Shown: in pieces, positions 1 through 64,000 of the stretch | How the letters are laid out: each line of letters begins with the position of its first letter | How positions within the stretch are numbered: position 1 is the first letter of the stretch | IMG/VR virus record: IMGVR_UViG_3300046314_000711 | DNA length: 64,000 bases | Source: a virus | Reading direction: 5' to 3' (one strand) | The notes under the pieces: model-generated | Seen by the model: the letters and a program-made list of their open reading frames with translations, nothing else | The model's database searches: none | Told to the model about the DNA's origin: nothing | Position numbers and translations under genes: made by a program

Positions 1-9016: not shown

Positions 9017-9282
9017 TCATATCATATTAGCGGCACGCTGGAAGGACAGCGTAGATGCAATACAGAAACAAGCATCACAATAGTGGGGGCGTTCACACAC
9101 CAGTTAATACAGCCTCGATGTCCAAGAGATTAATTACCTCGCTTCGGACTGCAAAACCACCAGATTGTGCTGAGAATGCATTCAGAGGTAAGTAGGCGAG
9201 CACTGTGGACGCACATCTCGACGGAGGGCACTGCTAGGGTGTGCTGACTGGGAATCAAGCCCCGGACGCTAATATGATATGA
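9017..9282 (+). ncRNA. Large CATAT-type stem-closed RNA cassette
   Basis: TCATATCATATTAGCG/CGCTAATATGATATGA perfect 16-bp closing stem. Confidence 0.7.
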
Positions 9283-9603
9283 TTTATGACCCTCCCATTA
9301 GGGATGGTAAGCGAGCTCTCAGTGACTCTGCTAGGTGAAGTAGTTGGTGACCAAACAGACCGCCTTGGTCGGTGGTAATGTGGAATCCTAAACGCTTAAA
9401 AACTCCTGACAATAGGCCTAACCGGCCATACGATAAGGAACACTAGTAACGCTCTCGTTTCCCATAGCAGTTCACTCTGCAAAGGGTCGCCAAATAATCC
9501 ATTCTCGGTTTAAGGTGAAGCACGCCCGAGCACCAACTTGCAAAAGTTGTATAAAACCCAATTACAAGTGACACGACTGGTGATGGAAGCCAGTCACAAA
9601 TTT

Positions 9604-9799
9604 TCCCGAGGTAGTTCAGTGGATGGTTGGTAATCAGTGGTAAGGAACGCCCACTACGGTTATCTTCCCGCAGATTGTGGAGTAGCATTGGTTAGTAATC
9701 AGCACGCGGCTGACGAATCTGATGTGGCAAGTCTCTCTGTGTAGAACGCTCGTTCTCTAAACGAGAGGTCGGTGGTTCGAATCCACCCCTTTGGGACCA
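9604..9799 (+). ncRNA. tRNA-like RNA (loop TCTCTAA, Arg-TCT-like) with ~126-nt D-loop insert
   Basis: TCCCGAGG pairs with CCTTTGGGA-CCA; D stem GTTC 9614-17/GAAC 9744-47; CTCGT/ACGAG stem; GGTGG-TTCGAAT-CCACC. Confidence 0.6.
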
Positions 9800-9995
9800 T
9801 ATAAAACACATTCCGGGCTGTCTCCAATGGCGTACGGATCTCCGCAAGGCTGTACGGGACTGTAGCAATGCAGTCGAGGGGTGTGAATGTGTTTGTAATA
9901 ACGGGCAACGTGAAGGCCCTGCTGATAGGTTTAAATGGCCTTGATCGAAGGTACGCCGGACTACCACAACTCTTGACTGTTATCAGACTAAACAG

Positions 9996-10127
9996 TCACC
10001 ATATAAAAATACTATTGACGGGTAGACCCTGCATACACCGCAGGGCATCTATTCGGTTCCCTGGCAGGGGCGAACCTTGTGTTGTGCCAGCAGCGCAAGC
10101 AGTATTGATAGTGTTTTTATATGGTGA
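9996..10127 (+). ncRNA. CATAT-type cassette with 16S-like words
   Basis: TCACCATATAAAAATACTAT/ATAGTGTTTTTATATGGTGA stem; contains ATTGACGGG and GTGCCAGCAGC. Confidence 0.7.
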
Positions 10128-10231
10128 TAGTGGGTCGAGAGTTTGTAACTTGATTAAGTTCGGGGCGATCTTGATTTATAGTCCGAGCGTAAAACTGTGG
10201 GATCTTTAGTCCCGCAGATGTAAGCGAGCAA

Positions 10232-10612
10232 TTATCCTTGTTCAGCTATATATTTAGCTATTGTTTCGGTCGAGGCATCCCCAGTAGAACAAACAAAATA
10301 ACCAGATGACTAAAATATACAATTCTTCCAAAAATGTTTTCTCAGTTCGGAGCTGTGTAAGAACCAAACTTTTGCAGTAGTCGTTTGTTTCAATAATCTG
10401 ACAATTTGTGAAACTGACACATTTGGCGAGTAATCAACCAGTAAATGGATATGATCTTTGTCCACTTCCATTACTTGTATTTTGAAATCGGCTGTTTGAT
10501 TTGTTAGTATTGTATCTTTGATGGTCTGTATTAGTTGTGGCTTAGACAGAAGTTTCTTTCTATACTTGACGCAGAACACAATATGGCTTTTGAGTGTAGC
10601 TTTTCTCCCCAT
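10232..10612 (-). pseudogene. tnpA: Y1 HUH transposase TnpA interrupted by an in-frame TAG
   Basis: HIVFCVKYRK, DHIHLL; F-TAG-SSGYFVCSTG...IAKYIAEQG continues in frame past the stop at 10310-12. Confidence 0.85.
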
Positions 10613-10681
10613 TTTGATGGTATATTTTCAATTTTGTATAAATATATTTATGTCAATCAAATCAACTGCATAAATAATAGT

Positions 10682-11956
10682 ATGAAACAGCTGCTCGCTT
10701 ACAAATATAGGATTTACCCAACAGAAGACCAACAAATCCTTCTGAGTAAAACCTTTGGCTGTAAACGGGTAATATTCAACCATTACCTAAATGTGCAACA
10801 AACAAATTTCAAGAACAAAGAAAAGCACCTGAGCAACTATGACATCAATAGAGACATTACTAAACTGAAGGATGAGAAGGACTGGTTACGGGAAGTAGAT
10901 TCTATTGCATTGCAGATGGCAGCAGAAGACCTATCGTTGGCATATGACAATTTCTTCAAATCAACTACTGGTAAGAGAAAGGGTCCGAAGATAGCGGCTC
11001 CTAAGTTCAAAACCAAGAATTCTCGGCAGTCGTATAGAACTCGTGGGGTTCGTATCAATGAAAATGGTTCTTTACAAATACCAAAACTAAAAGCAGTAGA
11101 AGCAGTCATCCATAGAGAAATTCCAGGTGATTCGACAATCAAATCAACAACCATATCAAAGAATACGGATGGAAGATATTACGCATCGATTTTAGTTGAA
11201 ACAGAAGTAGCATTAAAGCCAACGACTGGTAGAGAAGTTGGTTGCGATGTGGGTCTAAAAGATTTACTCATCACTTCAGATGGGATAAAATTCAAAAGAC
11301 CGAATGATTTGCTAAACATTGTGAAAACAAAACAATTGTTGAAGGCAAAACAAAAGCAGTTTGCAAGAACTGATAAAGGCAGTGAAAATCATGAATCAAT
11401 TCGACTCCAAGTAGCAAGATTGTACTCAAAGATCACAAGACAACGAAATGAATATTATCATCTAGTATCAAACTACTTAGTCGATAATTATGATTCCATC
11501 TACGTTGAAGATTTGTCGAGTAAGAATATGCTACAAAACAGGAAGTTGAGTAGAGCAATTCACGAGGCAGCATGGGCCACACTGACTGGAATGATTTCAT
11601 ACAAATCAAATCAGGCAGGTAGGACATATCATCGAATTAGTAGATGGTATCCGAGCAGTAAGACTTGTAGTTCATGCAATTACAAACTTGAAAAGCTCGA
11701 TCTTGGAACCCGAGAATGGACTTGTCCTAACTGTGGAGTCTTTCACGATCGGGATCTAAATGCAGCAAAGAATATACTTCGTGTTGGTCAGATTGACTGC
11801 TACGAAGAGGTAATAGAGTCGCAAGCAACAGGCGATTTGGAATTAAAAATTCCATTGGCCCTACAGAAAATGACTAGTAAAATCGAGAGATCTGGCATAT
11901 GCTTGTCAGTTGGTTATGGGAGTGGGCAAGCTGCACGATCTTTAGTCGTGCAGTAG
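10682..11956 (+). CDS. tnpB: RNA-guided endonuclease TnpB
   Basis: AYKYRIYP N-terminus; RuvC motifs GCDVG, YVEDL, DRDLNAA; CxxC...CxxC zinc finger. Confidence 0.95.
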   Translation: MKQLLAYKYRIYPTEDQQILLSKTFGCKRVIFNHYLNVQQTNFKNKEKHLSNYDINRDITKLKDEKDWLREVDSIALQMAAEDLSLAYDNFFKSTTGKRKGPKIAAPKFKTKNSRQSYRTRGVRINENGSLQIPKLKAVEAVIHREIPGDSTIKSTTISKNTDGRYYASILVETEVALKPTTGREVGCDVGLKDLLITSDGIKFKRPNDLLNIVKTKQLLKAKQKQFARTDKGSENHESIRLQVARLYSKITRQRNEYYHLVSNYLVDNYDSIYVEDLSSKNMLQNRKLSRAIHEAAWATLTGMISYKSNQAGRTYHRISRWYPSSKTCSSCNYKLEKLDLGTREWTCPNCGVFHDRDLNAAKNILRVGQIDCYEEVIESQATGDLELKIPLALQKMTSKIERSGICLSVGYGSGQAARSLVVQ

Positions 11957-12049
11957 TTGACAGTGGTTCGAACAAAAGCGGAAGCAGCCAGGCGAACTCA
12001 TAGAGTTTGGATAGTGTTGGGACGGCAGAAATTCCCACTACCTATTGTC

Positions 12050-12185
12050 ATCATATAAAAATGTACTGTCCTACCCAAAGGGTGGCAGACAGTGGTTGGA
12101 AGGATCTGCTCGTTATCTATCTGATGGATGCACTCGGGTTGCACCGATGCCAAAGGACGATGATTGTAGTACATTTTTATATGAT
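12050..12185 (+). ncRNA. CATAT-type cassette
   Basis: ATCATATAAAAATGTACT/AGTACATTTTTATATGAT perfect 18-bp stem. Confidence 0.7.
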
Positions 12186-12306
12186 TAGTTGGTGATGTAA
12201 TTGGTAAACATAAGCGGTTAGAGGAATTTATCTTCGAGAAGGACGCCAAAACCTTTCCTCGTAAACCGCTGGCAAAGTGTGGGTTCGAGCCCCATCCAAC
12301 TTTCCA
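12186..12306 (+). ncRNA. tRNA chassis with long extended anticodon arm
   Basis: AGTTGG/CCAACT-TTCCA; D arm; AGCGGTT...AACCGCT extended stem; GTGGG-TTCGAGC-CCCAT. Confidence 0.65.
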
Positions 12307-12472
12307 TATAAAAGTTAGTTCCCATTTGGAGGTAGAACACTGCGTAATCCCAGTATAGCGCATTGGTCGAGCTAACTTTTATATTGTCCATATTTGAGTG
12401 TATTGCTATCGCACAAACAGTATTCCGGAAAACGGCCCACAAAGCTTAGCTGGGTAATACACTCAAATATGG
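12305..12472 (+). ncRNA. Two adjacent CATAT-type cassettes (12305-12386, 12388-12472)
   Basis: ATATAAAAGTTAGTTC/GAGCTAACTTTTATAT and CCATATTTGAGTGTATT/AATACACTCAAATATGG stems. Confidence 0.7.
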
Positions 12473-12584
12473 GGAGGTAGCTCAGTTGGCAGAGCAACGT
12501 AATCGAATGCAGAGACAGGCCGGCTTTATGGCTCTGTTAGTAGATATGCGCATGTCGGTGGATCGTGGCCACCCCTCCCCACCA
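12471..12584 (+). ncRNA. tRNA chassis with anticodon loop replaced by an extended stem
   Basis: GGGGAGG/CCTCCCC-ACCA; GCTC-AGTTGGCA-GAGC D arm; ~45-nt insert. Confidence 0.7.
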
Positions 12585-12678
12585 TATATAGAATTATGTG
12601 GGCCACATCCTGTGGTTCATATGCAAACTGTCTTTAAAATTAATGGTCTTAGGCAGTGACCAGTACAATGGAAATAAA

Positions 12679-13479
12679 ATGATGTATAACAACAAGTGTG
12701 TAGTTGCTGCTAAGGCAAACGGTAAAGTTCTCCGCGAATTTAAAGATACTATTTTCGTACCCTTTGGTAGTGAGTATTCACTACTAATCAAAAATCTAAA
12801 CTCAGTCCGAGCAATTTTTAACATCTATATTGACGGTGATAATGTTGTTCCAGGTGGACTTGTTCTAGCTGCTGGTCAGGAGATTGATCTCGAACGCAGC
12901 ATCAAGAACGGAAATCTCAACGAAGGAAATAAGTTTAAATTCATTTCTCGCACAAGTGATATCGAGAATCACCGCGGAATAAAGTTAGAAGATGGTATTA
13001 TTCGGATCGAGTACCAGTTTGAAAAGGTGTATCAACGCCAAGATGGTATCCAATGGAATACTGACTTATACGGCTGCCCAATCACATTCGGTAATGCGCA
13101 AGTACCGCAAAGTTCTATTGTGCGCGGAATGAGTAATATCAACATTGCTGGATCTGCGAATTGTGTTGCAACATTAGATGGTGGTGCATCTGCGCAGAAT
13201 ATGACAATGCTCACTGCAACCGCACAATCCGTGAATGATGTTGGTATTACTGTACCAGGTGGCAAAAGCGAGCAGAAGTTTGATACAGTGTCTTGGTTCC
13301 CAACAGAGATAGAAAAGCACACAATTGTGCTCAAAATACTTGGTGAGACCGCCGACAACAAACCTATTCCAACTCCCGTGACGGTGAAAAGTAAGCCCAA
13401 ATGCACAAGCTGTGGTAAGGTGAACAAAGTTGGATCAAAATTCTGCAACAGTTGTGGCACTGGTTTGGATCTGTTTTAA
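12679..13479 (+). CDS. Hypothetical protein with C-terminal double-CxxC zinc ribbon
   Basis: CTSC...CNSC at the C-terminus; likely start MMYNNK. Confidence 0.75.
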   Translation: MMYNNKCVVAAKANGKVLREFKDTIFVPFGSEYSLLIKNLNSVRAIFNIYIDGDNVVPGGLVLAAGQEIDLERSIKNGNLNEGNKFKFISRTSDIENHRGIKLEDGIIRIEYQFEKVYQRQDGIQWNTDLYGCPITFGNAQVPQSSIVRGMSNINIAGSANCVATLDGGASAQNMTMLTATAQSVNDVGITVPGGKSEQKFDTVSWFPTEIEKHTIVLKILGETADNKPIPTPVTVKSKPKCTSCGKVNKVGSKFCNSCGTGLDLF

Positions 13480-13586
13480 CCATCTCGCATATATAGTAGT
13501 ATCGAGATCAAGTCTTCCAGAACTTTTTTAATCTGGCTGGACACCGCCAACGGGGAGTCTGTAAGCTAACAGTTGGAAAGATTTAT

Positions 13587-13660
13587 GCAGGCATGGTGTA
13601 AAAGAAACTCATAACTTTGCCAAAGTTAAGTCCCCGGAGCATTACCGGGTGCCTGCTCCA
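13587..13660 (+). tRNA. tRNA-Gly(GCC)
   Basis: GCAGGCA/TGCCTGC-TCCA; TAACT-TTGCCAA-AGTTA. Confidence 0.75.
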
Positions 13661-13686
13661 ATCACAATAGTATGTGTGTGCATAGA

Positions 13687-13760
13687 CGCGCAGTAGGGAA
13701 GTAGCTATCCCACCTGGCTCATAACCACGGAGGTCGCTGGTGCAAATCCAGCCTGCGCAT
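13687..13760 (+). tRNA. tRNA-Met(CAT), initiator-like, no encoded CCA
   Basis: C1:A72 mismatch; CTCATAA loop; GCTGG-TGCAAAT-CCAGC; embedded in a longer flanking stem. Confidence 0.65.
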
Positions 13761-13778
13761 CTATGCATACTTACAAAA

Positions 13779-13886
13779 AGGGGTAGGTTCAGCAACCTTA
13801 AAATATGGCTGAAGTCAATGGGCTTGCCCAACGATCTCAAACTGGAGTTGTTGCCCAGTTAAAACAAGCAGCTAACAACTACCCCG
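13779..13886 (+). ncRNA. CAGCMA-scaffold RNA (same family as 18044-18379)
   Basis: GGGGTAG-GTTCAGCAA...CTACCCC-GTT. Confidence 0.55.
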
Positions 13887-13943
13887 TTGTGTACAAAGTG
13901 ATAGTGATAGATAGTGGAATAATATGATGCAAGATGGCTGCGC

Positions 13944-14026
13944 TCACCAGTAGAGGAATTGGTAAACTCACCTGACTGTTAATCAGACGCTTAATTGCAC
14001 TGTTGGTTCGAAGCCAACCTGGTGAG
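13944..14026 (+). tRNA. tRNA-Asn(GTT) with long variable region, no encoded CCA
   Basis: TCACCAG/CTGGTGA-G; CTGA-CTGTTAA-TCAG; GTTGG-TTCGAAG-CCAAC. Confidence 0.75.
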
Positions 14027-14245
14027 CACAGCTGATTTTGCATCGCGATAGAATCCCCCTTAGGACCGTTTGATGTCAACGGTAGGGTGGCGTAGGCTGC
14101 TCAGGCGTCCGAGTAGTTGCCGTTAGCAATAGGCGTTATTACACTGCTTAACAAGCTGTGGTGATGCTGCGGGATAATGAGCAGACGCTCCGATAAGGCG
14201 CCTCCGGATTTGTAACCGGATCATTTTAAAATACTCAAAATGACC

Positions 14246-14293
14246 GTCAACTACTGCACGACCAAAGATCCGGCAGTTTTACGTACACACCCG
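14246..14293 (-). mobile_element. 48-bp LE/RE hybrid IS605 mini-element
   Basis: Minus strand reads TTTAT|...CGTAAAACTGCCGGATCTTTGGTCGTGCAGTAGTTGAC: LE start fused to RE end, same TAM as the full IS. Confidence 0.8.
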
Positions 14294-15242
14294 ATAAATA
14301 TAATAAAAACTCAAACAAAATGACCATCTTTTCTTGGATCACTAAACCGCTGCGCGACATTGCCGCCTTGCAAACTCAGCACGATCGCATAGCTCGACTA
14401 GCACTTGACTTGCAAACGCAGTGCAATGATCGTGATGACTATATTAAACAACTGAAAGCTCGTATCGATCACATTGAAGGCGTGATCAGAACTCACACGT
14501 TCTAACATCACTCGGTATTGCGGCAACGATGGGTTGAGCACAATACCCCAATCCCTTATGATAGACTTAATACTACACCAACAGAGCTAGTAACCGAGAC
14601 AACTCTGCTAATGACAATAAACTGCTGACAAAGTCGATAAATTCCTTCTCAGGATTTGCAGTTAGTTGGGTGTGGTACTTTATTAACTACCAATGGAGTT
14701 TACATGACAGAATTTTTCCTAGGCCTTGTAACTGGCTATTTGTTTACGTGGCCAGCAATCGCTATATTGATCGCATTGGGTATCATGTTCGAATCAGCCT
14801 CGAGTCACGCAACAGCAGCTTTCCTTGGTATCGTTGCAGCAGTTAGTGCGTATTTTACTTCCAGCTTGATATCCAATCAATGGTGATGTATATTGTGGCG
14901 TACTTTGGACTGGGATTTGCGTGGAGCATCTGGCGTTACCGTCGACACATAAAATCGATCGTCGAGCAATACCGTAACGACGATCGATTTTATGTGCGTA
15001 AAGGTGCTGCTGATCGTCTACATCCGCTGGCAATGTTGAGCACATTAACTGCCTGGGTAATCATCTGGCCATTCAGCATGGTTGAGAACTTGGCTGGTGA
15101 TGTTATCAACATGATCCGTACTGCTATCTCGACTGTGTTCCGTAGCGTGTACAACCGCATCTACGAATCTGCTGTGCGCGACTTGCTGCCAACGCCTGTT
15201 GATGGCACTGAAGTATAATAGTTTGAAAATTGAAAGAAACCC

Positions 15243-15677
15243 ATGAGCCTTATTACAGAAATCAAGTCTGCGCAGTTGACTGCTCGTAAGGACCGAAATG
15301 GTCCAATGGCATCACTGCTAACTACCCTCATCGGTGAAGCAGAAATGGTCGGCAAGAATGCTGGCCGTGAAGTGCTTGATGCAGAAGTGGTTGCAACAAT
15401 CAAAAAGTTTATCAAGAACATTGACGAAACAATCAAAGCACTTGGTGTGGAAGATGCTCGTGCACAGGCTGCACAAGACGAACGCGTTGTTCTGGAACAC
15501 TTTCTACCGCGTCAAATGGACGAACAGCAACTGACCGAAGCAGTGACTGCTATCAAGGCTGAACTGAATGCTGGACAAAAAGATATGGGCAAAGTGATGG
15601 GTCTATTGAAGACACGACACGAAGGCCAGTATGATGGTAAGATGGCTTCTACTGTGGTCAAAGCAGTACTCGCCTAA
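15243..15677 (+). CDS. GatB/YqeY domain protein
   Basis: FLPRQMDE, DMGKVMG and YDGK motifs; 144 aa. Confidence 0.9.
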   Translation: MSLITEIKSAQLTARKDRNGPMASLLTTLIGEAEMVGKNAGREVLDAEVVATIKKFIKNIDETIKALGVEDARAQAAQDERVVLEHFLPRQMDEQQLTEAVTAIKAELNAGQKDMGKVMGLLKTRHEGQYDGKMASTVVKAVLA

Positions 15678-16055
15678 ATAGAGATACGGAGGTGCGACAG
15701 CCCAATAGGTTCCACATTTTGTGGGTCACCACTGTCGCTTTATATGTTGAGTACACACTCGGTAACTGGTATAAATAGAGATGGGTGGTTACACCCATAC
15801 ACACATACACAGGAGTTATACCAATGTTTTTACTAGCATATCTAATCGAAAAAATCAAGAAGTCTTTCAAACCCACCACTTACGGTGAAGAATTGGAAAC
15901 ATTCGTTGTTTCTCACAACCCATCTACATCAGCTGATGTAGAATACTGGATTACCCAGTATGATCGTAGACAACAACGTGCCCGTGGTGGTATGTTTAGT
16001 TATCGGTAATATTTTTGTCGATACATTTCATACACACATACAGGAGAAATCTAAA

Positions 16056-16319
16056 ATGGCTACTACATCTAAATCTGCCGGCAAATCCGGCTTTGAAATC
16101 CGTCTCGAAGTTCTGCAGATGGCAAAAGAGCTTGTCGAAAAGCAAGCTAAACTAACTACTGACTTCGCTACCCAAGCATTCACACTTGCTATTCAATCAA
16201 ACCAAGCTACTATTAACCAGTGGAAAGAATTTTCTCCCGCTGCTCTTACCGTAGATGAAGTAATGGCAAAGGCAACTGAGCTATATAAGTTCATTGCCCC
16301 AACAACTACAACCAAGTAA
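16056..16319 (+). CDS. Hypothetical protein
   Basis: AGGAGA RBS; KSGFEIRLEVLQMAKE. Confidence 0.7.
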   Translation: MATTSKSAGKSGFEIRLEVLQMAKELVEKQAKLTTDFATQAFTLAIQSNQATINQWKEFSPAALTVDEVMAKATELYKFIAPTTTTK

Positions 16320-16369
16320 TATGACCTTTTTTACATCCCACTCGAAGTGTTCCCGATTGTGTACATTAC

Positions 16370-16741
16370 ATGAAGGAGAACACAATGAGCAGAACTTTCC
16401 GAAGAAAGAACTACGAGGCTGAAAACAATACCTCGTGGGATGTGCAAGGCCGAAAGACAGCTGGGTTTTATACTGAGCGCGTATCCCACTGGGTTGCTAG
16501 TGGTCAGTACTTCCATACGTACGAGATCCCGACAAAAGCACAGTTCTACAAAAAATATACTTGGGCACATGGCGAAAGCAAGTCCGCGAACAGTTGGAGT
16601 CCGGGTCATAGCTTTCGTCACCCACGCATGACTCAAAATCGAGCTATCACGCGACGAGAATTGCATAAATATCGCATGATTCCTGACTATGAACCAATGG
16701 TAGAAGCGAATCCTCGCAGCTGTCGTTGGGATTGGAGTTAG
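16370..16741 (+). CDS. Hypothetical basic protein
   Basis: AAGGAG RBS before MSRTFRRK. Confidence 0.65.
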   Translation: MKENTMSRTFRRKNYEAENNTSWDVQGRKTAGFYTERVSHWVASGQYFHTYEIPTKAQFYKKYTWAHGESKSANSWSPGHSFRHPRMTQNRAITRRELHKYRMIPDYEPMVEANPRSCRWDWS

Positions 16742-17044
16742 AAAAGGACTACAAGATGAGCACAGAGCAGGACAAAGTCAAGCATAGCAAGCGGATCCAC
16801 AACAAGCAAACGCGTACTCATCGTCAGTGGACGCTATCGAAACAAATATTCAAAGAAGTGGTAAAAGAGCCACACGTCTATCACAAGAGATCATTCGCAA
16901 CCTGTGGTAACAGCAATTGCGTAATGTGCATGAATCCACGTCGCGCAACAGGCGAGCTCACTATTCAAGAACAACGATTGTTTCAAGATCGACTACAGGA
17001 GTATGTTGAGCACAAGGACGCTTTATGTGATGATTGATTTATGA

Positions 17045-17285
17045 GCAGTTCTGCCCGAATTCCGGTCTGGTAATAGACAGAACTGCAATAGTGGAGTGGA
17101 CAAAAGAACGGTGCATGTGGAGCGAAGGTACGTAAGCGTTGAAGCATGCACTTGCTGTAAGGAATGCCTGATTTAACAGGACTCCCTAGTGTCTAAGTTA
17201 GGGTTAATAGCCTACTACTAGCGGATGCGTAAGTTCGAAGCCGGAACAGCGGGCTCAAACCTCCCAGGTAGGTGGAAAGCCTACA
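17045..17285 (+). ncRNA. Probable structured non-coding RNA
   Basis: Intergenic, GC-richer, several hairpins (GCAGTTCTG/CAGAACTGC, GTGCATG/CATGCAC, GTAGG/CCTAC). Confidence 0.45.
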
Positions 17286-17307
17286 CAATATTAGGATATT
17301 TTTGGCA

Positions 17308-17808
17308 ATGAAAATAACGCAAATATTAGAAAGTTTTCCAGTAATGGAGATGCTGAATACGAGACTAGATGAACCAGTTGTGTGGGAGCAAGAGCATCAG
17401 CAGGATATCTGCAAGTGTTCAATCGATGGTGGAAGCATTAATCTCAAACTGGTGATATCAGCCATAACATATAAGCAGTTATCAGGATTGCGAGTTGGTT
17501 TCTTATTGTGGAACGGTACTGATTATGTTGAACACATTGGAGCTGTATCAACGATCAGTTCTGCAAAAGTAATTGGTGCGGTTACAAACGCCCTGCTTAA
17601 TCGGTTAAATGAGTACGAGTGGGATTTTATTGTAGCAGATGCAAAAGATGCTGTTCCAATCCGGATGAAGTTATACACTCGCATCGTGGAACGAATCGCT
17701 CGGTCAAATAGTTGGCAGTACGGTTCTGGAGTTGTTAACAATATAGGGATTGCAGTAGTCTCTAAACAGTATAGTTGTCAAGACATAATCGATAACATTC
17801 AACATTGA
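17308..17808 (+). CDS. Hypothetical protein, paralog family A
   Basis: MKITQILE start; KVIGAVTN...WDF...AKDAVPIRMKLY. Confidence 0.7.
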   Translation: MKITQILESFPVMEMLNTRLDEPVVWEQEHQQDICKCSIDGGSINLKLVISAITYKQLSGLRVGFLLWNGTDYVEHIGAVSTISSAKVIGAVTNALLNRLNEYEWDFIVADAKDAVPIRMKLYTRIVERIARSNSWQYGSGVVNNIGIAVVSKQYSCQDIIDNIQH

Positions 17809-17868
17809 GCACAATCTCATAAACTTGTAAAGTAAGATTTTAAACACTGAAACGCACAAAGGTAAAAA

Positions 17869-18024
17869 ATGAAACCAACCAAAACTTTCAAGCTCAGCAA
17901 AACGACCAAACGTATGATGTCAACTCTAACCAACGCAGAAGCGCGCAATGAATTTAAAAGAATTATGATCCAGGGGCAACTCGCTGCTCAGGTTGTAATC
18001 AAAAAAGAAAAAGCAGATAAGTAA
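17869..18024 (+). CDS. Small basic hypothetical protein (51 aa)
   Basis: AAAGGT RBS; MKPTKTFKLSKTTKRMM... Confidence 0.6.
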   Translation: MKPTKTFKLSKTTKRMMSTLTNAEARNEFKRIMIQGQLAAQVVIKKEKADK

Positions 18025-18043
18025 ACTCTGTTTAACCAGATCC

Positions 18044-18379
18044 AGGGGTGGATCCAGCAACATAAATTAAAATGGACTGATAGTTTGATAATTTCCAGCT
18101 TGTCTGGAAACTCGACTAGATATGTGCCTGTCCAGACATGACAGAGATATGGCAGAGAATGGTAGGCTCTGCATGAAAAAAACAAGCACACTGAAAAGTG
18201 TAAAGAATTGCTAAAACAATTTGCATCGACCGCACCACCCCGTTAGTTATTTTAGGGAAGCTTGCAGCCAACTTTATACACTAGACTTTTAATCTAACCC
18301 GTAAAAAGGCTTCCCGTTTAATTTTAGGGTTACTTCCAGCCACCATCTTCATTTGTACTGAAAATAAAACAGTAACCCG
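18044..18379 (+). ncRNA. Three tandem CAGCMA-scaffold RNAs upstream of the Ro60-like gene
   Basis: Units 18044-18242, 18254-18316, 18326-18379; each AGGG-stem, CAGC(A/C)A, payload, stem'-CCCG. Confidence 0.65.
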
Positions 18380-18403
18380 GCTTATATCAAGGAGCACATA
18401 GAC

Positions 18404-19837
18404 ATGACAACAGCAACATTTGCACACGCAGTTTTAACTCAACCAACTACAACAACCAATGGCATGAAAGCATTCGCTGGCACTGGTAACGCTTGTGTTC
18501 AACTTTTCTATGCGATCGGTGCGATGCGTGGTAAAGACGTTATTCCATTGTTTAAAGCAGCCTATGCAGAAAACATGGAAATTGCACTGCGAATCGCACA
18601 ATGGAGCCGTGACATTCGTGGTGGAGCAGGAGAGCGTCAAATTTTCAAAGATATTCTTGCTCACTTGGAAATTACGAATCAAGATCAGCAAGTACGAGCA
18701 CTAATCGATAAGATTCCAGAAATTGGGCGTGCTGATGATATGTTGATCAATTGGAAGACAGTGGGGGTTCGTAACTATGCATTTACTGTATATGGGGAAC
18801 AACTTCGCAACGGTAATGGACTATTCTACAAATTCCTACCTCGTGAAAAAAGCGCAAAGAAGCGTCTCGCAGCAGAACTCCGTTCATTCTTCGGATTGAC
18901 TCCTCGTCAGTACCGTAAGCTGGCTTCTGCTAATACTACTGTTACCGAAACACAGATGTGTGCGAAGGATTGGGATAACATCAACTTTAGCCACGTGCCT
19001 TCTGTTGCTGCCTCACGTTACAAAAAAGCATTTAAAAGAAATGCTCCCGTTGTGTTTACTGAATATGTTGAAAAACTGACCAAAGGCGATCCGTCCGTAA
19101 AGGTAAACTCAAGCGCAATCTTCCCGTACACAGTGATCAAAGGCTGGCATTCTTCTCGCATTGATCCAACGATTCGTGCTCATGTGAATGCACAGTGGGC
19201 AGCACTACCAAACTACGTAGGTAATGCGAGTATCTTGCCATTAGTTGATGTATCTGGTTCGATGAATTGCCCAGCTGGTGGAGACACTTCAGTGACTTGC
19301 CACGATGTTGCACTATCACTCGGTCTGTACCTGTCTGAAAAGAATACTGGTAAGTTTAAAGATATGTTCCTGACGTTCTCCGAAGATCCTGAACTACTGC
19401 ACCTAACTGGTGACGTGATGGATCGTTTGGAAACAATGGATCGTAGCAAATGGGACATGAGCACTGACATTGTCAAGGCACTTGCTAAGATTTTGGAAGT
19501 CGCTGTTGCTGGTAACGTACCTCAAGGTGAAATGCCAGAAATCTTGTGTGTGATGTCCGACATGCAATTCAATGAGGCAGCAGAGGCAAACGATAGTGCG
19601 ATGGAAAGCGTGCGAACTCAATATGCTGCAGCCAACTACACATGCCCAAAGTTGGTGTGGTGGAATCTAAATCACAAAGGTAACGTACCTGTGACAGCCA
19701 ATGAGCAGGGCGCAGCACTTGTATCGGGGTTTAGCCCAGCGATTGTAGCAAGCATTCTGAGTGCGGATCCAGATGATTTCACACCATATGCATTAATGAT
19801 CAAATCCGTCTGTGTACCGCGATATGATGTGAAATAA
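18404..19837 (+). CDS. Ro60/TROVE-like (DUF2828-type) protein with VWA domain
   Basis: TTTNG, RDIRGGAGER, VDVSGSM (MIDAS), SDMQF, WNL, LVSGFS motifs. Confidence 0.85.
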   Translation: MTTATFAHAVLTQPTTTTNGMKAFAGTGNACVQLFYAIGAMRGKDVIPLFKAAYAENMEIALRIAQWSRDIRGGAGERQIFKDILAHLEITNQDQQVRALIDKIPEIGRADDMLINWKTVGVRNYAFTVYGEQLRNGNGLFYKFLPREKSAKKRLAAELRSFFGLTPRQYRKLASANTTVTETQMCAKDWDNINFSHVPSVAASRYKKAFKRNAPVVFTEYVEKLTKGDPSVKVNSSAIFPYTVIKGWHSSRIDPTIRAHVNAQWAALPNYVGNASILPLVDVSGSMNCPAGGDTSVTCHDVALSLGLYLSEKNTGKFKDMFLTFSEDPELLHLTGDVMDRLETMDRSKWDMSTDIVKALAKILEVAVAGNVPQGEMPEILCVMSDMQFNEAAEANDSAMESVRTQYAAANYTCPKLVWWNLNHKGNVPVTANEQGAALVSGFSPAIVASILSADPDDFTPYALMIKSVCVPRYDVK

Positions 19838-19865
19838 GGTGCTCTAACGTAGTTTGGAGCATGTT

Positions 19866-19973
19866 GGGACTCTAGCATAATTGGTAGTGCTGGGAACTCT
19901 TACGGAGCATCTGCACAAGCGGGTGTTCAAAATAATTCCTAAGGCCTCGGTTCGAACCCGGGGGGTCCCACCA
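19866..19973 (+). ncRNA. tRNA-Lys(CTT)-like RNA with 32-nt hairpin insert in the anticodon loop
   Basis: GGGACTC/GGGTCCC-ACCA; GGGAA-CTCTTA[insert]A-TTCCT; CTCGG-TTCGAAC-CCGGG. Confidence 0.7.
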
Positions 19974-19978
19974 AGTTA

Positions 19979-20002
19979 AAAGGCTCCAATTGGAGCCTTT
20001 TC
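19979..20002. terminator. Bidirectional intrinsic terminator
   Basis: AAAAGGCTCC-AATT-GGAGCCTTTT between convergent units. Confidence 0.8.
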
Positions 20003-20353
20003 TTATTTGCAGTGTAATCCGCTTGGATCGAATGTATCCAAAAATTTAACACATACCCATCGAGCAACGGTTTTTCGCCATGAATCTTGCTCCGTGCAGC
20101 ACCACATGCTTAGTCGTTGTGTTACTAACCACTGTCGTGGTAGTTCCAGAAACAAAATCGACATTACAAATATATTGACAAGCACATCAACGAGTGCGAG
20201 TAAGCCAATTACTGGATAACCCAGCACAAGTGCGGGAAGAGAGATAGTGTGATTATCTTTTGCTCTAACTAGCGCACACCCCGCAAGGTAGAACATCCAT
20301 AACACATATAGCGATCCAATAAAATACAGTACCGTCCAACCTACATAGTTCAT
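20003..20353 (-). CDS. Membrane protein
   Basis: Two hydrophobic segments. Confidence 0.7.
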   Translation of the reverse strand: MNYVGWTVLYFIGSLYVLWMFYLAGCALVRAKDNHTISLPALVLGYPVIGLLALVDVLVNIFVMSILFLELPRQWLVTQRLSMWCCTEQDSWRKTVARWVCVKFLDTFDPSGLHCK

Positions 20354-21132
20354 TTCACATCTCCTTTTTTAAATAATTGCCATAACCACATCCCAGCCGG
20401 TAGCAACAGTGTTGACCATATCCACTGCATGTGCTCTTTCAACATTGCAAGTAGCCGCTGTTGTGGTGCGATCTCCACCGTTATAGTACTCTCAAACGTC
20501 TTAATAGACCGTTCTGCACGATCGTTATCTACAGTCACGATTGCGTTGATGGACAAATGTATATCGTGCTTACCAGGTGGTGCACCTGACAGATCCCACT
20601 TCCACTCCGTAATCTCCGTCTCTGATAGTGCTTGACGATCTGGTGTAAGCGCTAGTACCTTAAAGTCTGGTGCAAGTAGAGTGACGTTGAGTATTTTCGA
20701 CACCTGTATCACTGCTCGTGTCGAACTGTGAGTAGTTGTTGATATAGCAACTATATTTGGATCGATCCGCAGTACAGCGTGTACTGTATCATTAACATTG
20801 GCTGTGGTAGGTGCTTCAAACGTCATCGTAGCACTTTTTAACTGAGATGACACTAGATCCGCAGTCTGCTCCACGGTAGCACCTACTGACTTTGGTGCGA
20901 TGTTGAGTTGTTTTGCTACTTTGTTAATTAGCGTTGGTGTAGATACAACCTTTGCGAGAGTACTCGAAGTCTCGCGCTCATTGACTGGTGCTGATGTAGA
21001 TCCTGCATTGGTAGACTGACGCAATATTTCTTCAACATTAATATTGAGTGCAGTAGCTGGTGCTGTGGTAATCATCGGGAGTTGTGAACATCCTGCCAGT
21101 AGAGCTACAATAAATAAAAGTGTTCGTTGCAT
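20350..21132 (-). CDS. Lipoprotein with C-terminal membrane segment
   Basis: Lipobox LLAGC; C-terminal WIWSTLLLPAGMWLW. Confidence 0.75.
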   Translation of the reverse strand: MQRTLLFIVALLAGCSQLPMITTAPATALNINVEEILRQSTNAGSTSAPVNERETSSTLAKVVSTPTLINKVAKQLNIAPKSVGATVEQTADLVSSQLKSATMTFEAPTTANVNDTVHAVLRIDPNIVAISTTTHSSTRAVIQVSKILNVTLLAPDFKVLALTPDRQALSETEITEWKWDLSGAPPGKHDIHLSINAIVTVDNDRAERSIKTFESTITVEIAPQQRLLAMLKEHMQWIWSTLLLPAGMWLWQLFKKGDVK

Positions 21133-21215
21133 GATAATTCTCGTATGAGCAACTATTTACTACTAGTATGTTGCGACTGCACACATGATTGAAACAAGCA
21201 ATAGAAAGCAAATCG

Positions 21216-21731
21216 GTGAAAATTAACCAAATACTAAATCAATTAGCAGAGGCGAATTTTGATACTAATCTCACTAATCTGTCCTCGTGGCACAAAAAAT
21301 CTGATGCAAATACGCATCTCCGTGTAGGTCAGTTAGGAGAGCTTAGTGTAGTGGTGTCGGTTAAATTTACTCACATTGCTCCACTCAATCTCATTGGAGC
21401 GGGTGTTGAATTTGGCATACTTGCACCTGGTGCTACAGAATACGCTTACGACATTGGTTCGGCACCAACTGTTCCAACAGGGCAAATATTTGGTGCCGTA
21501 ATCAATGTGTTGCGAGGAGATCTGCCCACCCACTGGGATTTTATGTATGCAGAAGCAAAAGATAGTGTCCCAAGACGAGTGCGCTTGTATACTGCATTAT
21601 TTTCTCGGTTTGCTTCACATTACAATATGGTAGTCGGGTCCGTGGCTGATCGACACAGTGGTGGCGTAGTTATGGCACGGCAGCAGGACATGGAGCCGAT
21701 CAGGCAACTTGCTTCACAGGTATTTCGGTAA
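21216..21731 (+). CDS. Hypothetical protein, paralog family A
   Basis: GTG start MKINQIL; QIFGAVIN...WDF...AKDSVPRRVRLY. Confidence 0.65.
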   Translation: MKINQILNQLAEANFDTNLTNLSSWHKKSDANTHLRVGQLGELSVVVSVKFTHIAPLNLIGAGVEFGILAPGATEYAYDIGSAPTVPTGQIFGAVINVLRGDLPTHWDFMYAEAKDSVPRRVRLYTALFSRFASHYNMVVGSVADRHSGGVVMARQQDMEPIRQLASQVFR

Positions 21732-22315
21732 TGGATGCAATCAACCCAGGCCGCTTGCAATACTTTCCGGAGTATTATACTCAATTTGATTCTCCTGTTG
21801 TATGGGAAGAAAATACGTGCATCGATACAGTACTGTCCAGCAAGTATAAAGTGCAGTTGACATTAGATCAAGTTATCATAGATAATATTTTGGGGATTGT
21901 TCCGCATATTGCGATATGGGACGGGGTACAATTTATTGAACAAGTAGAGTGGATTGGTAAACCATACGAATGGTTCGATGAACAGAAATCTGATATGGCT
22001 AACATCGTAGGGGCTTGTGCCAATGCGATTTTATCTGAAATTGATCACCAAAGTTGGCAATACATAGTTGCAATTTCCCCAATTGCTATGCGTGATGTCC
22101 CTACCAGTTTATTGCTTGAAGTAATACGAAAACGAAAAGGAATGGGGATAAATGATTATGAAACATCAACTACACGATATGTAGGCGCTGCCAAAAATAG
22201 TGCCCCTGGTTTTGTGATTAGTGATCACCATCTACAAGGGATCGCCGCCCAATATGATTCGACTTTCCAACCCAATTTATCTCAACCAAATCGCCCACGG
22301 TGGCGCATGTCGTAA
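21731..22315 (+). CDS. Hypothetical protein, distant family A
   Basis: PVVWEE; NIVGACANAIL...WQYIV. Confidence 0.6.
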   Translation: MDAINPGRLQYFPEYYTQFDSPVVWEENTCIDTVLSSKYKVQLTLDQVIIDNILGIVPHIAIWDGVQFIEQVEWIGKPYEWFDEQKSDMANIVGACANAILSEIDHQSWQYIVAISPIAMRDVPTSLLLEVIRKRKGMGINDYETSTTRYVGAAKNSAPGFVISDHHLQGIAAQYDSTFQPNLSQPNRPRWRMS

Positions 22316-22329
22316 TATTTTAGCGCACT

Positions 22330-22938
22330 ATGAACAACCCTTACTTCCCACCATCCATCTACGGTCACGAGTACGATTTTCTTAAGCCTAAAGTCAAATC
22401 TGCAAAAGGGACAAAGCCTCCAAAAGACAAAAGACCAGTGAACTGGCGCGCTGGTAAAAAATGTACCTGTGCACTAGCTTGTATTACACCATCGGGGCGG
22501 GTGTTAATCTGCCACCCAACTAACGGTCCATTCAAATTCGGCTGGGGGTTTCCAAAGGGTATTAAGGATGATACCGATGCTGATGAAATCTCCGCCGCCC
22601 GCCGAGAACTGCGTGAAGAAACTGGAATAGACCTACCCGATGATATGCTGTACATCAATTGTGGAACATTTGATTATACTAAGGAAAAGGTGTATCGTCT
22701 GTTTGCGGTGAAACTTGATTATGAAATTGACATCACTACACTGCACTGCGAATCAATGTTTACAGATAAGGACGGTACTCAAAAACCCGAGATTGACAAA
22801 TATGATCTTGTTAAGCTCGATCGTTGTTACAAAGATATGACGACAAAACAATCCCTTGTGGTTAAGTCGTGTCTAGCAACACTCCGTGCTACATTGCGGG
22901 GTACTGCGAAAGACACTCGTGTCGATTGGGTACTATAA
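22330..22938 (+). CDS. NUDIX hydrolase
   Basis: WGFPKG...AARRELREETG Nudix box. Confidence 0.9.
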   Translation: MNNPYFPPSIYGHEYDFLKPKVKSAKGTKPPKDKRPVNWRAGKKCTCALACITPSGRVLICHPTNGPFKFGWGFPKGIKDDTDADEISAARRELREETGIDLPDDMLYINCGTFDYTKEKVYRLFAVKLDYEIDITTLHCESMFTDKDGTQKPEIDKYDLVKLDRCYKDMTTKQSLVVKSCLATLRATLRGTAKDTRVDWVL

Positions 22939-24057
22939 GTATTCTCGTTGGAACGGAGCACTACGAATGGCGACATATGAATGGACGACAGAGGATACCC
23001 AACTGTGGATACACGAGCAGTATCTGAAGCTAGAAGATATGCAGTACTATCTGAAGACCACAGTCGAGTGGTTGGAAGATAAAGGAATCACTGACAATAG
23101 GTTGGTATTTGTGTGCTCATTTATGACAATTATCTGGGTCAATCATCTACGTGGTATGTTGACGTCAAAGCGAGAAATATTTGAGATACTCGAAATTCCT
23201 CAGTGGGAGGATGTTAGTGATCAATTGTATATTCTCCCGAATGCATATGTTGCAATGAACTTGGAACACGAAGAACTTTTAGAGTTGGTTATTCGCAACA
23301 AAATTAAAATATGAACTTATTACCAATTACCCTTCAATCGCTCAGCACTCCAACAGAACCTACCGATGAACGACGAATCTTAGAAATGTTAAATGAAGTG
23401 AATAGCGAGCTTGACAACTTACTGAGCCATTTGGATTCGATCCTTACTACTGATACATCAAAATGAAGTTATCTAGTCAACTAACACAGTTGTATGAAGA
23501 AATGTGCGGTGCGTGCTCGTACGATGTTGTGGCGTGTGACGAAGCAGGGGAGCGATGTTTTAGCTGGGAGCCACAAGCAGTAGCATGGGACACGTGCGGT
23601 ATAGTAGAAAAACACTTCTTCAACCCTGAAACTGGCAAATACAGTAGAGGATATGATGATGTCCGACAAAAACTCCGCGAAAGTTTAGCTGGATTAAATG
23701 ACGCGCTCGACAAGCATGAAGACCCGTATCTTCAGGTACATGCTCAGTGGTGGGGTGCGATATGGGGCGCGCTGGCAGAAGAATCGAAGAAAAAATGAAC
23801 GATTACTTTACTGTTGAAAATACTGGCTGGTCTGATGGTGTTAGCTGGTTTGAAGTTAAACAAAATCGCTTCGACGCCCGTTTTCCAACGTATGAGACCG
23901 CATTAGAGTATATTGAACGCAATTGCACGGACGACTCAGCCATACGATGGCGAATCGCTCACATCGTCGTGATACACTTTGAGGATGGGTTTACCGTGAC
24001 GACAAAATATACGGAGATCAAATGATTGAAATAATTATTCGTGGTCCTAGTGGTGCA

Positions 24058-24108
24058 GTCTCCATCGACCGAACTAAAGATTCGGCAATTTCCCGCCGCT
24101 CAAACTAA
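24058..24108 (-). mobile_element. Degenerate IS605-type mini-element (TAM TTCAT)
   Basis: GCCGAATCTTTAGTTCGGT hairpin; near-identical to 39930-39980. Confidence 0.6.
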
Positions 24109-24230
24109 ATGAAATACTAGAAGGTGTGTGCATCAAGCAACAAATGGTCGATCAAATTAAAAGTTGACCACTTATATTGAGGTGGTTAAAGTAAAAGCAT
24201 ATATACATTCATCAACCAAAGGATTTTAAA

Positions 24231-24590
24231 ATGTTGTAGATTTCTCACAAAACATACTGCTACGTGTTCATCCGGACGGATATTCCATTAGCACAGCAAA
24301 TCGTGCAGGCGAATCACTCGACCCTTCACGCTGGTCTTTTAGCCGGGCAATCCGGTCATAGTTATACACAGACCCCTTCTATAGTTTTATTACAGATTTC
24401 GAACGAAGCAAAGCTACTCAAAGCTCACGCTCGCATCACGTCCCTCAGGATTCCATGTGAGATTTTCTTCGAACCAGATGGCGAAGCTCTTGGATACGAG
24501 TCTTCGTTTACCTCTTTTGCTACTATTCCTGTGGCAGAAGAACTTCGCGCCGAGTTTCGGCAATATAGACTTTGGAGATCCCCACTATGA
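24231..24590 (+). CDS. PTH2-like peptidyl-tRNA hydrolase with in-frame amber at codon 3
   Basis: AAGGA RBS, then ATG TTG TAG ATT... in frame with YCYVFIRTDIPLAQQIVQANH and FFEPD. Confidence 0.7.
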
Positions 24591-24892
24591 CTACTACCCT
24601 AACTACACTACCAGCTTTTGCAACCATGGATGACTACAAAACATGGAGAGCAGCATGGAGAGCAGAATACGCTCAACTAACACTCGACATTCGTGTTGCA
24701 AAGATTAAGCTACGTAGCACTAACCGTGAATACTCTGCCACAGGTACATCTGCACTGTACATTGCTACTACCGCAGCTCGCTGCCAGGTAACGAGCCACA
24801 GCAAACGAGCTAATAAGGCGATTGACACTCGCCATGCTTCAAAAGTGCGTGCAGCAGAACTATATGCAGCTACGCACGTGGAGGTGGCATAA
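24587..24892 (+). CDS. Hypothetical helical protein
   Basis: GGAGA RBS; ATGA overlap with the upstream stop. Confidence 0.65.
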   Translation: MTTTLTTLPAFATMDDYKTWRAAWRAEYAQLTLDIRVAKIKLRSTNREYSATGTSALYIATTAARCQVTSHSKRANKAIDTRHASKVRAAELYAATHVEVA

Positions 24893-24929
24893 AATGTGGT
24901 AGATTGACAAGACTGAGCTCGAAGCTCAA

Positions 24930-25457
24930 ATGAGGACTTGTTTTCAGTTCAAGACGATCGATATGCTGGACCACGGAAACATGGTCCACGCAGCATACAT
25001 GCAGATCGTTGGTGATATTGAAAATGACAATCTGTCCAAGTATCCAGCGTGTACAGCGCAGATTTGGCACAAGTATCGAGCGACTTTGCCAAGCCTTGAA
25101 ACAATCCGGTTGTACCATGTGTATCACGATTGTGGCAAGCACTTGTCACTGACGATTGATAACGAAGGCCGCCGGCATTATCCAAACCATGCGGAGCACA
25201 GTTACCAGCTGTTCTCCAAGTACAATGATGATGTGGTGGCTGCTACACTTATCAAACACGATATGCACCTGCACATACTGCGTGGTGAAGAGCTTTGTCA
25301 GTTCCTTAAATCATTCGACTACATTGGGATTTTGTGGCTGACTGCATCAGCAGAGTTGCATGCAAATGCGGAAATGTTTGGCGGTTATGACCAAACCTCT
25401 TTTAAGATAAAGTTGAAACAGATAGAGAAAGCAGGTAAGCGATTGCTTTCTACGTAA
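24930..25457 (+). CDS. HD-domain phosphohydrolase
   Basis: H...YHDCGK...HYPNHAEHS...HDMHLH. Confidence 0.8.
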   Translation: MRTCFQFKTIDMLDHGNMVHAAYMQIVGDIENDNLSKYPACTAQIWHKYRATLPSLETIRLYHVYHDCGKHLSLTIDNEGRRHYPNHAEHSYQLFSKYNDDVVAATLIKHDMHLHILRGEELCQFLKSFDYIGILWLTASAELHANAEMFGGYDQTSFKIKLKQIEKAGKRLLST

Positions 25458-25462
25458 GATGC

Positions 25463-25536
25463 GCCCATGAAACTTTAAGGTGAAGTGTCAGTCTCTAAAA
25501 CTGGAAAACTCGGCTCGGTACCGAGCATGGGCACCA
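25463..25536 (+). tRNA. Amber suppressor tRNA (CTA)
   Basis: GCCCATG/CATGGGC-ACCA; ACTT/AAGT D stem; TCAGT-CTCTAAA-ACTGG; CTCGG-CTCGGTA-CCGAG. Confidence 0.8.
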
Positions 25537-25595
25537 AAGTACTCACCTGCGCACGAATAGCGCACCACCCTCAATTATCAATGGAGACATTCTAT

Positions 25596-26021
25596 ATGCA
25601 AGACGTTAATCAACAACCAGTTAGTATCACCACCGCCACGTGGACCGCAACTCAGGTTCCGCATGTGTGGCAAACGGTGGATGGTAAATTTGTCTGGACA
25701 ACCGAAACTGGGAGCTCTGGTGATGATATCCTATATCCAGATATTCCTGATGCAGTTCGTGCAATGAATGTCTACAACTTCTTTGTGTTGGAAGGTCTCG
25801 GAGAGCGTTTGCGCACAGAAGTATTCAATGTAACATTCAAAAAGTCTGACGGCACACTGCGAACAATGCGTTGCACTTCTAATCCATCAGCATTTCCAGT
25901 GCGCGAATCAACAGAACCCACAAAGGCTTCCAATCCTGATGTCCAGGTTGTGTTTGACCTCGATAAAAAAGCTATCCGGTCATTTCGACGGGATAGCATT
26001 GTGAGTTTTACAGTGGCTTAA
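25596..26021 (+). CDS. WYL-like SH3-fold protein
   Basis: VTFKKSDGTLRTMRCT...VFDLDKKAIRSFR. Confidence 0.7.
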   Translation: MQDVNQQPVSITTATWTATQVPHVWQTVDGKFVWTTETGSSGDDILYPDIPDAVRAMNVYNFFVLEGLGERLRTEVFNVTFKKSDGTLRTMRCTSNPSAFPVRESTEPTKASNPDVQVVFDLDKKAIRSFRRDSIVSFTVA

Positions 26022-26026
26022 CAGGT

Positions 26027-26368
26027 TTATGCTGCTGGCGAGATAATACGTGTGCGGAGGTTGGTGATTTTGTCATCGACCTCTTTCACTTTTGCATACT
26101 CGAATGATGTTGGATCGAGAGTGCTTAGCAAAAAGATTCTAAGAACCCGAGGTAGGAGAGACTGCTCTTCAATCTGCTTAATCTCAGCCTGTGCCATGCT
26201 CGAATCTAGTAGCGACAGTGTAGTACTATCCTTCGGAGTGTTTGTAATCGTATACACTCCGTTGTCAAGGGTCTGCGATACCCAGAAGTAACGATTGTAG
26301 TCGATCCTGTGCTTGAGGTGATTAGTATTTTGCCAGCCATTTGAATAATTCCTGTATGTTATGCGCAA
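26027..26368 (-). CDS. Tail-fibre-associated hypothetical protein
   Basis: Overlaps the end of the fibre gene, same strand. Confidence 0.5.
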   Translation of the reverse strand: MRITYRNYSNGWQNTNHLKHRIDYNRYFWVSQTLDNGVYTITNTPKDSTTLSLLDSSMAQAEIKQIEEQSLLPRVLRIFLLSTLDPTSFEYAKVKEVDDKITNLRTRIISPAA

Positions 26369-27789
26369 CGGTTTGCGACTTCTACTTGCATCTTTTCGAC
26401 ATCACAGCGTTCTGCAAATATGTGGTAATAGCAATTGATTGCTCCAGTATTTGCACTATTGATGATGAATATCTTATTATCCCAAACGCCAGCGACGATC
26501 AAATCCTGTGGGGCGCCAATTGCAGTCAAGCTAACCGTGATCGATTCTGGGTCTACTAACTTAGTCCAATATTCAGGTAACTCAATTACACTAGATGTTG
26601 TCTTACCGCGGACATACACACCATTTTCTCCTCCCTCTAACGATCCATGGCGCAACATCATATCAGGCTTGGTTGGATGCGGTATCAAGAAGTTTTTCGT
26701 TGTAGCGCTCAATGTACCAACAATCGTTAAGTCACCAGACATTGTATCACCAGTCTTGCTTACGAATCCAGACGTCGTTGCATCGGTAACAATTGATGTT
26801 GTTACTCCATTGATACGTCCGTACAATCCTGTTGTAGTTGTCCAGAGATCTCCATCTAACGGAGTGGTTGGTGCTACCCCGTGTGGTAATCGTATGGATG
26901 TGACAGATAGTGATCCGGATGCATCACGGCTAGCAATTGTGTTCGCAGTATTGCTCGCTGTTGCATTAGAAGATACGTAAGCAACCCCTCCGACTGCACT
27001 AGTGGAAAGTCCAACGCCAGACACACCAATCTCTGCAATGCCGGCTGATTGAGTCGATGTTGTTGTAATTGCCAAATTAGCCGAACCGTCAAATATAGCA
27101 GTACCAGTCACAGCACCTGTTAGCGTAATTGTGCGTGGCGTAAGTAGTTTGGATGCTGTCGTTGCGTTCCCTACTAGTGCACTGGTTACAGTTGTAGCAG
27201 TGATATTATTAGCAGAAAAACTTCCAGATGCATCGCGGCTAACAATTGTATTCACAACATTAGTTGCAGTCGCGTTTGACGAAATAGTGGCTGTAGTTCC
27301 AACAACACTTGCTGTAAGACCATTACCAGTTACATCGATTGTTCCTATGTATGTTTGTGCACCTGCAGCTGTTGTTGCAATTGTTAAATTAGTTGAACCA
27401 TCAAATGTAGCAGTACCAGTTACAGCACCTGTTAGAGCTATTGTTCGAGGAGTGAATAACCGAGATGCTGTCGTGGCGTTTCCGGCAACATTCCCTGTTA
27501 GTGATGTGGCAGTAATCACATTGGCTGCAAAGTTACCAGTAGCGTTTCGCAATACAATCGAATCACCTACGTTGGATGAACTGGCGGCGGCTGGAGCAGT
27601 TCCAAGCGCTACCCAAGTGATAGGCGAGGCGCTGGTTAGAATCCAAAACGTATTCGTGTCGATTTCCCAAGCCACTTTACCACAATCACTCAGTGCCAGT
27701 GTCGTCATAGCACCCCGTGCCGCAGAGTTGGAAAATTCCCACTTGTAAAAAGGGTGGTTATCAGATGGCAGTAAACGGGAATGAAGCAT
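26359..27789 (-). CDS. Tail fibre-like protein with internal repeats
   Basis: Two GNATTAS.L.TPRTI.LTGAVTGTA.FDGS repeats; RDASG repeats; C-terminal KNFLIPHP...LEG.ENGVY domain. Confidence 0.75.
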   Translation of the reverse strand: MLHSRLLPSDNHPFYKWEFSNSAARGAMTTLALSDCGKVAWEIDTNTFWILTSASPITWVALGTAPAAASSSNVGDSIVLRNATGNFAANVITATSLTGNVAGNATTASRLFTPRTIALTGAVTGTATFDGSTNLTIATTAAGAQTYIGTIDVTGNGLTASVVGTTATISSNATATNVVNTIVSRDASGSFSANNITATTVTSALVGNATTASKLLTPRTITLTGAVTGTAIFDGSANLAITTTSTQSAGIAEIGVSGVGLSTSAVGGVAYVSSNATASNTANTIASRDASGSLSVTSIRLPHGVAPTTPLDGDLWTTTTGLYGRINGVTTSIVTDATTSGFVSKTGDTMSGDLTIVGTLSATTKNFLIPHPTKPDMMLRHGSLEGGENGVYVRGKTTSSVIELPEYWTKLVDPESITVSLTAIGAPQDLIVAGVWDNKIFIINSANTGAINCYYHIFAERCDVEKMQVEVANRCA

Positions 27790-28548
27790 ATTGCACCAGC
27801 TTTTGATCAGTCGTAGTGGCTATTTATACCGAGGGTACTTGTGGTTGAGCCCATTTACCAAATTCACTATATTAGACAACACGCTTCACTACTTTAAAGC
27901 AAAATTTATGACAACAATTGCTCAACAAATCGCAAATCTCCGCGCCGCATTGTTCCAACGAGACTGTACAATGGAATATGTTGACGACGTTCAGAATGGT
28001 GTCATTGCGACCCTAAATCAACAATGGGTTCCACTGACTGCAGAACAACAAGCTGCAAACTCTGCTGCACAATGACTGATATCATCCAAACGAAATCTAT
28101 GAACGGAGTCGTGTTCACTCTCGGACAATCTGTTCTGCGTCCGCTAGTACACGGACGTAGTGCATTCATTGAACAACGAACTGTCACACGGATTGAAAAC
28201 GGTCGCCTGTACCTCGACAACAGCAAGGTAGCAATCAACTGTCCAGAAAGACTGTGGGTACTTTAATGCTAAATGAAATGATGCAAAATCGCATTGCAGC
28301 ACTTGTGGTTGCAGTGCACGAAACTGAATACTACACCAACCTATTCGAGCGTGTATGTGGACCCGCTACGTATCACCTACACACAAATCCGAATGCAATT
28401 TCATTGCTGAATAACTTTTGGTTCGCTTTACCAGATAGCAAGTCTATCCGCACGCCAGTGTTCTTTCAATTGTGTAACATTATTGAAGATGCAGGTGAGG
28501 TTGATGAATACGACGACCGGTACAGTGCACCATTCTAATTTACAACAT

Positions 28549-29295
28549 ATGAAAAACCTAATTAAAAAACTCTGGACACGCAATGGGACTCCACTGCACA
28601 AATCCGTCAAGTGGGTGGTACAGGATCAGTACAGCAAGCTCGTGCGCGATATCGAAATTCGACTAGTGAAATGGCAGGGTGGGTATAAGTGCGTTGATTG
28701 TGGTACGACTGATACGCGGTTCAAATCCGGTCTGTATGAAGGTAATGTCAACGGCAAACGAATGATGGTTCAGTACACTGGAGGATACTATCATTCAATT
28801 GGTAAAACATTGTGTCCACACTGTTTGTTTGATCGCATTGAGCAATACTGGTGGGATCAACCTCCGCTGGCTCCGTCTGTGTTTGGCGATGATAACTATG
28901 CATTTACAAAAGACGAAGGTCCGTATCTATCGAACACATCCAGTGGAGTGTATCCTGGTAAGTGCTATTGGTATGGGGATGACTTATATGTTGCAGAGGG
29001 TATACGAGATTGGGATAATCCTGGTGCTAAAAAATACTTTGGGAAAGCTGTGGTCATGTTTGGTGGAGAGCACTGGAACGGTCACGCTACTAGCTTACAT
29101 GCGCTACAACAGCTACTAACAAAGACGGGTGTACTCAAGACGAACCGTTTAGTAAATTCGAAAATGACTGTTGAAGGTGCTAGTGCTATGGGTGTGCATA
29201 TCCGAATGCACTCAACGCAGTATACAGACGGCTGCGTTACTGGTGATGCTCAACCAGTAACTGAAATCATACAAAAGGTGAGACGAGATGACTGA
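28549..29295 (+). CDS. Hypothetical protein with CxxC motifs
   Basis: CVDC, CPHC; likely start MKNLIKK. Confidence 0.6.
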   Translation: MKNLIKKLWTRNGTPLHKSVKWVVQDQYSKLVRDIEIRLVKWQGGYKCVDCGTTDTRFKSGLYEGNVNGKRMMVQYTGGYYHSIGKTLCPHCLFDRIEQYWWDQPPLAPSVFGDDNYAFTKDEGPYLSNTSSGVYPGKCYWYGDDLYVAEGIRDWDNPGAKKYFGKAVVMFGGEHWNGHATSLHALQQLLTKTGVLKTNRLVNSKMTVEGASAMGVHIRMHSTQYTDGCVTGDAQPVTEIIQKVRRDD

Positions 29296-30206
29296 ACACG
29301 AATATACTGCTTTTAAGTTTGCTGTAGTTAATCAACGCGCGATCATAGCAGCCAAGCAAGCACTTGCAGATGAGCAGCGGGAAGTACTGAAGACAATGTT
29401 GGAAGATTGTCCGCACACCGAACTGAAACGTGAAAGTTCGTACTACGAAGGCGACTACTACAACAAAGCTCACACAGAGAGTTGGAACGCCTGTACACTT
29501 TGTGGTAAGTGTAGTGAAAAAACCTTTGAGCAACTAAGTTATTACGGTTGACCGTATGTTGCAAACACAATAACTACATTGGATAGTGTATACAAATCTC
29601 ACAACACCTGTGAGTTGTTTTACAAATTTTAGGAGTACACTCAAATGAACTGTTGTGATGATTTCGGAAACTGCACTCAAGGTCGTAACTGCCCAATACG
29701 GAATGCTGCAATCGAACGACGCAATCAGCAATTAGCGGCTGATATGCAGACTCAGACAGAGCGGTATGTATCTTGGATTTCAGACAAAGGTCTTGGAATG
29801 CTGATGTGTTTGGGAAGCAGTGTCTTTGTTAGTTCCATGATTGTACTAGGTGTAGTGGTAGCATTTAGTAGTTGACCTTTTTGATTAAATAGGGTATAAT
29901 AACCCTATTGACAAACAAATAGGAGTTCAAGATGGCACGCTTTGAAGCAGTATTTGACTGTGGGGATGACGATCGTCTTGCAGAGTGGAAAGTAGTTGAG
30001 TGGACCTACGATGATGGTTACGGAAACCGCTTTGGTAGCAAAGTTGCACCCGCTAACAATAAGTTGGATGCACAGCAGCAAGCTGCTATCCTCAACGCCG
30101 CACTGGAAGTTGAGTTAAATGGTATGCAAGAATGTGAGTTTGATTGTTGACTTTTTGCTAAATAGGTATACAATATACAGTATCGCAACCAAAATAGACC
30201 CTGATT

Positions 30207-31071
30207 ATGATCGCACATACCATCCAAGAACTCTCTCGTATCATGTGGGAAATAGACCCGATGCATACATCATGTTGGGGTAATCCAGGAATGGAGAATG
30301 AGTATGAGAAGATTGCTGGGTATGCAATTCAGTTATCTGCTACCATGAGCAATGAGGAAGCGTTGAAAAAATCAATCATCGACTGGTTTGATGAATATCT
30401 GTATAATTATCACAAGGATGATATTCTAAAATGTCTATATTACAAGAAGCCCTAAACGATTTATCTGCCGCAAACTACACACCCGGACAAAGCGCTGCTG
30501 TCAACACTGTCGATGGTTGGCAAATTGTTAAATCAGGCCACGGTTTAGAGCGTAATGTCGAGCGCTCTGCTGAGCACCAAATTGATGAACTCATTGCGCG
30601 AATAGTCAAGCGCTTAAAATCTCCACTACAGCGGATCACTCGGTCTGGCTTGTATATGTTTTTTTCCAAGGGTTTAAATCGCGGTGCGATTTGTAATATT
30701 GACTTCGCAGCCCCACAGTTGCGAATTGTAACAATTCTCGACCCGGGACACGACTGGGCTCGACCTGATACTAAAAAAGTATTTATCGAGGGTGTCGCAC
30801 CTATAATGATTGAAATCGATTAATGATGCACGCCAACGTGAAAGAACTTTCGCGACTTTTACACGATGCTGACCCAATGGGTACTTGCTGCAATGTTAAC
30901 TCAGATATGGAGGACGAATATGATCAGATTGCGTCCACGATACTCGAGTATGCCGAACACATGAGTGACTCGGCAGCAGTAGAAAAAGCGATTGTATACT
31001 GGTTTGATGAATATTTGTTTAATCGCCACAAAAAAGAACTTCTCCACTGCATCCCATCTAACGAATTTTAA
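30207..31071 (+). repeat. Two paralogous 82-aa genes (30207-30455, 30823-31071) flanking 30431-30823
   Basis: ELSR.....DPM.T.C....ME.EY..IA...WFDEYL shared. Confidence 0.75.
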
Positions 31072-31359
31072 CAACCTGAAAGTCTAAACTGTTTATTACT
31101 ATTCTCGAAGTGGTTGCACTAACTGCAGTTGCTGCCATTGCTTTTGTTGCATTTGCTACAGTGTGGTTGTACAGCATCTTTGCACTATTCGGTGTGGTTG
31201 CACTACTTGGTTTAATATGGTTGGGTAACGCTCGCTTCAGTGTGACTCATAATGGAGTAAAAGTAGGCACATACACTCGTAAGGGTGGATTTCGCGAACT
31301 CTAACTGTTGACCTTTTCCTTATTTTGTGGATAATAGGGGCATCTAAGGAGAAATCGAT

Positions 31360-31827
31360 ATGTCTACCACAAATAAGATGTTTGCAAAAATGCTCAACGA
31401 TGCTATTGTAATCGCTACAAACGCACACGCTAGTCAATTCGACAAAGGTGGAAATCCCTACATTTTGCATGTGCTTGCTGTGATGCACAAACTTCGGTCT
31501 GATGATCTTGAATTGAAATCCATTGCTGCTCTGCACGACACCATAGAAGATACGGATGTTACATACGCAGATCTGCGAGCAGCAGGGATGAGCGAACGAG
31601 TTATCGACGGGGTTCGTGCGTTGACAAAACAACGCGGTCAGACTTATGAAGAGTACAAAGCTGGGGTGTTTGGAAATGTGGATGCGATGCGAGTAAAACA
31701 AAAAGACCTAATGCACAATAGCGACATTCGTCGGTTGAAAGGTGTCAGTGAAAAAGACATCGCTCGGGTTGCAAAATACATGCAATTTTATACCGAAATT
31801 GATGCAAAGTTGAAAGAAGTAGCGTGA
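31360..31827 (+). CDS. RelA/SpoT-type HD hydrolase (Mesh1/SAH-like)
   Basis: AHASQFDKGGNPYILH, ALHDTIEDT, VKQKDLMHN. Confidence 0.85.
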   Translation: MSTTNKMFAKMLNDAIVIATNAHASQFDKGGNPYILHVLAVMHKLRSDDLELKSIAALHDTIEDTDVTYADLRAAGMSERVIDGVRALTKQRGQTYEEYKAGVFGNVDAMRVKQKDLMHNSDIRRLKGVSEKDIARVAKYMQFYTEIDAKLKEVA

Positions 31828-31893
31828 CCATCACAATCCCAATAGCACTCATACTCTGTGTGAGTGTTTCTCTAATTGTTTTAAAGAAGTAAT

Positions 31894-32502
31894 ATGTTAA
31901 ATGTACAGAAATTTATTGCTACTAATGGTCTCGACTCTTTGTCGGAACAGTTTAGCATTGATATTAAGAAATACGAAAATGGGTATGTAAAGCTTAATTA
32001 CAGCCAAATTGATTCTCCAAAGTATCACCCAATTTGTGATGAGTGTAGAGGATTAGTACTGCAGATATTACCTGACAACTCGTCTGTTGTTATATCTCGT
32101 TCGTTCAATAGATTTTATAATTTTGGCGAGGGGGATACCAAATTGTTTGATTTTTCAGATTGTTCAGTATATGAAAAAGCCGATGGATCACTAGTAATGG
32201 TGTCTTGGTCACCTGTCGATAACAAATGGATCATCGGTACTCGTGGAATGCTCTATGCAGAAGGGAGTTTCGGATTTTCATTAACAGCAGCTGGTGGGAC
32301 ATTTTATGATTGGATCTTAAAAGCAATGCAACTAAATGAGTCTCAATTCCAGTCATGTATGAGTGGGTTTTCTCAAGACTACACATACGTGATGGAGTTT
32401 TGTGGAATGGCAAACAGAATTGTTACACCATATTCTGATAATTTTATGGTATTATTGGCTGTGGTGCACAATCAGACTGGAGCGGAACTTTTGTTAAATT
32501 AA
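31894..32502 (+). CDS. T4 Rnl1-like RNA ligase, N-terminal fragment
   Basis: ECRGLVL, SFNRFYNFGE, motif I EKADGSL, YVMEF...NRIV. Confidence 0.85.
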   Translation: MLNVQKFIATNGLDSLSEQFSIDIKKYENGYVKLNYSQIDSPKYHPICDECRGLVLQILPDNSSVVISRSFNRFYNFGEGDTKLFDFSDCSVYEKADGSLVMVSWSPVDNKWIIGTRGMLYAEGSFGFSLTAAGGTFYDWILKAMQLNESQFQSCMSGFSQDYTYVMEFCGMANRIVTPYSDNFMVLLAVVHNQTGAELLLN

Positions 32503-33352
32503 GTTTGCAATTATCGAAGTGCCATCGTTTCATTACACTGTCGCCACCAAGTTTTTCACAAAACGGACATTTAACTAATGGCCGTTTTGTTCCTCGAACT
32601 AATGCTGCTCTTGCTTCTACGATTGCTGCCGATATTTTTTTACCATATGAGTGATGTTTTTCTCCTCTCTTTCCGTAGTTACCGTTTTTCTCTCCAGTAT
32701 TTCGCCCACTATCTAACCAGCGTTGCTTTACTTCATCTGAAGTATGCTTCCCGTAATTTGGATTATTCTCTCCAGAGAATCTTTCACTCATTCGTTGCTT
32801 GTGCTCTTCTGTATGATGCTTCCCGAACATAGGATGTTCAGCTCCACACTTCCCAAAAGGACTACGGGTTCCATTAGCAAACTGTTCTTTCATTTTAATC
32901 GACTTTAATTCTCGTTGCTCTGGTGTTAATTGTTTGACACCATGCTTTGCGACATGTTCTTTTCTATTTTTAGACCGCAGTGCTCGTAGCTCTTCCGTCG
33001 TGGTGTATACGCGGTTTGGGAACTTTTTTCCAAAAACTCCATTCCCAACGCCTGGAGTAGATCCACCATCTATCCCATTTTCTAATATTTGGTTTGCCCA
33101 CAGAGTGGATTCAACAATGTCTTCTTGTATAGAGAAATTCATGGCAAACTCTGTCAATGATTTTTCGTCTAAAAATAAACAATACCACAGCGTTGCAACA
33201 AACTTCTTTCCGTGCTTTGCGATGTGTCGTTTCCAATGAACTCCCGACCCAACATATTTCTCTGGATCTTTTATTGTTTTACCGAAGTACAGTTTTCCAG
33301 TTTTTGTGTGCTGCTTGATGTATAAAAAAGTCGGTACGAATGTTGTTGACAC
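32444..33352 (-). CDS. GIY-YIG homing endonuclease with NUMOD3-like repeats
   Basis: LYIKQH...LYFGKT...YVGSG; repeated PMFGKHHTEE/PNYGKHTSDE. Confidence 0.85.
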   Translation of the reverse strand: MSTTFVPTFLYIKQHTKTGKLYFGKTIKDPEKYVGSGVHWKRHIAKHGKKFVATLWYCLFLDEKSLTEFAMNFSIQEDIVESTLWANQILENGIDGGSTPGVGNGVFGKKFPNRVYTTTEELRALRSKNRKEHVAKHGVKQLTPEQRELKSIKMKEQFANGTRSPFGKCGAEHPMFGKHHTEEHKQRMSERFSGENNPNYGKHTSDEVKQRWLDSGRNTGEKNGNYGKRGEKHHSYGKKISAAIVEARAALVRGTKRPLVKCPFCEKLGGDSVMKRWHFDNCKLNLTKVPLQSDCAPQPIIP

Positions 33353-33399
33353 TTATTGCTGTCCTTATAATTGCATTGTTATGGACTATTTATACTAAA

Positions 33400-33933
33400 A
33401 TGAAAACCTTACCTCAAATCTGCGCTCAATTGCAGCAACAGGGAATGAATATTCGATTGCCGTTTACGTATGCTGCTACAGATGGTGCGGCGTTGGTAAA
33501 GTTAGCCAATGATCTACCAAGACTACAAGAGGGGTTCGTTGTATACGATAACAAATCTGGCCGTCGGTTAAAAATCAAGAGTTCGGTGTATGTTGCTGTC
33601 CACCACCTGCGAGGAAATGGAATTCCATCACAAGGTAAGTTGATGGAATTAGTACTTAAAAACGAACAAGCCGAGCTGCTAACATACTTCGCAGAATTTT
33701 CTGAATATGTGGCACCTATCGAGCAAGCACTTGAAATATTACTCACTGAAGCTGACCAACTGGTCGAGGCTACTCACGATCTACCGACTCAAAAAGACTT
33801 TGCGCTAGCAGTAAAGGATACTCCTCTTGCTCCACTGCTGTTTAAGACTCGGGCACTGCATAGTGGAGCTCGTCATACTTTCAGCCAATTAGACATCAAC
33901 CTACAATGTAAGATATTGGGGAAATTCCTATGA
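33400..33933 (+). CDS. T4 Rnl1-like RNA ligase, C-terminal fragment
   Basis: Motif IV QEGFVV and motif V RLKIKSSVYVAVHH; likely start MKTLPQ. Confidence 0.8.
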   Translation: MKTLPQICAQLQQQGMNIRLPFTYAATDGAALVKLANDLPRLQEGFVVYDNKSGRRLKIKSSVYVAVHHLRGNGIPSQGKLMELVLKNEQAELLTYFAEFSEYVAPIEQALEILLTEADQLVEATHDLPTQKDFALAVKDTPLAPLLFKTRALHSGARHTFSQLDINLQCKILGKFL

Positions 33934-34265
33934 CATCTGAAATCACGTTGATAGAACCGACATCACTAGAGGGGAATCCAAGCGATCTTCGTGATACACT
34001 TGACATGGTAACCGAAGAATGTGCAGAAGTCATTCAAGCGATATCCAAAGTCAAGCGATTTGGACTCGATGATGGTTGGGGAAGTACGCAATCAAGTCGT
34101 CAACAACTGGAGACTGAGGTTGGTGATTTGTTGTGTCTGATCAGCATTCTTGTTGATAACAAAGTGTTAGACCGTGATGCTATCGAAGTCGCACGATTTA
34201 AAAAATCCCTCAAGATACAGTGGTGGGCCCCCAATGTTGCAAATTATTTCAAAGGTAAAATGTAA
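33930..34265 (+). CDS. MazG-like nucleotide pyrophosphohydrolase
   Basis: EECAEVIQAISK...EVGDL. Confidence 0.85.
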   Translation: MTSEITLIEPTSLEGNPSDLRDTLDMVTEECAEVIQAISKVKRFGLDDGWGSTQSSRQQLETEVGDLLCLISILVDNKVLDRDAIEVARFKKSLKIQWWAPNVANYFKGKM

Positions 34266-35403
34266 TGTATCGATTTGCAGGATATTTGATCAAGAACCCA
34301 ACCGGTGATGTGGTGCAGTATGCGCCCAATCGTGCTGTAGCAGAACAGTTTGCACAGCAGCACGGAATGTCAGTTGAGTCGATCGCTAAAGCATACGAAT
34401 GGCGCGTTGGGTGGGCTGAGTCTGCACCACAATCAGATTCAGCACCCGAACCACAGATTGATTTGCCACCTTCACAATAAAAATTGATACTAGCTATTTT
34501 GGATCACTTATGAGCTACGACTTAAATACGTTTTCAAATACTCCAGCTGGTCAGTATTTGACACGAATCATCAACGAACGCAACCCAGGTGCAATGAAGA
34601 GTTGCAGTAATCGTATTCGTACGTTTAACACGAACGTCAATGAAATTGAGCACGCTGTTGCAGATGGACACATGTCGGCGCACGTCGCTGCAAATTTATT
34701 GCGACTATTGCGAATTGACGCAACTTTGATTGAACTAGGTACTGATGTTGTGGAGGGTAAGTTCATCTCTCAACTGCTACGTAATGTGATTATTGGTCAC
34801 ATTAAGCGTGCAATCCGTCGTGTCACTACAATGCGGAAAATTGAAAGTGGTAATGTAAATCTACCAAAAGTACGCACGAAAGGTGCTCGTACTGCGCCAA
34901 CAGGTGAGTGGGATAATTTGTACAGTGTGTATAACATTCTTGGTCACACCGCTGGTGTTGAATTTGCTGATGGTAGATATTACCGTCAGTTCCCAATGTA
35001 TGAAGATTTGGAAGATGGTACTACACCAGAACTGTTAATGGAACGCAGCAATCGTCGCTGCTTGAGGCAAGGAAAGCAACACATGATGGAAAAGGAATCA
35101 AAAAATGGATAACATCTTGACCCCAAGTCATGAGAATCTGTATGCTGTCGAAGAAATCGTAGTCTTTCGTAATGTGACACTCGTTCGGGCGGATAGTGCT
35201 GAACAAGCTGCGCAGCGAGCTCAGGATGAGTGTCCGATAAATTACTTCCAACGGCATGTTGGCACCAATGTGTCTAATGTGTATAGTGTGAAAGAAGATG
35301 CAGATATCGTCAAGATTATGCAATCTACCGAACAACCAGGCATGACGCTGGAACAATTTACCGATAGCCGTGATAAATGGCTGACCTCAACTATTCTCGA
35401 ACC

Positions 35404-36222
35404 ATGAAATTCATTCGTATTAGCAGCGATACTCACTTAGAAGGCTTTTATGGCACGCCAGCTGCTAAACTCGTTGACAACTTCATTCCTGTTGATGAGC
35501 GGGATAGCGAGAGCGTGCTTGTATTGGCAGGTGATATTTCTAGCAGACCAAACCAAGCAGCACAGTTTATCAAACAACTGGAAGACCGCTTCATTAAGGT
35601 AATCTACGTGTTCGGAAACCACGAGATGTATCACCACGTATACAATGATCTACCAGATCAAATGTTTGAACAGTTTCGTAAGTATGGAGTACAGAATACG
35701 CTGTGTCCTGGGAATGATGTCAAGTCATTCGTCATAGATGGTGTAAAGTTTATCGCAGGTACACTCTGGGGCGAATGCAGCCACAGACCTGACTACAATC
35801 AAGATATTCAGCGTGGTATTGCAGACTTTGAATACATTCGTGTTCGTGAGCACGGTCGGGATGATTATCGTATGACACCAGCGTACATGCGTAGGATTTC
35901 TGGCGAGCATCGTCAGTTGATTCGAAACGAACTTGCTCGTGCCAACGAAGATAAGGTGATCGTTGTGACACACCACTTGCCAACATATGATGCTGTGTCC
36001 ATGCGTTTTCGCACGAGTACTGTAAATGGTGCGTTTGTTAATAACTGTGATGACATTGTTGAACCCAACTGCGCACCCAATATGTGGATTTTTGGTCACA
36101 CACATGACCACCAAGAGTTTGTGAAGGACGGTATCCTATACGTCGCTAACCCATGCGGATACCGCGGGGAATGGGGCAACAAGTATAACAACCACATTCC
36201 GTGTATGTTTATTGAAATTTAA
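35404..36222 (+). CDS. Calcineurin-like metallophosphoesterase
   Basis: SDTHLE, LAGDI, GNHE, THH, FGHTH. Confidence 0.9.
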   Translation: MKFIRISSDTHLEGFYGTPAAKLVDNFIPVDERDSESVLVLAGDISSRPNQAAQFIKQLEDRFIKVIYVFGNHEMYHHVYNDLPDQMFEQFRKYGVQNTLCPGNDVKSFVIDGVKFIAGTLWGECSHRPDYNQDIQRGIADFEYIRVREHGRDDYRMTPAYMRRISGEHRQLIRNELARANEDKVIVVTHHLPTYDAVSMRFRTSTVNGAFVNNCDDIVEPNCAPNMWIFGHTHDHQEFVKDGILYVANPCGYRGEWGNKYNNHIPCMFIEI

Positions 36223-36638
36223 CCAGGAGTAAAATATGAAAGTCAAAGCTAATATTGAGAAACAAACCGTATCCATCAAAGGAATGACGCTAGTGCAAGC
36301 TGCTCTAATTGAGAGCTTGCTATCACACACCCGTCTTGGCGATGGTACTGCTGCCAGTGAAGCAGCATTCGAACTGCTAGAGGCGTTTGCTCAGTGTGGT
36401 GAACTTGATGCATTCGAAACAGTTAAAATTGAGGTTTGTGCAACTACAGATGATCACTGCGACAACGTCGATGTATTTCTCGCCAGCCCCATGCTGATTG
36501 TGTGTGAAGATTTGAGTTGATTTTGTGGACCAAAGTGGGTCCACCCTTAAAATGCTTCAACTTGCATGAAAAAGCTGTTGACTAATTCAAAAAAACGAGT
36601 ATAATTGACTACATCGCACGCAAACAAGGATTACTAAA

Positions 36639-37340
36639 ATGTCAGTTCTGGTCCAAATTAACGAATATCTCGACAAAACACGCAACTTGTCTATTGATGA
36701 AATCAATGCACTAATTCGTCAAATGGACCAGACTGCTGATGCACAGACTCAACAGGGTTTTGCTCACACGATCCTCGGTTACATGAAGCAAGCTGAGTTG
36801 AAAGATGAAGTTGCAACATTTGCTGCTGCAAAGTCAAAAGCAGATTCGTTGAAAGATCGTCATCGTTGGTTGTTTGTTGAGCCTACACCGGAAGTTGCTG
36901 CCGAAGAAACTGTTGAGATAGTCTCCGTACCAAAAGCAATCAAAGTCAAAACCGAGAAAAAGAGCGACATTGCAAAGCGTATCTACGCTGGTCTTGCTGA
37001 TAAAAGTAAGGAAAATGTAATGAAAGTTTTTCAGAAAGAGTTACAAACTTCTGTTCTGGGTGCTCAGACGTACTATTATGCTGCAGGTGGAGAAAAGTCT
37101 GGTAAGCGTGGACGCAAAGCAAACCCAACTGCTTTAGCTAAGGTCGCCTATGTACGTAAGACTCCAGCTGGTACTCCCACAAAGCGCGAGCAAGCTGCAA
37201 AGCTGTTCGCAAGTGCACCTGACAAATCGCGTGCTACGATCGTAGCACGATTCCAGAAAGAACTGGGACTCACTGCTGCTGGTAGTACTACATATTACTA
37301 TACAGTGGGTGGAGCCCACCTGCGTAGCGCCAAGAAGTAA
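36639..37340 (+). CDS. Early basic protein with duplicated C-terminal helical repeat
   Basis: Upstream TTGACT..TATAAT; two FQKEL...GA.TYYY repeats. Confidence 0.7.
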   Translation: MSVLVQINEYLDKTRNLSIDEINALIRQMDQTADAQTQQGFAHTILGYMKQAELKDEVATFAAAKSKADSLKDRHRWLFVEPTPEVAAEETVEIVSVPKAIKVKTEKKSDIAKRIYAGLADKSKENVMKVFQKELQTSVLGAQTYYYAAGGEKSGKRGRKANPTALAKVAYVRKTPAGTPTKREQAAKLFASAPDKSRATIVARFQKELGLTAAGSTTYYYTVGGAHLRSAKK

Positions 37341-37462
37341 CTAGATTGCACCCCAGCGGTGCATATACTTCCAAACAGCCTTAAATTCTAGGAGAGATCT
37401 GTTAGATTCAAGGCTAGTGGGCTTTCTGATTTATAACCTCTTCACTTACATAATTCGAACAC

Positions 37463-39310
37463 ATGACTACAATCGAACAATACCTCGCTGCTAAGCACGC
37501 ATACTACAACACCGATACGCCCATTATGGACGATGCATCGTTTGATGCGCTTGAGCGAACACTCGCCACTACACGTCCAGAACTACTGCTACAAATTGGT
37601 GCTCCTGAGCGTGGAGGTAAAGTTCAATTACCAGCGCCAATGGGCTCGCTGAACCAAGTATTTGACCAAGCTGAGTTAACACGGTGGGCGGCAAAATATC
37701 CTGCTGATGCAATTGCTGTCCTTACTGAAAAGATTGATGGTAATAGTGCTCTGTTGAAGTACAAAAACGGCGTCCTTATGTCATCGTTTTCACGTGGTAA
37801 CGGTATCCAAGGTGCAAACAACCTTCGTCACACTCGCCTGATGTCTAGCATCCCTCAACAAATCGGTAACAACTTCACTGGGTTGATTCGTGGCGAGATC
37901 GCTATTCTCAAACAAGACTGGGAAGAGGTTCGTGAACTTGCTACCACCCACAGTGGTAAAGATTATGCGAATGCGCGCAACTTCACGGCTGGATTCCTAA
38001 ATGGGAAAACTGGTATGAAAGGCTTGTACAAATATTTCAAGTTTGTAGCGTTTGAAATCATTGACACCAAGTTGAGTAAGCAGCAAATGATTTCCGCACT
38101 AAGTGCAGCTGGCTTCACAGTCCCAGTGACAGATGTGATCACATTGCGCAATCTAACTTTTGATATTTGCCGCAAGCTGTGTGGTGAATTGGTTGATGGA
38201 AGCAAATTTGAAGCAGACGGTATTGTGGTGGACATTGATGCACCAAGCAGCCGCGACCAATCAGTGGACTCGGATGACCTCAATCCATCTCATGCAATCA
38301 AAATCAAACCGGAAGCTGGTGCTGCCACGACAATGATAACAGAGGTGGAGTGGTGCGCTTCAAAAGATGGTCTGTTAAAACCAACCCTCCATTTTGAACC
38401 TGTGCAACTAGCCGGCGTGACAATTCGTAAAGCAAGTGGGTACAATGCGAAATATGTATTTGACAATGGGATCGGACCTGGTGCTGTTGTAATCATAAAA
38501 AGAATGGGCGATGTAATACCGAAATGTGATGAAGTAATCGTTGCAGCAGAAGTCGAAATGCCAACACACGCACAGTGGGGTGAAACGATGGTGGATCTAT
38601 ATACCACCAATGCCGCTCACCAGATTGAAATCGACAAGCAAATTCTCGAACACTTTTTTGCCAAGCTAGAAGTCGAGCACGTCGGCGCGGGCAATGTGGA
38701 GAAGTTGTATGCGTACGGCATCACCAACCCCATCGATGCGATAGCCGCCAACCAGCATGTGTACACAGAAGGTTTCGGCTCAAACGGCAAAAAGGCTCAC
38801 ACCAGTTTGCATGGCAAATTGGATTGCATCACTCCCGAACGACTGTTTGCTGCATTGGGTTCATTTGGACGCGGGATGGGAGAGCGTAAGTTAAAAGCCC
38901 TGTTCAACGTAATTCCCCACACTACCGTACTGGCTGGTAAAGTGAGTGTGGAACAGATTACCAGCATTGATGGCTTTGAGGCTAAATCTGCTCGCAAGAT
39001 CCTCGATAGCATTGACGATGCGTGCGAGCAATGGGAAGCTGTGCGATCGTATGTCACACTCACTGCTCCTAAGGCTGCTGTAACAGGTGGTGCTTTGTCC
39101 GGTCAGGTATTTTGTCCCACAGGTGTGCGTCTATCTCCTGATATGGTTGAGAAGATCACCAGCCAGGGTGGTGTGGTTACTGATACTTTCAGTAGTAAAG
39201 TGACTACTTTAGTAGCTAAAGACAAAAACAGCGGATCATCTAAAATCCAAAAAGCACTTGACAAAGGTGTTAAAGTTATTTCACTAGACCAACTGAAAGA
39301 TATGTTGTGA
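37463..39310 (+). CDS. ligA: NAD-dependent DNA ligase
   Basis: YY...MDDASFD, EKIDG, SRGNG, NARN, DGIV, GDVIP, C-terminal BRCT. Confidence 0.95.
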   Translation: MTTIEQYLAAKHAYYNTDTPIMDDASFDALERTLATTRPELLLQIGAPERGGKVQLPAPMGSLNQVFDQAELTRWAAKYPADAIAVLTEKIDGNSALLKYKNGVLMSSFSRGNGIQGANNLRHTRLMSSIPQQIGNNFTGLIRGEIAILKQDWEEVRELATTHSGKDYANARNFTAGFLNGKTGMKGLYKYFKFVAFEIIDTKLSKQQMISALSAAGFTVPVTDVITLRNLTFDICRKLCGELVDGSKFEADGIVVDIDAPSSRDQSVDSDDLNPSHAIKIKPEAGAATTMITEVEWCASKDGLLKPTLHFEPVQLAGVTIRKASGYNAKYVFDNGIGPGAVVIIKRMGDVIPKCDEVIVAAEVEMPTHAQWGETMVDLYTTNAAHQIEIDKQILEHFFAKLEVEHVGAGNVEKLYAYGITNPIDAIAANQHVYTEGFGSNGKKAHTSLHGKLDCITPERLFAALGSFGRGMGERKLKALFNVIPHTTVLAGKVSVEQITSIDGFEAKSARKILDSIDDACEQWEAVRSYVTLTAPKAAVTGGALSGQVFCPTGVRLSPDMVEKITSQGGVVTDTFSSKVTTLVAKDKNSGSSKIQKALDKGVKVISLDQLKDML

Positions 39311-39933
39311 AGTTAGCACAGTTGTTGGAAATGCCAATTATAAAACAGACCGAACTTGATGTAAAACCTGTTCGACCGTTTTACTCTGTTAATACTATCC
39401 AGCGAAATTTCGATGTAGTGTACAGAGGTCGAAAAAATGATGGACAGGAATATTGGTGCGTGCTCCGAAAAAACCTTCACATTGCATCGATTGGATTAGT
39501 TGGCCAACGCGATGATGGTATGCACGGACTAGACGTTATTGGAACGGTTGAGTTTAAACCATCTACAATGTTATCTGGGCGGAAAGAATTTGATATTCCG
39601 AGTAATGTACTACAAGTTGGATTAGTCGAAATTGGACCAAGACGTCAGTCTCAAGGATGGGGGATGCGTTTGTACACCGCTCTTGCAGATGTGGGGTATA
39701 CGATCATTAGTGACAACACTCAATACATTGGCGGACAAGCGTTGTGGAAACGTATTGCCAGTGCTACTCTACACAACCACTACAAAGTGTATATTATCAA
39801 AGACGGTGAGCCACTCGTTGATGAAAAAGGTGAATTAGTTACGTACGATGGTAGTAATATTGATGATGCTCGACTTTGGTCCACCAACTCTGATACCAAA
39901 TACACTCTTTTTGCTTTAAGGAAAGCTCTGTAA
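39307..39933 (+). CDS. GNAT-fold-like hypothetical protein
   Basis: QSQGWGMRLY...ISDNTQ..GG.ALWKR; similar to 44505-45158. Confidence 0.55.
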   Translation: MKLAQLLEMPIIKQTELDVKPVRPFYSVNTIQRNFDVVYRGRKNDGQEYWCVLRKNLHIASIGLVGQRDDGMHGLDVIGTVEFKPSTMLSGRKEFDIPSNVLQVGLVEIGPRRQSQGWGMRLYTALADVGYTIISDNTQYIGGQALWKRIASATLHNHYKVYIIKDGEPLVDEKGELVTYDGSNIDDARLWSTNSDTKYTLFALRKAL

Positions 39934-39980
39934 ACTACTACCGAACTAAAGATTCGGCAGTTTCACGCTGCTCAAACTAA
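39930..39980 (-). mobile_element. IS605-type mini-element (TAM TTCAT)
   Basis: Minus strand TTCAT|TTAGTTTGAGCAGCGT-GAAA-CTGCCGAATCTTTAGTTCGGTAG-TAGTTTAC; guide GAAA matches TCAT. Confidence 0.7.
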
Positions 39981-40529
39981 ATGAACACAAATATTGAACA
40001 CGAACTCAAATATACAATCGATCTGCCAAGCTTCTATGCCTGGGCACAACCGTTTATCACCCGTGGGTTGATTACTACACGAATCATTCGCCAGTGGTAC
40101 CTACCAGATAAAGTTGCTAATAACGGCGTCGTTCGAATCCGCGAGACCTTGCGTCCAAATGGTGAAACAGAACTTACTCAGCTTACAATCAAAGTACCAA
40201 CTGACGACCCAGCTATTCGGGGTGAATTTAACTTTAATGCAACTCACGATTTTAACATTGGACAGTTCATTGATGTGCTTGATATTGCAAAGCACGGGGT
40301 AATTAAAGATCGATGGAACATTACATCAGCACTGTACGGTCGCCGGCCTGGGAATAATGTCGAAGTCGTCGTCGATTTCTTTTCTGACAATGGTACCACG
40401 ACTGGTATTCTTGAAATTGAAAATCCACCTAAAGATTGGGTCCCACCCGCTTTCGTCACCCAAAATGTAACCAATGATCTAACATACACTAATTACGCAC
40501 GTGCAGTTGACCCCAATCGCACAATGTAA
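39981..40529 (+). CDS. CYTH-domain protein
   Basis: N-terminal EHELKY, VRIR, LTIK, LEIE, YTN. Confidence 0.8.
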   Translation: MNTNIEHELKYTIDLPSFYAWAQPFITRGLITTRIIRQWYLPDKVANNGVVRIRETLRPNGETELTQLTIKVPTDDPAIRGEFNFNATHDFNIGQFIDVLDIAKHGVIKDRWNITSALYGRRPGNNVEVVVDFFSDNGTTTGILEIENPPKDWVPPAFVTQNVTNDLTYTNYARAVDPNRTM

Positions 40530-40584
40530 TATCATGACCTGGTCAGTTCATTAACCTTTCACGAAACATTTATAGGAGACTTAT

Positions 40585-41112
40585 ATGTCCACAATCAACG
40601 CAAACACTGCTAGCATCACTCCAACTAACTGGCGCGACAAGCTGTCAGTTATCAATGAGTTTAAGCTTTCGAATGCTGCTGCTGTCCAAGTGTTCAACAC
40701 AACAGAGTCAGAAATCCAAACTGCACGAGGACTCGTCGAAAAGGGTCTGATGACGATCCCAGCACTACACGCCGACGAGCGTGCGAAGTGGGAGCCAATC
40801 GTTGCAAATACTCGTTCCGCAAAACCAGTTATCGCTTCTCAAACTTCTATCACCATCGCACCTACAGCAGTCAAGACAGCTGTGCCTCGAAAACCTGCAA
40901 TTCAAGGCGCGAAACGTGGTCGCACAGGCAGCAAGATTATCACTGCATTAAACGCAATCCCAACTACGCCTCAACCAATCGACGCATTCATTGCCGCGCA
41001 TGGCATCAGCAAGACTGTCTTGCGCCAAAGCAAACGCTTCCTGGATTCCGCCATTAAGGTATCGATCAAGAAGGACAAAGCTACCGGCGTTGAAATGATC
41101 TGCCGCAAGTAA
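40585..41112 (+). CDS. Hypothetical basic protein
   Basis: AGGAGA RBS; upstream TTGACC promoter. Confidence 0.65.
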   Translation: MSTINANTASITPTNWRDKLSVINEFKLSNAAAVQVFNTTESEIQTARGLVEKGLMTIPALHADERAKWEPIVANTRSAKPVIASQTSITIAPTAVKTAVPRKPAIQGAKRGRTGSKIITALNAIPTTPQPIDAFIAAHGISKTVLRQSKRFLDSAIKVSIKKDKATGVEMICRK

Positions 41113-41114
41113 TT

Positions 41115-41390
41115 ATGGAAAATCAACACAAGTTAATCAAAGGTTTCAGAGACCTTACGCAAACTGAAATTGATCTAATGAACCGGATCAAAGCGTTCGG
41201 TCCACAGTTGCAGGACCTAGTGAATGATGTTCATCAACACCTCTACACCCAATATGATAATGGAGATCGAGACGAGTGTGAACGGATTAAAGCTGCGAAT
41301 CCAATTAAGTGGTTGCAAGAAGGTACACTCGACTTGCAAAAAGGTTTGATGTCAGTGACACGTGCAGTAGCGCAACCAACGTCCTTCTGA
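41115..41390 (+). CDS. acb2: Anti-CBASS cyclic-nucleotide sponge Acb2
   Basis: MENQHKLIKGFRDLTQTEIDLMNRIK...LQKGLMSVTRAVAQPTSF closely matches Acb2 as I recall it. Confidence 0.85.
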   Translation: MENQHKLIKGFRDLTQTEIDLMNRIKAFGPQLQDLVNDVHQHLYTQYDNGDRDECERIKAANPIKWLQEGTLDLQKGLMSVTRAVAQPTSF

Positions 41391-41439
41391 ACTACCTTCA
41401 GCCATACGTAAAAGAGCCCTTTGAGGCTCTTTCCTATTA

Positions 41440-43278
41440 CTACAGATTCATTACCCAACGCTGTTTACCACAATCGAAAATTTGGTACCATTTTGCTCGT
41501 TTAGTGTTTTCAGTTTCACTCATCGTTGGATCATACGAATCCCCTAATATCTTTGGCAGCCGAGAATGTCTAAAATTAAATTTATGAATTAATTCAGCCC
41601 CTTTAGTGTAATAGTAGTCTGGAGGAATCGTAGCCTCAAGAGTAAACCCAGTTTTTTCGTATAAATTCCCATCGCTCCACCTCAAATCAGCGAATGATAC
41701 AATCCGTGTCCACGATTGCTGATTAATTGCGTATTTTAGTAGCTTTGAAAACCCACCTACTACTCTACAACTGGTTGCGTATCGATTTAGTGTAGCTGTA
41801 TTTCCATTGTCACTAATAATAAACCCCATCACTGCAACTGGCGTGCCACACTCATCTTGTAGCGCTATGTTATAGCTAGATGGGCCATTTCCTTGAATAT
41901 GATTGACTTCGAAAAAATCTCGCTTCTCATCTGCAGTAATTGACGATACTGTTGTTGTTCTACCATACACAACTTTCCTCGCATCAAGTCCAAGTATGGA
42001 CTCAATCTTTAATTCACATATTCTCCTAGTATCAATCCACTCATTTGAAAAAATTGTCAATAATCTAACACCCTTTGTTCGGCATTGATCCATTTTGTGT
42101 TTGTGGTATGATGGAGTAATCCGTTCTTGTGAAGTTGAATGCCAATATAACCCACAATATTCAATTGCAAGATTGTAATCAGGTAAAAAGATATCTATTT
42201 GTTTTGGTGACACTAAAGTTCGATCATTTTCGATAATATTGGAAATGCCTAAAGACTTAATAAAATTCAAAACTTCATTTTGTTGAGCAGTCTTGAACTT
42301 GTGTTTAATTGCTTTAATGCCATACAGTTTGAAACGGTTAGATACCGTTTCCTTATCAACTCCTATTAAAGTAGCAAGTTGTTGCTTTGTGAGCTTGTGG
42401 TTATAGTGTTGGTCGTACAACCAGTCGGGGTTATTTAATCTTGTGTCTGTATTTTTATTTCCAGGAACGTTGGGGATAGGGTTGGTTATCTTGTCTAATT
42501 TAGCCAATTTATGAGCTTGTTGGGCCATGCTAAACTGATTGGTACAGTCTGCACACCATTTTTTAAGCTTTCTCGTATCAAGATTCGCAGGGCGTTGACG
42601 AGTCATGCACTTCGGGCATGTATTATTAGCATATCGCGATCGTATTGACAATTCTTGCACTGTAATACCTAAATCTGTCGCTTCATCGATTGCAGTCTGC
42701 TGAGCTGCGATCTTTGCATCATACTTTGCCGGATCGATGACATATGCAATTCGTTCTTTAATTTGGTAGCTTACAGGTAAATGCTCTGTATACTGCTGTA
42801 TATTGTGATATAAGCATGGATAAGCAACCTTAAATCCGTTAAACATATCAATTGTTGGCAATAGTTGCAACTGGCGTTTAAGCTCTTCTAGTGGCAACAC
42901 AATTGATGACTGATGCTCATCATATATTTGCCGACAATATGTGCTGCAAGTTGTGTATTTGTTTCGTTTAAGTCGATTATTGCACACTGCACAAGTCTTA
43001 AACACGGTTCTATTTTGTGGCTTGGGTGGGCTGCACTGCCTGCTGCAGTATTTACGATATTGTTGAGTTACAATGTTCCAGTTCACGGGAGATGTACACA
43101 TATCGCATTGTGGGACAGCGAATGTGCTACTAATGTGATGCCACAACCGCTGTGTGGATGATGCATCACTGGGTAAGAAAGCAGTAGTATCTTTAAGATA
43201 CTGATAAAATTCAGGTTCTATTTTCGATAATGCATTTGTTCCTCGGGTAGAGTACTTCTGGATGAGTTTTGTAAACAT
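41440..43278 (-). CDS. Hef-like/PD-(D/E)xK homing endonuclease with zinc-finger repeats
   Basis: IDIFLPDYNLAIEYCGLYWHS; SFADLRWSDG; YCSRQC. Confidence 0.8.
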   Translation of the reverse strand: MFTKLIQKYSTRGTNALSKIEPEFYQYLKDTTAFLPSDASSTQRLWHHISSTFAVPQCDMCTSPVNWNIVTQQYRKYCSRQCSPPKPQNRTVFKTCAVCNNRLKRNKYTTCSTYCRQIYDEHQSSIVLPLEELKRQLQLLPTIDMFNGFKVAYPCLYHNIQQYTEHLPVSYQIKERIAYVIDPAKYDAKIAAQQTAIDEATDLGITVQELSIRSRYANNTCPKCMTRQRPANLDTRKLKKWCADCTNQFSMAQQAHKLAKLDKITNPIPNVPGNKNTDTRLNNPDWLYDQHYNHKLTKQQLATLIGVDKETVSNRFKLYGIKAIKHKFKTAQQNEVLNFIKSLGISNIIENDRTLVSPKQIDIFLPDYNLAIEYCGLYWHSTSQERITPSYHKHKMDQCRTKGVRLLTIFSNEWIDTRRICELKIESILGLDARKVVYGRTTTVSSITADEKRDFFEVNHIQGNGPSSYNIALQDECGTPVAVMGFIISDNGNTATLNRYATSCRVVGGFSKLLKYAINQQSWTRIVSFADLRWSDGNLYEKTGFTLEATIPPDYYYTKGAELIHKFNFRHSRLPKILGDSYDPTMSETENTKRAKWYQIFDCGKQRWVMNL

Positions 43279-43403
43279 AGTAAGTTGGGGTTGGTCATCT
43301 ATTTATGCGATCGCTTGGATGCAATCTCGCTGATCTAGAGGGTACCCATTGCCGACAGAATGGTAACTAAGTATACTAATATTTTATGAGGTAATATGGT
43401 ATT

Positions 43404-44372
43404 ATGCAAAAAATTAAAGTATGTGAAGTATTTGGGCCAAGTGGTTACTGGGAATATGTGTTGGGTGAGGATGGGGGGATAGCCTCAACATATCGCGACC
43501 GACCAGGTGTGACACAAGGCGAAGGTCTCTTCATTGGACAGCGTTCTACATTCATCCGCACTTTCGGCTGTAATCTCGCGTGCCCGTCCTTCGGTCTCCC
43601 ACATGGTGTGAAGACGAAAGAGCCTGACGTGATTGGCGCCAATGTACAAATGTACAAGAGCATTGCTCAACTCCCTGCTGCACAATACGGTTGTGATAGT
43701 TATTTCAGCTGGCACCCAGATTTCAAAGGGTTGGCACCAATGCTAACCACAGAAGAACTTGCGGCTCAAATCTTGGAAGCCAGTGACGGATCATTCTTCA
43801 AGTTCCCTGTCAATCCAACTCATCTGATCTTTACAGGTGGTGAACCAATGCTTGGCTGGCAACGTGCGTATGTCGAACTCGTTGAAGAGATTCGTAAGCA
43901 GGATCCTGTGTGGTCAAAGCACCCAGAACTCGTGTTGCCAGTAACTTTCGAGACGAATGGCACTCAGCATTTAATGGTTGATAAGAAGACTGGTACCATC
44001 TTCTTGGAAGATTTGGTATCGCTATGTGATATTACATGGAGCATTAGTGCAAAGTTGTCTCCGAGTGGTCACACTGCTGAGGAGGCAATCAAACCTGACG
44101 TTGTTGCAGAATATTTGAGTATCGCTCACACAGCTGCGTACTTTAAATTTGTAATCCAATCACCAAGTGATTTAGATGAAGTCGACGATGTAGTGTTGCA
44201 ATACAGTAACGCTGGTGTAGATATCCCTGTCTACATTATGGCCGAAGGGGGTACTGCGAGTGAATACAACAAACACTCGACTGTAGAACTTGTTGGTGAA
44301 GCGGTAAAACGCGGTTACAACATCACACCGCGACTACAGGTTCTAATTGGCGACAACAGCCAAAGCTGGTAA
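43404..44372 (+). CDS. queE: QueE-like radical SAM (7-carboxy-7-deazaguanine synthase)
   Basis: QGEG, FIRTFGCNLAC...GCDS, FTGGEP, ETNG. Confidence 0.85.
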   Translation: MQKIKVCEVFGPSGYWEYVLGEDGGIASTYRDRPGVTQGEGLFIGQRSTFIRTFGCNLACPSFGLPHGVKTKEPDVIGANVQMYKSIAQLPAAQYGCDSYFSWHPDFKGLAPMLTTEELAAQILEASDGSFFKFPVNPTHLIFTGGEPMLGWQRAYVELVEEIRKQDPVWSKHPELVLPVTFETNGTQHLMVDKKTGTIFLEDLVSLCDITWSISAKLSPSGHTAEEAIKPDVVAEYLSIAHTAAYFKFVIQSPSDLDEVDDVVLQYSNAGVDIPVYIMAEGGTASEYNKHSTVELVGEAVKRGYNITPRLQVLIGDNSQSW

Positions 44373-44504
44373 TATGACCCTAACGAAGATTAAACTCGAT
44401 TCAGGTAATAGAATGCTCAGAATCGGGTTTGGTAAAAATAACGGAGCTTGGTTTGCAAGAATTGACCTCTGGTATTTCGGTATACGACTCACAAAATTGG
44501 TAGC

Positions 44505-45158
44505 ATGAACCCCCTTTACCAGTCACGTCTGTGCGTACCAACACTGGATAATCGACAGGATTTTATAACATCCTGGCTAACAGAAGCGCCGTCTGGGACA
44601 GGTAACTCTGGTGGCGATATGTTTGGGCCGCTAGCATACGCAGTTCGTGATAGAGTTGCGTATGGTAGCAAAGCTGTTGACCTGGCTAATGGGTATAAAA
44701 AAATCATTGGTACAGAGACTGCATACTACTGGCATGAACAAAACGGTGAAATCGATATCGTAGTTGAGTTGTCGATAACTCCACAAACACTAGTAATAAC
44801 TGGGGTAGGAAAACGTGCTGGGGGTGCAACACGCGCAACTGAACTGTATTTAACAATCATTCAAGACACCAAGTGTGCAGTGCGGTTAATGAGCGATGAT
44901 TTGTTGTCTGATGCGGGGTTAGCTGTTTGGAAAAGGTTGCTGGGTGCTGGTCACACGATCTCCGTTTACGATGGGAGTAACCCAAATACTGGGTTGATTT
45001 CTTTACACACCGAGCAGGAGCTGATGCAGTACTTTCGACTACACGATAACTCATACAAACGATTTCGGTACATATTGACGGAAACCGGTACTCACACTGG
45101 TGAAGTTAGATCAGTTTTCAATACCCGGCGGATGCGATTTTTAGCAGGAATTCTATAA
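44505..45158 (+). CDS. GNAT-fold-like hypothetical protein
   Basis: LY...MSDDLLSDAGLAVWKRL. Confidence 0.5.
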   Translation: MNPLYQSRLCVPTLDNRQDFITSWLTEAPSGTGNSGGDMFGPLAYAVRDRVAYGSKAVDLANGYKKIIGTETAYYWHEQNGEIDIVVELSITPQTLVITGVGKRAGGATRATELYLTIIQDTKCAVRLMSDDLLSDAGLAVWKRLLGAGHTISVYDGSNPNTGLISLHTEQELMQYFRLHDNSYKRFRYILTETGTHTGEVRSVFNTRRMRFLAGIL

Positions 45159-45687
45159 TTATGTCGTGGAATAATGTCTTACCTTGGTGGATATACGAAC
45201 TCGAACACGAACACTTTTTAGCAAGTGCTGCGTGTGCGTTCGAGGGTGAGTGGTTTGCTGGTACGTCTCGTGCTATGCCTGACTACGTGATACGCACATC
45301 TAAAGCAACGCTATCAAGCTGGAAGTTTGGTGGGTGGAACTATAACTATAGTGCGGAAGAAATTAAAGAGCTCAACCAATTACACAACACTTCAACCTCT
45401 CAACCTGACTGGTAGCAACCATTGCAAATCATGTTATACAATACTGACAATAATACAACTGCCACAGAACTGCGTACTATGATTCACTTTCTAAAAATAA
45501 CGGTCCAAGAGAAAAGTAAAGGTGAAGATTACCGAGCATTTCTTGACTGGGCGGATTCTAAAACGATGACAGTGTTTCAGCTCCGTGGATACGGAGACAC
45601 TCCAGGTAAAGCTGCTGATGATGCAAATGCCAAATACGAAGACGAAGACGATCGAGATTCATATATTGCAGATCAGTGGGGGTGGGA

Positions 45688-47073
45688 ATGAACGAACGGA
45701 TTAAGGAACTTGCGTACATTGCTAAGTTGGATGACCATATGGTATGGGCCAACGGTGGTACAAAATTACCAGACGATATGGTAAAGTTCGCTGAGTTAAT
45801 TGTGAAAGAATGTGCTTTATACGTTGTGGACAAGGGTATGTTAGCTGGTGGTGGCTGTACTACAGTAGGTGAAGAACTACTTCATGTGTCGGAAGGCTTG
45901 AAGAAATATTTCGGAGTTAAAGAATGAAACCTTGCCCATTTTGTGGACACACTGTCGATCTCGAAAACGGAGACACGGTTTACCCTAATAGTATTGGCTG
46001 GCGAGACAATAATTTCGGACGGTCTTACCACTCGTTCAGAGAAGTGCCACGAGAGCAGTGGTGTTACAGCATGCACTGTCCTACAACCAGTGGTGGGTGC
46101 GGATGTGAAATGTCAGGTGACACCAAACAAGAAGCTATTGACAAATGGAACACACGAGCGTGAACGAACGCCTTCTCGAACTTGCCAGACAGGCAGGACT
46201 AAAAAAACCACACGGCAGTGATACCGAATTTCTCGCTGATTTTGACTGGCGAGATTTTGCAAAGCTCGCAATCAAGGAGTGTTCGGAACTAACCCTCGAC
46301 TACAAAAATGATGATCACTATAACGGTTGGTTAGATTATCGAGACGAAATACGCAAACACTTTGGATTGGATTGAAATGGTGTATACAGAAGGAACAAAA
46401 TTAGTTTGCAATGATGTCAGCGGAGTTGTTGTACCAAATACAAAACTGCCAAATGATATTTGTGTATTGTGGGAAGGCTATACCACTAGCATTTCGTATG
46501 ACAAAGAATGGCTAAGTGAATTCGCGAAGGTAGTTGAATAATGACATACGGACCAACCATTCGCAACAGAGCGAGTATCTGTACTTGGGATCTGCAATTT
46601 AGGTTCTACGACAAACAGCAATGTGCTAAATTCATTACTGCGTTTATGGCGCTCGAAGTGTCTGGTGCTGACAACATTAAGTACAATGTGAGTACTGGTG
46701 ACAGTATCGTACTTGACGAGCACTGGGTAACAATAGACGGCGGAGTGTGGGCAAATAACTTGTCAACAATTGCTAAACTACTAGAAGATGTTGATTACAA
46801 GGAGCTACCAGAGTGAACGATCGTATTAAACAACTTGTTAAACAGGCTGGGCTGAACGTCGACGGGTATGGCTATCCAATCTGGGGGTCGCTGGATGGTG
46901 AAGACGCAAAGAAACTGTTTTTAGAAAAGTTTGCCGCGCTGATTGTGAAAGAATGTGCTAAGATTGCTGATGATGGTTGCGGGTCAGCGTGTTTCGGTCT
47001 CGGTATTAATGGTGTTATGTTGGAAGAACATTTTGGAATTAAAAATGAAAGAAGAACTGCGGCGCGTTCGTGA
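45688..47073 (+). other. Cluster of small genes including three MNERIKELA-type paralogs and a Lar-like zinc-ribbon gene (45924-46163)
   Basis: NERIKELA/NERLLELA/NDRIKQLV...FA.LIVKEC...FG shared; MKPCPFCG...AIDKWNTR. Confidence 0.65.
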
Positions 47074-47584
47074 AAGTTCCGAGCGATTGGGGGCAACGAT
47101 CGCTGAATGGGAGCGAAAGTTTGGATCTAGATCAACGCGGCCTAATGAGACTTATCAAAAGATTGATGACATCGCTGCGTACCTTAACTATCTCCGCAAT
47201 GAGTTCCCAGACCAGACCGTTAGCGACTTGATTATGCAATCACCTCGTGCAGTACTAGAACGTAAGTATGCACAACTTTTGTTACTTTCACAGCAATTGA
47301 TCGATACCCCCAATTACATCTTAGGAAAAGAAAATGGCAACTCATATTGATATAGCTGGAAAACTTGTTCATGACTACCTCCACTCCGAATTTGTGTGGG
47401 AAGGTGAGATCGTCCAACTAACGGGGCGTTACGCTGCACCAATTGCTCCAACTGGACACCAACCAACAATTCAGGCTATTATCGGAACGATACAAGTTGA
47501 AGTTAAAATCCAAGACAAGGATGCTCCAATTGTCAAGTGGGTCGACTTCAAAGAACTAAAAATCGTTAAGGACGCTGTCGAAAA

Positions 47585-48367
47585 ATGAAAATCGGTATTA
47601 TTGGGTACAACAATGTTGGCAAAGCGGTGGAGTACGGATTCAACTCACCTAATAATCAGTTCATTATCGTGGACGAAGCTCTCACTAGCACAACTGTAGG
47701 AGATGCAGTAGACACGGATGTTGTGTTTGTCTGCATCACAACAGACGACACCAAGCAATTAGAAACTATTGACTTAACCAAAGCACTTGTGCAACTGGTT
47801 GGGTTGAAATATAGAGGGCTGGTATTCGTCAAGAGTATGCTTCCGCCCGGAATTGTAGATACCAATCAATGGAAACAAATTCGACGCGATTTACAGTTGG
47901 TCATTAATCCAGACAATGTTGGTGAGTATCAACCAAACCGCACCTTCGTCGAATCGCCAATGATTATCCTTGGTGCAGACAATCAACAACTGATTGATGA
48001 TGCTAAAGCGATATATGAACACAGTAATGTTGTTAAGAAGTGGTTTATGGAGATGTCGCTAAATGAAGCGATATTAATGAAGTTGTTTACAGACACATTC
48101 TTAGCCACGAAGGCGTCACTGATTGGTGAGTTTAGTCAGATGCTCGGCAAGTTCAGTGACCGTGATTGGAACGAGTTTGCTTGCATGATGACCCATGATC
48201 CTCGCATTGGCCGATCGATGACAGAAATACACGGTCAACCAGGGTACAGTTCAGTACACTACCCAGCTATGATGTTCACGTTCGCTCGGACAGCTATTCA
48301 ATCGCTAACTATATCAGGAACAGCTTCTGGTGCCATGGTATCAAATACGCTACTAAAAGCAAAATAA
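47585..48367 (+). CDS. Degenerate UDP-glucose/GDP-mannose dehydrogenase-like protein
   Basis: KIGIIGYNNVG, VFVCI, KS, FLATK, DPRIG; catalytic GGxC replaced by GYSSVHY. Confidence 0.7.
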   Translation: MKIGIIGYNNVGKAVEYGFNSPNNQFIIVDEALTSTTVGDAVDTDVVFVCITTDDTKQLETIDLTKALVQLVGLKYRGLVFVKSMLPPGIVDTNQWKQIRRDLQLVINPDNVGEYQPNRTFVESPMIILGADNQQLIDDAKAIYEHSNVVKKWFMEMSLNEAILMKLFTDTFLATKASLIGEFSQMLGKFSDRDWNEFACMMTHDPRIGRSMTEIHGQPGYSSVHYPAMMFTFARTAIQSLTISGTASGAMVSNTLLKAK

Positions 48368-48511
48368 CACATTAAATGTTGTATACACATCAAATATTTG
48401 TTATAAATAGGTATGTTCCGTAAGAAATCCGTCTTGCGGTTCTTTTTAAAACATTGGTAATATTATCAGTTTGTTGGTACCGTACAAACCATCTTTTTAA
48501 AGGAAATCATT

Positions 48512-49546
48512 ATGGCAATCGCCAAATCTAAATTCGACATCTCTCGTGCACGCGCTGCTTTCTCTAAGCAGCCAGGTAATCAAAACTCAGACCGCCCTTC
48601 TTACTACCCTTTCCACAAGCTACCAGAAAACAAAAGCGCTACACTGCGTTTCATTCCTGATGCCAACCCCGACAATGAACTCGGCTTCCTACTCGAACGC
48701 CGTATGCATGAGTTGTTAGTGGATGGTGAAAAGACGCGTGTTGCATGTCTTGAAATGTACGGGGATAAGTGCCCAATCTGTGACCTATCTCGTCAGTATT
48801 ACAAAGCAAAAGATACTGTCAATGGGAAGAAGTATTGGCATAAAAAGGACTACATCAGTAAAGCAATCGTCGTAAAAGATGGTCTGCCACCTGATCCTGA
48901 AACTGGTGAAACGTATATCGGTAAGGTTGTTGTGGTTAACCTCGGTAAAACTCTATATGACATTATTGCTCACAATATCAGCAGCGGTGACTTAGGTGAA
49001 GATCTACCATGCGACACCCAAAACGGTTTCGACTTCATCATCACTCGTACGACCAAACCTGGTCCTAATGGTGAAAAGTGGTCTGACTACGGTCTGTCTA
49101 AGTTTGCTCGTGCCCAACGCGCGCTAGAAGATGAAGAAATGGCACTGCTTGAATTTGAAGATGATAATGGTAATACACCTAACTTCATTGACTTGTCCAC
49201 AATGCTTCCAAAGAAGCCTGACATTGAATTTGTCGAGAACACACTTGAGATGAGTTTGGGTGGCGGTTCTCGTAGTGATGACGAAGATGAAGATGCTCCA
49301 GCTCCACGTGCAGCTCCAAAAGCCGGTTCAGCAGCATCCAAGTTCGGTCAAAAAGCTGCCCCTCGTGCTCCTGTAAATGAGGATGACGAAGATGATGTAC
49401 CTGCACCGCGTGCAGCTCCAAAACCAGCTGCAAAGCCTGCACCTAAAGCAGAAGCACCTGCTGAAGATGATGAGGCAGAAGCTGAAGCATTCTTGGCTCA
49501 AATCCGCGCAAAGCGTCAAGCTGCTAAGGCGGCCGCAGACGAATAA
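48512..49546 (+). CDS. gp32-like single-stranded DNA-binding protein
   Basis: LRFIPD, CLEMYGDKCPIC, GFDFII; acidic and Ala/Pro-rich tail. Confidence 0.85.
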   Translation: MAIAKSKFDISRARAAFSKQPGNQNSDRPSYYPFHKLPENKSATLRFIPDANPDNELGFLLERRMHELLVDGEKTRVACLEMYGDKCPICDLSRQYYKAKDTVNGKKYWHKKDYISKAIVVKDGLPPDPETGETYIGKVVVVNLGKTLYDIIAHNISSGDLGEDLPCDTQNGFDFIITRTTKPGPNGEKWSDYGLSKFARAQRALEDEEMALLEFEDDNGNTPNFIDLSTMLPKKPDIEFVENTLEMSLGGGSRSDDEDEDAPAPRAAPKAGSAASKFGQKAAPRAPVNEDDEDDVPAPRAAPKPAAKPAPKAEAPAEDDEAEAEAFLAQIRAKRQAAKAAADE

Positions 49547-49629
49547 TCAACGCATCTAGTTGATCACCACCCAGGAATGTTTTACTATGTTCCTGGGTGT
49601 ATTAGTTTTTACAGTAGGAAAATATAACT

Positions 49630-49896
49630 ATGGCAAAATTTGCTTTTTTAAAGGACTTTGAGAAAGAAATCAAAGACCTAAAATCCGTTGGTGGAGATGT
49701 TGAAATCGGTCGCTATTGGGTATCATACGGCAACTTCGTATTGAATCGTGTATTGAGTGGCGAGTTCACAAAGGGTATTGCTCAAGGCACAGGCGCATTG
49801 GTTGCAGGATTTTCAGGCTGTCTACCAGCCGGGGAAAAAGTTACTGTGTATAAAATGCGAACGATGACAGGTAAGACTGACGTCAAGCATGAATAA
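49630..49896 (+). CDS. uvsX: UvsX/RecA N-extein fused to a 25-aa split-intein N fragment
   Basis: SYGNFVLNRVLSG...VAGFSG|CLPAGEKV... Confidence 0.85.
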   Translation: MAKFAFLKDFEKEIKDLKSVGGDVEIGRYWVSYGNFVLNRVLSGEFTKGIAQGTGALVAGFSGCLPAGEKVTVYKMRTMTGKTDVKHE

Positions 49897-49914
49897 TAAC
49901 AAAAAGGAATTAAT

Positions 49915-51357
49915 ATGATTGCTTCTATTGACATGCTCAATGAGCTTAAATTTTTCTACTCAAATGAAGAACTTGCAGGCCATCTAGCTGTATCGACATC
50001 TTCTATTGATAAAAAAGAGCCTACAATATCCGATGCGTTAGCTGAAAAGCTGTATGCGTTTTTTCAAACTCACTGCCTCAACCACGCAGAAGAAATTGAA
50101 GTACAGAACCTATCTACGTACTCTGTAGACCATCCGATGTTGGTCAGTACTCCTGATGGATTCAACATGATCATGGCTCACTATATCAAGCAGCCAAGAA
50201 CAATTGAGCATATAAGTGTCGGCGAGTATTCGCTACGCTGCTCTAGTGACCACTTAATTGAGACTGACAGTGGCTGGGTAAAAGCGGAAAACTTGGAGGT
50301 TGGTCAGTTGGTGTTGACCAAACGGGGATACCAACCCGTTGCTACTAGAGCGACAGATTCTAATAAACAAGTTGTGTATGACTTCGAAGTTGGTCACGAG
50401 AATCATCGCTATTGGTCGCACGGAATCAGCTCCCACAATACTGGAAAATCATTCATTGCCGGCAATGTAATTCGTGAAGCTCAAAAGTCTGGGGCATTCA
50501 ACTTAATCATCGATAGTGAAAATGCGCTTGATCGTGATTACCTCGAAAAGATTGGTGTGAATTACGATGAAGGTATTCTTCGCAAACGTGTTGTTAAGAT
50601 CACCGATGCTTGGACCCTAATTCGATCATTCTTAGATGGGTACCTCAAAGAGTATGCTGAAAACTTAGCAGCAGCTCCAAAGCTCCACATCACAATTGAT
50701 TCACTGGGGTTTATGATGACCGACAGCGATTACAACAACGCAGAGTCAGGCGACTTCAAAGCTGATCAAGGTGCTACCAAGCGCATGATCAAAGACTTGT
50801 TGAAGAAACTCACCCATGCTGTTGCAGGCTTGAATGTCACGTACTTGTGCACAGACCAGGTTTACCAAGCGCGTGCCCAACAGATTATGGCTGGTACTGC
50901 AATCGATGGTGCTGTACTAAATGAACAAGTTAAGTTCGCATTCCATCAGATTGCCTACCTATCTCGTCTGAAGTTGAAGGATGATAAGACGAAACAAGTG
51001 ACAGGTATTCGTTTGAAGGTTGCTGCTGCGAAGACTCGTTTCACCCAACCATTCGGACAAATTGAACTTGAAGTGCCTTATTCCACCGGTATCGATCCAT
51101 ACAACGGTCTATTCGAAGTTGCAGTGGCACTTGGTGTGATTGTTAAGACTGGTGGTTGGTACGCAATGGCTGAAACACCTACTGAAAAGTGGCGCGCCGC
51201 TGACTTTGCTGATCACCAGGAAAACACACTGATTAAGTTAGAAATGATGAAAGACGCATCTATCCTTGTCGACACTGGTTTGGAAACCGATAATGGAGAC
51301 AAGCCTGTTGCTTTTGCTAATCAGAAGCGACTATCAGCAGAACTACTTGACGAGTAA
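49915..51357 (+). CDS. uvsX: 175-aa split-intein C fragment fused to the UvsX/RecA C-extein
   Basis: CSSDH (block B), VYDFEV (F), SHN|TGKS (G); IDSENALD, IDSLG, KTRF RecA motifs. Confidence 0.9.
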   Translation: MIASIDMLNELKFFYSNEELAGHLAVSTSSIDKKEPTISDALAEKLYAFFQTHCLNHAEEIEVQNLSTYSVDHPMLVSTPDGFNMIMAHYIKQPRTIEHISVGEYSLRCSSDHLIETDSGWVKAENLEVGQLVLTKRGYQPVATRATDSNKQVVYDFEVGHENHRYWSHGISSHNTGKSFIAGNVIREAQKSGAFNLIIDSENALDRDYLEKIGVNYDEGILRKRVVKITDAWTLIRSFLDGYLKEYAENLAAAPKLHITIDSLGFMMTDSDYNNAESGDFKADQGATKRMIKDLLKKLTHAVAGLNVTYLCTDQVYQARAQQIMAGTAIDGAVLNEQVKFAFHQIAYLSRLKLKDDKTKQVTGIRLKVAAAKTRFTQPFGQIELEVPYSTGIDPYNGLFEVAVALGVIVKTGGWYAMAETPTEKWRAADFADHQENTLIKLEMMKDASILVDTGLETDNGDKPVAFANQKRLSAELLDE

Positions 51358-51904
51358 TACTACCACCTATGTTTGACGACGATGATGACGAAACCTTGAA
51401 TGATACCCCCGAAGTGGCTCTCACTAAGGGGGATGTAATTGATATGCTCATCAAGAGACAAAAATTGTGGCTCGATGCGAGTGTAATGATTGCTAATACA
51501 CTACCTGATGCGTGGGATGTTGTAGAAGGGTATCTTGCTTCCACTTACAATATTACCAATCTGCTATTGAGCGAGCTATCGTTTGAGCCGTCGACAGAGG
51601 TATTGAGGTATAGTGTGTTTGAGCAAGGGGATACAGTGGTGTATACTATTCCTGTTCCCCTGTCTCTCGCTGTTGATCCGGGACAAGACGGTATGCGGCT
51701 AGTCGAATATCTAACGAATCTACCTGTCGCCCCAAATGATGCAGATACTAGTGATATCCCTCCTGAAACACGGTACCGTAAGCAATTGCAACTTACTCTC
51801 GAAAAATATCCAGGGATGTACATGGACCTCGATCGGTTGGCTGAACTTGAAGTGCAGTCAGCAAAGGGACAGTTATTTAAATATCCAGTCGCAGAGAAAA
51901 TACA

Positions 51905-52366
51905 ATGACTATTCTAGCCGACCTCGGCACCAATTTCGAAAACCTAGCAACCATATTAGATAAAATGGATGATGACTTCAAAGATGCAGCAAAGCACTTG
52001 AAGATCAAAGGTATTACACTTGACCAATCACTGATTGAGCAAGCGAGTTGGGTAGGGCACTATGCAATCCGTCATGCGGAACTGCGAAGCATTCGTAAAC
52101 ACATTGAGACGGTAATCGATAAAACTCGCGGCAAGTATTGGAAACACTACACAGAGAAACATCCGCGCGAGCTACAGTATCGTGATAAAGAACAGTACAT
52201 TAACACGGAGGATCGTGTTAATGAGTTAAAATCCATCTTTCATGCAGTAATGGAGATGGAAGAAAAATATGAAGCGATGTGTGAGGCTCTGAAGCAAAAG
52301 GGATTTATGTTGAATGCGATTGTTAAATCAAAAGTTGCATCTATTGATGGGAACCTAGTGCTGTGA
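51905..52366 (+). CDS. uvsY: UvsY-like recombination mediator
   Basis: Helical, YTEKHPRELQYRDKEQYI; lies between uvsX and uvsW. Confidence 0.7.
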   Translation: MTILADLGTNFENLATILDKMDDDFKDAAKHLKIKGITLDQSLIEQASWVGHYAIRHAELRSIRKHIETVIDKTRGKYWKHYTEKHPRELQYRDKEQYINTEDRVNELKSIFHAVMEMEEKYEAMCEALKQKGFMLNAIVKSKVASIDGNLVL

Positions 52367-53532
52367 GTGACATTACAATTCCTAGCAAAACCCTCGACAG
52401 TATTCTTCGGGAACTATCCGCATCTAAACCAACTCAACGCAGAACAGTACGTTCCACTAAGTTGCGGCGGCGCAAGCTGAAATCACTGCATCCCGGAAAC
52501 CTCGCTGCTGCTGTATCAATCCAACAAAAGGACCTGACAATGTTATCGTACGTAGAAACTGAATTTAGTGATTATATTCAAAACGAATTCGTAATGAACA
52601 GGCTTACTACAGGCACTCACATTTACGGGGACGAAGTAAGACTCGAAATTGTTCCGAACTTACCTGCTGTTTTGTGTAAAATTCTCGCTAAAACAAGCTC
52701 CAAATATACGTTGATTAGTCAGTCGAGTTCACGAGCACAAATCGTAGTAGAAGGTCGTGGTATTATTAGCTGTCGCACCAACTCTAATTCATCGTACGTT
52801 GAAGTGTTGGGAGATCAAGACCTTATTGATCAAGTTCTGAATACACTGCTAGCAGACTACGTCGAGATTGCCACCACAATCGATTGGGTGATTGGTGGGG
52901 ATAGCGGCATGACAACAATCCCACTACGTGCTCCGCAAGGTATAACAGATAGTTCATATCCTTTTATTGAAGAAGGTGTCGAGCAGTTTGTGCAAGACTT
53001 CCTAGCGTCCAGTGAAAATGTTCTCTTATTACTAGGAATTCCTGGTTCGGGGAAATCAAATTTAATTAAACACATCATCGCGAAGTCGAGAAAAAATGCT
53101 CTCATCACCTACGATCCTGAAGTGATGAAAAAAGATCATATTTTCGCTAACTTTATCGAGGAAGATTATGGCTCTCTAATTATGGAAGATGCTGACGCTT
53201 TTCTGGGCGCCCGCACAGAAGGTAATTTGATGATGACAAAATTTCTCAATGTGGCGGATGGTATCGTTTCTATGAATGGTAAGAAGATGATTTTTTCAAC
53301 TAATTTAGAAAAACTAGATGATATTGACGCCGCTTTGTTGCGTCCTGGACGATGCTACGCTGTTATCAATTTTCGTAAACTCAACTGTGCAGAGTCGATT
53401 GCATTCTGCAAAGATCACAATATCACAAATTGGTCTCCGACACCTGGTGAGGAATATTCCCTTGCTCAACTTTATAACCACACCAAGCAAGCGCGACGCA
53501 CCACAACGAAGCGTAGAGTTGGATTTTACTAA
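52363..53532 (+). CDS. AAA+ ATPase
   Basis: GIPGSGKS, MEDAD, FSTN, DAALLRPGR. Confidence 0.85.
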   Translation: MSDITIPSKTLDSILRELSASKPTQRRTVRSTKLRRRKLKSLHPGNLAAAVSIQQKDLTMLSYVETEFSDYIQNEFVMNRLTTGTHIYGDEVRLEIVPNLPAVLCKILAKTSSKYTLISQSSSRAQIVVEGRGIISCRTNSNSSYVEVLGDQDLIDQVLNTLLADYVEIATTIDWVIGGDSGMTTIPLRAPQGITDSSYPFIEEGVEQFVQDFLASSENVLLLLGIPGSGKSNLIKHIIAKSRKNALITYDPEVMKKDHIFANFIEEDYGSLIMEDADAFLGARTEGNLMMTKFLNVADGIVSMNGKKMIFSTNLEKLDDIDAALLRPGRCYAVINFRKLNCAESIAFCKDHNITNWSPTPGEEYSLAQLYNHTKQARRTTTKRRVGFY

Positions 53533-54944
53533 TGCACTGCCAAATAACGATTCGTGATGAAGTGACTTGCACTCTTACTGGTCTACAGCAACATCACCTT
53601 GATCAACTTGTGGATACGCACGCTGAGTTTGTACCTGGATTTAAATTTATGCCATTGTATAAAATGGGTGCTTGGGACGGTAGAACAAACTTCGTCACGA
53701 AGAAGGGTCGAACCTACCAAGCAATGCTACCTGACATTATTCCGAAGCTTATTGGATGGGGTTATAAGCTCAAACTAAATGATACTCGCGCCCCTCTTGA
53801 AATAAATGTCCAACACATCGACAAAAACCTGTTCAGCGAACATGGCTGGACTCTCCGTGAACACCAAGTGAGAATGGTTAACGCTCTTATTGATAATGAC
53901 CATAAAGGTATAATGCTTGCCTGTACAGGCGCTGGCAAGAGTCTTGCTATATGTGCAGTATCGAAAGTATATGAGCAAATTGGATTTCGATCGATTATTA
54001 TTGTGCCAAGTGTGGATCTCGTCCGGCAATCCAAGGAACCGTATACAGCAATGAAGATGGATATTGGGGAGTACACAGGCGACACAAAAGATATAGACCA
54101 CCAACACGTGCTATCTACCTGGCAAGCACTCCAAAATAACCCAGCAGTACTACTTAACTTTCAAGTTGTAATTGTTGATGAAACCCATGGGGTTAAAGGC
54201 ACATCATTAACCAAATTGCTAATCGAGCATGGTTCACATATACCTGTTCGTATGGGTTGTACGGGCACACTTCCGAAAGATCCTGCTGACTATAAATCTG
54301 TATTTGCTGGAATTGGTGCACAAATCGTTGTAGAAGTAACAGCAAAAGAGCTGCAAGATAAAGGATTACTTGCTACAGTCAATATCAACCAAATGCTGCT
54401 TCGTGATAGTGATAACCCAGCACAGGATAAATTTGCAGAGTATGATCACGAGAAGAAAGCACTTGTTGCAAATGCACCTCGAAATAAATGGATTGCAGAC
54501 TTCATTGCTGATTTGGCTAAAAGTGATGGTAACACCATGGTATTGGTAAGCTCTATTCCAGTCGGTAAAAAGTTGCAGAAGATGATTGGGGATGAACGAT
54601 CGGCATTTATCTATGGTAAAGATGATACTGAGGTGCGAAAACAAGCATATGATCTGTTCGAGACACACAACAACATCATTGTCATCGCGAATGTCCAAAT
54701 TGCTGCTGTTGGGTTGAGCATAGATAGAATCTTTAACCTCGTGCTACTCGATATTGGAAAAGCATTTACACGAGTAGTGCAAGCTATTGGACGATCACTA
54801 CGAATGGCGAGTGATAAGACACACGCAGAGGTGTGGGACATCGGAACAAACTATAGTTTTGGGTTAGCACACGCAAAGAAGCGGTGTTCTTATTACGCCG
54901 AAGCTAGCTATCCGTATAAAACAACTTACATCAACTACAAATGA
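53532..54944 (+). CDS. uvsW: UvsW-like SF2 DNA helicase
   Basis: LREHQ, CTGAGKS, VDETH, GCTGT, QAIGRSLR. Confidence 0.9.
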   Translation: MHCQITIRDEVTCTLTGLQQHHLDQLVDTHAEFVPGFKFMPLYKMGAWDGRTNFVTKKGRTYQAMLPDIIPKLIGWGYKLKLNDTRAPLEINVQHIDKNLFSEHGWTLREHQVRMVNALIDNDHKGIMLACTGAGKSLAICAVSKVYEQIGFRSIIIVPSVDLVRQSKEPYTAMKMDIGEYTGDTKDIDHQHVLSTWQALQNNPAVLLNFQVVIVDETHGVKGTSLTKLLIEHGSHIPVRMGCTGTLPKDPADYKSVFAGIGAQIVVEVTAKELQDKGLLATVNINQMLLRDSDNPAQDKFAEYDHEKKALVANAPRNKWIADFIADLAKSDGNTMVLVSSIPVGKKLQKMIGDERSAFIYGKDDTEVRKQAYDLFETHNNIIVIANVQIAAVGLSIDRIFNLVLLDIGKAFTRVVQAIGRSLRMASDKTHAEVWDIGTNYSFGLAHAKKRCSYYAEASYPYKTTYINYK

Positions 54945-55997
54945 AACAGTACTTCAATATACAACTAAACCAAAATCGAAAAATCCTGCATTTTTTCATT
55001 CAGCACGACGAAAAAGGTCACCAACTTGAACTCACTGTCGTTGCAAACATTGATGATTTACCCGAGCATTGGGAATATGTGAGAATGGCTGGTGATTTTC
55101 CAGTTTTCAAACGAAAGACACCACAATGAATTTAATCGACATTAGCGACATTGGGAAACCAGCGCTGACCACTGCCGACATCAAAAAGCTGGAAGGCTTT
55201 TGGAACTACGATCTACGTCAGCAGGACTATTTTTGTTCATCCTTATCCGTAGTAATCGAGCTGCAGTCCTCTGCATTGACTATTGCAGTTGGCAAGACAA
55301 CACTAACGCTACCAGTAGACTGGTTTGTAATCGTATGTGATAAGATGACAGGATCAATCGATACCATCAGGGTGCATGATTTAACGAATACAAGTTTCAA
55401 GTTATTTGTTGTTGGTCCGAAGCACCATACTGTTACCGAAACGGGGTATCGTGTGATTGATTTCGATCAGTCCCGTACATTCTTCCACCCAGTACTAGGG
55501 AAACACCAGTTACTATGCACAGAAGTATCTCCTGGCAAATGGATTCTCGTTTCTCCAAATGATAGTTACCAGAAGTACTTGAAAAATATGGCACTTGCCG
55601 ACTTTCTAATGTAAAAAGGATATACAATGGGAACAGAAAATAATACTGGTGATGTACCAGCAACAAAACGAGCTAAGTCGAAGGGTGGAGTGATTAAAGT
55701 GGAGACAATGTCTCTCGATCAGTTCCGCTCGTACCTCAAGGGTATCATGTTTGTCGGTGGACCCACTTGGCGACCTGATCGTGAGCAATGGGAAGCGATC
55801 GTTGCTATCATTGATAAGTTGACGACTACAGGTAATACTGCACAACCAACATCTGCGCCGCCATATCAAGCTCCACAGAATAACTGGCAGCAGTCTCCAA
55901 CGTGGGAACCTATGCCAACACAGCAACCTCAACGTGCTGCACCATCTGCAATGGATACTGTGAATGATGATGGTGGTGCGTACGTTCCACCGTTTAT

Positions 55998-56558
55998 TTG
56001 ACAATGCAAAATACAACTCAGCTTGACAAACGTGAGTTGACGTACACTGGTGTCAGCATTGTCGACCCTAAGTTGTTTGATCCTCCTCACCCGCTTGTCA
56101 TTAATTTGCTACAATCAGGTGCCCCCGTTCGTGTGAACGAACTCACGAAACCGATTGATCAGTACAATCGCTTTGCTGACGTTCCCGTAACAACTCCTAC
56201 TGACGACGATTACATGGTACTGCCTCCGAAATTCATTCTACCTGCTCAGTATCGCACACTAAACATTGTCAAGTATACAAAAGCACTATTAATTCAGGAT
56301 CTCAAAGTACAACCAGTCCACAATCACACAAAGTGTGTTGACCGGTACGATGATGAGATGGAGTGGTTCCTAACACACCGCAAGCAAGATATGTTGCGCA
56401 CACTAGCGTACATAGTCGATACGCTAGAGGATAATGAGATCCCTTGGGGAGTTGGGCGTGGAAGTAGTATTGCAAGTTATGTATTGTACTTGATAGGTGT
56501 TCACGACATTGATCCAATCCAGTATGATTTAGATTGGCGTGAGTTTTTGCGCGATTGA
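55998..56558 (+). CDS. DNA polymerase III alpha (DnaE) fragment, GRGS region
   Basis: WGVGRGSSIASYVLYLIGVHDIDPIQYDL..REFL. Confidence 0.85.
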   Translation: MTMQNTTQLDKRELTYTGVSIVDPKLFDPPHPLVINLLQSGAPVRVNELTKPIDQYNRFADVPVTTPTDDDYMVLPPKFILPAQYRTLNIVKYTKALLIQDLKVQPVHNHTKCVDRYDDEMEWFLTHRKQDMLRTLAYIVDTLEDNEIPWGVGRGSSIASYVLYLIGVHDIDPIQYDLDWREFLRD

Positions 56559-56847
56559 TAGATAGTAAATAGACAACCTCTGGAGTATACAAATATGGCT
56601 AAAATGATTAAGACAGCGCAAGGTGAACTGATTGATTGGGATCTATTGAAGATTCAAACTCAAGTAAACAACAACGTTGCAGAACCTGTTGAAGTTGTTG
56701 ATCAAGCAGCAGTTGCTGCGCGACGTCAACAACGTGCTAGGATGGAAGCAGCTCGCAACCTACTAGCAGTAGCACAAGCCGAAGCACCAGTTGCACCAAT
56801 GGAATCACAAGAAAATTCGAAGCAACAATCAGGAAAACGAGGTAAAA

Positions 56848-57135
56848 ATGCTTGAATTGATTAAGGATAGTATCATCTTCGCGTTTGAAGATGCTGTCGT
56901 TAAAGGTACGTTCGTCGAACAGACTTCATCTGGTATCTATCTCGGTCGCAGTGCTCATCGCGCGGCTAATGCCCCTCGCTGGGGGAAGGTAGTCTCTGTG
57001 GGTCCCGACGTTCGTGAAGTGCAACGTGGCGATCGCATTTTGATTGAACCTACAATGTGGACAACAGGGATGGAGTATGATGGGGTCACACTATGGCGCA
57101 CCACTGAAAAATACGTAATGGCTATTGACGAGTAA
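56848..57135 (+). CDS. GroES/gp31-like co-chaperonin
   Basis: TSSGIYL, GKVVSVGPDV..V..GDRIL. Confidence 0.85.
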   Translation: MLELIKDSIIFAFEDAVVKGTFVEQTSSGIYLGRSAHRAANAPRWGKVVSVGPDVREVQRGDRILIEPTMWTTGMEYDGVTLWRTTEKYVMAIDE

Positions 57136-57141
57136 AAACAA

Positions 57142-58557
57142 ATGTCTCTTATTATAATGCTAGCACTAGCAGCAGCGGGTCTTGCTGCTACAGCTGAATA
57201 TTTTAGTGTTATCGGGCTTGCAACAACATACGCAGGCTCTTTCAACTCCGTAGTTGCACTTGGTTGCGCTATTGGCTTTGGAAAATTAGTCGGCGTTAGT
57301 TTTTTATATCGCTTTCGAGATCGACTAACACTCGGATTTAAAGGTATGTTGAGCATCATCATAATTTCTATGATGATGATCACTAGTTTCGGCGTATTTG
57401 GATTTTTAACCAAAGCAAACCAGAGTGATATGGTTGGGTTAAAGCAAACTAATGTAACTCAATCGTTATTACAAGACGAAGCAACCCGGTTGAATGCGCG
57501 TAAAGTACAGATCGATCAACAGATTGCTCAGTTAAAATCTGACGATGTGCGAGGTCGGGTTCGACTAAATCAACAATTTAAAGACGAATTGAAGGAAATC
57601 AATACTCGCGTCCCACAGATTGAAAAAGAAAAGGCTGCTCTCGCTACTACAGAAATTACACAACAATCAGATATTGGTCCACTAATTTACCTAGCCAAAT
57701 CAATGGGGTTGGATGCAGATATTGCAACAACCTGGTTCACGCTATTATTGGTGATCGTGTTAGATCCTGCTGCTGTTGTTCTAACACTGTGTACCAACAT
57801 TGCAATTGCACACCATAGGCAAGGTAGGATTGCAGTCCCAGCTCCTGTTAATTTACCTGCCAATATCAATCCGGCAGAAGGTTCAATTCGTTTCAATGAA
57901 GAGCATCAATTATTCGAGTTGTACAAGAGTGGGCAGTGGCAGTTGTACAAGCTGCACGACGATAATCACACCGCTCCCCAGCGTACTGGTGAAATAAGTG
58001 AACAATCCATCGCATCTGATTATAACACTCCACAAGTTATTCCACATGAACAAGCTACCACTCAACCAGATGAACAGCCAGAGCCTCTGTCTGCTTTCCC
58101 TGTCTTGGTTGATACTCATACTCACCAACCGCCAGATGCGCAATTCGAACTTGATTTTGATGCACCAATCGCGGAAGATGATCAGCCAACTCCCATAGCC
58201 AACAACACACCAGTGGTTACAACACCAGAACTCGATACGTCATCGACCGATAGTGCAGATAGTTTGTTGAATGAAGTCGCTATTGCACAAGGTCCACAAC
58301 TCGCAGTTGACACAACCGGAATTGAACAAAACGGATTTGGTCAACCGAATCGTGTTGCATGGGATAATTTTGTTGACGTTGCTAATAAAATGGCTAATGC
58401 TAAGAACTCTCGTGATCCCAATGAGTTTAAACTCCATCTTGCACAACTTCAAGCATATATTGATGAACTCGATGCGCGTAAGGAATTGATCAATGACGAT
58501 GAAGCTGCACTGCGCTCTCGTATTCTTGCATTCATCCAGAGACACCAATCCGTATAA
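57142..58557 (+). CDS. Membrane protein with coiled coil
   Basis: Three N-terminal TM segments, coiled coil, IGPLIYLA...IVLDP. Confidence 0.7.
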   Translation: MSLIIMLALAAAGLAATAEYFSVIGLATTYAGSFNSVVALGCAIGFGKLVGVSFLYRFRDRLTLGFKGMLSIIIISMMMITSFGVFGFLTKANQSDMVGLKQTNVTQSLLQDEATRLNARKVQIDQQIAQLKSDDVRGRVRLNQQFKDELKEINTRVPQIEKEKAALATTEITQQSDIGPLIYLAKSMGLDADIATTWFTLLLVIVLDPAAVVLTLCTNIAIAHHRQGRIAVPAPVNLPANINPAEGSIRFNEEHQLFELYKSGQWQLYKLHDDNHTAPQRTGEISEQSIASDYNTPQVIPHEQATTQPDEQPEPLSAFPVLVDTHTHQPPDAQFELDFDAPIAEDDQPTPIANNTPVVTTPELDTSSTDSADSLLNEVAIAQGPQLAVDTTGIEQNGFGQPNRVAWDNFVDVANKMANAKNSRDPNEFKLHLAQLQAYIDELDARKELINDDEAALRSRILAFIQRHQSV

Positions 58558-58595
58558 TCAACTATACTTGTCTATAATTCACTATAAAATACAAA

Positions 58596-59513
58596 ATGAA
58601 ACAACTTTGGGTTAAAAAGTACGCACCAACTTCGTTTGAAGAATACTGCTTTGCAAATAAGCAGATGCGTCAGACAATTCAGAAACTACTAGCTGAGAAA
58701 GATATTCCTCACCTGCTTTTGAGCGGTGTAGCAGGAGTTGGTAAGAGTTCAGCAGCTCGTTTACTCATCGAGTATAATGAAATCGACAAAGCTGACGTAC
58801 TAACTATAGATGCATCCGTCGAAAATGGAGTAGATACAGTTCGTGACAAGATTCGAACCTTTGTCACTACTACTGGATTTGGTGATGTTAAAGTGGTATT
58901 ACTCGAAGAATTTGATAAATTTTCAGTTGCTGCGCAGGACACGCTACGCGAGTTAATGGTGCGCTACAGTGATGATGCGAGGTTCATCCTCACAGCAAAT
59001 CATGCACATAAGATCACAGATGCAATTAAGTCTCGAGTGCAGACTTACACATTTGCATCGCTCCCAGCAGCAAGTGCAACGAAACGAGCGTGTGAGATCT
59101 TAACCAACGAAGGCATTGAGTTTGAATTGGATGATGTAATGCAATTGGTTAATGATAAGTTGCCGGATATGCGTGGCGTTATTAACACACTCCAGCGGTT
59201 CTCAATCGATGGTAAATTGATTTACTCTGGTGAAACTACTCGCAGTGACCTAATCGAACTATTCTTAGCAGGAGACTTTAACGGTGTGCGTGATTTTATC
59301 ATGCTAAACATTCCACCAGCAGACGTCATTAATGTATACAACCAATTGTTTGAAAATATCACTCAGTGTGAAGCATTGACAACAAGTGAGGAAGTATTAG
59401 ATGATGCAATCATACTTTTTGCAAAGTATCAATATCAACACGCTCACTCAGCTGACCCTATTATCTGCATCTGCGCACTGTGCTCTGAACTACGGAAACT
59501 AACCAATGGTTAA
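58596..59513 (+). CDS. Clamp loader large subunit (gp44/RFC-like)
   Basis: WVKKYAP, GVAGVGKS, LEEFD, FILTAN, IKSR. Confidence 0.9.
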   Translation: MKQLWVKKYAPTSFEEYCFANKQMRQTIQKLLAEKDIPHLLLSGVAGVGKSSAARLLIEYNEIDKADVLTIDASVENGVDTVRDKIRTFVTTTGFGDVKVVLLEEFDKFSVAAQDTLRELMVRYSDDARFILTANHAHKITDAIKSRVQTYTFASLPAASATKRACEILTNEGIEFELDDVMQLVNDKLPDMRGVINTLQRFSIDGKLIYSGETTRSDLIELFLAGDFNGVRDFIMLNIPPADVINVYNQLFENITQCEALTTSEEVLDDAIILFAKYQYQHAHSADPIICICALCSELRKLTNG

Positions 59514-60178
59514 GATGTTTGAGCTATACGAGTTCATGTGTGAGCAAGAGGATTTTTTCGAACTGTTTGAAATGGCAAACATGCACAGCAGTGTGCACGG
59601 TATTCGAGACGTTGTTATTTGGGTTGGTATGGCTAACATGCAACACGGGTTACGGATCAAAGTATCAAACGTAAAAAATAAATTCGATCCACACAACAAC
59701 TTTGTAATACAAATGCCAAGTTTGGACTATAACCCTGTAAAAGTTGCAAAATGGATAACAACAGATACGATGACTCAAATTCAAAATTGGGTTAAATTGA
59801 ACCAAGACACCCTTGTTGACTACGAAACAGGTAAACTAGACGATACGTTGGTGTTTTTGAATAAAATAGTAAAGGTGTAAGATACAGTGACTAATGAACT
59901 ATCGCAAACTACAATCAACGCAATCTCAAAGACTGACCCAAACAGTCGAGTTGCATTCCAACGTCGATTAACCAACCTAGAAGCGTATATCACGAACGAT
60001 ATTAACCCTATTGAGCAACAAATTCTCGAGCTACGAGCGAAACTGATCCCTCTGTACGATGCCGTTCACATGCTTCGTGATGAGGCGCGTGCTCATTGTA
60101 CGCACGCGCCTGAACAACTCACAAGGCAAGAGGACGGCTCCATCAAGTGCAAGTTTTGCGAAACCCTCTTTCACATCA

Positions 60179-60601
60179 ATGAGTGATCTAACCATCTTTC
60201 AAATTCTCAATGAGATTGAAAAGAAAAACTACTTCCTGTGGGAGCAGTTGAATGAGAGTGAGCAGAAACAATTCCATCCTCTCGTACTGATGAAGTGGAT
60301 GTTGTATAGTGGTGTGTCTCCAATCGCTTTACAGCGCGTCAACCACAATCTTTTTGCATTAACGAAGGACCAGCAGTTCCTGAAGCTTGCAACTGTTGGA
60401 CAAAAGAAATCCAGGAAGTGGGAATGGGTAGCGAAGAAGCCTGTTATCGAAGAACAGTTGAAAGCAATCCAGTACGTATACGATACTAATAGTCGACAAG
60501 CAGAGCAAACACTCGATCTTTTGACCCCTGCAGAACTTGAACAAGTAATACAAGAATATCGTGACAGCACTCCTAAAAAAGAAACCAAAAAGCGCAGGTA
60601 G
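60179..60601 (+). CDS. Clamp loader small subunit (gp62-like)
   Basis: FQILNEI...FHPLVLMKW...WV; context. Confidence 0.6.
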   Translation: MSDLTIFQILNEIEKKNYFLWEQLNESEQKQFHPLVLMKWMLYSGVSPIALQRVNHNLFALTKDQQFLKLATVGQKKSRKWEWVAKKPVIEEQLKAIQYVYDTNSRQAEQTLDLLTPAELEQVIQEYRDSTPKKETKKRR

Positions 60602-61265
60602 CTACGTATGCAGCCACTGCGATAAGACATTCCTACGCGAAGCTGCATTTCTTGACCACGTCTGCCAACAAATGCAACGTGCGCATGCAATGAAGACTAG
60701 CGAGGGGATGGGTGCGTGGCTTGCCTACAGCAGTTGGCTGAAATTTATGGGCAAAAAGGTACCACCACAGTCTGGATTCATATCATCTCGATTCTTCCAG
60801 TCATTCATTAAGTTTGCAGCATTTTGCCAGGCAACTAAGTTACCAAACATCGAATCTTACATTCGGCACATGGTCAAGCACAATATTCCTCCAGTAATAT
60901 GGACGAATAATGCGATATACAGTGAATGGATTCGCGTCAATTCAACCGAACGATCGCCATCAAAATTAGTACAAACCTCTGCACTATTCCTATGCAAAGC
61001 GGCAGAGGTACATCGTGTTGATGTTGCAGAAGTATTTGATCACCACACATCTGGCGAAGTAAGTCAGTGGATCCGCAATGGTGATGTATCCCCTTGGTTG
61101 TTACTTACGAGCACAAAGTTCAAGCAGTGGTACGCAGGACTTGATGAAGATGACCGCGATAATCTATCGAAGGTACTAGACATTGCCGAGTGGGTAGAGA
61201 AAATCAAGGCAAATCCAAACACAGTATCAAAAACAAAGAGCATCGTTGCAGAGTTAGGATTATAA
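60561..61265 (+). CDS. Zinc-finger hypothetical protein
   Basis: CSHC...H.C; G.VSPWLL; start uncertain. Confidence 0.65.
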   Translation: MTALLKKKPKSAGSYVCSHCDKTFLREAAFLDHVCQQMQRAHAMKTSEGMGAWLAYSSWLKFMGKKVPPQSGFISSRFFQSFIKFAAFCQATKLPNIESYIRHMVKHNIPPVIWTNNAIYSEWIRVNSTERSPSKLVQTSALFLCKAAEVHRVDVAEVFDHHTSGEVSQWIRNGDVSPWLLLTSTKFKQWYAGLDEDDRDNLSKVLDIAEWVEKIKANPNTVSKTKSIVAELGL

Positions 61266-61268
61266 AAA

Positions 61269-61853
61269 ATGTTCGCATTCGATATCGATGTTGATATTCC
61301 AATTGGAACAGACATTCGACGACTATTCCCGTCAGCAATCCCTGCATCTCGTGTGGATAAGAATGAATTGGTCAAGCATCCGTGTGGCCATTACTTTGAA
61401 AATATTGCTGTTGATCAACTAACCGGGCTCGCCGCGGTTCCACACAAGGAAGCAGCAGAAATTGGCTACACAAAGGTAGACTTCCTGCACCTATCGCTAC
61501 TTAACACATTCAAGACAAAGACCGCACTCCGTAGAGCTTGCCGCAAGGAACCTGATTGGACACTACTACAGCGGCGAGACGTTGTCGAACAACTGTTCCA
61601 AATTAAGAACCACTACGACACCGTCCGGAAAGTTAAACCAACAAGTATCCAAGAACTTGCAGATGTAATCGCACTAATTCGGCCAGACAAACGCCACCTA
61701 CTCCATGACTACATTCGCAACAAACAAAAAGTGAGACCGATGCTATACCGGTCTCGCGATGATGATAAGTCGACATTTAGAGCTGGTCACTCGCTAGCCT
61801 ACAGTATTACTATTGTTGCTCAACTCAACACACTCACTTTTCCTCCACAGTAG
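61269..61853 (+). CDS. DNA polymerase III alpha (DnaE) catalytic fragment
   Basis: FDIDVD, KHPCG, KVDFL, ALIRP, F..GHSLAY. Confidence 0.85.
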   Translation: MFAFDIDVDIPIGTDIRRLFPSAIPASRVDKNELVKHPCGHYFENIAVDQLTGLAAVPHKEAAEIGYTKVDFLHLSLLNTFKTKTALRRACRKEPDWTLLQRRDVVEQLFQIKNHYDTVRKVKPTSIQELADVIALIRPDKRHLLHDYIRNKQKVRPMLYRSRDDDKSTFRAGHSLAYSITIVAQLNTLTFPPQ

Positions 61854-62235
61854 GCACAGATACATCAACTGGTGCCTGAGGTGATAACGGAGCAGCCCCC
61901 CTTGATGAGCCAGCATACGCATCAACAATCTTCTCTGCAATCTTTGCACCTGACCAAATAAGCATATAGAACACAATCAACCACAGATCAATAGCCTTCG
62001 TCTGCACAACGATATACATGATCACCCATGAACTAATCGCAAGACAAACAAAAATCGCAAGACGAAATGCAGACGGCTTCCCTGCATCATCACGAAGCAT
62101 ATCCGCAAAATCAAAATTATTACTCTTAGACTTCTGAGTCTGGTACAGTACGTACACACCTAGTAGTGTCATGACCAAGAGAATAACCGCTGGAAAATCA
62201 ACCATTGACAACCACTTTGCATAAAGTTCGGACAT
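61834..62235 (-). CDS. Holin-like membrane protein
   Basis: Three TM segments; adjacent to the endolysin. Confidence 0.6.
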   Translation of the reverse strand: MSELYAKWLSMVDFPAVILLVMTLLGVYVLYQTQKSKSNNFDFADMLRDDAGKPSAFRLAIFVCLAISSWVIMYIVVQTKAIDLWLIVFYMLIWSGAKIAEKIVDAYAGSSRGAAPLSPQAPVDVSVPTVEEK

Positions 62236-62237
62236 AT

Positions 62238-62804
62238 TTATACCCCCTTTGCCTTAGCATATGCTGCTGCTAGCTTTGTATGATAATTGAGACTTGCATA
62301 CTCCGGCCCATTATATTGTTTCGCAAATCCACTCCAATTCTTCTCACGCAATTCATCCCCAAGCCCCTTACTAATGACGAAGCTTGTAAATGCAGCCAAC
62401 TGCTCATTCTCATCCTTACACATTGCTGTATAGAATGATTCAGGACCAGGGAACCCACAGTATCCGTGATTTAGACCCATGATTTGGAATATACCGTAGG
62501 ACGCAGACATCAGCGCGGCCGGACGATCCAGTGAAATAGCGAGCTGCAACCTTGCTTGTTCGACTTGCCAGGATTTACCATAGAACTCTCGTGTCCACTT
62601 CCGGTAGCTAATAGTCGGATAATCTTTATCATAGACCCCCTTTGTCAGCTTACTAAACCAGTGCCCCTCAAAAAGACTAATAACTGAATTATCAGGATTA
62701 AATCCGCTACCTGAAGATTCGACTGCAGCAACTGCCATAATTGCCTCTACCTCACAACCAATCCGCTGCGCATCATCTAAAAAATCTTCTCGTGTTAATC
62801 GCAT
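62238..62804 (-). CDS. N-acetylmuramidase endolysin (DUF3380-type)
   Basis: AVAAVES, LFEGHWF, SASYGIFQIMG.N, FAKQYNG. Confidence 0.9.
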   Translation of the reverse strand: MRLTREDFLDDAQRIGCEVEAIMAVAAVESSGSGFNPDNSVISLFEGHWFSKLTKGVYDKDYPTISYRKWTREFYGKSWQVEQARLQLAISLDRPAALMSASYGIFQIMGLNHGYCGFPGPESFYTAMCKDENEQLAAFTSFVISKGLGDELREKNWSGFAKQYNGPEYASLNYHTKLAAAYAKAKGV

Positions 62805-63169
62805 GTTAAATAAAGCTCCTATTAGGAAGCTTGTATTTAGTGTGGCGTACCAGTATTCTTCAATGTAGCAGTTAGTCCCCAACGATGTTTGGAATGGGCT
62901 GCCATACGGTCGCCAACAGAACTTTAAGTCCTTCACAACTAAGTGTTCCAGAGAGTGTGCTATTTAACCACATAACCCTATTTTGCTGGGTGGCAGGAAG
63001 TGCACATGTATACACACAGTGTGTACGCGATCATAGGGTATGCAAGTAGTACGGAGCTACCGACACCGTGTGCAGAGATAGTGCACCCCCGTAGGAGAAC
63101 AAGTGAATATCTCACATAAACCGCAGTGGTTACAGTCTGTGCAATAACCTGTGCAAAAAGTGGTATAAC

Positions 63170-63399
63170 TGTGTATAACACGGTTTGAAAGAGAAAGAGT
63201 CGGGAAAATGTGCAGGAATCCTGTGCATAACTTTGTGAATAACTATAAAAGAATCTGCAGAATCTGCAGCGAAAAACAGTCAGACTTTAACTGTGCATAA
63301 CTTTTGTTATAACAGTGTTTTAAAAAGAGCGTTTAGCAGCATTGTAACTGACTATCTTTTCACATATTCTCTGCACTATCGTATCAAAAATGTGTATAA
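63170..63399. promoter_or_regulatory. DnaA-box cluster
   Basis: Five TGTGNATAA boxes at 63170, 63222, 63234, 63292, 63391 in an ~1-kb non-coding gap. Confidence 0.7.
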
Positions 63400-63801
63400 C
63401 TATGTAAAAACAGTTACAAACCCGCCTGTGCACAATAGTTTTGCGTACGGTCAGCAGCTCATTATAGAAAAGACTAGCTAGCTGCCTTATACCGTATAGG
63501 GAAAAACATGATAAGACCCGCATGTTTAGTGGATTCTGTAAAAATGATAATTTGGTAAAAGTAGTAGATTGGAGCATTAAATCTGGTTAAGACTGCATAT
63601 ACGCATTATTAAGCTGGAAATTGATTGAGGAATGTCTACAAATCTGGTTGAAGGTTACCATAAATCAAGGGGTTACAGACTGTCATACTGTCTACGGTGA
63701 GTAACGAATTTTACATGGGTAGTATCGCATGAACTGTGGGATCGCATAAGCTGCTTAGCTGCCGGTTTTGCCCACTATCATTTTGATAGTACAATACTGG
63801 T

Positions 63802-64000
63802 ATGAACCTACCTGTAAACTATAATGATACTCCCTGGCAGACTCGACGACTCGTGCGGGAGGAATATGTCCGGCTGCAGCACGGACTGTGTTCCCACTGC
63901 GGTGAACCATTGTATAAGCCTCCTGCGCAGCATATAATGGAGAAGCGGATTAATGTAAAGTTGTTTCCTGCGTCAATGTTTAAGTATCCTGTGCACTTGC
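63802..64000 (+). CDS. Probable HNH/EndoVII-like nuclease, truncated by the window end
   Basis: Q.GLCSHCGEPL...YPVHL. Confidence 0.55.
   Translation, partial: MNLPVNYNDTPWQTRRLVREEYVRLQHGLCSHCGEPLYKPPAQHIMEKRINVKLFPASMFKYPVHL

What the first reader, a model, noticed from the sequence alone, without database searches (positions are those of the whole stretch)
18044..18379. CAGCMA scaffold RNAs next to the Ro60-like gene, two carrying bare anticodon stem-loops
Seen: three tandem units directly upstream of the TROVE-like gene share AGGG-stem, CAGC(A/C)A, payload, complementary stem, CCCG. The stems are GGGGTGG/CCACCCC, GGGAAGCTT/AGGCTTCCC and GGGTTACT/AGTAACCC. A fourth copy is at 13779-13886. 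Unit 2 displays TAGA-CTTTTAA-TCTA (tRNA-Lys UUU-type loop) and unit 3 displays TTCA-TTTGTAC-TGAA (Thr UGU-type loop). Established: Ro60 binds Y RNAs encoded beside its gene through a 5'/3' terminal stem, and tRNA-Lys(UUU) is the target of the anticodon nuclease PrrC. Inference: a distinct Y-RNA-like class that presents anticodon decoys on an Ro-like protein.
Basis: partly seen in the sequence, partly recalled or inferred. Interest (0 to 1): 0.8.

Follow-up and report, generated by a model that had tools for sequence, protein, structure and literature searches.

The report
Phage Ro60-like protein's anticodon-displaying partner RNAs
Four small RNA genes in this large freshwater phage share one conserved "handle" that travels with the gene for a Ro60-shaped ring protein in very different phages, and two of them carry nothing but an imitation tRNA anticodon hairpin. 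They are therefore probably that protein's partner RNAs, and may serve as bait in the fight over tRNAs, which nobody has tested.

Summary
Four + strand elements (13780-13886, 18045-18242, 18255-18316, 18327-18379) each have a 7-9-bp terminal helix, CAGC(A/C)A exactly 10 nt from its first base, a variable body and a 3' G. Shuffles give 0.19 such hits.

The neighbouring gene (Pfam DUF2828 + DUF7788) folds like Ro60, with Z 12.9-16.7 to every solved Ro60.

In 80 related viral loci the handle occurs 284 times on the gene's strand and 7 times on the other. In 58 of 71 loci a unit ends within 60 nt of the start codon. A covariance model built from metagenome units alone finds the RNAs beside the gene in cultured Campylobacter, Listeria, Mycobacterium and E. 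coli phages (Bas63, SUSP1), but not in T4.

Helices covary (score 0.393 against 0.127 shuffled). About half of the short units carry a loop with tRNA-like U33 and R37. Lys UUU is the commonest loop, and the anticodon differs between orthologues.

No Rfam family reaches threshold and no paper found describes them. Binding by the protein is inferred, not shown. The decoy role is untested (about 0.3).

This scan has noted the same family before on other DNA.

Verdict: a new variant of the Ro60/Y-RNA kind.

The parts
18045..18242 (+). Unit 1: a long handle RNA (about 198 nt). P1 is 18045-18051 / 18235-18241, CAGCAA is at 18055-18060, and the 3' G is at 18242. The body has several hairpins, including a D-arm-like one (GCAGAG-AATGGTAGG-CTCTGC).
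   Evidence: MFE -54.2, z -3.6. The orthologue in L030 has compensatory changes in three internal hairpins. The long class shares only P1 and the handle.
18255..18316 (+). Unit 2: a short handle RNA. P1 is 18255-18263 / 18307-18315, CAGCCA is at 18265-18270, and P2 is about 18273-18279 / 18301-18307. The anticodon-like hairpin is 18282-18296, with loop CUUUUAA and 'anticodon' UUU at 18288-18290.
   Evidence: covariation; 72.3 bits; this unit is part of the model.
18327..18379 (+). Unit 3: a short handle RNA. P1 is 18327-18334 / 18371-18378 and CAGCCA is at 18337-18342. The anticodon-like hairpin is 18348-18362, with loop UUUGUAC and UGU at 18354-18356. The unit ends 24 nt before the start codon.
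   Evidence: 23.9 bits, E 0.0014; not in the model.
13780..13886 (+). Unit 4: a mid-size handle RNA (107 nt) inside a tRNA cluster, between tRNA-Met (13687-13760) and tRNA-Asn (13944-14026). P1 is 13780-13786 / 13879-13885 and CAGCAA is at 13790-13795.
   Evidence: MFE -33.5, z -2.5.
18404..19837 (+). Gene for a 477-aa Ro60-like protein: a helical TROVE-like ring plus a vWA domain with an invariant MIDAS motif D282-x-S284-x-S286.
   Evidence: Pfam DUF2828 and DUF7788. The alignment shows the invariant motif. AF2 model: pLDDT 77.9. The top 13 Foldseek hits are all Ro60. VIA-align gives Z 12.9-16.7 with 375-405 residues aligned.
19866..19973 (+). Odd tRNA-like gene with an encoded CCA and a 32-34-nt hairpin inside the anticodon loop. 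It is co-transcribed with the gene. Whether it belongs to the system is unknown.
   Evidence: Rfam tRNA 44.6 bits. Fold. ARAGORN does not call it.
19978..20001 (+). Intrinsic-terminator-like hairpin with a T run. It closes the unit made of the small ORF, units 1-3, the Ro-like gene and the tRNA-like gene.

Best explanation
The four elements are genes for small non-coding RNAs of a Y-RNA-like family.

Anatomy. Each RNA is closed by a 7-9-bp helix between its 5' and 3' ends. An unpaired 5'-strand motif (2-3 nt, then CAGCAA, here CAGCAA or CAGCCA) follows at a fixed distance, and a G(UU) tail ends the RNA. This 'handle' is the constant part. The interior is a swappable module.

Inferred partner. 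The handle is the docking site of the Ro60-fold DUF2828 protein encoded next door. This parallels Ro60, which holds Y RNAs through a 5'-strand motif beside their terminal stem.

Modules. In units 2 and 3 the module is a rod ending in a tRNA-like anticodon loop (Lys UUU, Thr UGU). In relatives it can instead be a tRNA body without an acceptor end, a permuted T-arm / closed acceptor / D-arm domain as in YrlA, or an unrelated structure.

Inferred function, the least certain step. The ribonucleoprotein works in the phage-host conflict over tRNA, and the module acts as bait or tether for factors that read anticodon arms, such as anticodon nucleases or repair or modification enzymes.

My sub-probabilities:
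- real transcribed structured RNA family: 0.95
- partner of the Ro-like protein: 0.7
- anticodon arms act as bait or decoy: 0.3
For: Shown by computation:
- The motif in the window is far beyond chance.
- In 80 loci that encode relatives of the protein, there are 284 units on the gene's strand and 7 on the other. Every locus with upstream DNA has at least one.
- In 58 of 71 loci a unit ends within 60 nt of the start codon, and in 66 of 71 within 600 nt.
38 of the 119 new loci hold the gene locally.
- Of 10 long contigs without the gene locally, 8 hold it elsewhere. One is a false hit in coding DNA and one is a 71%-complete contig.
- Covariation on 27 short units: 84% of cells paired against 68.5% shuffled, score 0.393 against 0.127 (0 of 500 shuffles), and 0.01-0.09 when partners are slid. 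14 of 18 pairs have double changes, and G-U pairs lie on the + strand.
- Model R1, built from metagenome units only, hits units beside the gene in Campylobacter NCTC12673 (E 3e-7), Listeria P100plus (4e-7, 2e-5), Mycobacterium MiniMac (5e-7), E. coli Bas63 (1e-6 to 7e-5) and SUSP1 (about 1e-4, three hits). It finds nothing in the T4 tRNA region.
- The protein has the Ro60 fold.
- In L030, L064/L065 and KVP40 a handle encloses the gene's own ribosome-binding site and ATG. This is what one expects of an RNA-binding protein that represses its own mRNA.
- Anticodon-like loops: 47.5% of short units have a hairpin of at least 4 bp with a 7-nt loop carrying U33 and R37, against 2.8% of shuffled interiors.
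- In a larger set, 153 of 290 short units have such a loop. UUU 39, UGU 24, UGA 15 and UCU 14 are far above their share among 2793 phage tRNAs, and Glu, Ala, Val, Gly, His and Leu are absent.
- 77% of the loops are identical to a real tRNA loop.
- Orthologous units keep the scaffold but differ in anticodon: window UUU against L030 GCU, and UUU, UGU and UCU across the alignment.

From papers:
- Ro60 contacts mainly the 5' strand motif, GGUCCGA or GNCGAA. Y RNAs lie within 4 kb of the gene on the same strand and mimic tRNA (PMC4201824).
- Thermus phage Ro60 binds two upstream Y-like RNAs (PMC12135203).
- Bas63 gp130 is 36% identical to the window protein (E 4e-83). It counters the Ppl defence, and its authors only guessed that some nearby tRNA genes are Y RNAs (PMC11482910).
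Against: - No binding, expression or processing data exist for any member.
- The handle motif is not the known Ro60-binding motif, and the Rfam Y_RNA and YrlA models give no hit.
- The gene sits inside tRNA arrays, so part of the linkage could come from shared location. Many units lie kilobases from the gene.
- gp130 alone, from a plasmid or from T7, suffices against Ppl, so at least that activity needs no phage RNA (PMC11482910).
- The hairpin stems are AU-rich and share only 7-11 of 17 positions with the same-anticodon tRNA of the same locus. Only the loop is imitated, and AU-richness may bias the 'anticodons'.
- About half of the short units have no tRNA-like loop.
- The hairpins of units 2 and 3 have only 4 Watson-Crick pairs.
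Confidence: 0.62

Rival explanations
1. The units are processing or punctuation hairpins of long tRNA-array transcripts, that is, sites for RNase III, E or P. On this view they have nothing to do with the Ro-like protein, and the neighbourhood arises only because the gene lies inside tRNA arrays.
For: Units are interspersed with tRNA genes. Some enclose complete tRNA-like bodies, like leader-trailer stems. The flanks UUAG... and ...CUGUU are conserved.
Against: A conserved single-stranded CAGCAA at a fixed register is not a feature of known RNase III, E or P sites. The position right next to the gene is kept in phage families whose tRNA arrays are otherwise arranged differently: upstream in Listeria, Campylobacter and the freshwater phages, downstream in MiniMac, SUSP1 and Bas63. 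Handles wrap the gene's own start region in three lineages. The T4 tRNA array has none.
Confidence: 0.12
2. The units next to the gene are mainly cis-acting 5'-UTR operators through which the Ro-like protein controls its own translation. On this view they are not free-standing effector RNAs.
For: Units 1-3 lie in the same transcription unit directly before the gene. Handles enclose the ribosome-binding site and ATG in L030, L064/L065 and KVP40.
Against: Unit 4 lies 4.5 kb upstream among tRNAs. In MiniMac, SUSP1 and Bas63 the units lie downstream of the gene. The modules are diverse, covary and imitate tRNA parts, none of which an operator needs.
Confidence: 0.1
3. The short units are minimal 'armless' tRNAs or tRNA fragments that take part in decoding.
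For: The loops are canonical 7-nt loops with U33 and R37, identical to those of real tRNAs. The units lie among tRNA genes.
Against: There is no acceptor end with a discriminator and CCA, and no T or D arm in the short class. The handle motif occupies the place of the D arm. The same scaffold also carries non-tRNA bodies. Neither ARAGORN nor the Rfam tRNA model calls them.
Confidence: 0.03
4. The units are DNA-level repeats, for example recombination or homing sites or mobile cassettes, and not RNAs.
For: The array looks cassette-like, with swappable interiors. In L030 an insertion splits the orthologue of unit 3.
Against: Strand bias is 284 to 7. Compensatory changes keep the pairing, not the sequence, and G-U pairs occur only on the transcribed strand. 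The units lie inside a terminated operon.
Confidence: 0.03

Closest known systems
Ro60 (Rsr) with Y RNAs, especially the bacterial and mycobacteriophage YrlA/YrlB (Chen et al. 2014, PMC4201824) and Thermus phage phiLo Ro60 with Yrl1/Yrl2 (PMC12135203)
   Same: A ring-shaped TROVE-like plus vWA protein. Several small RNAs are encoded beside it on the same strand. A 5'/3' terminal stem is followed by a conserved 5'-strand motif. The second module is variable and imitates tRNA; relatives of the window carry the same permuted order as YrlA (T arm, closed acceptor, D arm).
   Different: The protein is the DUF2828/DUF7788 family: no Pfam TROVE match and no sequence-level match to any solved structure. 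The motif is CAGCAA at +10, not GNCGAA or GGUCCGA. The Rfam Y_RNA and YrlA models give no hit. There can be six or more copies per locus, spread through giant tRNA arrays. Many modules are bare anticodon arms with changing anticodons, which I did not find described for Y RNAs.
Class I RNAs of dictyostelid amoebae (Rfam RF01414; Kjellin et al. 2021, PMC7919456)
   Same: Length of 42-65 nt. [quoted passage not shown] An 11-nt single-stranded motif lies next to the 5' strand of the stem, ending in ...C..CAA (invariant positions T3, C6, C9, A10, A11). The rest of the RNA is variable. RF01414 is the only non-tRNA family that matches handle units end to end: SUSP1 7904-7960 at 26.9 bits and L011 3408-3464 at 26.4 bits.
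   Different: Both matches are below the gathering score of 41.5, and the window's own units give no hit at E up to 10. Class I RNAs are eukaryotic, have their own promoters, and their known direct binder is the RRM protein Rnp1A. Whether dictyostelids have a DUF2828 protein that binds them was not tested here.
Bas63 gp130, a Ro60-like counter-defence protein of an E. coli Felixounavirus (PhageMaP preprint, PMC11482910)
   Same: It is a homologue of the window protein (36% identity over residues 6-474, E 4e-83). It has the same position at the head of a tRNA array. Four handle RNAs lie in that array, at MZ501086 82072-82138, 82239-82296, 82694-82761 and 82781-82906.
   Different: The paper shows anti-Ppl activity of the protein alone and only guesses that some annotated tRNA genes might be Y RNAs. 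The handle RNAs are unannotated. Two of them overlap small hypothetical CDSs.
Phage answers to anticodon nucleases: T4 Pnk plus Rnl1 repair of PrrC-cut tRNA-Lys, and phage tRNAs that replace or resist cut host tRNAs (established knowledge; T5 tRNA against PARIS)
   Same: The same battlefield is proposed. Lys(UUU) is the most frequent loop, and RNA-repair genes lie nearby in some phages: an RtcB-type ligase in Listeria P100plus and an RNA ligase in Salmonella Munch.
   Different: Those systems repair or replace whole tRNAs. Here only the loop is imitated, on a protein-docking scaffold, and no link to any nuclease has been shown.

Membership tests
Y RNA (partner RNA of Ro60) | Encoded near a Ro60-type gene, on the same strand | tested here: met
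   Units 1-3 end 24 nt before the gene. 58 of 71 related loci have a unit within 60 nt of the start codon. Strand bias is 284 to 7. The same holds in six cultured phage lineages.
Y RNA (partner RNA of Ro60) | Terminal 5'/3' stem with the Ro60-binding motif (GGUCCGA in animals, GNCGAAN0-1G in bacteria) on the 5' strand | tested here: not met
   The stem is present and covaries. The motif in the equivalent place is CAGC(A/C)A, not GNCGAA (PMC4201824).
Y RNA (partner RNA of Ro60) | Match to the Rfam Y_RNA or YrlA covariance models | tested here: not met
   No such hit at gathering score in the window or in 12 loci, and none at E up to 10 or 1.
Y RNA (partner RNA of Ro60) | Physically bound by the Ro60-type protein | not testable with these tools
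   Inferred from synteny and from handles over the gene's own start region. Pull-down or gel shift is needed.
Y RNA (partner RNA of Ro60) | A second module that imitates tRNA or tethers an effector | tested here: met
   Anticodon-like hairpins in units 2 and 3. Relatives carry tRNA bodies and permuted T / acceptor / D domains.
Ro60 / TROVE protein | Helical-repeat ring followed by a vWA domain with a MIDAS motif | tested here: met
   AF2 model, pLDDT 77.9. The ten best structural matches are all Ro60, with Z 12.9-16.7, rmsd 4.6-6.0 and 375-405 residues aligned; the vWA-only proteins that follow reach Z 10.3 at most. DxSxS is invariant (D282, S284, S286).
Ro60 / TROVE protein | Sequence membership (Pfam TROVE PF05731) | tested here: not met
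   Pfam gives DUF2828 and DUF7788 only. Sequence and profile searches of the PDB give nothing.
Dictyostelid Class I RNA (RF01414) | Short 5'/3' stem plus the 11-nt motif beside its 5' strand, in an RNA of 42-65 nt | tested here: inconclusive
   The architecture and the CAGCAA core agree (PMC7919456). Units 2 and 3 have C where the motif has its invariant A10.
Dictyostelid Class I RNA (RF01414) | Score at or above the Rfam gathering threshold (41.5 bits) | tested here: not met
   The window gives no hit at E up to 10. Relatives score 26.4-26.9 bits.
tRNA | Cloverleaf with an acceptor stem, discriminator and CCA end, and D and T arms | tested here: not met
   ARAGORN and the Rfam tRNA model do not call units 1-4. 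The short units have only an anticodon-like arm.

The most novel reading that the evidence does not exclude
Large phages of many families carry a programmable display system. A Ro60-like ring protein docks a library of handle RNAs, each presenting a different tRNA part, very often a bare anticodon loop whose 'anticodon' changes between related phages. The RNAs trap, sense or redirect host enzymes that cut or read anticodon loops.

The same handle architecture in the orphan Class I RNAs of social amoebae would then mean that DUF2828-type proteins with handle RNAs form an ancient RNP class shared by viruses and eukaryotes.
Probability: 0.25. Interest if true: 0.9.

Novelty: new variant of a known kind. 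Interest (0 to 1): 0.78.

Why it matters
The DUF2828 protein occurs in at least 708 cultured phage records. They include model and therapy-relevant phages: KVP40, Felix O1 relatives, Listeria P100, and Campylobacter, Staphylococcus and Enterococcus phages.

One member is already known to defeat a bacterial defence system, by an unknown mechanism. Naming its probable partner RNAs gives that protein a testable RNA component. It also explains unannotated gaps, and some spurious small CDSs, in phage tRNA arrays.

The finding extends the Ro60/Y-RNA principle to a second protein family with a different recognition motif.

If the anticodon arms prove to be baits, this would be a new kind of phage counter-defence aimed at tRNA-cutting immunity. 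Bas63 on E. coli K-12 makes the idea directly testable.

Tried and rejected
- The hexamer YCAGCMAC alone is not enriched in the window (10 against 8 expected). Only the compound motif is.
- A relaxed stem scan was useless: 538 hits against 470 on the other strand. I replaced it by a stricter one.
- RNAalifold on MAFFT alignments recovered only the outer stem, because gaps misplace the inner helices. I therefore scored a hand-drawn structure with controls.
- I looked for a handle inside the two tRNA-like genes with inserts (19866-19970 and 6366-6468) and found none that convinced me.
- I considered a retron ncRNA (inverted repeats plus an AGC branch motif). I dropped it because of the multiple tandem copies, because none of the 28 window ORFs scanned against Pfam matched a reverse transcriptase, and because of the linkage to the Ro-like gene.
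- I considered attP-like fragments of tRNA genes. I dropped this because of the many copies, the covariation and the strand bias.
- The whole genome of the window is not held. The window protein has no DNA-level match in E. coli genomes.
- The ESM Atlas gave only DUF2828 virus clusters.
- The supplementary tables of Chen 2014 that list their 22 phages are not held.
- The paper naming the four Class I RNA-binding proteins of Dictyostelium is not in the library.
- Salmonella phage Munch showed no clear handle within 6 kb of its gene.
- KVP40 and phiM12 units were found by the pattern scan but not by the short-unit model at E up to 1.

Full report
**1. The observation.** The window holds four + strand elements with the same build. 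A script asked for four things: GGG; a stem of at least 6-7 bp whose complement lies downstream; CAGC[AC]A just after the 5' strand; and a span under 260 nt. It returns exactly 13780-13885, 18045-18241, 18255-18315 and 18327-18378, and nothing on the - strand. 200 shuffles give a mean of 0.19 hits.

In all four the hexamer starts exactly 10 nt after the first paired G, and a G follows the 3' strand. The hexamer by itself is not enriched, so the signal lies in the compound architecture. Each unit folds better than shuffles (z -2.2 to -3.6).

Both stems have four Watson-Crick pairs.

**2. Surroundings.** Unit 4 lies between tRNA-Met and tRNA-Asn, next to a further tRNA (GCC) that ARAGORN misses. 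Units 1-3 follow a 51-aa ORF and precede the 477-aa gene 18404-19837. After the gene come an odd tRNA-like gene (19866-19970, CCA encoded, a 32-34-nt hairpin in the anticodon loop) and a terminator-like hairpin at 19978-20001.

Further downstream the window encodes gp32-like, RecA/UvsX-like, clamp-loader-like and helicase proteins of a large T4-like phage. It also encodes NAD-ligase, NUDIX, YqeY and TnpB. No whole genome is held.

**3. The protein.**
- Pfam gives DUF2828 and DUF7788, not TROVE. Sequence and profile searches of the PDB find nothing.
- An AlphaFold model from 29 homologues has pLDDT 77.9 and pTM 0.75.
- Its best 13 Foldseek matches are all Ro60: Thermus phage phiLo, Deinococcus Rsr, Xenopus and human. 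All are full length, at E 2e-7 to 9e-5.
- VIA-align gives Z 12.9-16.7 with 375-405 residues aligned for the ten Ro60 entries. The vWA-only proteins that follow reach Z 10.3 at most.
- The MIDAS motif DxSxS is invariant.

So the protein is a Ro60-fold protein of a separate sequence family. Curators of mycobacteriophage genomes already call homologues 'Ro-like RNA binding protein'.

**4. The RNA family.** The search for related loci gave 80 viral loci that encode relatives of the protein, at 48-78% identity.
- A first scan found 192 units on the gene's strand and 13 on the other.
- A refined definition required 7 bp with the first two pairs Watson-Crick, C-N-G-C-A at +9 to +11, and a 3' G. It gave 284 against 7.
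- The only loci without a unit are the five with under 100 nt of upstream DNA.
- In 58 of 71 loci a unit ends within 60 nt of the start codon, and 169 of 276 units lie within 600 nt upstream.
- The consensus is UU-AGGAUnnn-nn-CAGCAA ... nnnAUCCU-GUU. The first pair switches A-U to G-C in the window's lineage.
- CAGCAA is the main form (150 of 220). CAGCAU, CCGCAA and others also occur. The window's CAGCCA is a rare variant.

**5. Structure and covariation.** On 27 short units with an anticodon-like arm I scored a four-helix rod: P1, a 5' bulge holding the motif, P2, and the hairpin.
- 84.1% of cells pair, against 68.5% in shuffles.
- The covariation score is 0.393 against 0.127 (0 of 500 shuffles reach it), and 0.01-0.09 when partners are slid by 1-3 columns.
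- 14 of 18 pairs show double changes. One hairpin pair is UA 10, AU 9, CG 5, GC 1. G-U pairs occur on the + strand.
- Between the window and its closest relative L030, three hairpins inside unit 1 also change in a compensatory way.
- A covariance model (R1) built from these 27 units finds unit 3, which was not among them, at E 0.0014. It finds no further short unit in the window.

**6. Modules.** Units fall into three size classes: short (45-70 nt), middle (85-125 nt) and long (up to about 260 nt).

Middle-size units enclose tRNA-like bodies, either in normal order without an acceptor end, or in permuted order (T arm, closed acceptor hairpin, D arm). Some are picked up by the Rfam tRNA model as partial or complete hits. 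The permuted order is the YrlA design (PMC4201824). Long units share only the handle.

Short units:
- 64 of 101 have a hairpin of at least 4 bp with a 7-nt loop, and 48 also have U33 and R37. Shuffled interiors give 18% and 2.8%.
- In the larger set of 620 distinct units, 153 of 290 short ones qualify.
- The 'anticodons' are very uneven: UUU 39, UGU 24, UGA 15, UCU 14, GGA 10, UGG 8, and GUA, GUU and GCA 5-6 each. None stands for Glu, Ala, Val, Gly, His or Leu, although those tRNAs are as common as the others among 2793 tRNA genes of the same loci.
- 77% of the loops equal a real tRNA loop. A weak control that draws each position independently gives 61%.
- The stems are generic AU-rich helices, not copies of the same-anticodon tRNA of the same locus (7-11 of 17 identical).
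- Units with the same scaffold in different phages carry UUU, UGU, UCU, GCU or GUU. The orthologue of unit 2 in L030 has a Ser GCU loop where the window has Lys UUU, with near-identical flanks.

**7. Is the link to the gene more than shared address?**

38 of the 119 new loci hold the gene within the fetched stretch. Of ten long contigs where it was not local, eight hold it elsewhere on the contig. One hit was a false match in GC-rich coding DNA of a phage without tRNAs. One real case lies on a 71%-complete contig.

*Deep conservation.* The protein has homologues in 708 cultured phage records. Handle units sit directly beside the gene in several of them:
- Listeria P100plus: three units upstream.
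- Campylobacter NCTC12673: two units upstream.
- Mycobacterium MiniMac: three units directly downstream.
- E. coli SUSP1 and Bas63: four units each in the array that follows the gene, one of them a permuted tRNA-like unit.
- Sinorhizobium phiM12 and Vibrio KVP40 also have units.

Model R1, built only from freshwater metagenome units, scores these at E 3e-7 to 2e-4, always on the gene's strand. It finds nothing in the T4 tRNA cluster, including rnaC and rnaD.

*Handles over the gene's own start.* In L030, L064/L065 and KVP40 a handle encloses the Ro-like gene's own Shine-Dalgarno sequence and start codon, with different stem sequences. This is the layout of translational self-repression by an RNA-binding protein.

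These three points make binding of the handle by the protein the best reading, at about 0.7. It remains an inference.

**8. What is known.** Ro60 binds Y RNAs through a 5'-strand motif next to the terminal stem. [quoted passage not shown] A Thermus phage Ro60 binds two upstream Y-like RNAs with the CGAA motif and recruits host PNPase (PMC12135203). Jumbo-phage surveys mention TROVE proteins only briefly (PMC7824862).

The PhageMaP preprint shows that Bas63 gp130, a Ro60-like protein, counters the Ppl defence even when expressed alone. Its authors speculate that some neighbouring tRNA genes might be Y RNAs (PMC11482910). I show that gp130 is a homologue of the window protein (E 4e-83) and that four unannotated handle RNAs lie between those tRNA genes.

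I found no paper on DUF2828 in phages, on the CAGCAA handle, or on anticodon-arm decoys. No Rfam family reaches threshold.

Following a lead from earlier notes of this scan, I checked the dictyostelid Class I RNAs. The paper describes a 6-bp terminal stem and an 11-nt motif with invariant T3, C6, C9, A10 and A11 beside its 5' strand (PMC7919456). RF01414 matches two handle units end to end, but only at 26-27 bits against a threshold of 41.5. The resemblance is real in architecture. Homology is unproven.

**9. Mechanism.**
- Shown: a conserved, strand-specific, covarying RNA family; its linkage to a Ro60-fold gene; and tRNA-like modules.
- Inferred: the protein docks on P1 plus CAGCAA, and the RNAs are cut out of tRNA-array and operon transcripts.
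- Speculative (about 0.3): the anticodon arms act as bait or tether for factors that recognise anticodon loops.

In favour of the bait idea are loop identity with real tRNAs, the excess of Lys UUU, anticodon turnover between orthologues, the anti-defence role of a family member, and RNA ligase genes nearby in Listeria P100plus and Salmonella Munch. Against it are the generic stems, possible composition bias, the RNA-independent activity of gp130 against Ppl, and the lack of any experiment.

**10. Verdict.** This is a new variant of the Ro60/Y-RNA kind: another protein family, another recognition motif, and modules that include bare anticodon arms. The same family has been noted by this scan on other DNA. 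I scored it on my own tests.

Noticed in passing
window 19866-19973: A tRNA-like gene (Rfam tRNA 44.6 bits, CCA encoded) with a 32-34-nt hairpin inside the anticodon loop. It lies between the Ro-like gene and a terminator. ARAGORN does not call it, and I saw no CAGCAA handle in it.
   Followed up: partly
window 6366-6468: A second tRNA-like gene (45.2 bits), with a 41-nt insert in the anticodon arm.
   Followed up: no
L030 1475-1535; L064 and L065 2705-2768; L081 (KVP40) 4969-5008: A handle (stem plus CAGCAA) encloses the ribosome-binding site and start codon of the Ro-like gene itself, with different stem sequences in different lineages. This suggests that the protein represses its own translation.
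   Followed up: partly
L030 780-1480: The orthologue of window unit 3 is cut right after its 5' stem by about 650 nt. The insert carries a 213-aa minus-strand ORF (794-1435) with no Pfam match and may be a mobile insertion.
   Followed up: partly
contig of L141 (G005) 114278-116802: The Ro-like gene is in two pieces about 1.1 kb apart, which could be an intron, an intein or an inserted gene.
   Followed up: no
L082 (SUSP1) 7856-8026; L212 (Bas63) 22749-23023; L209 (MiniMac) 5637-5780: Annotated small hypothetical CDSs (AVU07_agp138, bas63_0137 and bas63_0138, MiniMac gp58) overlap handle RNAs. They are probably not genes.
   Followed up: partly
L208 (Listeria P100plus) 6818-8029; L083 (Salmonella Munch) 4425-5633: RNA ligase genes (RtcB-type in P100plus) lie within 1.5 kb of the Ro-like gene. 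This echoes the rsr-rtcB neighbourhood of bacteria.
   Followed up: no
window 17869-18024: A 51-aa ORF directly before unit 1. Its C-terminal part is conserved before the orthologous unit in L030. It has no Pfam match.
   Followed up: partly
window 13587-13657: A tRNA with anticodon GCC is found by Rfam (40.8 bits) but missed by ARAGORN.
   Followed up: no
window 10535-11956: A TnpB / IS605 OrfB-type gene (Cas12f-like TNB domain) lies inside the tRNA and small-RNA region of the phage.
   Followed up: no

What the first reader, a model, noticed from the sequence alone, without database searches (positions are those of the whole stretch)
24231..25536. Amber-gated operon: PTH2-like gene with TAG at codon 3, HD protein, and its own CTA suppressor tRNA
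Seen: promoter (TTGACC at 24164), AAGGA RBS, then ATG TTG TAG ATT TCT CAC..., in frame with the PTH2-like ORF that the ORF track starts only at 24264, inside the conserved first strand. The same unit continues through a small helical gene and an HD-domain gene and ends in a complete tRNA with anticodon CTA and CCA (25463-25536). TAG still ends ordinary genes here (2013, 11956, 45415, 60601), so the genome is not globally recoded. Inference: hydrolase synthesis depends on charged suppressor tRNA, which would make a feedback sensor of tRNA charging or integrity. The HD and PTH2-like proteins may act on this tRNA.
Basis: partly seen in the sequence, partly recalled or inferred. Interest (0 to 1): 0.82.

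Follow-up and report, generated by a model that had tools for sequence, protein, structure and literature searches.

The report
Suppressor-tRNA gate on two phage genes
A large phage that otherwise uses the normal genetic code puts a UAG stop at the third codon of two neighbouring genes for enzymes that probably work on tRNA ends, and encodes its own UAG-reading tRNA just behind them. Relatives that changed the stop to UGA also changed the tRNA's anticodon to match, so the tRNA very probably acts as the key that lets these genes be translated.

Summary
The PTH2-like gene starts at 24231 with ATG, one Leu codon, then TAG. Each start has a Shine-Dalgarno site 7-9 nt upstream. The tRNA(CUA) at 25463-25536 is genuine.

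The design recurs widely. All 12 other PTH2-like genes whose start I read in relatives, including cultured jumbo phages, carry an early in-frame TAG. So do 53 of 57 non-redundant IMG/VR loci, in one or both genes, often with a tRNA(CUA) nearby. A whole-genome scan of RsoM2USA found only these two genes gated.

Three lineages use TGA as the gate codon, and each carries a tRNA(UCA) instead. One of them is a close relative of this window. This matched change of codon and anticodon argues strongly for decoding by the phage tRNA. It argues against a downstream start or re-initiation.

The proteins have a Pth2 fold and an HD fold closest to the C-terminal half of a class II CC-adding enzyme. They occur fused in both orders.

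The purpose of the gate (timer, AND gate or feedback) is only inferred. Papers on XacN1 and RsoM2USA report no targets for their suppressor tRNAs. This scan has already noted the module on other DNA (56 notes, at least 35 genomes).

The parts
24164..24192 (+). Promoter-like site: -35 TTGACC, 17-nt spacer, -10 TAAAGT
   Evidence: Consensus scan gives 9 of 12 matches, not above chance alone. The -35 block and its surroundings are conserved in L061 and L032.
24219..24223 (+). Shine-Dalgarno AAGGA, 7 nt before ATG 24231
   Evidence: The same spacing occurs in RsoM2USA, L032, L061 and L035.
24231..24239 (+). Gate 1: ATG, TTG, then TAG as codon 3
   Evidence: A 17-nt block around it is invariant in four phages with 60-91% protein identity.
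24231..24590 (+). PTH2-fold gene, 119 codons with TAG read through; its stop TGA overlaps the next gene's ATG
   Evidence: Pfam PTH2 E = 0.017, below the cut-off. AF2 model pLDDT 87. Foldseek matches Pth2 structures at TM 0.68-0.79.
24587..24892 (+). Small helical gene of 101 aa, function unknown, start overlaps the upstream stop (ATGA)
   Evidence: Searches give no family. Conserved at this position in the window clade: L032, L162, L164, L165.
24880..24884 (+). Shine-Dalgarno GGAGG, 9 nt before ATG 24894
24894..24902 (+). Gate 2: ATG, TGG, then TAG as codon 3
   Evidence: The same gate is present in L061 and L165.
24894..25457 (+). HD-domain gene, 187 codons with TAG read through
   Evidence: phrog_14850 E = 1.6e-50. 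180 homologs. Invariant residues H24, G25, H75, D76, K79, H96, D120, H124. AF2 pLDDT 96.8. Best structural match is CC-adding enzyme residues 250-446, Z 15.0.
25463..25536 (+). tRNA(CUA) with encoded CCA, 5 nt after the HD stop codon; unusual A8 and T-loop (C54, G58)
   Evidence: ARAGORN. Rfam 44.2 bits. Cloverleaf covariation across five clade members: 12 of 21 pairs compensatory, 97% of cells paired. T-loop oddity shown.
25596..26021 (+). Downstream gene with a WYL_2 (Sm-like SH3) domain, probably in the same transcription unit
   Evidence: Pfam PF10902 E = 4.4e-11. Conserved after the tRNA in the clade.
26056..26084 (+). Terminator-like hairpin followed by a T run; the first one after the module

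Best explanation
This is a translational gate worked by a phage-encoded suppressor tRNA.

**Mechanism.** One transcription unit appears to run from the promoter-like site at 24164 to the terminator-like hairpin at 26056. It carries, in order, a Pth2-fold gene, a small gene, an HD-domain gene and a tRNA(CUA). Ribosomes start at well-placed SD/ATG sites at 24231 and 24894 and meet UAG as the third codon.
- If release factor 1 wins the competition, only a dipeptide is made.
- If the charged phage tRNA(CUA) wins, the whole enzyme is made.

Both enzymes are therefore produced only when, and in proportion as, the phage's own suppressor tRNA has been transcribed, processed and aminoacylated.

Ordinary TAG-terminated genes are partly protected by context. 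Gate TAGs are followed by A or G and never by T. The large TAG-terminated genes here have T next, or a back-up stop.

**Shown:**
- the gate, its conservation, and the matched change of codon and anticodon;
- the two folds, and fusion of the two domains in both orders.

**Inferred:**
- the tRNA is charged and decodes the gate;
- the two enzymes act together on tRNA 3' ends, the Pth2 fold on the ester bond and the HD domain on phosphoesters.

**Speculative:** the gate serves as a delay or AND gate (a coherent feed-forward loop), or as feedback on the charged-tRNA state.
For: 1. **Conservation of the gate.** An early in-frame TAG (codon 2-4) is present in all 12 other PTH2-like genes whose start I read, at 30-80% identity. 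These are L032, RsoM2USA, L033-L036, fHe-Yen9-03, ME3, XbC2, GAP32, Arash and the XacN1 fusion. It is also present in 53 of 57 non-redundant IMG/VR loci in at least one of the two genes.
2. **No alternative start.** The codon aligned to GTG 24264 is TGT in RsoM2USA, where the first canonical start comes 108 codons after the TAG in a 119-codon ORF. GTG 24264 lies inside strand 1.
3. **The stretch after the TAG is coding.** All differences between the TAG and the first canonical start in window versus L061 and L032 are synonymous, 4 of 4 in PTH2 and 3 of 3 in HD. HD homologs without a gate translate the same N-terminal helix.
4. **Internal TAGs.** These sit at codon 47 in GAP32, XbC2 and Yen9-03, after the invariant HG, and at other sites in L078, L079, L090, L121 and L126. 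They cannot be bypassed by choosing another start.
5. **Matched change of codon and anticodon.** In L162/L163, whose PTH2-like protein is 81% identical to the window's, the gate is TGA at codon 6 and the orthologous tRNA has anticodon UCA. L089 and L102 have ATG, one codon, then TGA in the HD gene. Their contigs carry tRNA(UCA), with no tRNA(CUA) among the 41 and 15 tRNAs read.
6. **Specificity.** Only these two genes fit the pattern in the window and in the whole RsoM2USA genome. In 57 loci the strict pattern gives 32 TAG hits inside these genes. It gives 8 elsewhere, 2 of which are canonical PTH2 genes, against 6 for TAA and 9 for TGA.
7. **Context.** Among 67 early TAGs the next base is A 49, G 14, C 4, T 0. 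After terminal TAGs in the same loci it is T 29, A 23, G 21, C 14. Fisher p = 6e-9 for T and 8e-9 for A.
8. **The tRNA is under selection.** It scores 44.2 bits, 12 of 21 stem pairs show compensatory change, and about 40 of 47 suppressor tRNAs have the anticodon loop CUCUAAA.
9. **Linkage.** A tRNA(CUA) lies within 6 kb in 31 of 53 gated loci, and within the fetched 10-kb stretch in 5 of 6 cultured phages.
Against: - There are no expression, charging or proteomic data, so decoding by the tRNA is inferred from comparison only.
- The window's tRNA departs from near-universal features. It has A8, and C54/G58 in place of T54/A58. It could be a weak or specialised tRNA.
- TAG still ends 13 of 91 crude ORFs in the window, including four clear genes. 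Suppression must therefore be partial or context-dependent.
- For the HD gene, ATG 24930 (residue 10, a conserved Met) could give an ungated product lacking the first helix.
- 22 of 53 gated loci show no tRNA(CUA) within 6 kb. It may lie elsewhere, as in RsoM2USA at about 12 kb and in the XacN1 terminal repeats.
- L141 has suppressor tRNAs next to an ungated HD gene, so the tRNA may have other targets. L133 also has an ungated HD gene beside a suppressor tRNA, but it carries a gated canonical PTH2 gene.
Confidence: 0.82

Rival explanations
1. Mini-ORF with termination and re-initiation. The ribosome translates ATG plus one codon, terminates at TAG, and restarts at the adjacent AUU (Ile) codon. 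The TAG would never be decoded and the tRNA would be unrelated.
For: In the window both gates are followed by ATT. About half of all early gates are followed by ATT, ATA or ATC, 33 of 67. AUU is a known rare bacterial start codon (own knowledge, infC).
Against: - The other half are followed by codons that cannot initiate: AAC 12, GTT 9, GTA 3, and GCT, ACG, AAA, CTT, CTA, GCA.
- Internal TAGs at codon 47 and elsewhere lie downstream of invariant residues.
- The gate codon and the tRNA anticodon switch together to TGA/UCA.
- Genetic linkage to tRNA(CUA) would be unexplained.
Confidence: 0.05
2. The genes start downstream, at GTG 24264 and ATG 24930, as the ORF track has it. The ATG-codon-TAG element would be only a small upstream ORF that lowers or couples translation.
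For: Gene callers start the genes there. Met 10 of the HD protein is conserved in 90% or more of homologs.
Against: - RsoM2USA has TGT at the position of GTG 24264 and no canonical start for 108 codons.
- A GTG start would truncate strand 1.
- Codons between the TAG and these starts change only synonymously in close relatives.
- The same stretch is translated in ungated homologs.
- The SD sites are spaced for the upstream ATGs, not for the downstream codons.
Confidence: 0.06
3. The phage is partly recoded, with TAG read as an amino acid across a block of genes as in code-15 phages. These two genes would simply be part of that block.
For: A suppressor tRNA(CUA) is present. TAG is a minority stop: 13 of 91 crude ORFs in the window and 17 of 295 in RsoM2USA.
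Against: - Only two genes in 64 kb, and two in the whole 343.8-kb RsoM2USA genome, fit the gate pattern.
- Neighbouring genes are intact under the standard code.
- TAG ends clear long genes here.
- The TAG sits at codon 2-5 in 62 of 67 cases, not scattered along the genes.
Confidence: 0.04
4. The two genes are nonsense-mutated pseudogenes or carry assembly errors, and the tRNA is an accidental anticodon mutant.
For: Annotators of several cultured phages left the PTH2-like gene uncalled or split the HD gene.
Against: - The same stop occupies the same place in dozens of independent assemblies and isolates, with protein-level conservation on both sides.
- An identical sequence occurs in six JGI samples.
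- The suppressor tRNAs are more similar to one another across phages than to any sense tRNA.
Confidence: 0.01

Closest known systems
Stop-codon-recoded phages with their own suppressor tRNAs (TAG read as Gln, 'code 15'; TGA read as Trp; crAss-like and Lak phages): bioRxiv 10.1101/2021.08.26.457843, PMC9523058, PMC7886860
   Same: A phage-encoded tRNA reads a stop codon inside phage genes in a host that uses the standard code. Recoding there is proposed to time gene expression.
   Different: In those phages, tens of genes, mostly late, structural and lysis genes, carry many in-frame stops along their length. Here the code is standard. Exactly two enzyme genes (or one fusion) carry one stop each, usually at codon 2-5, and TAG still terminates other genes.
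bldA tRNA-Leu(UAA) and TTA-containing regulatory genes of Streptomyces (reviewed in PMC10732093)
   Same: A single dedicated tRNA controls translation of a few genes through one rare codon placed in them.
   Different: bldA reads a rare sense codon and is a host developmental regulator. Here a stop codon is read in competition with a release factor, in a phage.
Synthetic amber-suppressor logic: the suppressor-tRNA feed-forward 'leak dampener' (PMC7969014) and supD/T7-RNAP-amber AND gates (own knowledge, Anderson et al. 2007)
   Same: An early amber codon in the target plus a co-regulated suppressor tRNA gives AND logic, low leak and a delay. That layout matches the one seen here, with the tRNA in the same unit as its targets.
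   Different: Those circuits are engineered. This would be a natural, widely conserved counterpart.
Archaeal and eukaryotic peptidyl-tRNA hydrolase 2 (Pfam PF01981; PDB 2zv3, 1wn2, 1xty, 1q7s)
   Same: Same fold (TM 0.68-0.79). Shares the R-x-D ... Q ... H-A N-terminal motif and an acidic motif in the C-terminal half.
   Different: Scores below Pfam's cut-off, 15.8 against 23 bits. The Gly-Lys loop of Pth2 aligns to a gap. Substrate unknown.
C-terminal half of class II CC/CCA-adding enzymes (PDB 3wfo-3wfs; identified as the CC-adding enzyme in PMC4810234) and the HD phosphoesterase domain of E. coli CCA-adding enzyme (own knowledge, Yakunin et al. 2004)
   Same: Best structural match: Z 15.0, rmsd 2.5 Å, 154 residues aligned to residues 250-446, against Z about 10 for other HD enzymes. 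The HD metal-site residues are invariant.
   Different: There is no nucleotidyltransferase head domain; the protein has only 184 residues after the gate codon. Sequence identity is 14-16%.
Phage lambda bar minigenes and peptidyl-tRNA drop-off (own knowledge)
   Same: A two- or three-codon ORF ending in a stop, of a kind known to release short peptidyl-tRNAs that Pth must recycle. Here it sits in front of a Pth2-fold gene.
   Different: The codons before the stop vary freely among relatives. No evidence of drop-off or toxicity here.

Membership tests
tRNA (Rfam RF00005) | Score above the family's gathering threshold | tested here: met
   44.2 bits against 29, over the full-length model 1-71. 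Missed in the whole-window run by the speed filters.
tRNA (Rfam RF00005) | Cloverleaf maintained by compensatory changes | tested here: met
   Five clade members: 97.1% of cells paired, 12 of 21 pairs changed on both sides, 0 of 500 shuffles reach this, slid controls give 0-3 pairs.
tRNA (Rfam RF00005) | Canonical U8 and the T54-A58 T-loop pair | tested here: not met
   The window tRNA has A8 and the T-loop C-U-C-G-G-U-A (C54, G58). 45 of 47 suppressor tRNAs and 225 of 230 sense tRNAs in related loci have T54/A58.
Amber suppressor tRNA | Anticodon CUA in a 7-nt loop with U33 and a purine at 37 | tested here: met
   The loop is C-U-[CUA]-A-A.
Amber suppressor tRNA | Aminoacylated and active in decoding UAG | not testable with these tools
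   Inferred only, from the matched TAG/CUA to TGA/UCA change.
tRNA-Pyl (the ARAGORN label) | Short D-loop without G18-G19 and a 6-bp anticodon stem (own knowledge of tRNA-Pyl) | tested here: not met
   7-nt D-loop containing GG, and a 5-bp anticodon stem. The label reflects the anticodon only.
Peptidyl-tRNA hydrolase 2 (PF01981) | Pfam gathering score | tested here: not met
   15.8 bits against 23, E = 0.017.
Peptidyl-tRNA hydrolase 2 (PF01981) | Pth2 alpha/beta fold | tested here: met
   Foldseek probability 1.0, TM 0.68-0.79 to 2zv3, 1wn2, 1rlk, 1xty, 3erj and 1q7s. Profile against 2zv3 gives E = 0.0077.
Peptidyl-tRNA hydrolase 2 (PF01981) | Conserved Gly-Lys loop after the R-x-D motif | tested here: not met
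   The loop aligns to a gap; this family has P-L-A-Q-Q there. Gated canonical PTH2 genes that keep G-K do exist, in L121 and L133.
Peptidyl-tRNA hydrolase 2 (PF01981) | Hydrolysis of peptidyl- or N-acyl-aminoacyl-tRNA | not testable with these tools
   Needs an enzyme assay.
HD-domain phosphohydrolase (PF01966) | His ... His-Asp ... Asp metal-binding motif | tested here: met
   H24, H75-D76, H96, D120 and H124 are invariant in 96 sequences.
HD-domain phosphohydrolase (PF01966) | Pfam match | tested here: not met
   No Pfam family at E up to 1 for the window protein. One homolog, P0078, carries PF01966.
HD-domain phosphohydrolase (PF01966) | HD fold | tested here: met
   Z 9-10 to PhnZ, PPX/GppA and PgpH; Z 15.0 to CC-adding enzyme residues 250-446.
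Class II CCA/CC-adding enzyme | N-terminal nucleotidyltransferase head domain | tested here: not met
   The 184-residue protein aligns only to residues 250-446 of 3wfr.
Stop-codon-recoded (code 15) phage | Many genes with in-frame TAG, and TAG not used as a terminator | tested here: not met
   Two gated genes in 64 kb, and two in the 343.8 kb of RsoM2USA. TAG ends clear genes.
Programmed readthrough with a stimulatory RNA element | A stable conserved structure just 3' of the stop | tested here: not met
   Folding z-score 0.40 at both gates. Only the +4 base bias was found.

The most novel reading that the evidence does not exclude
The gate is a natural tRNA-based controller.

Readthrough at a very early UAG depends on the ratio of charged suppressor tRNA to release factor 1. 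The phage would therefore read out the state of tRNA 3' ends (transcribed, processed, CCA intact, aminoacylated). It would set the dose of two enzymes that strip and heal tRNA 3' ends, either as a homeostatic feedback loop or as a checkpoint in a conflict with host tRNA-targeting defences.

The lock and key can also be re-keyed in evolution, from TAG/CUA to TGA/UCA. All the steps are transitions, possibly passing through a harmless TGG/CCA (Trp) intermediate.
Probability: 0.25. Interest if true: 0.9.

Novelty: new variant of a known kind. Interest (0 to 1): 0.8.

Why it matters
- **It answers an open question.** Suppressor tRNAs are annotated in many cultured jumbo phages that use the standard code, and their targets have been reported as unknown. 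The XacN1 paper says so explicitly (PMC5852040). The RsoM2USA paper only guesses (PMC8504454), and phage Summit has none identified (PMC9022506). These authors looked after annotated stops, whereas the targets carry the stop at codon 2-5 and are therefore mis-called or not called.
- **It would be a natural, conserved translational switch.** It works through a dedicated tRNA and has the same architecture as synthetic amber AND gates.
- **It links the switch to tRNA metabolism.** The two gated enzymes resemble Pth2 and the tRNA-binding HD half of CCA-adding enzymes. This bears on how tRNA-rich phages manage or defend the tRNA pool.
- **It has practical consequences.**
  - Gene callers truncate or miss these genes.
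  - Several lab-grown phages carry the module (ME3, GAP32, CBB, BF, fHe-Yen9, Arash, RsoM2USA, XacN1, pT24), so it can be tested directly.

Tried and rejected
- **Shared motif as a promoter or repeat.** The exact 15-mer around the gates occurs only twice in the window, both times at these gene starts. Matches with 3 mismatches are at chance level.
- **Other gated genes.** None in the window or in the RsoM2USA genome. In 57 loci the only extra credible hits are canonical PTH2 genes.
- **RNA structure near the TAG.** None found; z = 0.40.
- **Amino-acid identity of the suppressor, from overall similarity to 357 sense tRNAs.** No consistent nearest isotype. Arg, Thr, Val, Met and Lys come top, while Trp and Gln score low.
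- **Amino-acid identity, from residues aligned to internal TAGs.** Mostly variable columns. One TAG position (L078, L079, L090) falls where 40 of 62 homologs have Trp, which is a lead and not proof.
- **Amino-acid identity, from sense codons in ungated homologs.** Tyr at position 2-3 in several lineages; weak.
- **Sequence searches of PDB.** Nothing for either protein at E up to 10 except noise.
- **Pfam for the HD protein and the small gene.** Nothing.
- **Cellular homologs.** Only 14 loci across one genome for each of 185,579 species. Most are MAG contigs that look like phage, with the same gate and tRNA.
- **Whole genome of the window.** Not held.
- **Global recoding test by ORF coverage.** Uninformative beyond showing that the standard code works.
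Full report
**1. What is in the window**

I read 24050-25700 and checked every coordinate by script.

- A promoter-like site lies at 24164-24192. It matches 9 of 12 consensus positions, which is not above chance by itself. Its -35 block is conserved in two relatives.
- AAGGA at 24219-24223 sits 7 nt before ATG 24231. TTG follows, then TAG at 24237-24239.
- The frame then runs on without a break into the ORF that the ORF list begins at GTG 24264.
GGAGG at 24880-24884 is followed, 9 nt later, by ATG 24894, TGG, and TAG at 24900-24902. This is in frame with ATG 24930.
- The PTH2-like stop overlaps the start of a small 101-aa gene (ATGA at 24587-24590).
- The HD gene ends at 25457, and the tRNA starts 5 nt later.
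- ARAGORN calls a 74-nt tRNA with anticodon CTA and encoded CCA. It scores 44.2 bits against Rfam tRNA, where the threshold is 29. The whole-window Rfam run missed it through its speed filters.
- A WYL_2-domain gene follows. The first terminator-like hairpin is at 26056-26084.

**2. Is it more than chance?**

- A scan of the window for SD + ATG + 1-5 codons + TAG + an ORF of at least 70 codons returns exactly these two sites. The same scan with TAA or TGA gives one SD-bearing hit.
- The exact 15-mer shared by the two gates occurs nowhere else in the window.
- TAG is also an ordinary terminator here. It ends the genes at 628-2013, 10535-11956, 41440-43278 (minus strand) and 60059-60601.

**3. 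Relatives**

The only DNA-level match among deposited phages is Ralstonia jumbo phage RsoM2USA. There the homologous PTH2-like gene is not annotated at all.

- RsoM2USA has the identical SD, ATG, Leu codon, TAG, Ile codon arrangement.
- The codon aligned to the window's GTG 24264 is TGT.
- The first canonical start after the TAG is codon 108 of 119.
- Its HD gene has ATG, two codons, then TAG, in frame with the annotated start, and the residues between are conserved with the window's.
- A scan of its full 343,806 bases finds only these two genes plus one likely spurious hit.
- Its single tRNA(CUA) lies about 12 kb away.

IMG/VR relatives and cultured phages show the same thing.

- All 12 other PTH2-like genes whose start I read, down to about 30% identity, carry TAG at codon 2-4.
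- In XacN1 the two domains are one ORF, in the order HD then PTH2. Its true start is ATG, one codon, then TAG.
- In GAP32, XbC2 and fHe-Yen9-03 the HD gene starts normally but has TAG at codon 47. That position is downstream of the invariant His-Gly, which is why annotators split the gene.

**4. Survey of IMG/VR loci**

I fetched 80 IMG/VR loci holding an HD homolog, which form 57 clusters at 80% identity or more.

- 53 clusters have an in-frame TAG in the PTH2-like gene, the HD gene or both.
- A fifth-fourth cluster, L133, turned out to have a gated canonical PTH2 gene that my first search had missed.
- Fusions occur in both orders. PTH2-HD fusions are seen in pT24 and about eight IMG/VR loci. 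HD-PTH2 fusions are seen in XacN1, L125 and L137. Every fusion starts with Met, 1-8 codons, then TAG.
- The 67 early TAGs fall at codon 2 (4 cases), 3 (34), 4 (18), 5 (6) and 7-9 (5).
- The base after the TAG is A 49, G 14, C 4, T 0.
- After TAGs that end ORFs of at least 120 aa in the same loci it is T 29, A 23, G 21, C 14. Fisher p = 6e-9 for T and 8e-9 for A.
- In the window, the three longest TAG-terminated genes have T after the TAG, and two of them have a second stop within one codon.
- A tRNA(CUA) lies within 6 kb in 31 of the 53 gated clusters. Among the six cultured phages it lies within the fetched 10-kb stretch in five.

**5. The decisive comparison: codon and anticodon change together**

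Within the window's own clade, five members keep TAG and tRNA(CUA): the window, L061, L165, L164 and L032.

In L162/L163 the PTH2-like protein is 81% identical to the window's.

- The gate there is ATG, four codons, then TGA, in frame with the same conserved N-terminus.
- The orthologous tRNA sits in the same place behind the small gene and is about 85% identical to the window's. Its anticodon is UCA.

The two survey loci that I had scored as ungated, L089 and L102, proved to have ATG, one codon, then TGA at the HD start.

- Each of their contigs carries a tRNA(UCA).
- No tRNA(CUA) appears among the 41 and 15 tRNAs I could read from them.

So in at least two independent lineages the stop codon in the gate and the anticodon of the phage's suppressor changed together. 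This is what decoding by the tRNA predicts. No rival explanation accounts for it.

**6. Rivals**

*Re-initiation at the AUU after the stop.*
- It could fit about half the gates, 33 of 67, which are followed by ATT, ATA or ATC.
- It cannot fit AAC, GTT, GTA and the other following codons.
- It cannot fit the internal TAGs.
- It does not explain the matched codon-anticodon change.

*A downstream start.*
- It is excluded for the PTH2-like gene by the TGT codon in RsoM2USA and by the truncation of strand 1.
- For the HD gene it is made unlikely because the nine codons between the TAG and ATG 24930 change only synonymously in close relatives, 3 of 3. The PTH2-like gene shows 4 of 4.
- Ungated homologs translate the same N-terminal helix.
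- A minor ungated product from ATG 24930 cannot be excluded.

*Global recoding.* Excluded by the whole-genome scan and by TAG-terminated genes.

*Pseudogenes or sequencing errors.* Excluded by recurrence; the window sequence is identical over 20.3 kb to a JGI contig, and the PTH2-like gene product recurs identically in six samples.

**7. The tRNA**

- The cloverleaf is supported by covariation among five clade members. 97.1% of cells are paired and 12 of 21 pairs changed on both sides. None of 500 shuffles reaches this, and slid controls give 0-3 pairs.
- Across 47 distinct suppressor tRNAs from related loci, the anticodon loop is almost always C-U-C-U-A-A-A. The discriminator base is A in 32 and G in 11. 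Several phages carry two different suppressor tRNAs.
- The window's tRNA is unusual in having A8 and a T-loop with C54 and G58. L032 has G54/G58. The other 45 are canonical, as are 225 of 230 sense tRNAs. The UCA ortholog in L162 has a canonical T-loop.
- I could not determine which amino acid it carries.
- The switch from CUA to UCA and from TAG to TGA can each proceed by two transitions through CCA and TGG (Trp). One internal TAG column is Trp in 40 of 62 homologs. This is a lead only, because the A73 discriminator does not fit bacterial tRNA-Trp (own knowledge).

**8. The proteins**

*PTH2-like protein.*
- It falls below Pfam's PTH2 cut-off, 15.8 bits against 23.
- The AlphaFold model (pLDDT 87) matches solved Pth2 structures at TM 0.68-0.79.
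- A profile of the family hits 2zv3 at E = 0.0077.
- The Gly-Lys loop of Pth2 is absent.

*HD protein.*
- It has no Pfam hit but 180 homologs.
- The invariant residues are H24, G25, H75, D76, K79, H96, D120 and H124.
- The model is very confident, pLDDT 96.8.
- Its best structural match is residues 250-446 of PDB 3wfo-3wfs, at Z 15.0, rmsd 2.5 Å and 154 residues aligned. Other HD enzymes score about Z 10.
- That entry is a class II CC-adding enzyme bound to tRNA (PMC4810234).

*Together.*
- Fusion in both orders says the two domains work together.
- The neighbourhood in this phage holds other RNA-end genes (Pfam hits listed; coordinates moved onto the window with the offset):
  - a YqeY-domain gene at 15243-15677;
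  - a NUDIX gene at 22330-22938;
  - a T4 Rnl1-type RNA ligase at 31894-32502;
  - a MazG gene at 33930-34265.
- Action on tRNA 3' ends is therefore a reasonable inference, but nothing more.

**9. How it probably works**

*Shown:* the gate, its conservation, its context bias, and the matched change of codon and anticodon.

*Inferred:*
- Ribosomes initiate at the upstream ATGs.
- At the third codon, release factor 1 and the charged phage tRNA compete.
- Only readthrough gives enzyme.

In the window the tRNA lies in the same apparent transcription unit as its targets. The layout is therefore a coherent feed-forward loop with AND logic, the same design as the synthetic leak dampener (PMC7969014).

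Placing the stop at codon 2-5 means failure costs only a dipeptide to tetrapeptide.

**10. Novelty**

- The XacN1 paper states that in-silico readthrough of annotated amber stops found no targets for its two suppressor tRNAs.
- The RsoM2USA paper offers no targets.
- Full-text searches found no description of this gate.
- The closest published kind is stop-codon recoding in crAss-like and Lak phages, which differs in scale and in where the stops sit.
- This scan has noted the same module before on other DNA, in 56 notes from at least 35 genomes. Those notes agree with my reading, which I had written down before seeing them.
- The TGA/UCA matched change is not mentioned in the eight note summaries I was shown.

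Noticed in passing
window 6366-6468 and 19866-19970: Two Rfam tRNA hits (45.2 and 44.6 bits) carry 41- and 34-nt insertions in the anticodon loop. They look like intron-bearing tRNA genes, and ARAGORN without introns did not call them.
   Followed up: no
window 31894-33933 (L062 17631-19670): A T4 Rnl1-type RNA ligase ORF is followed by an overlapping NUMOD3 homing-endonuclease ORF on the opposite strand and then another ORF. The ligase gene may be interrupted by a mobile element.
   Followed up: no
window 15243-15677, 22330-22938, 33930-34265: YqeY (GatB-like tRNA-binding) domain, NUDIX and MazG genes lie near the module. XacN1 has a YqeY-like gene, annotated as 'glutamyl-tRNA amidotransferase', about 1.5 kb upstream of its fused HD-PTH2 gene.
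   Followed up: partly
L159 (Pseudomonas fluorescens megaplasmid CP185741.1) around 4950-5000: An HD homolog on a 971-kb megaplasmid is preceded by the same ATG-TTG-TAG nonamer, but one base out of frame with the HD ORF. No canonical start and no tRNA(CUA) lie within 5 kb. It may be a frameshifted remnant or an assembly indel.
   Followed up: partly
L155 (Sphingomonas sp. 3-13AW) 4480-5550: A canonical-PTH2/HD fusion ORF has no canonical start. An SD-led five-codon mini-ORF ending in TGA lies just upstream in another frame.
   Followed up: no
L070, L075, L076, L123, L131, L139 and others: Many related phages carry two different tRNA(CUA) genes, often one with A73 and one with G73. These might be charged with different amino acids.
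   Followed up: no
L145 10807-10885: ARAGORN calls a tRNA with anticodon TTA, an ochre-type suppressor, in a phage that also has the TAG gate and a tRNA(CUA).
   Followed up: no
L058 (Salmonella phage Arash) 6310-6384: The tRNA annotated as tRNA-Phe in the record has anticodon CTA according to ARAGORN. The PTH2-like gene upstream is annotated only from an internal start, as a 50-aa 'peptidyl-tRNA hydrolase'.
   Followed up: partly
L149-L154, L157, L158 (MAG contigs binned as Obscuribacterales/Melainabacteria): A distinct group has an HD gene with TAG at codon 3 and a tRNA(CUA) about 50-190 nt downstream. No PTH2-like gene was detected. These are probably phage contigs inside MAG bins.
   Followed up: partly
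window 24587-24892; L033 3559-3633; L036 3590-3661: The small helical gene between the two gated genes has weak matches (E = 7e-4 and 0.006) just downstream of the HD gene in two distant phages. It may be a third component of the module.
   Followed up: no
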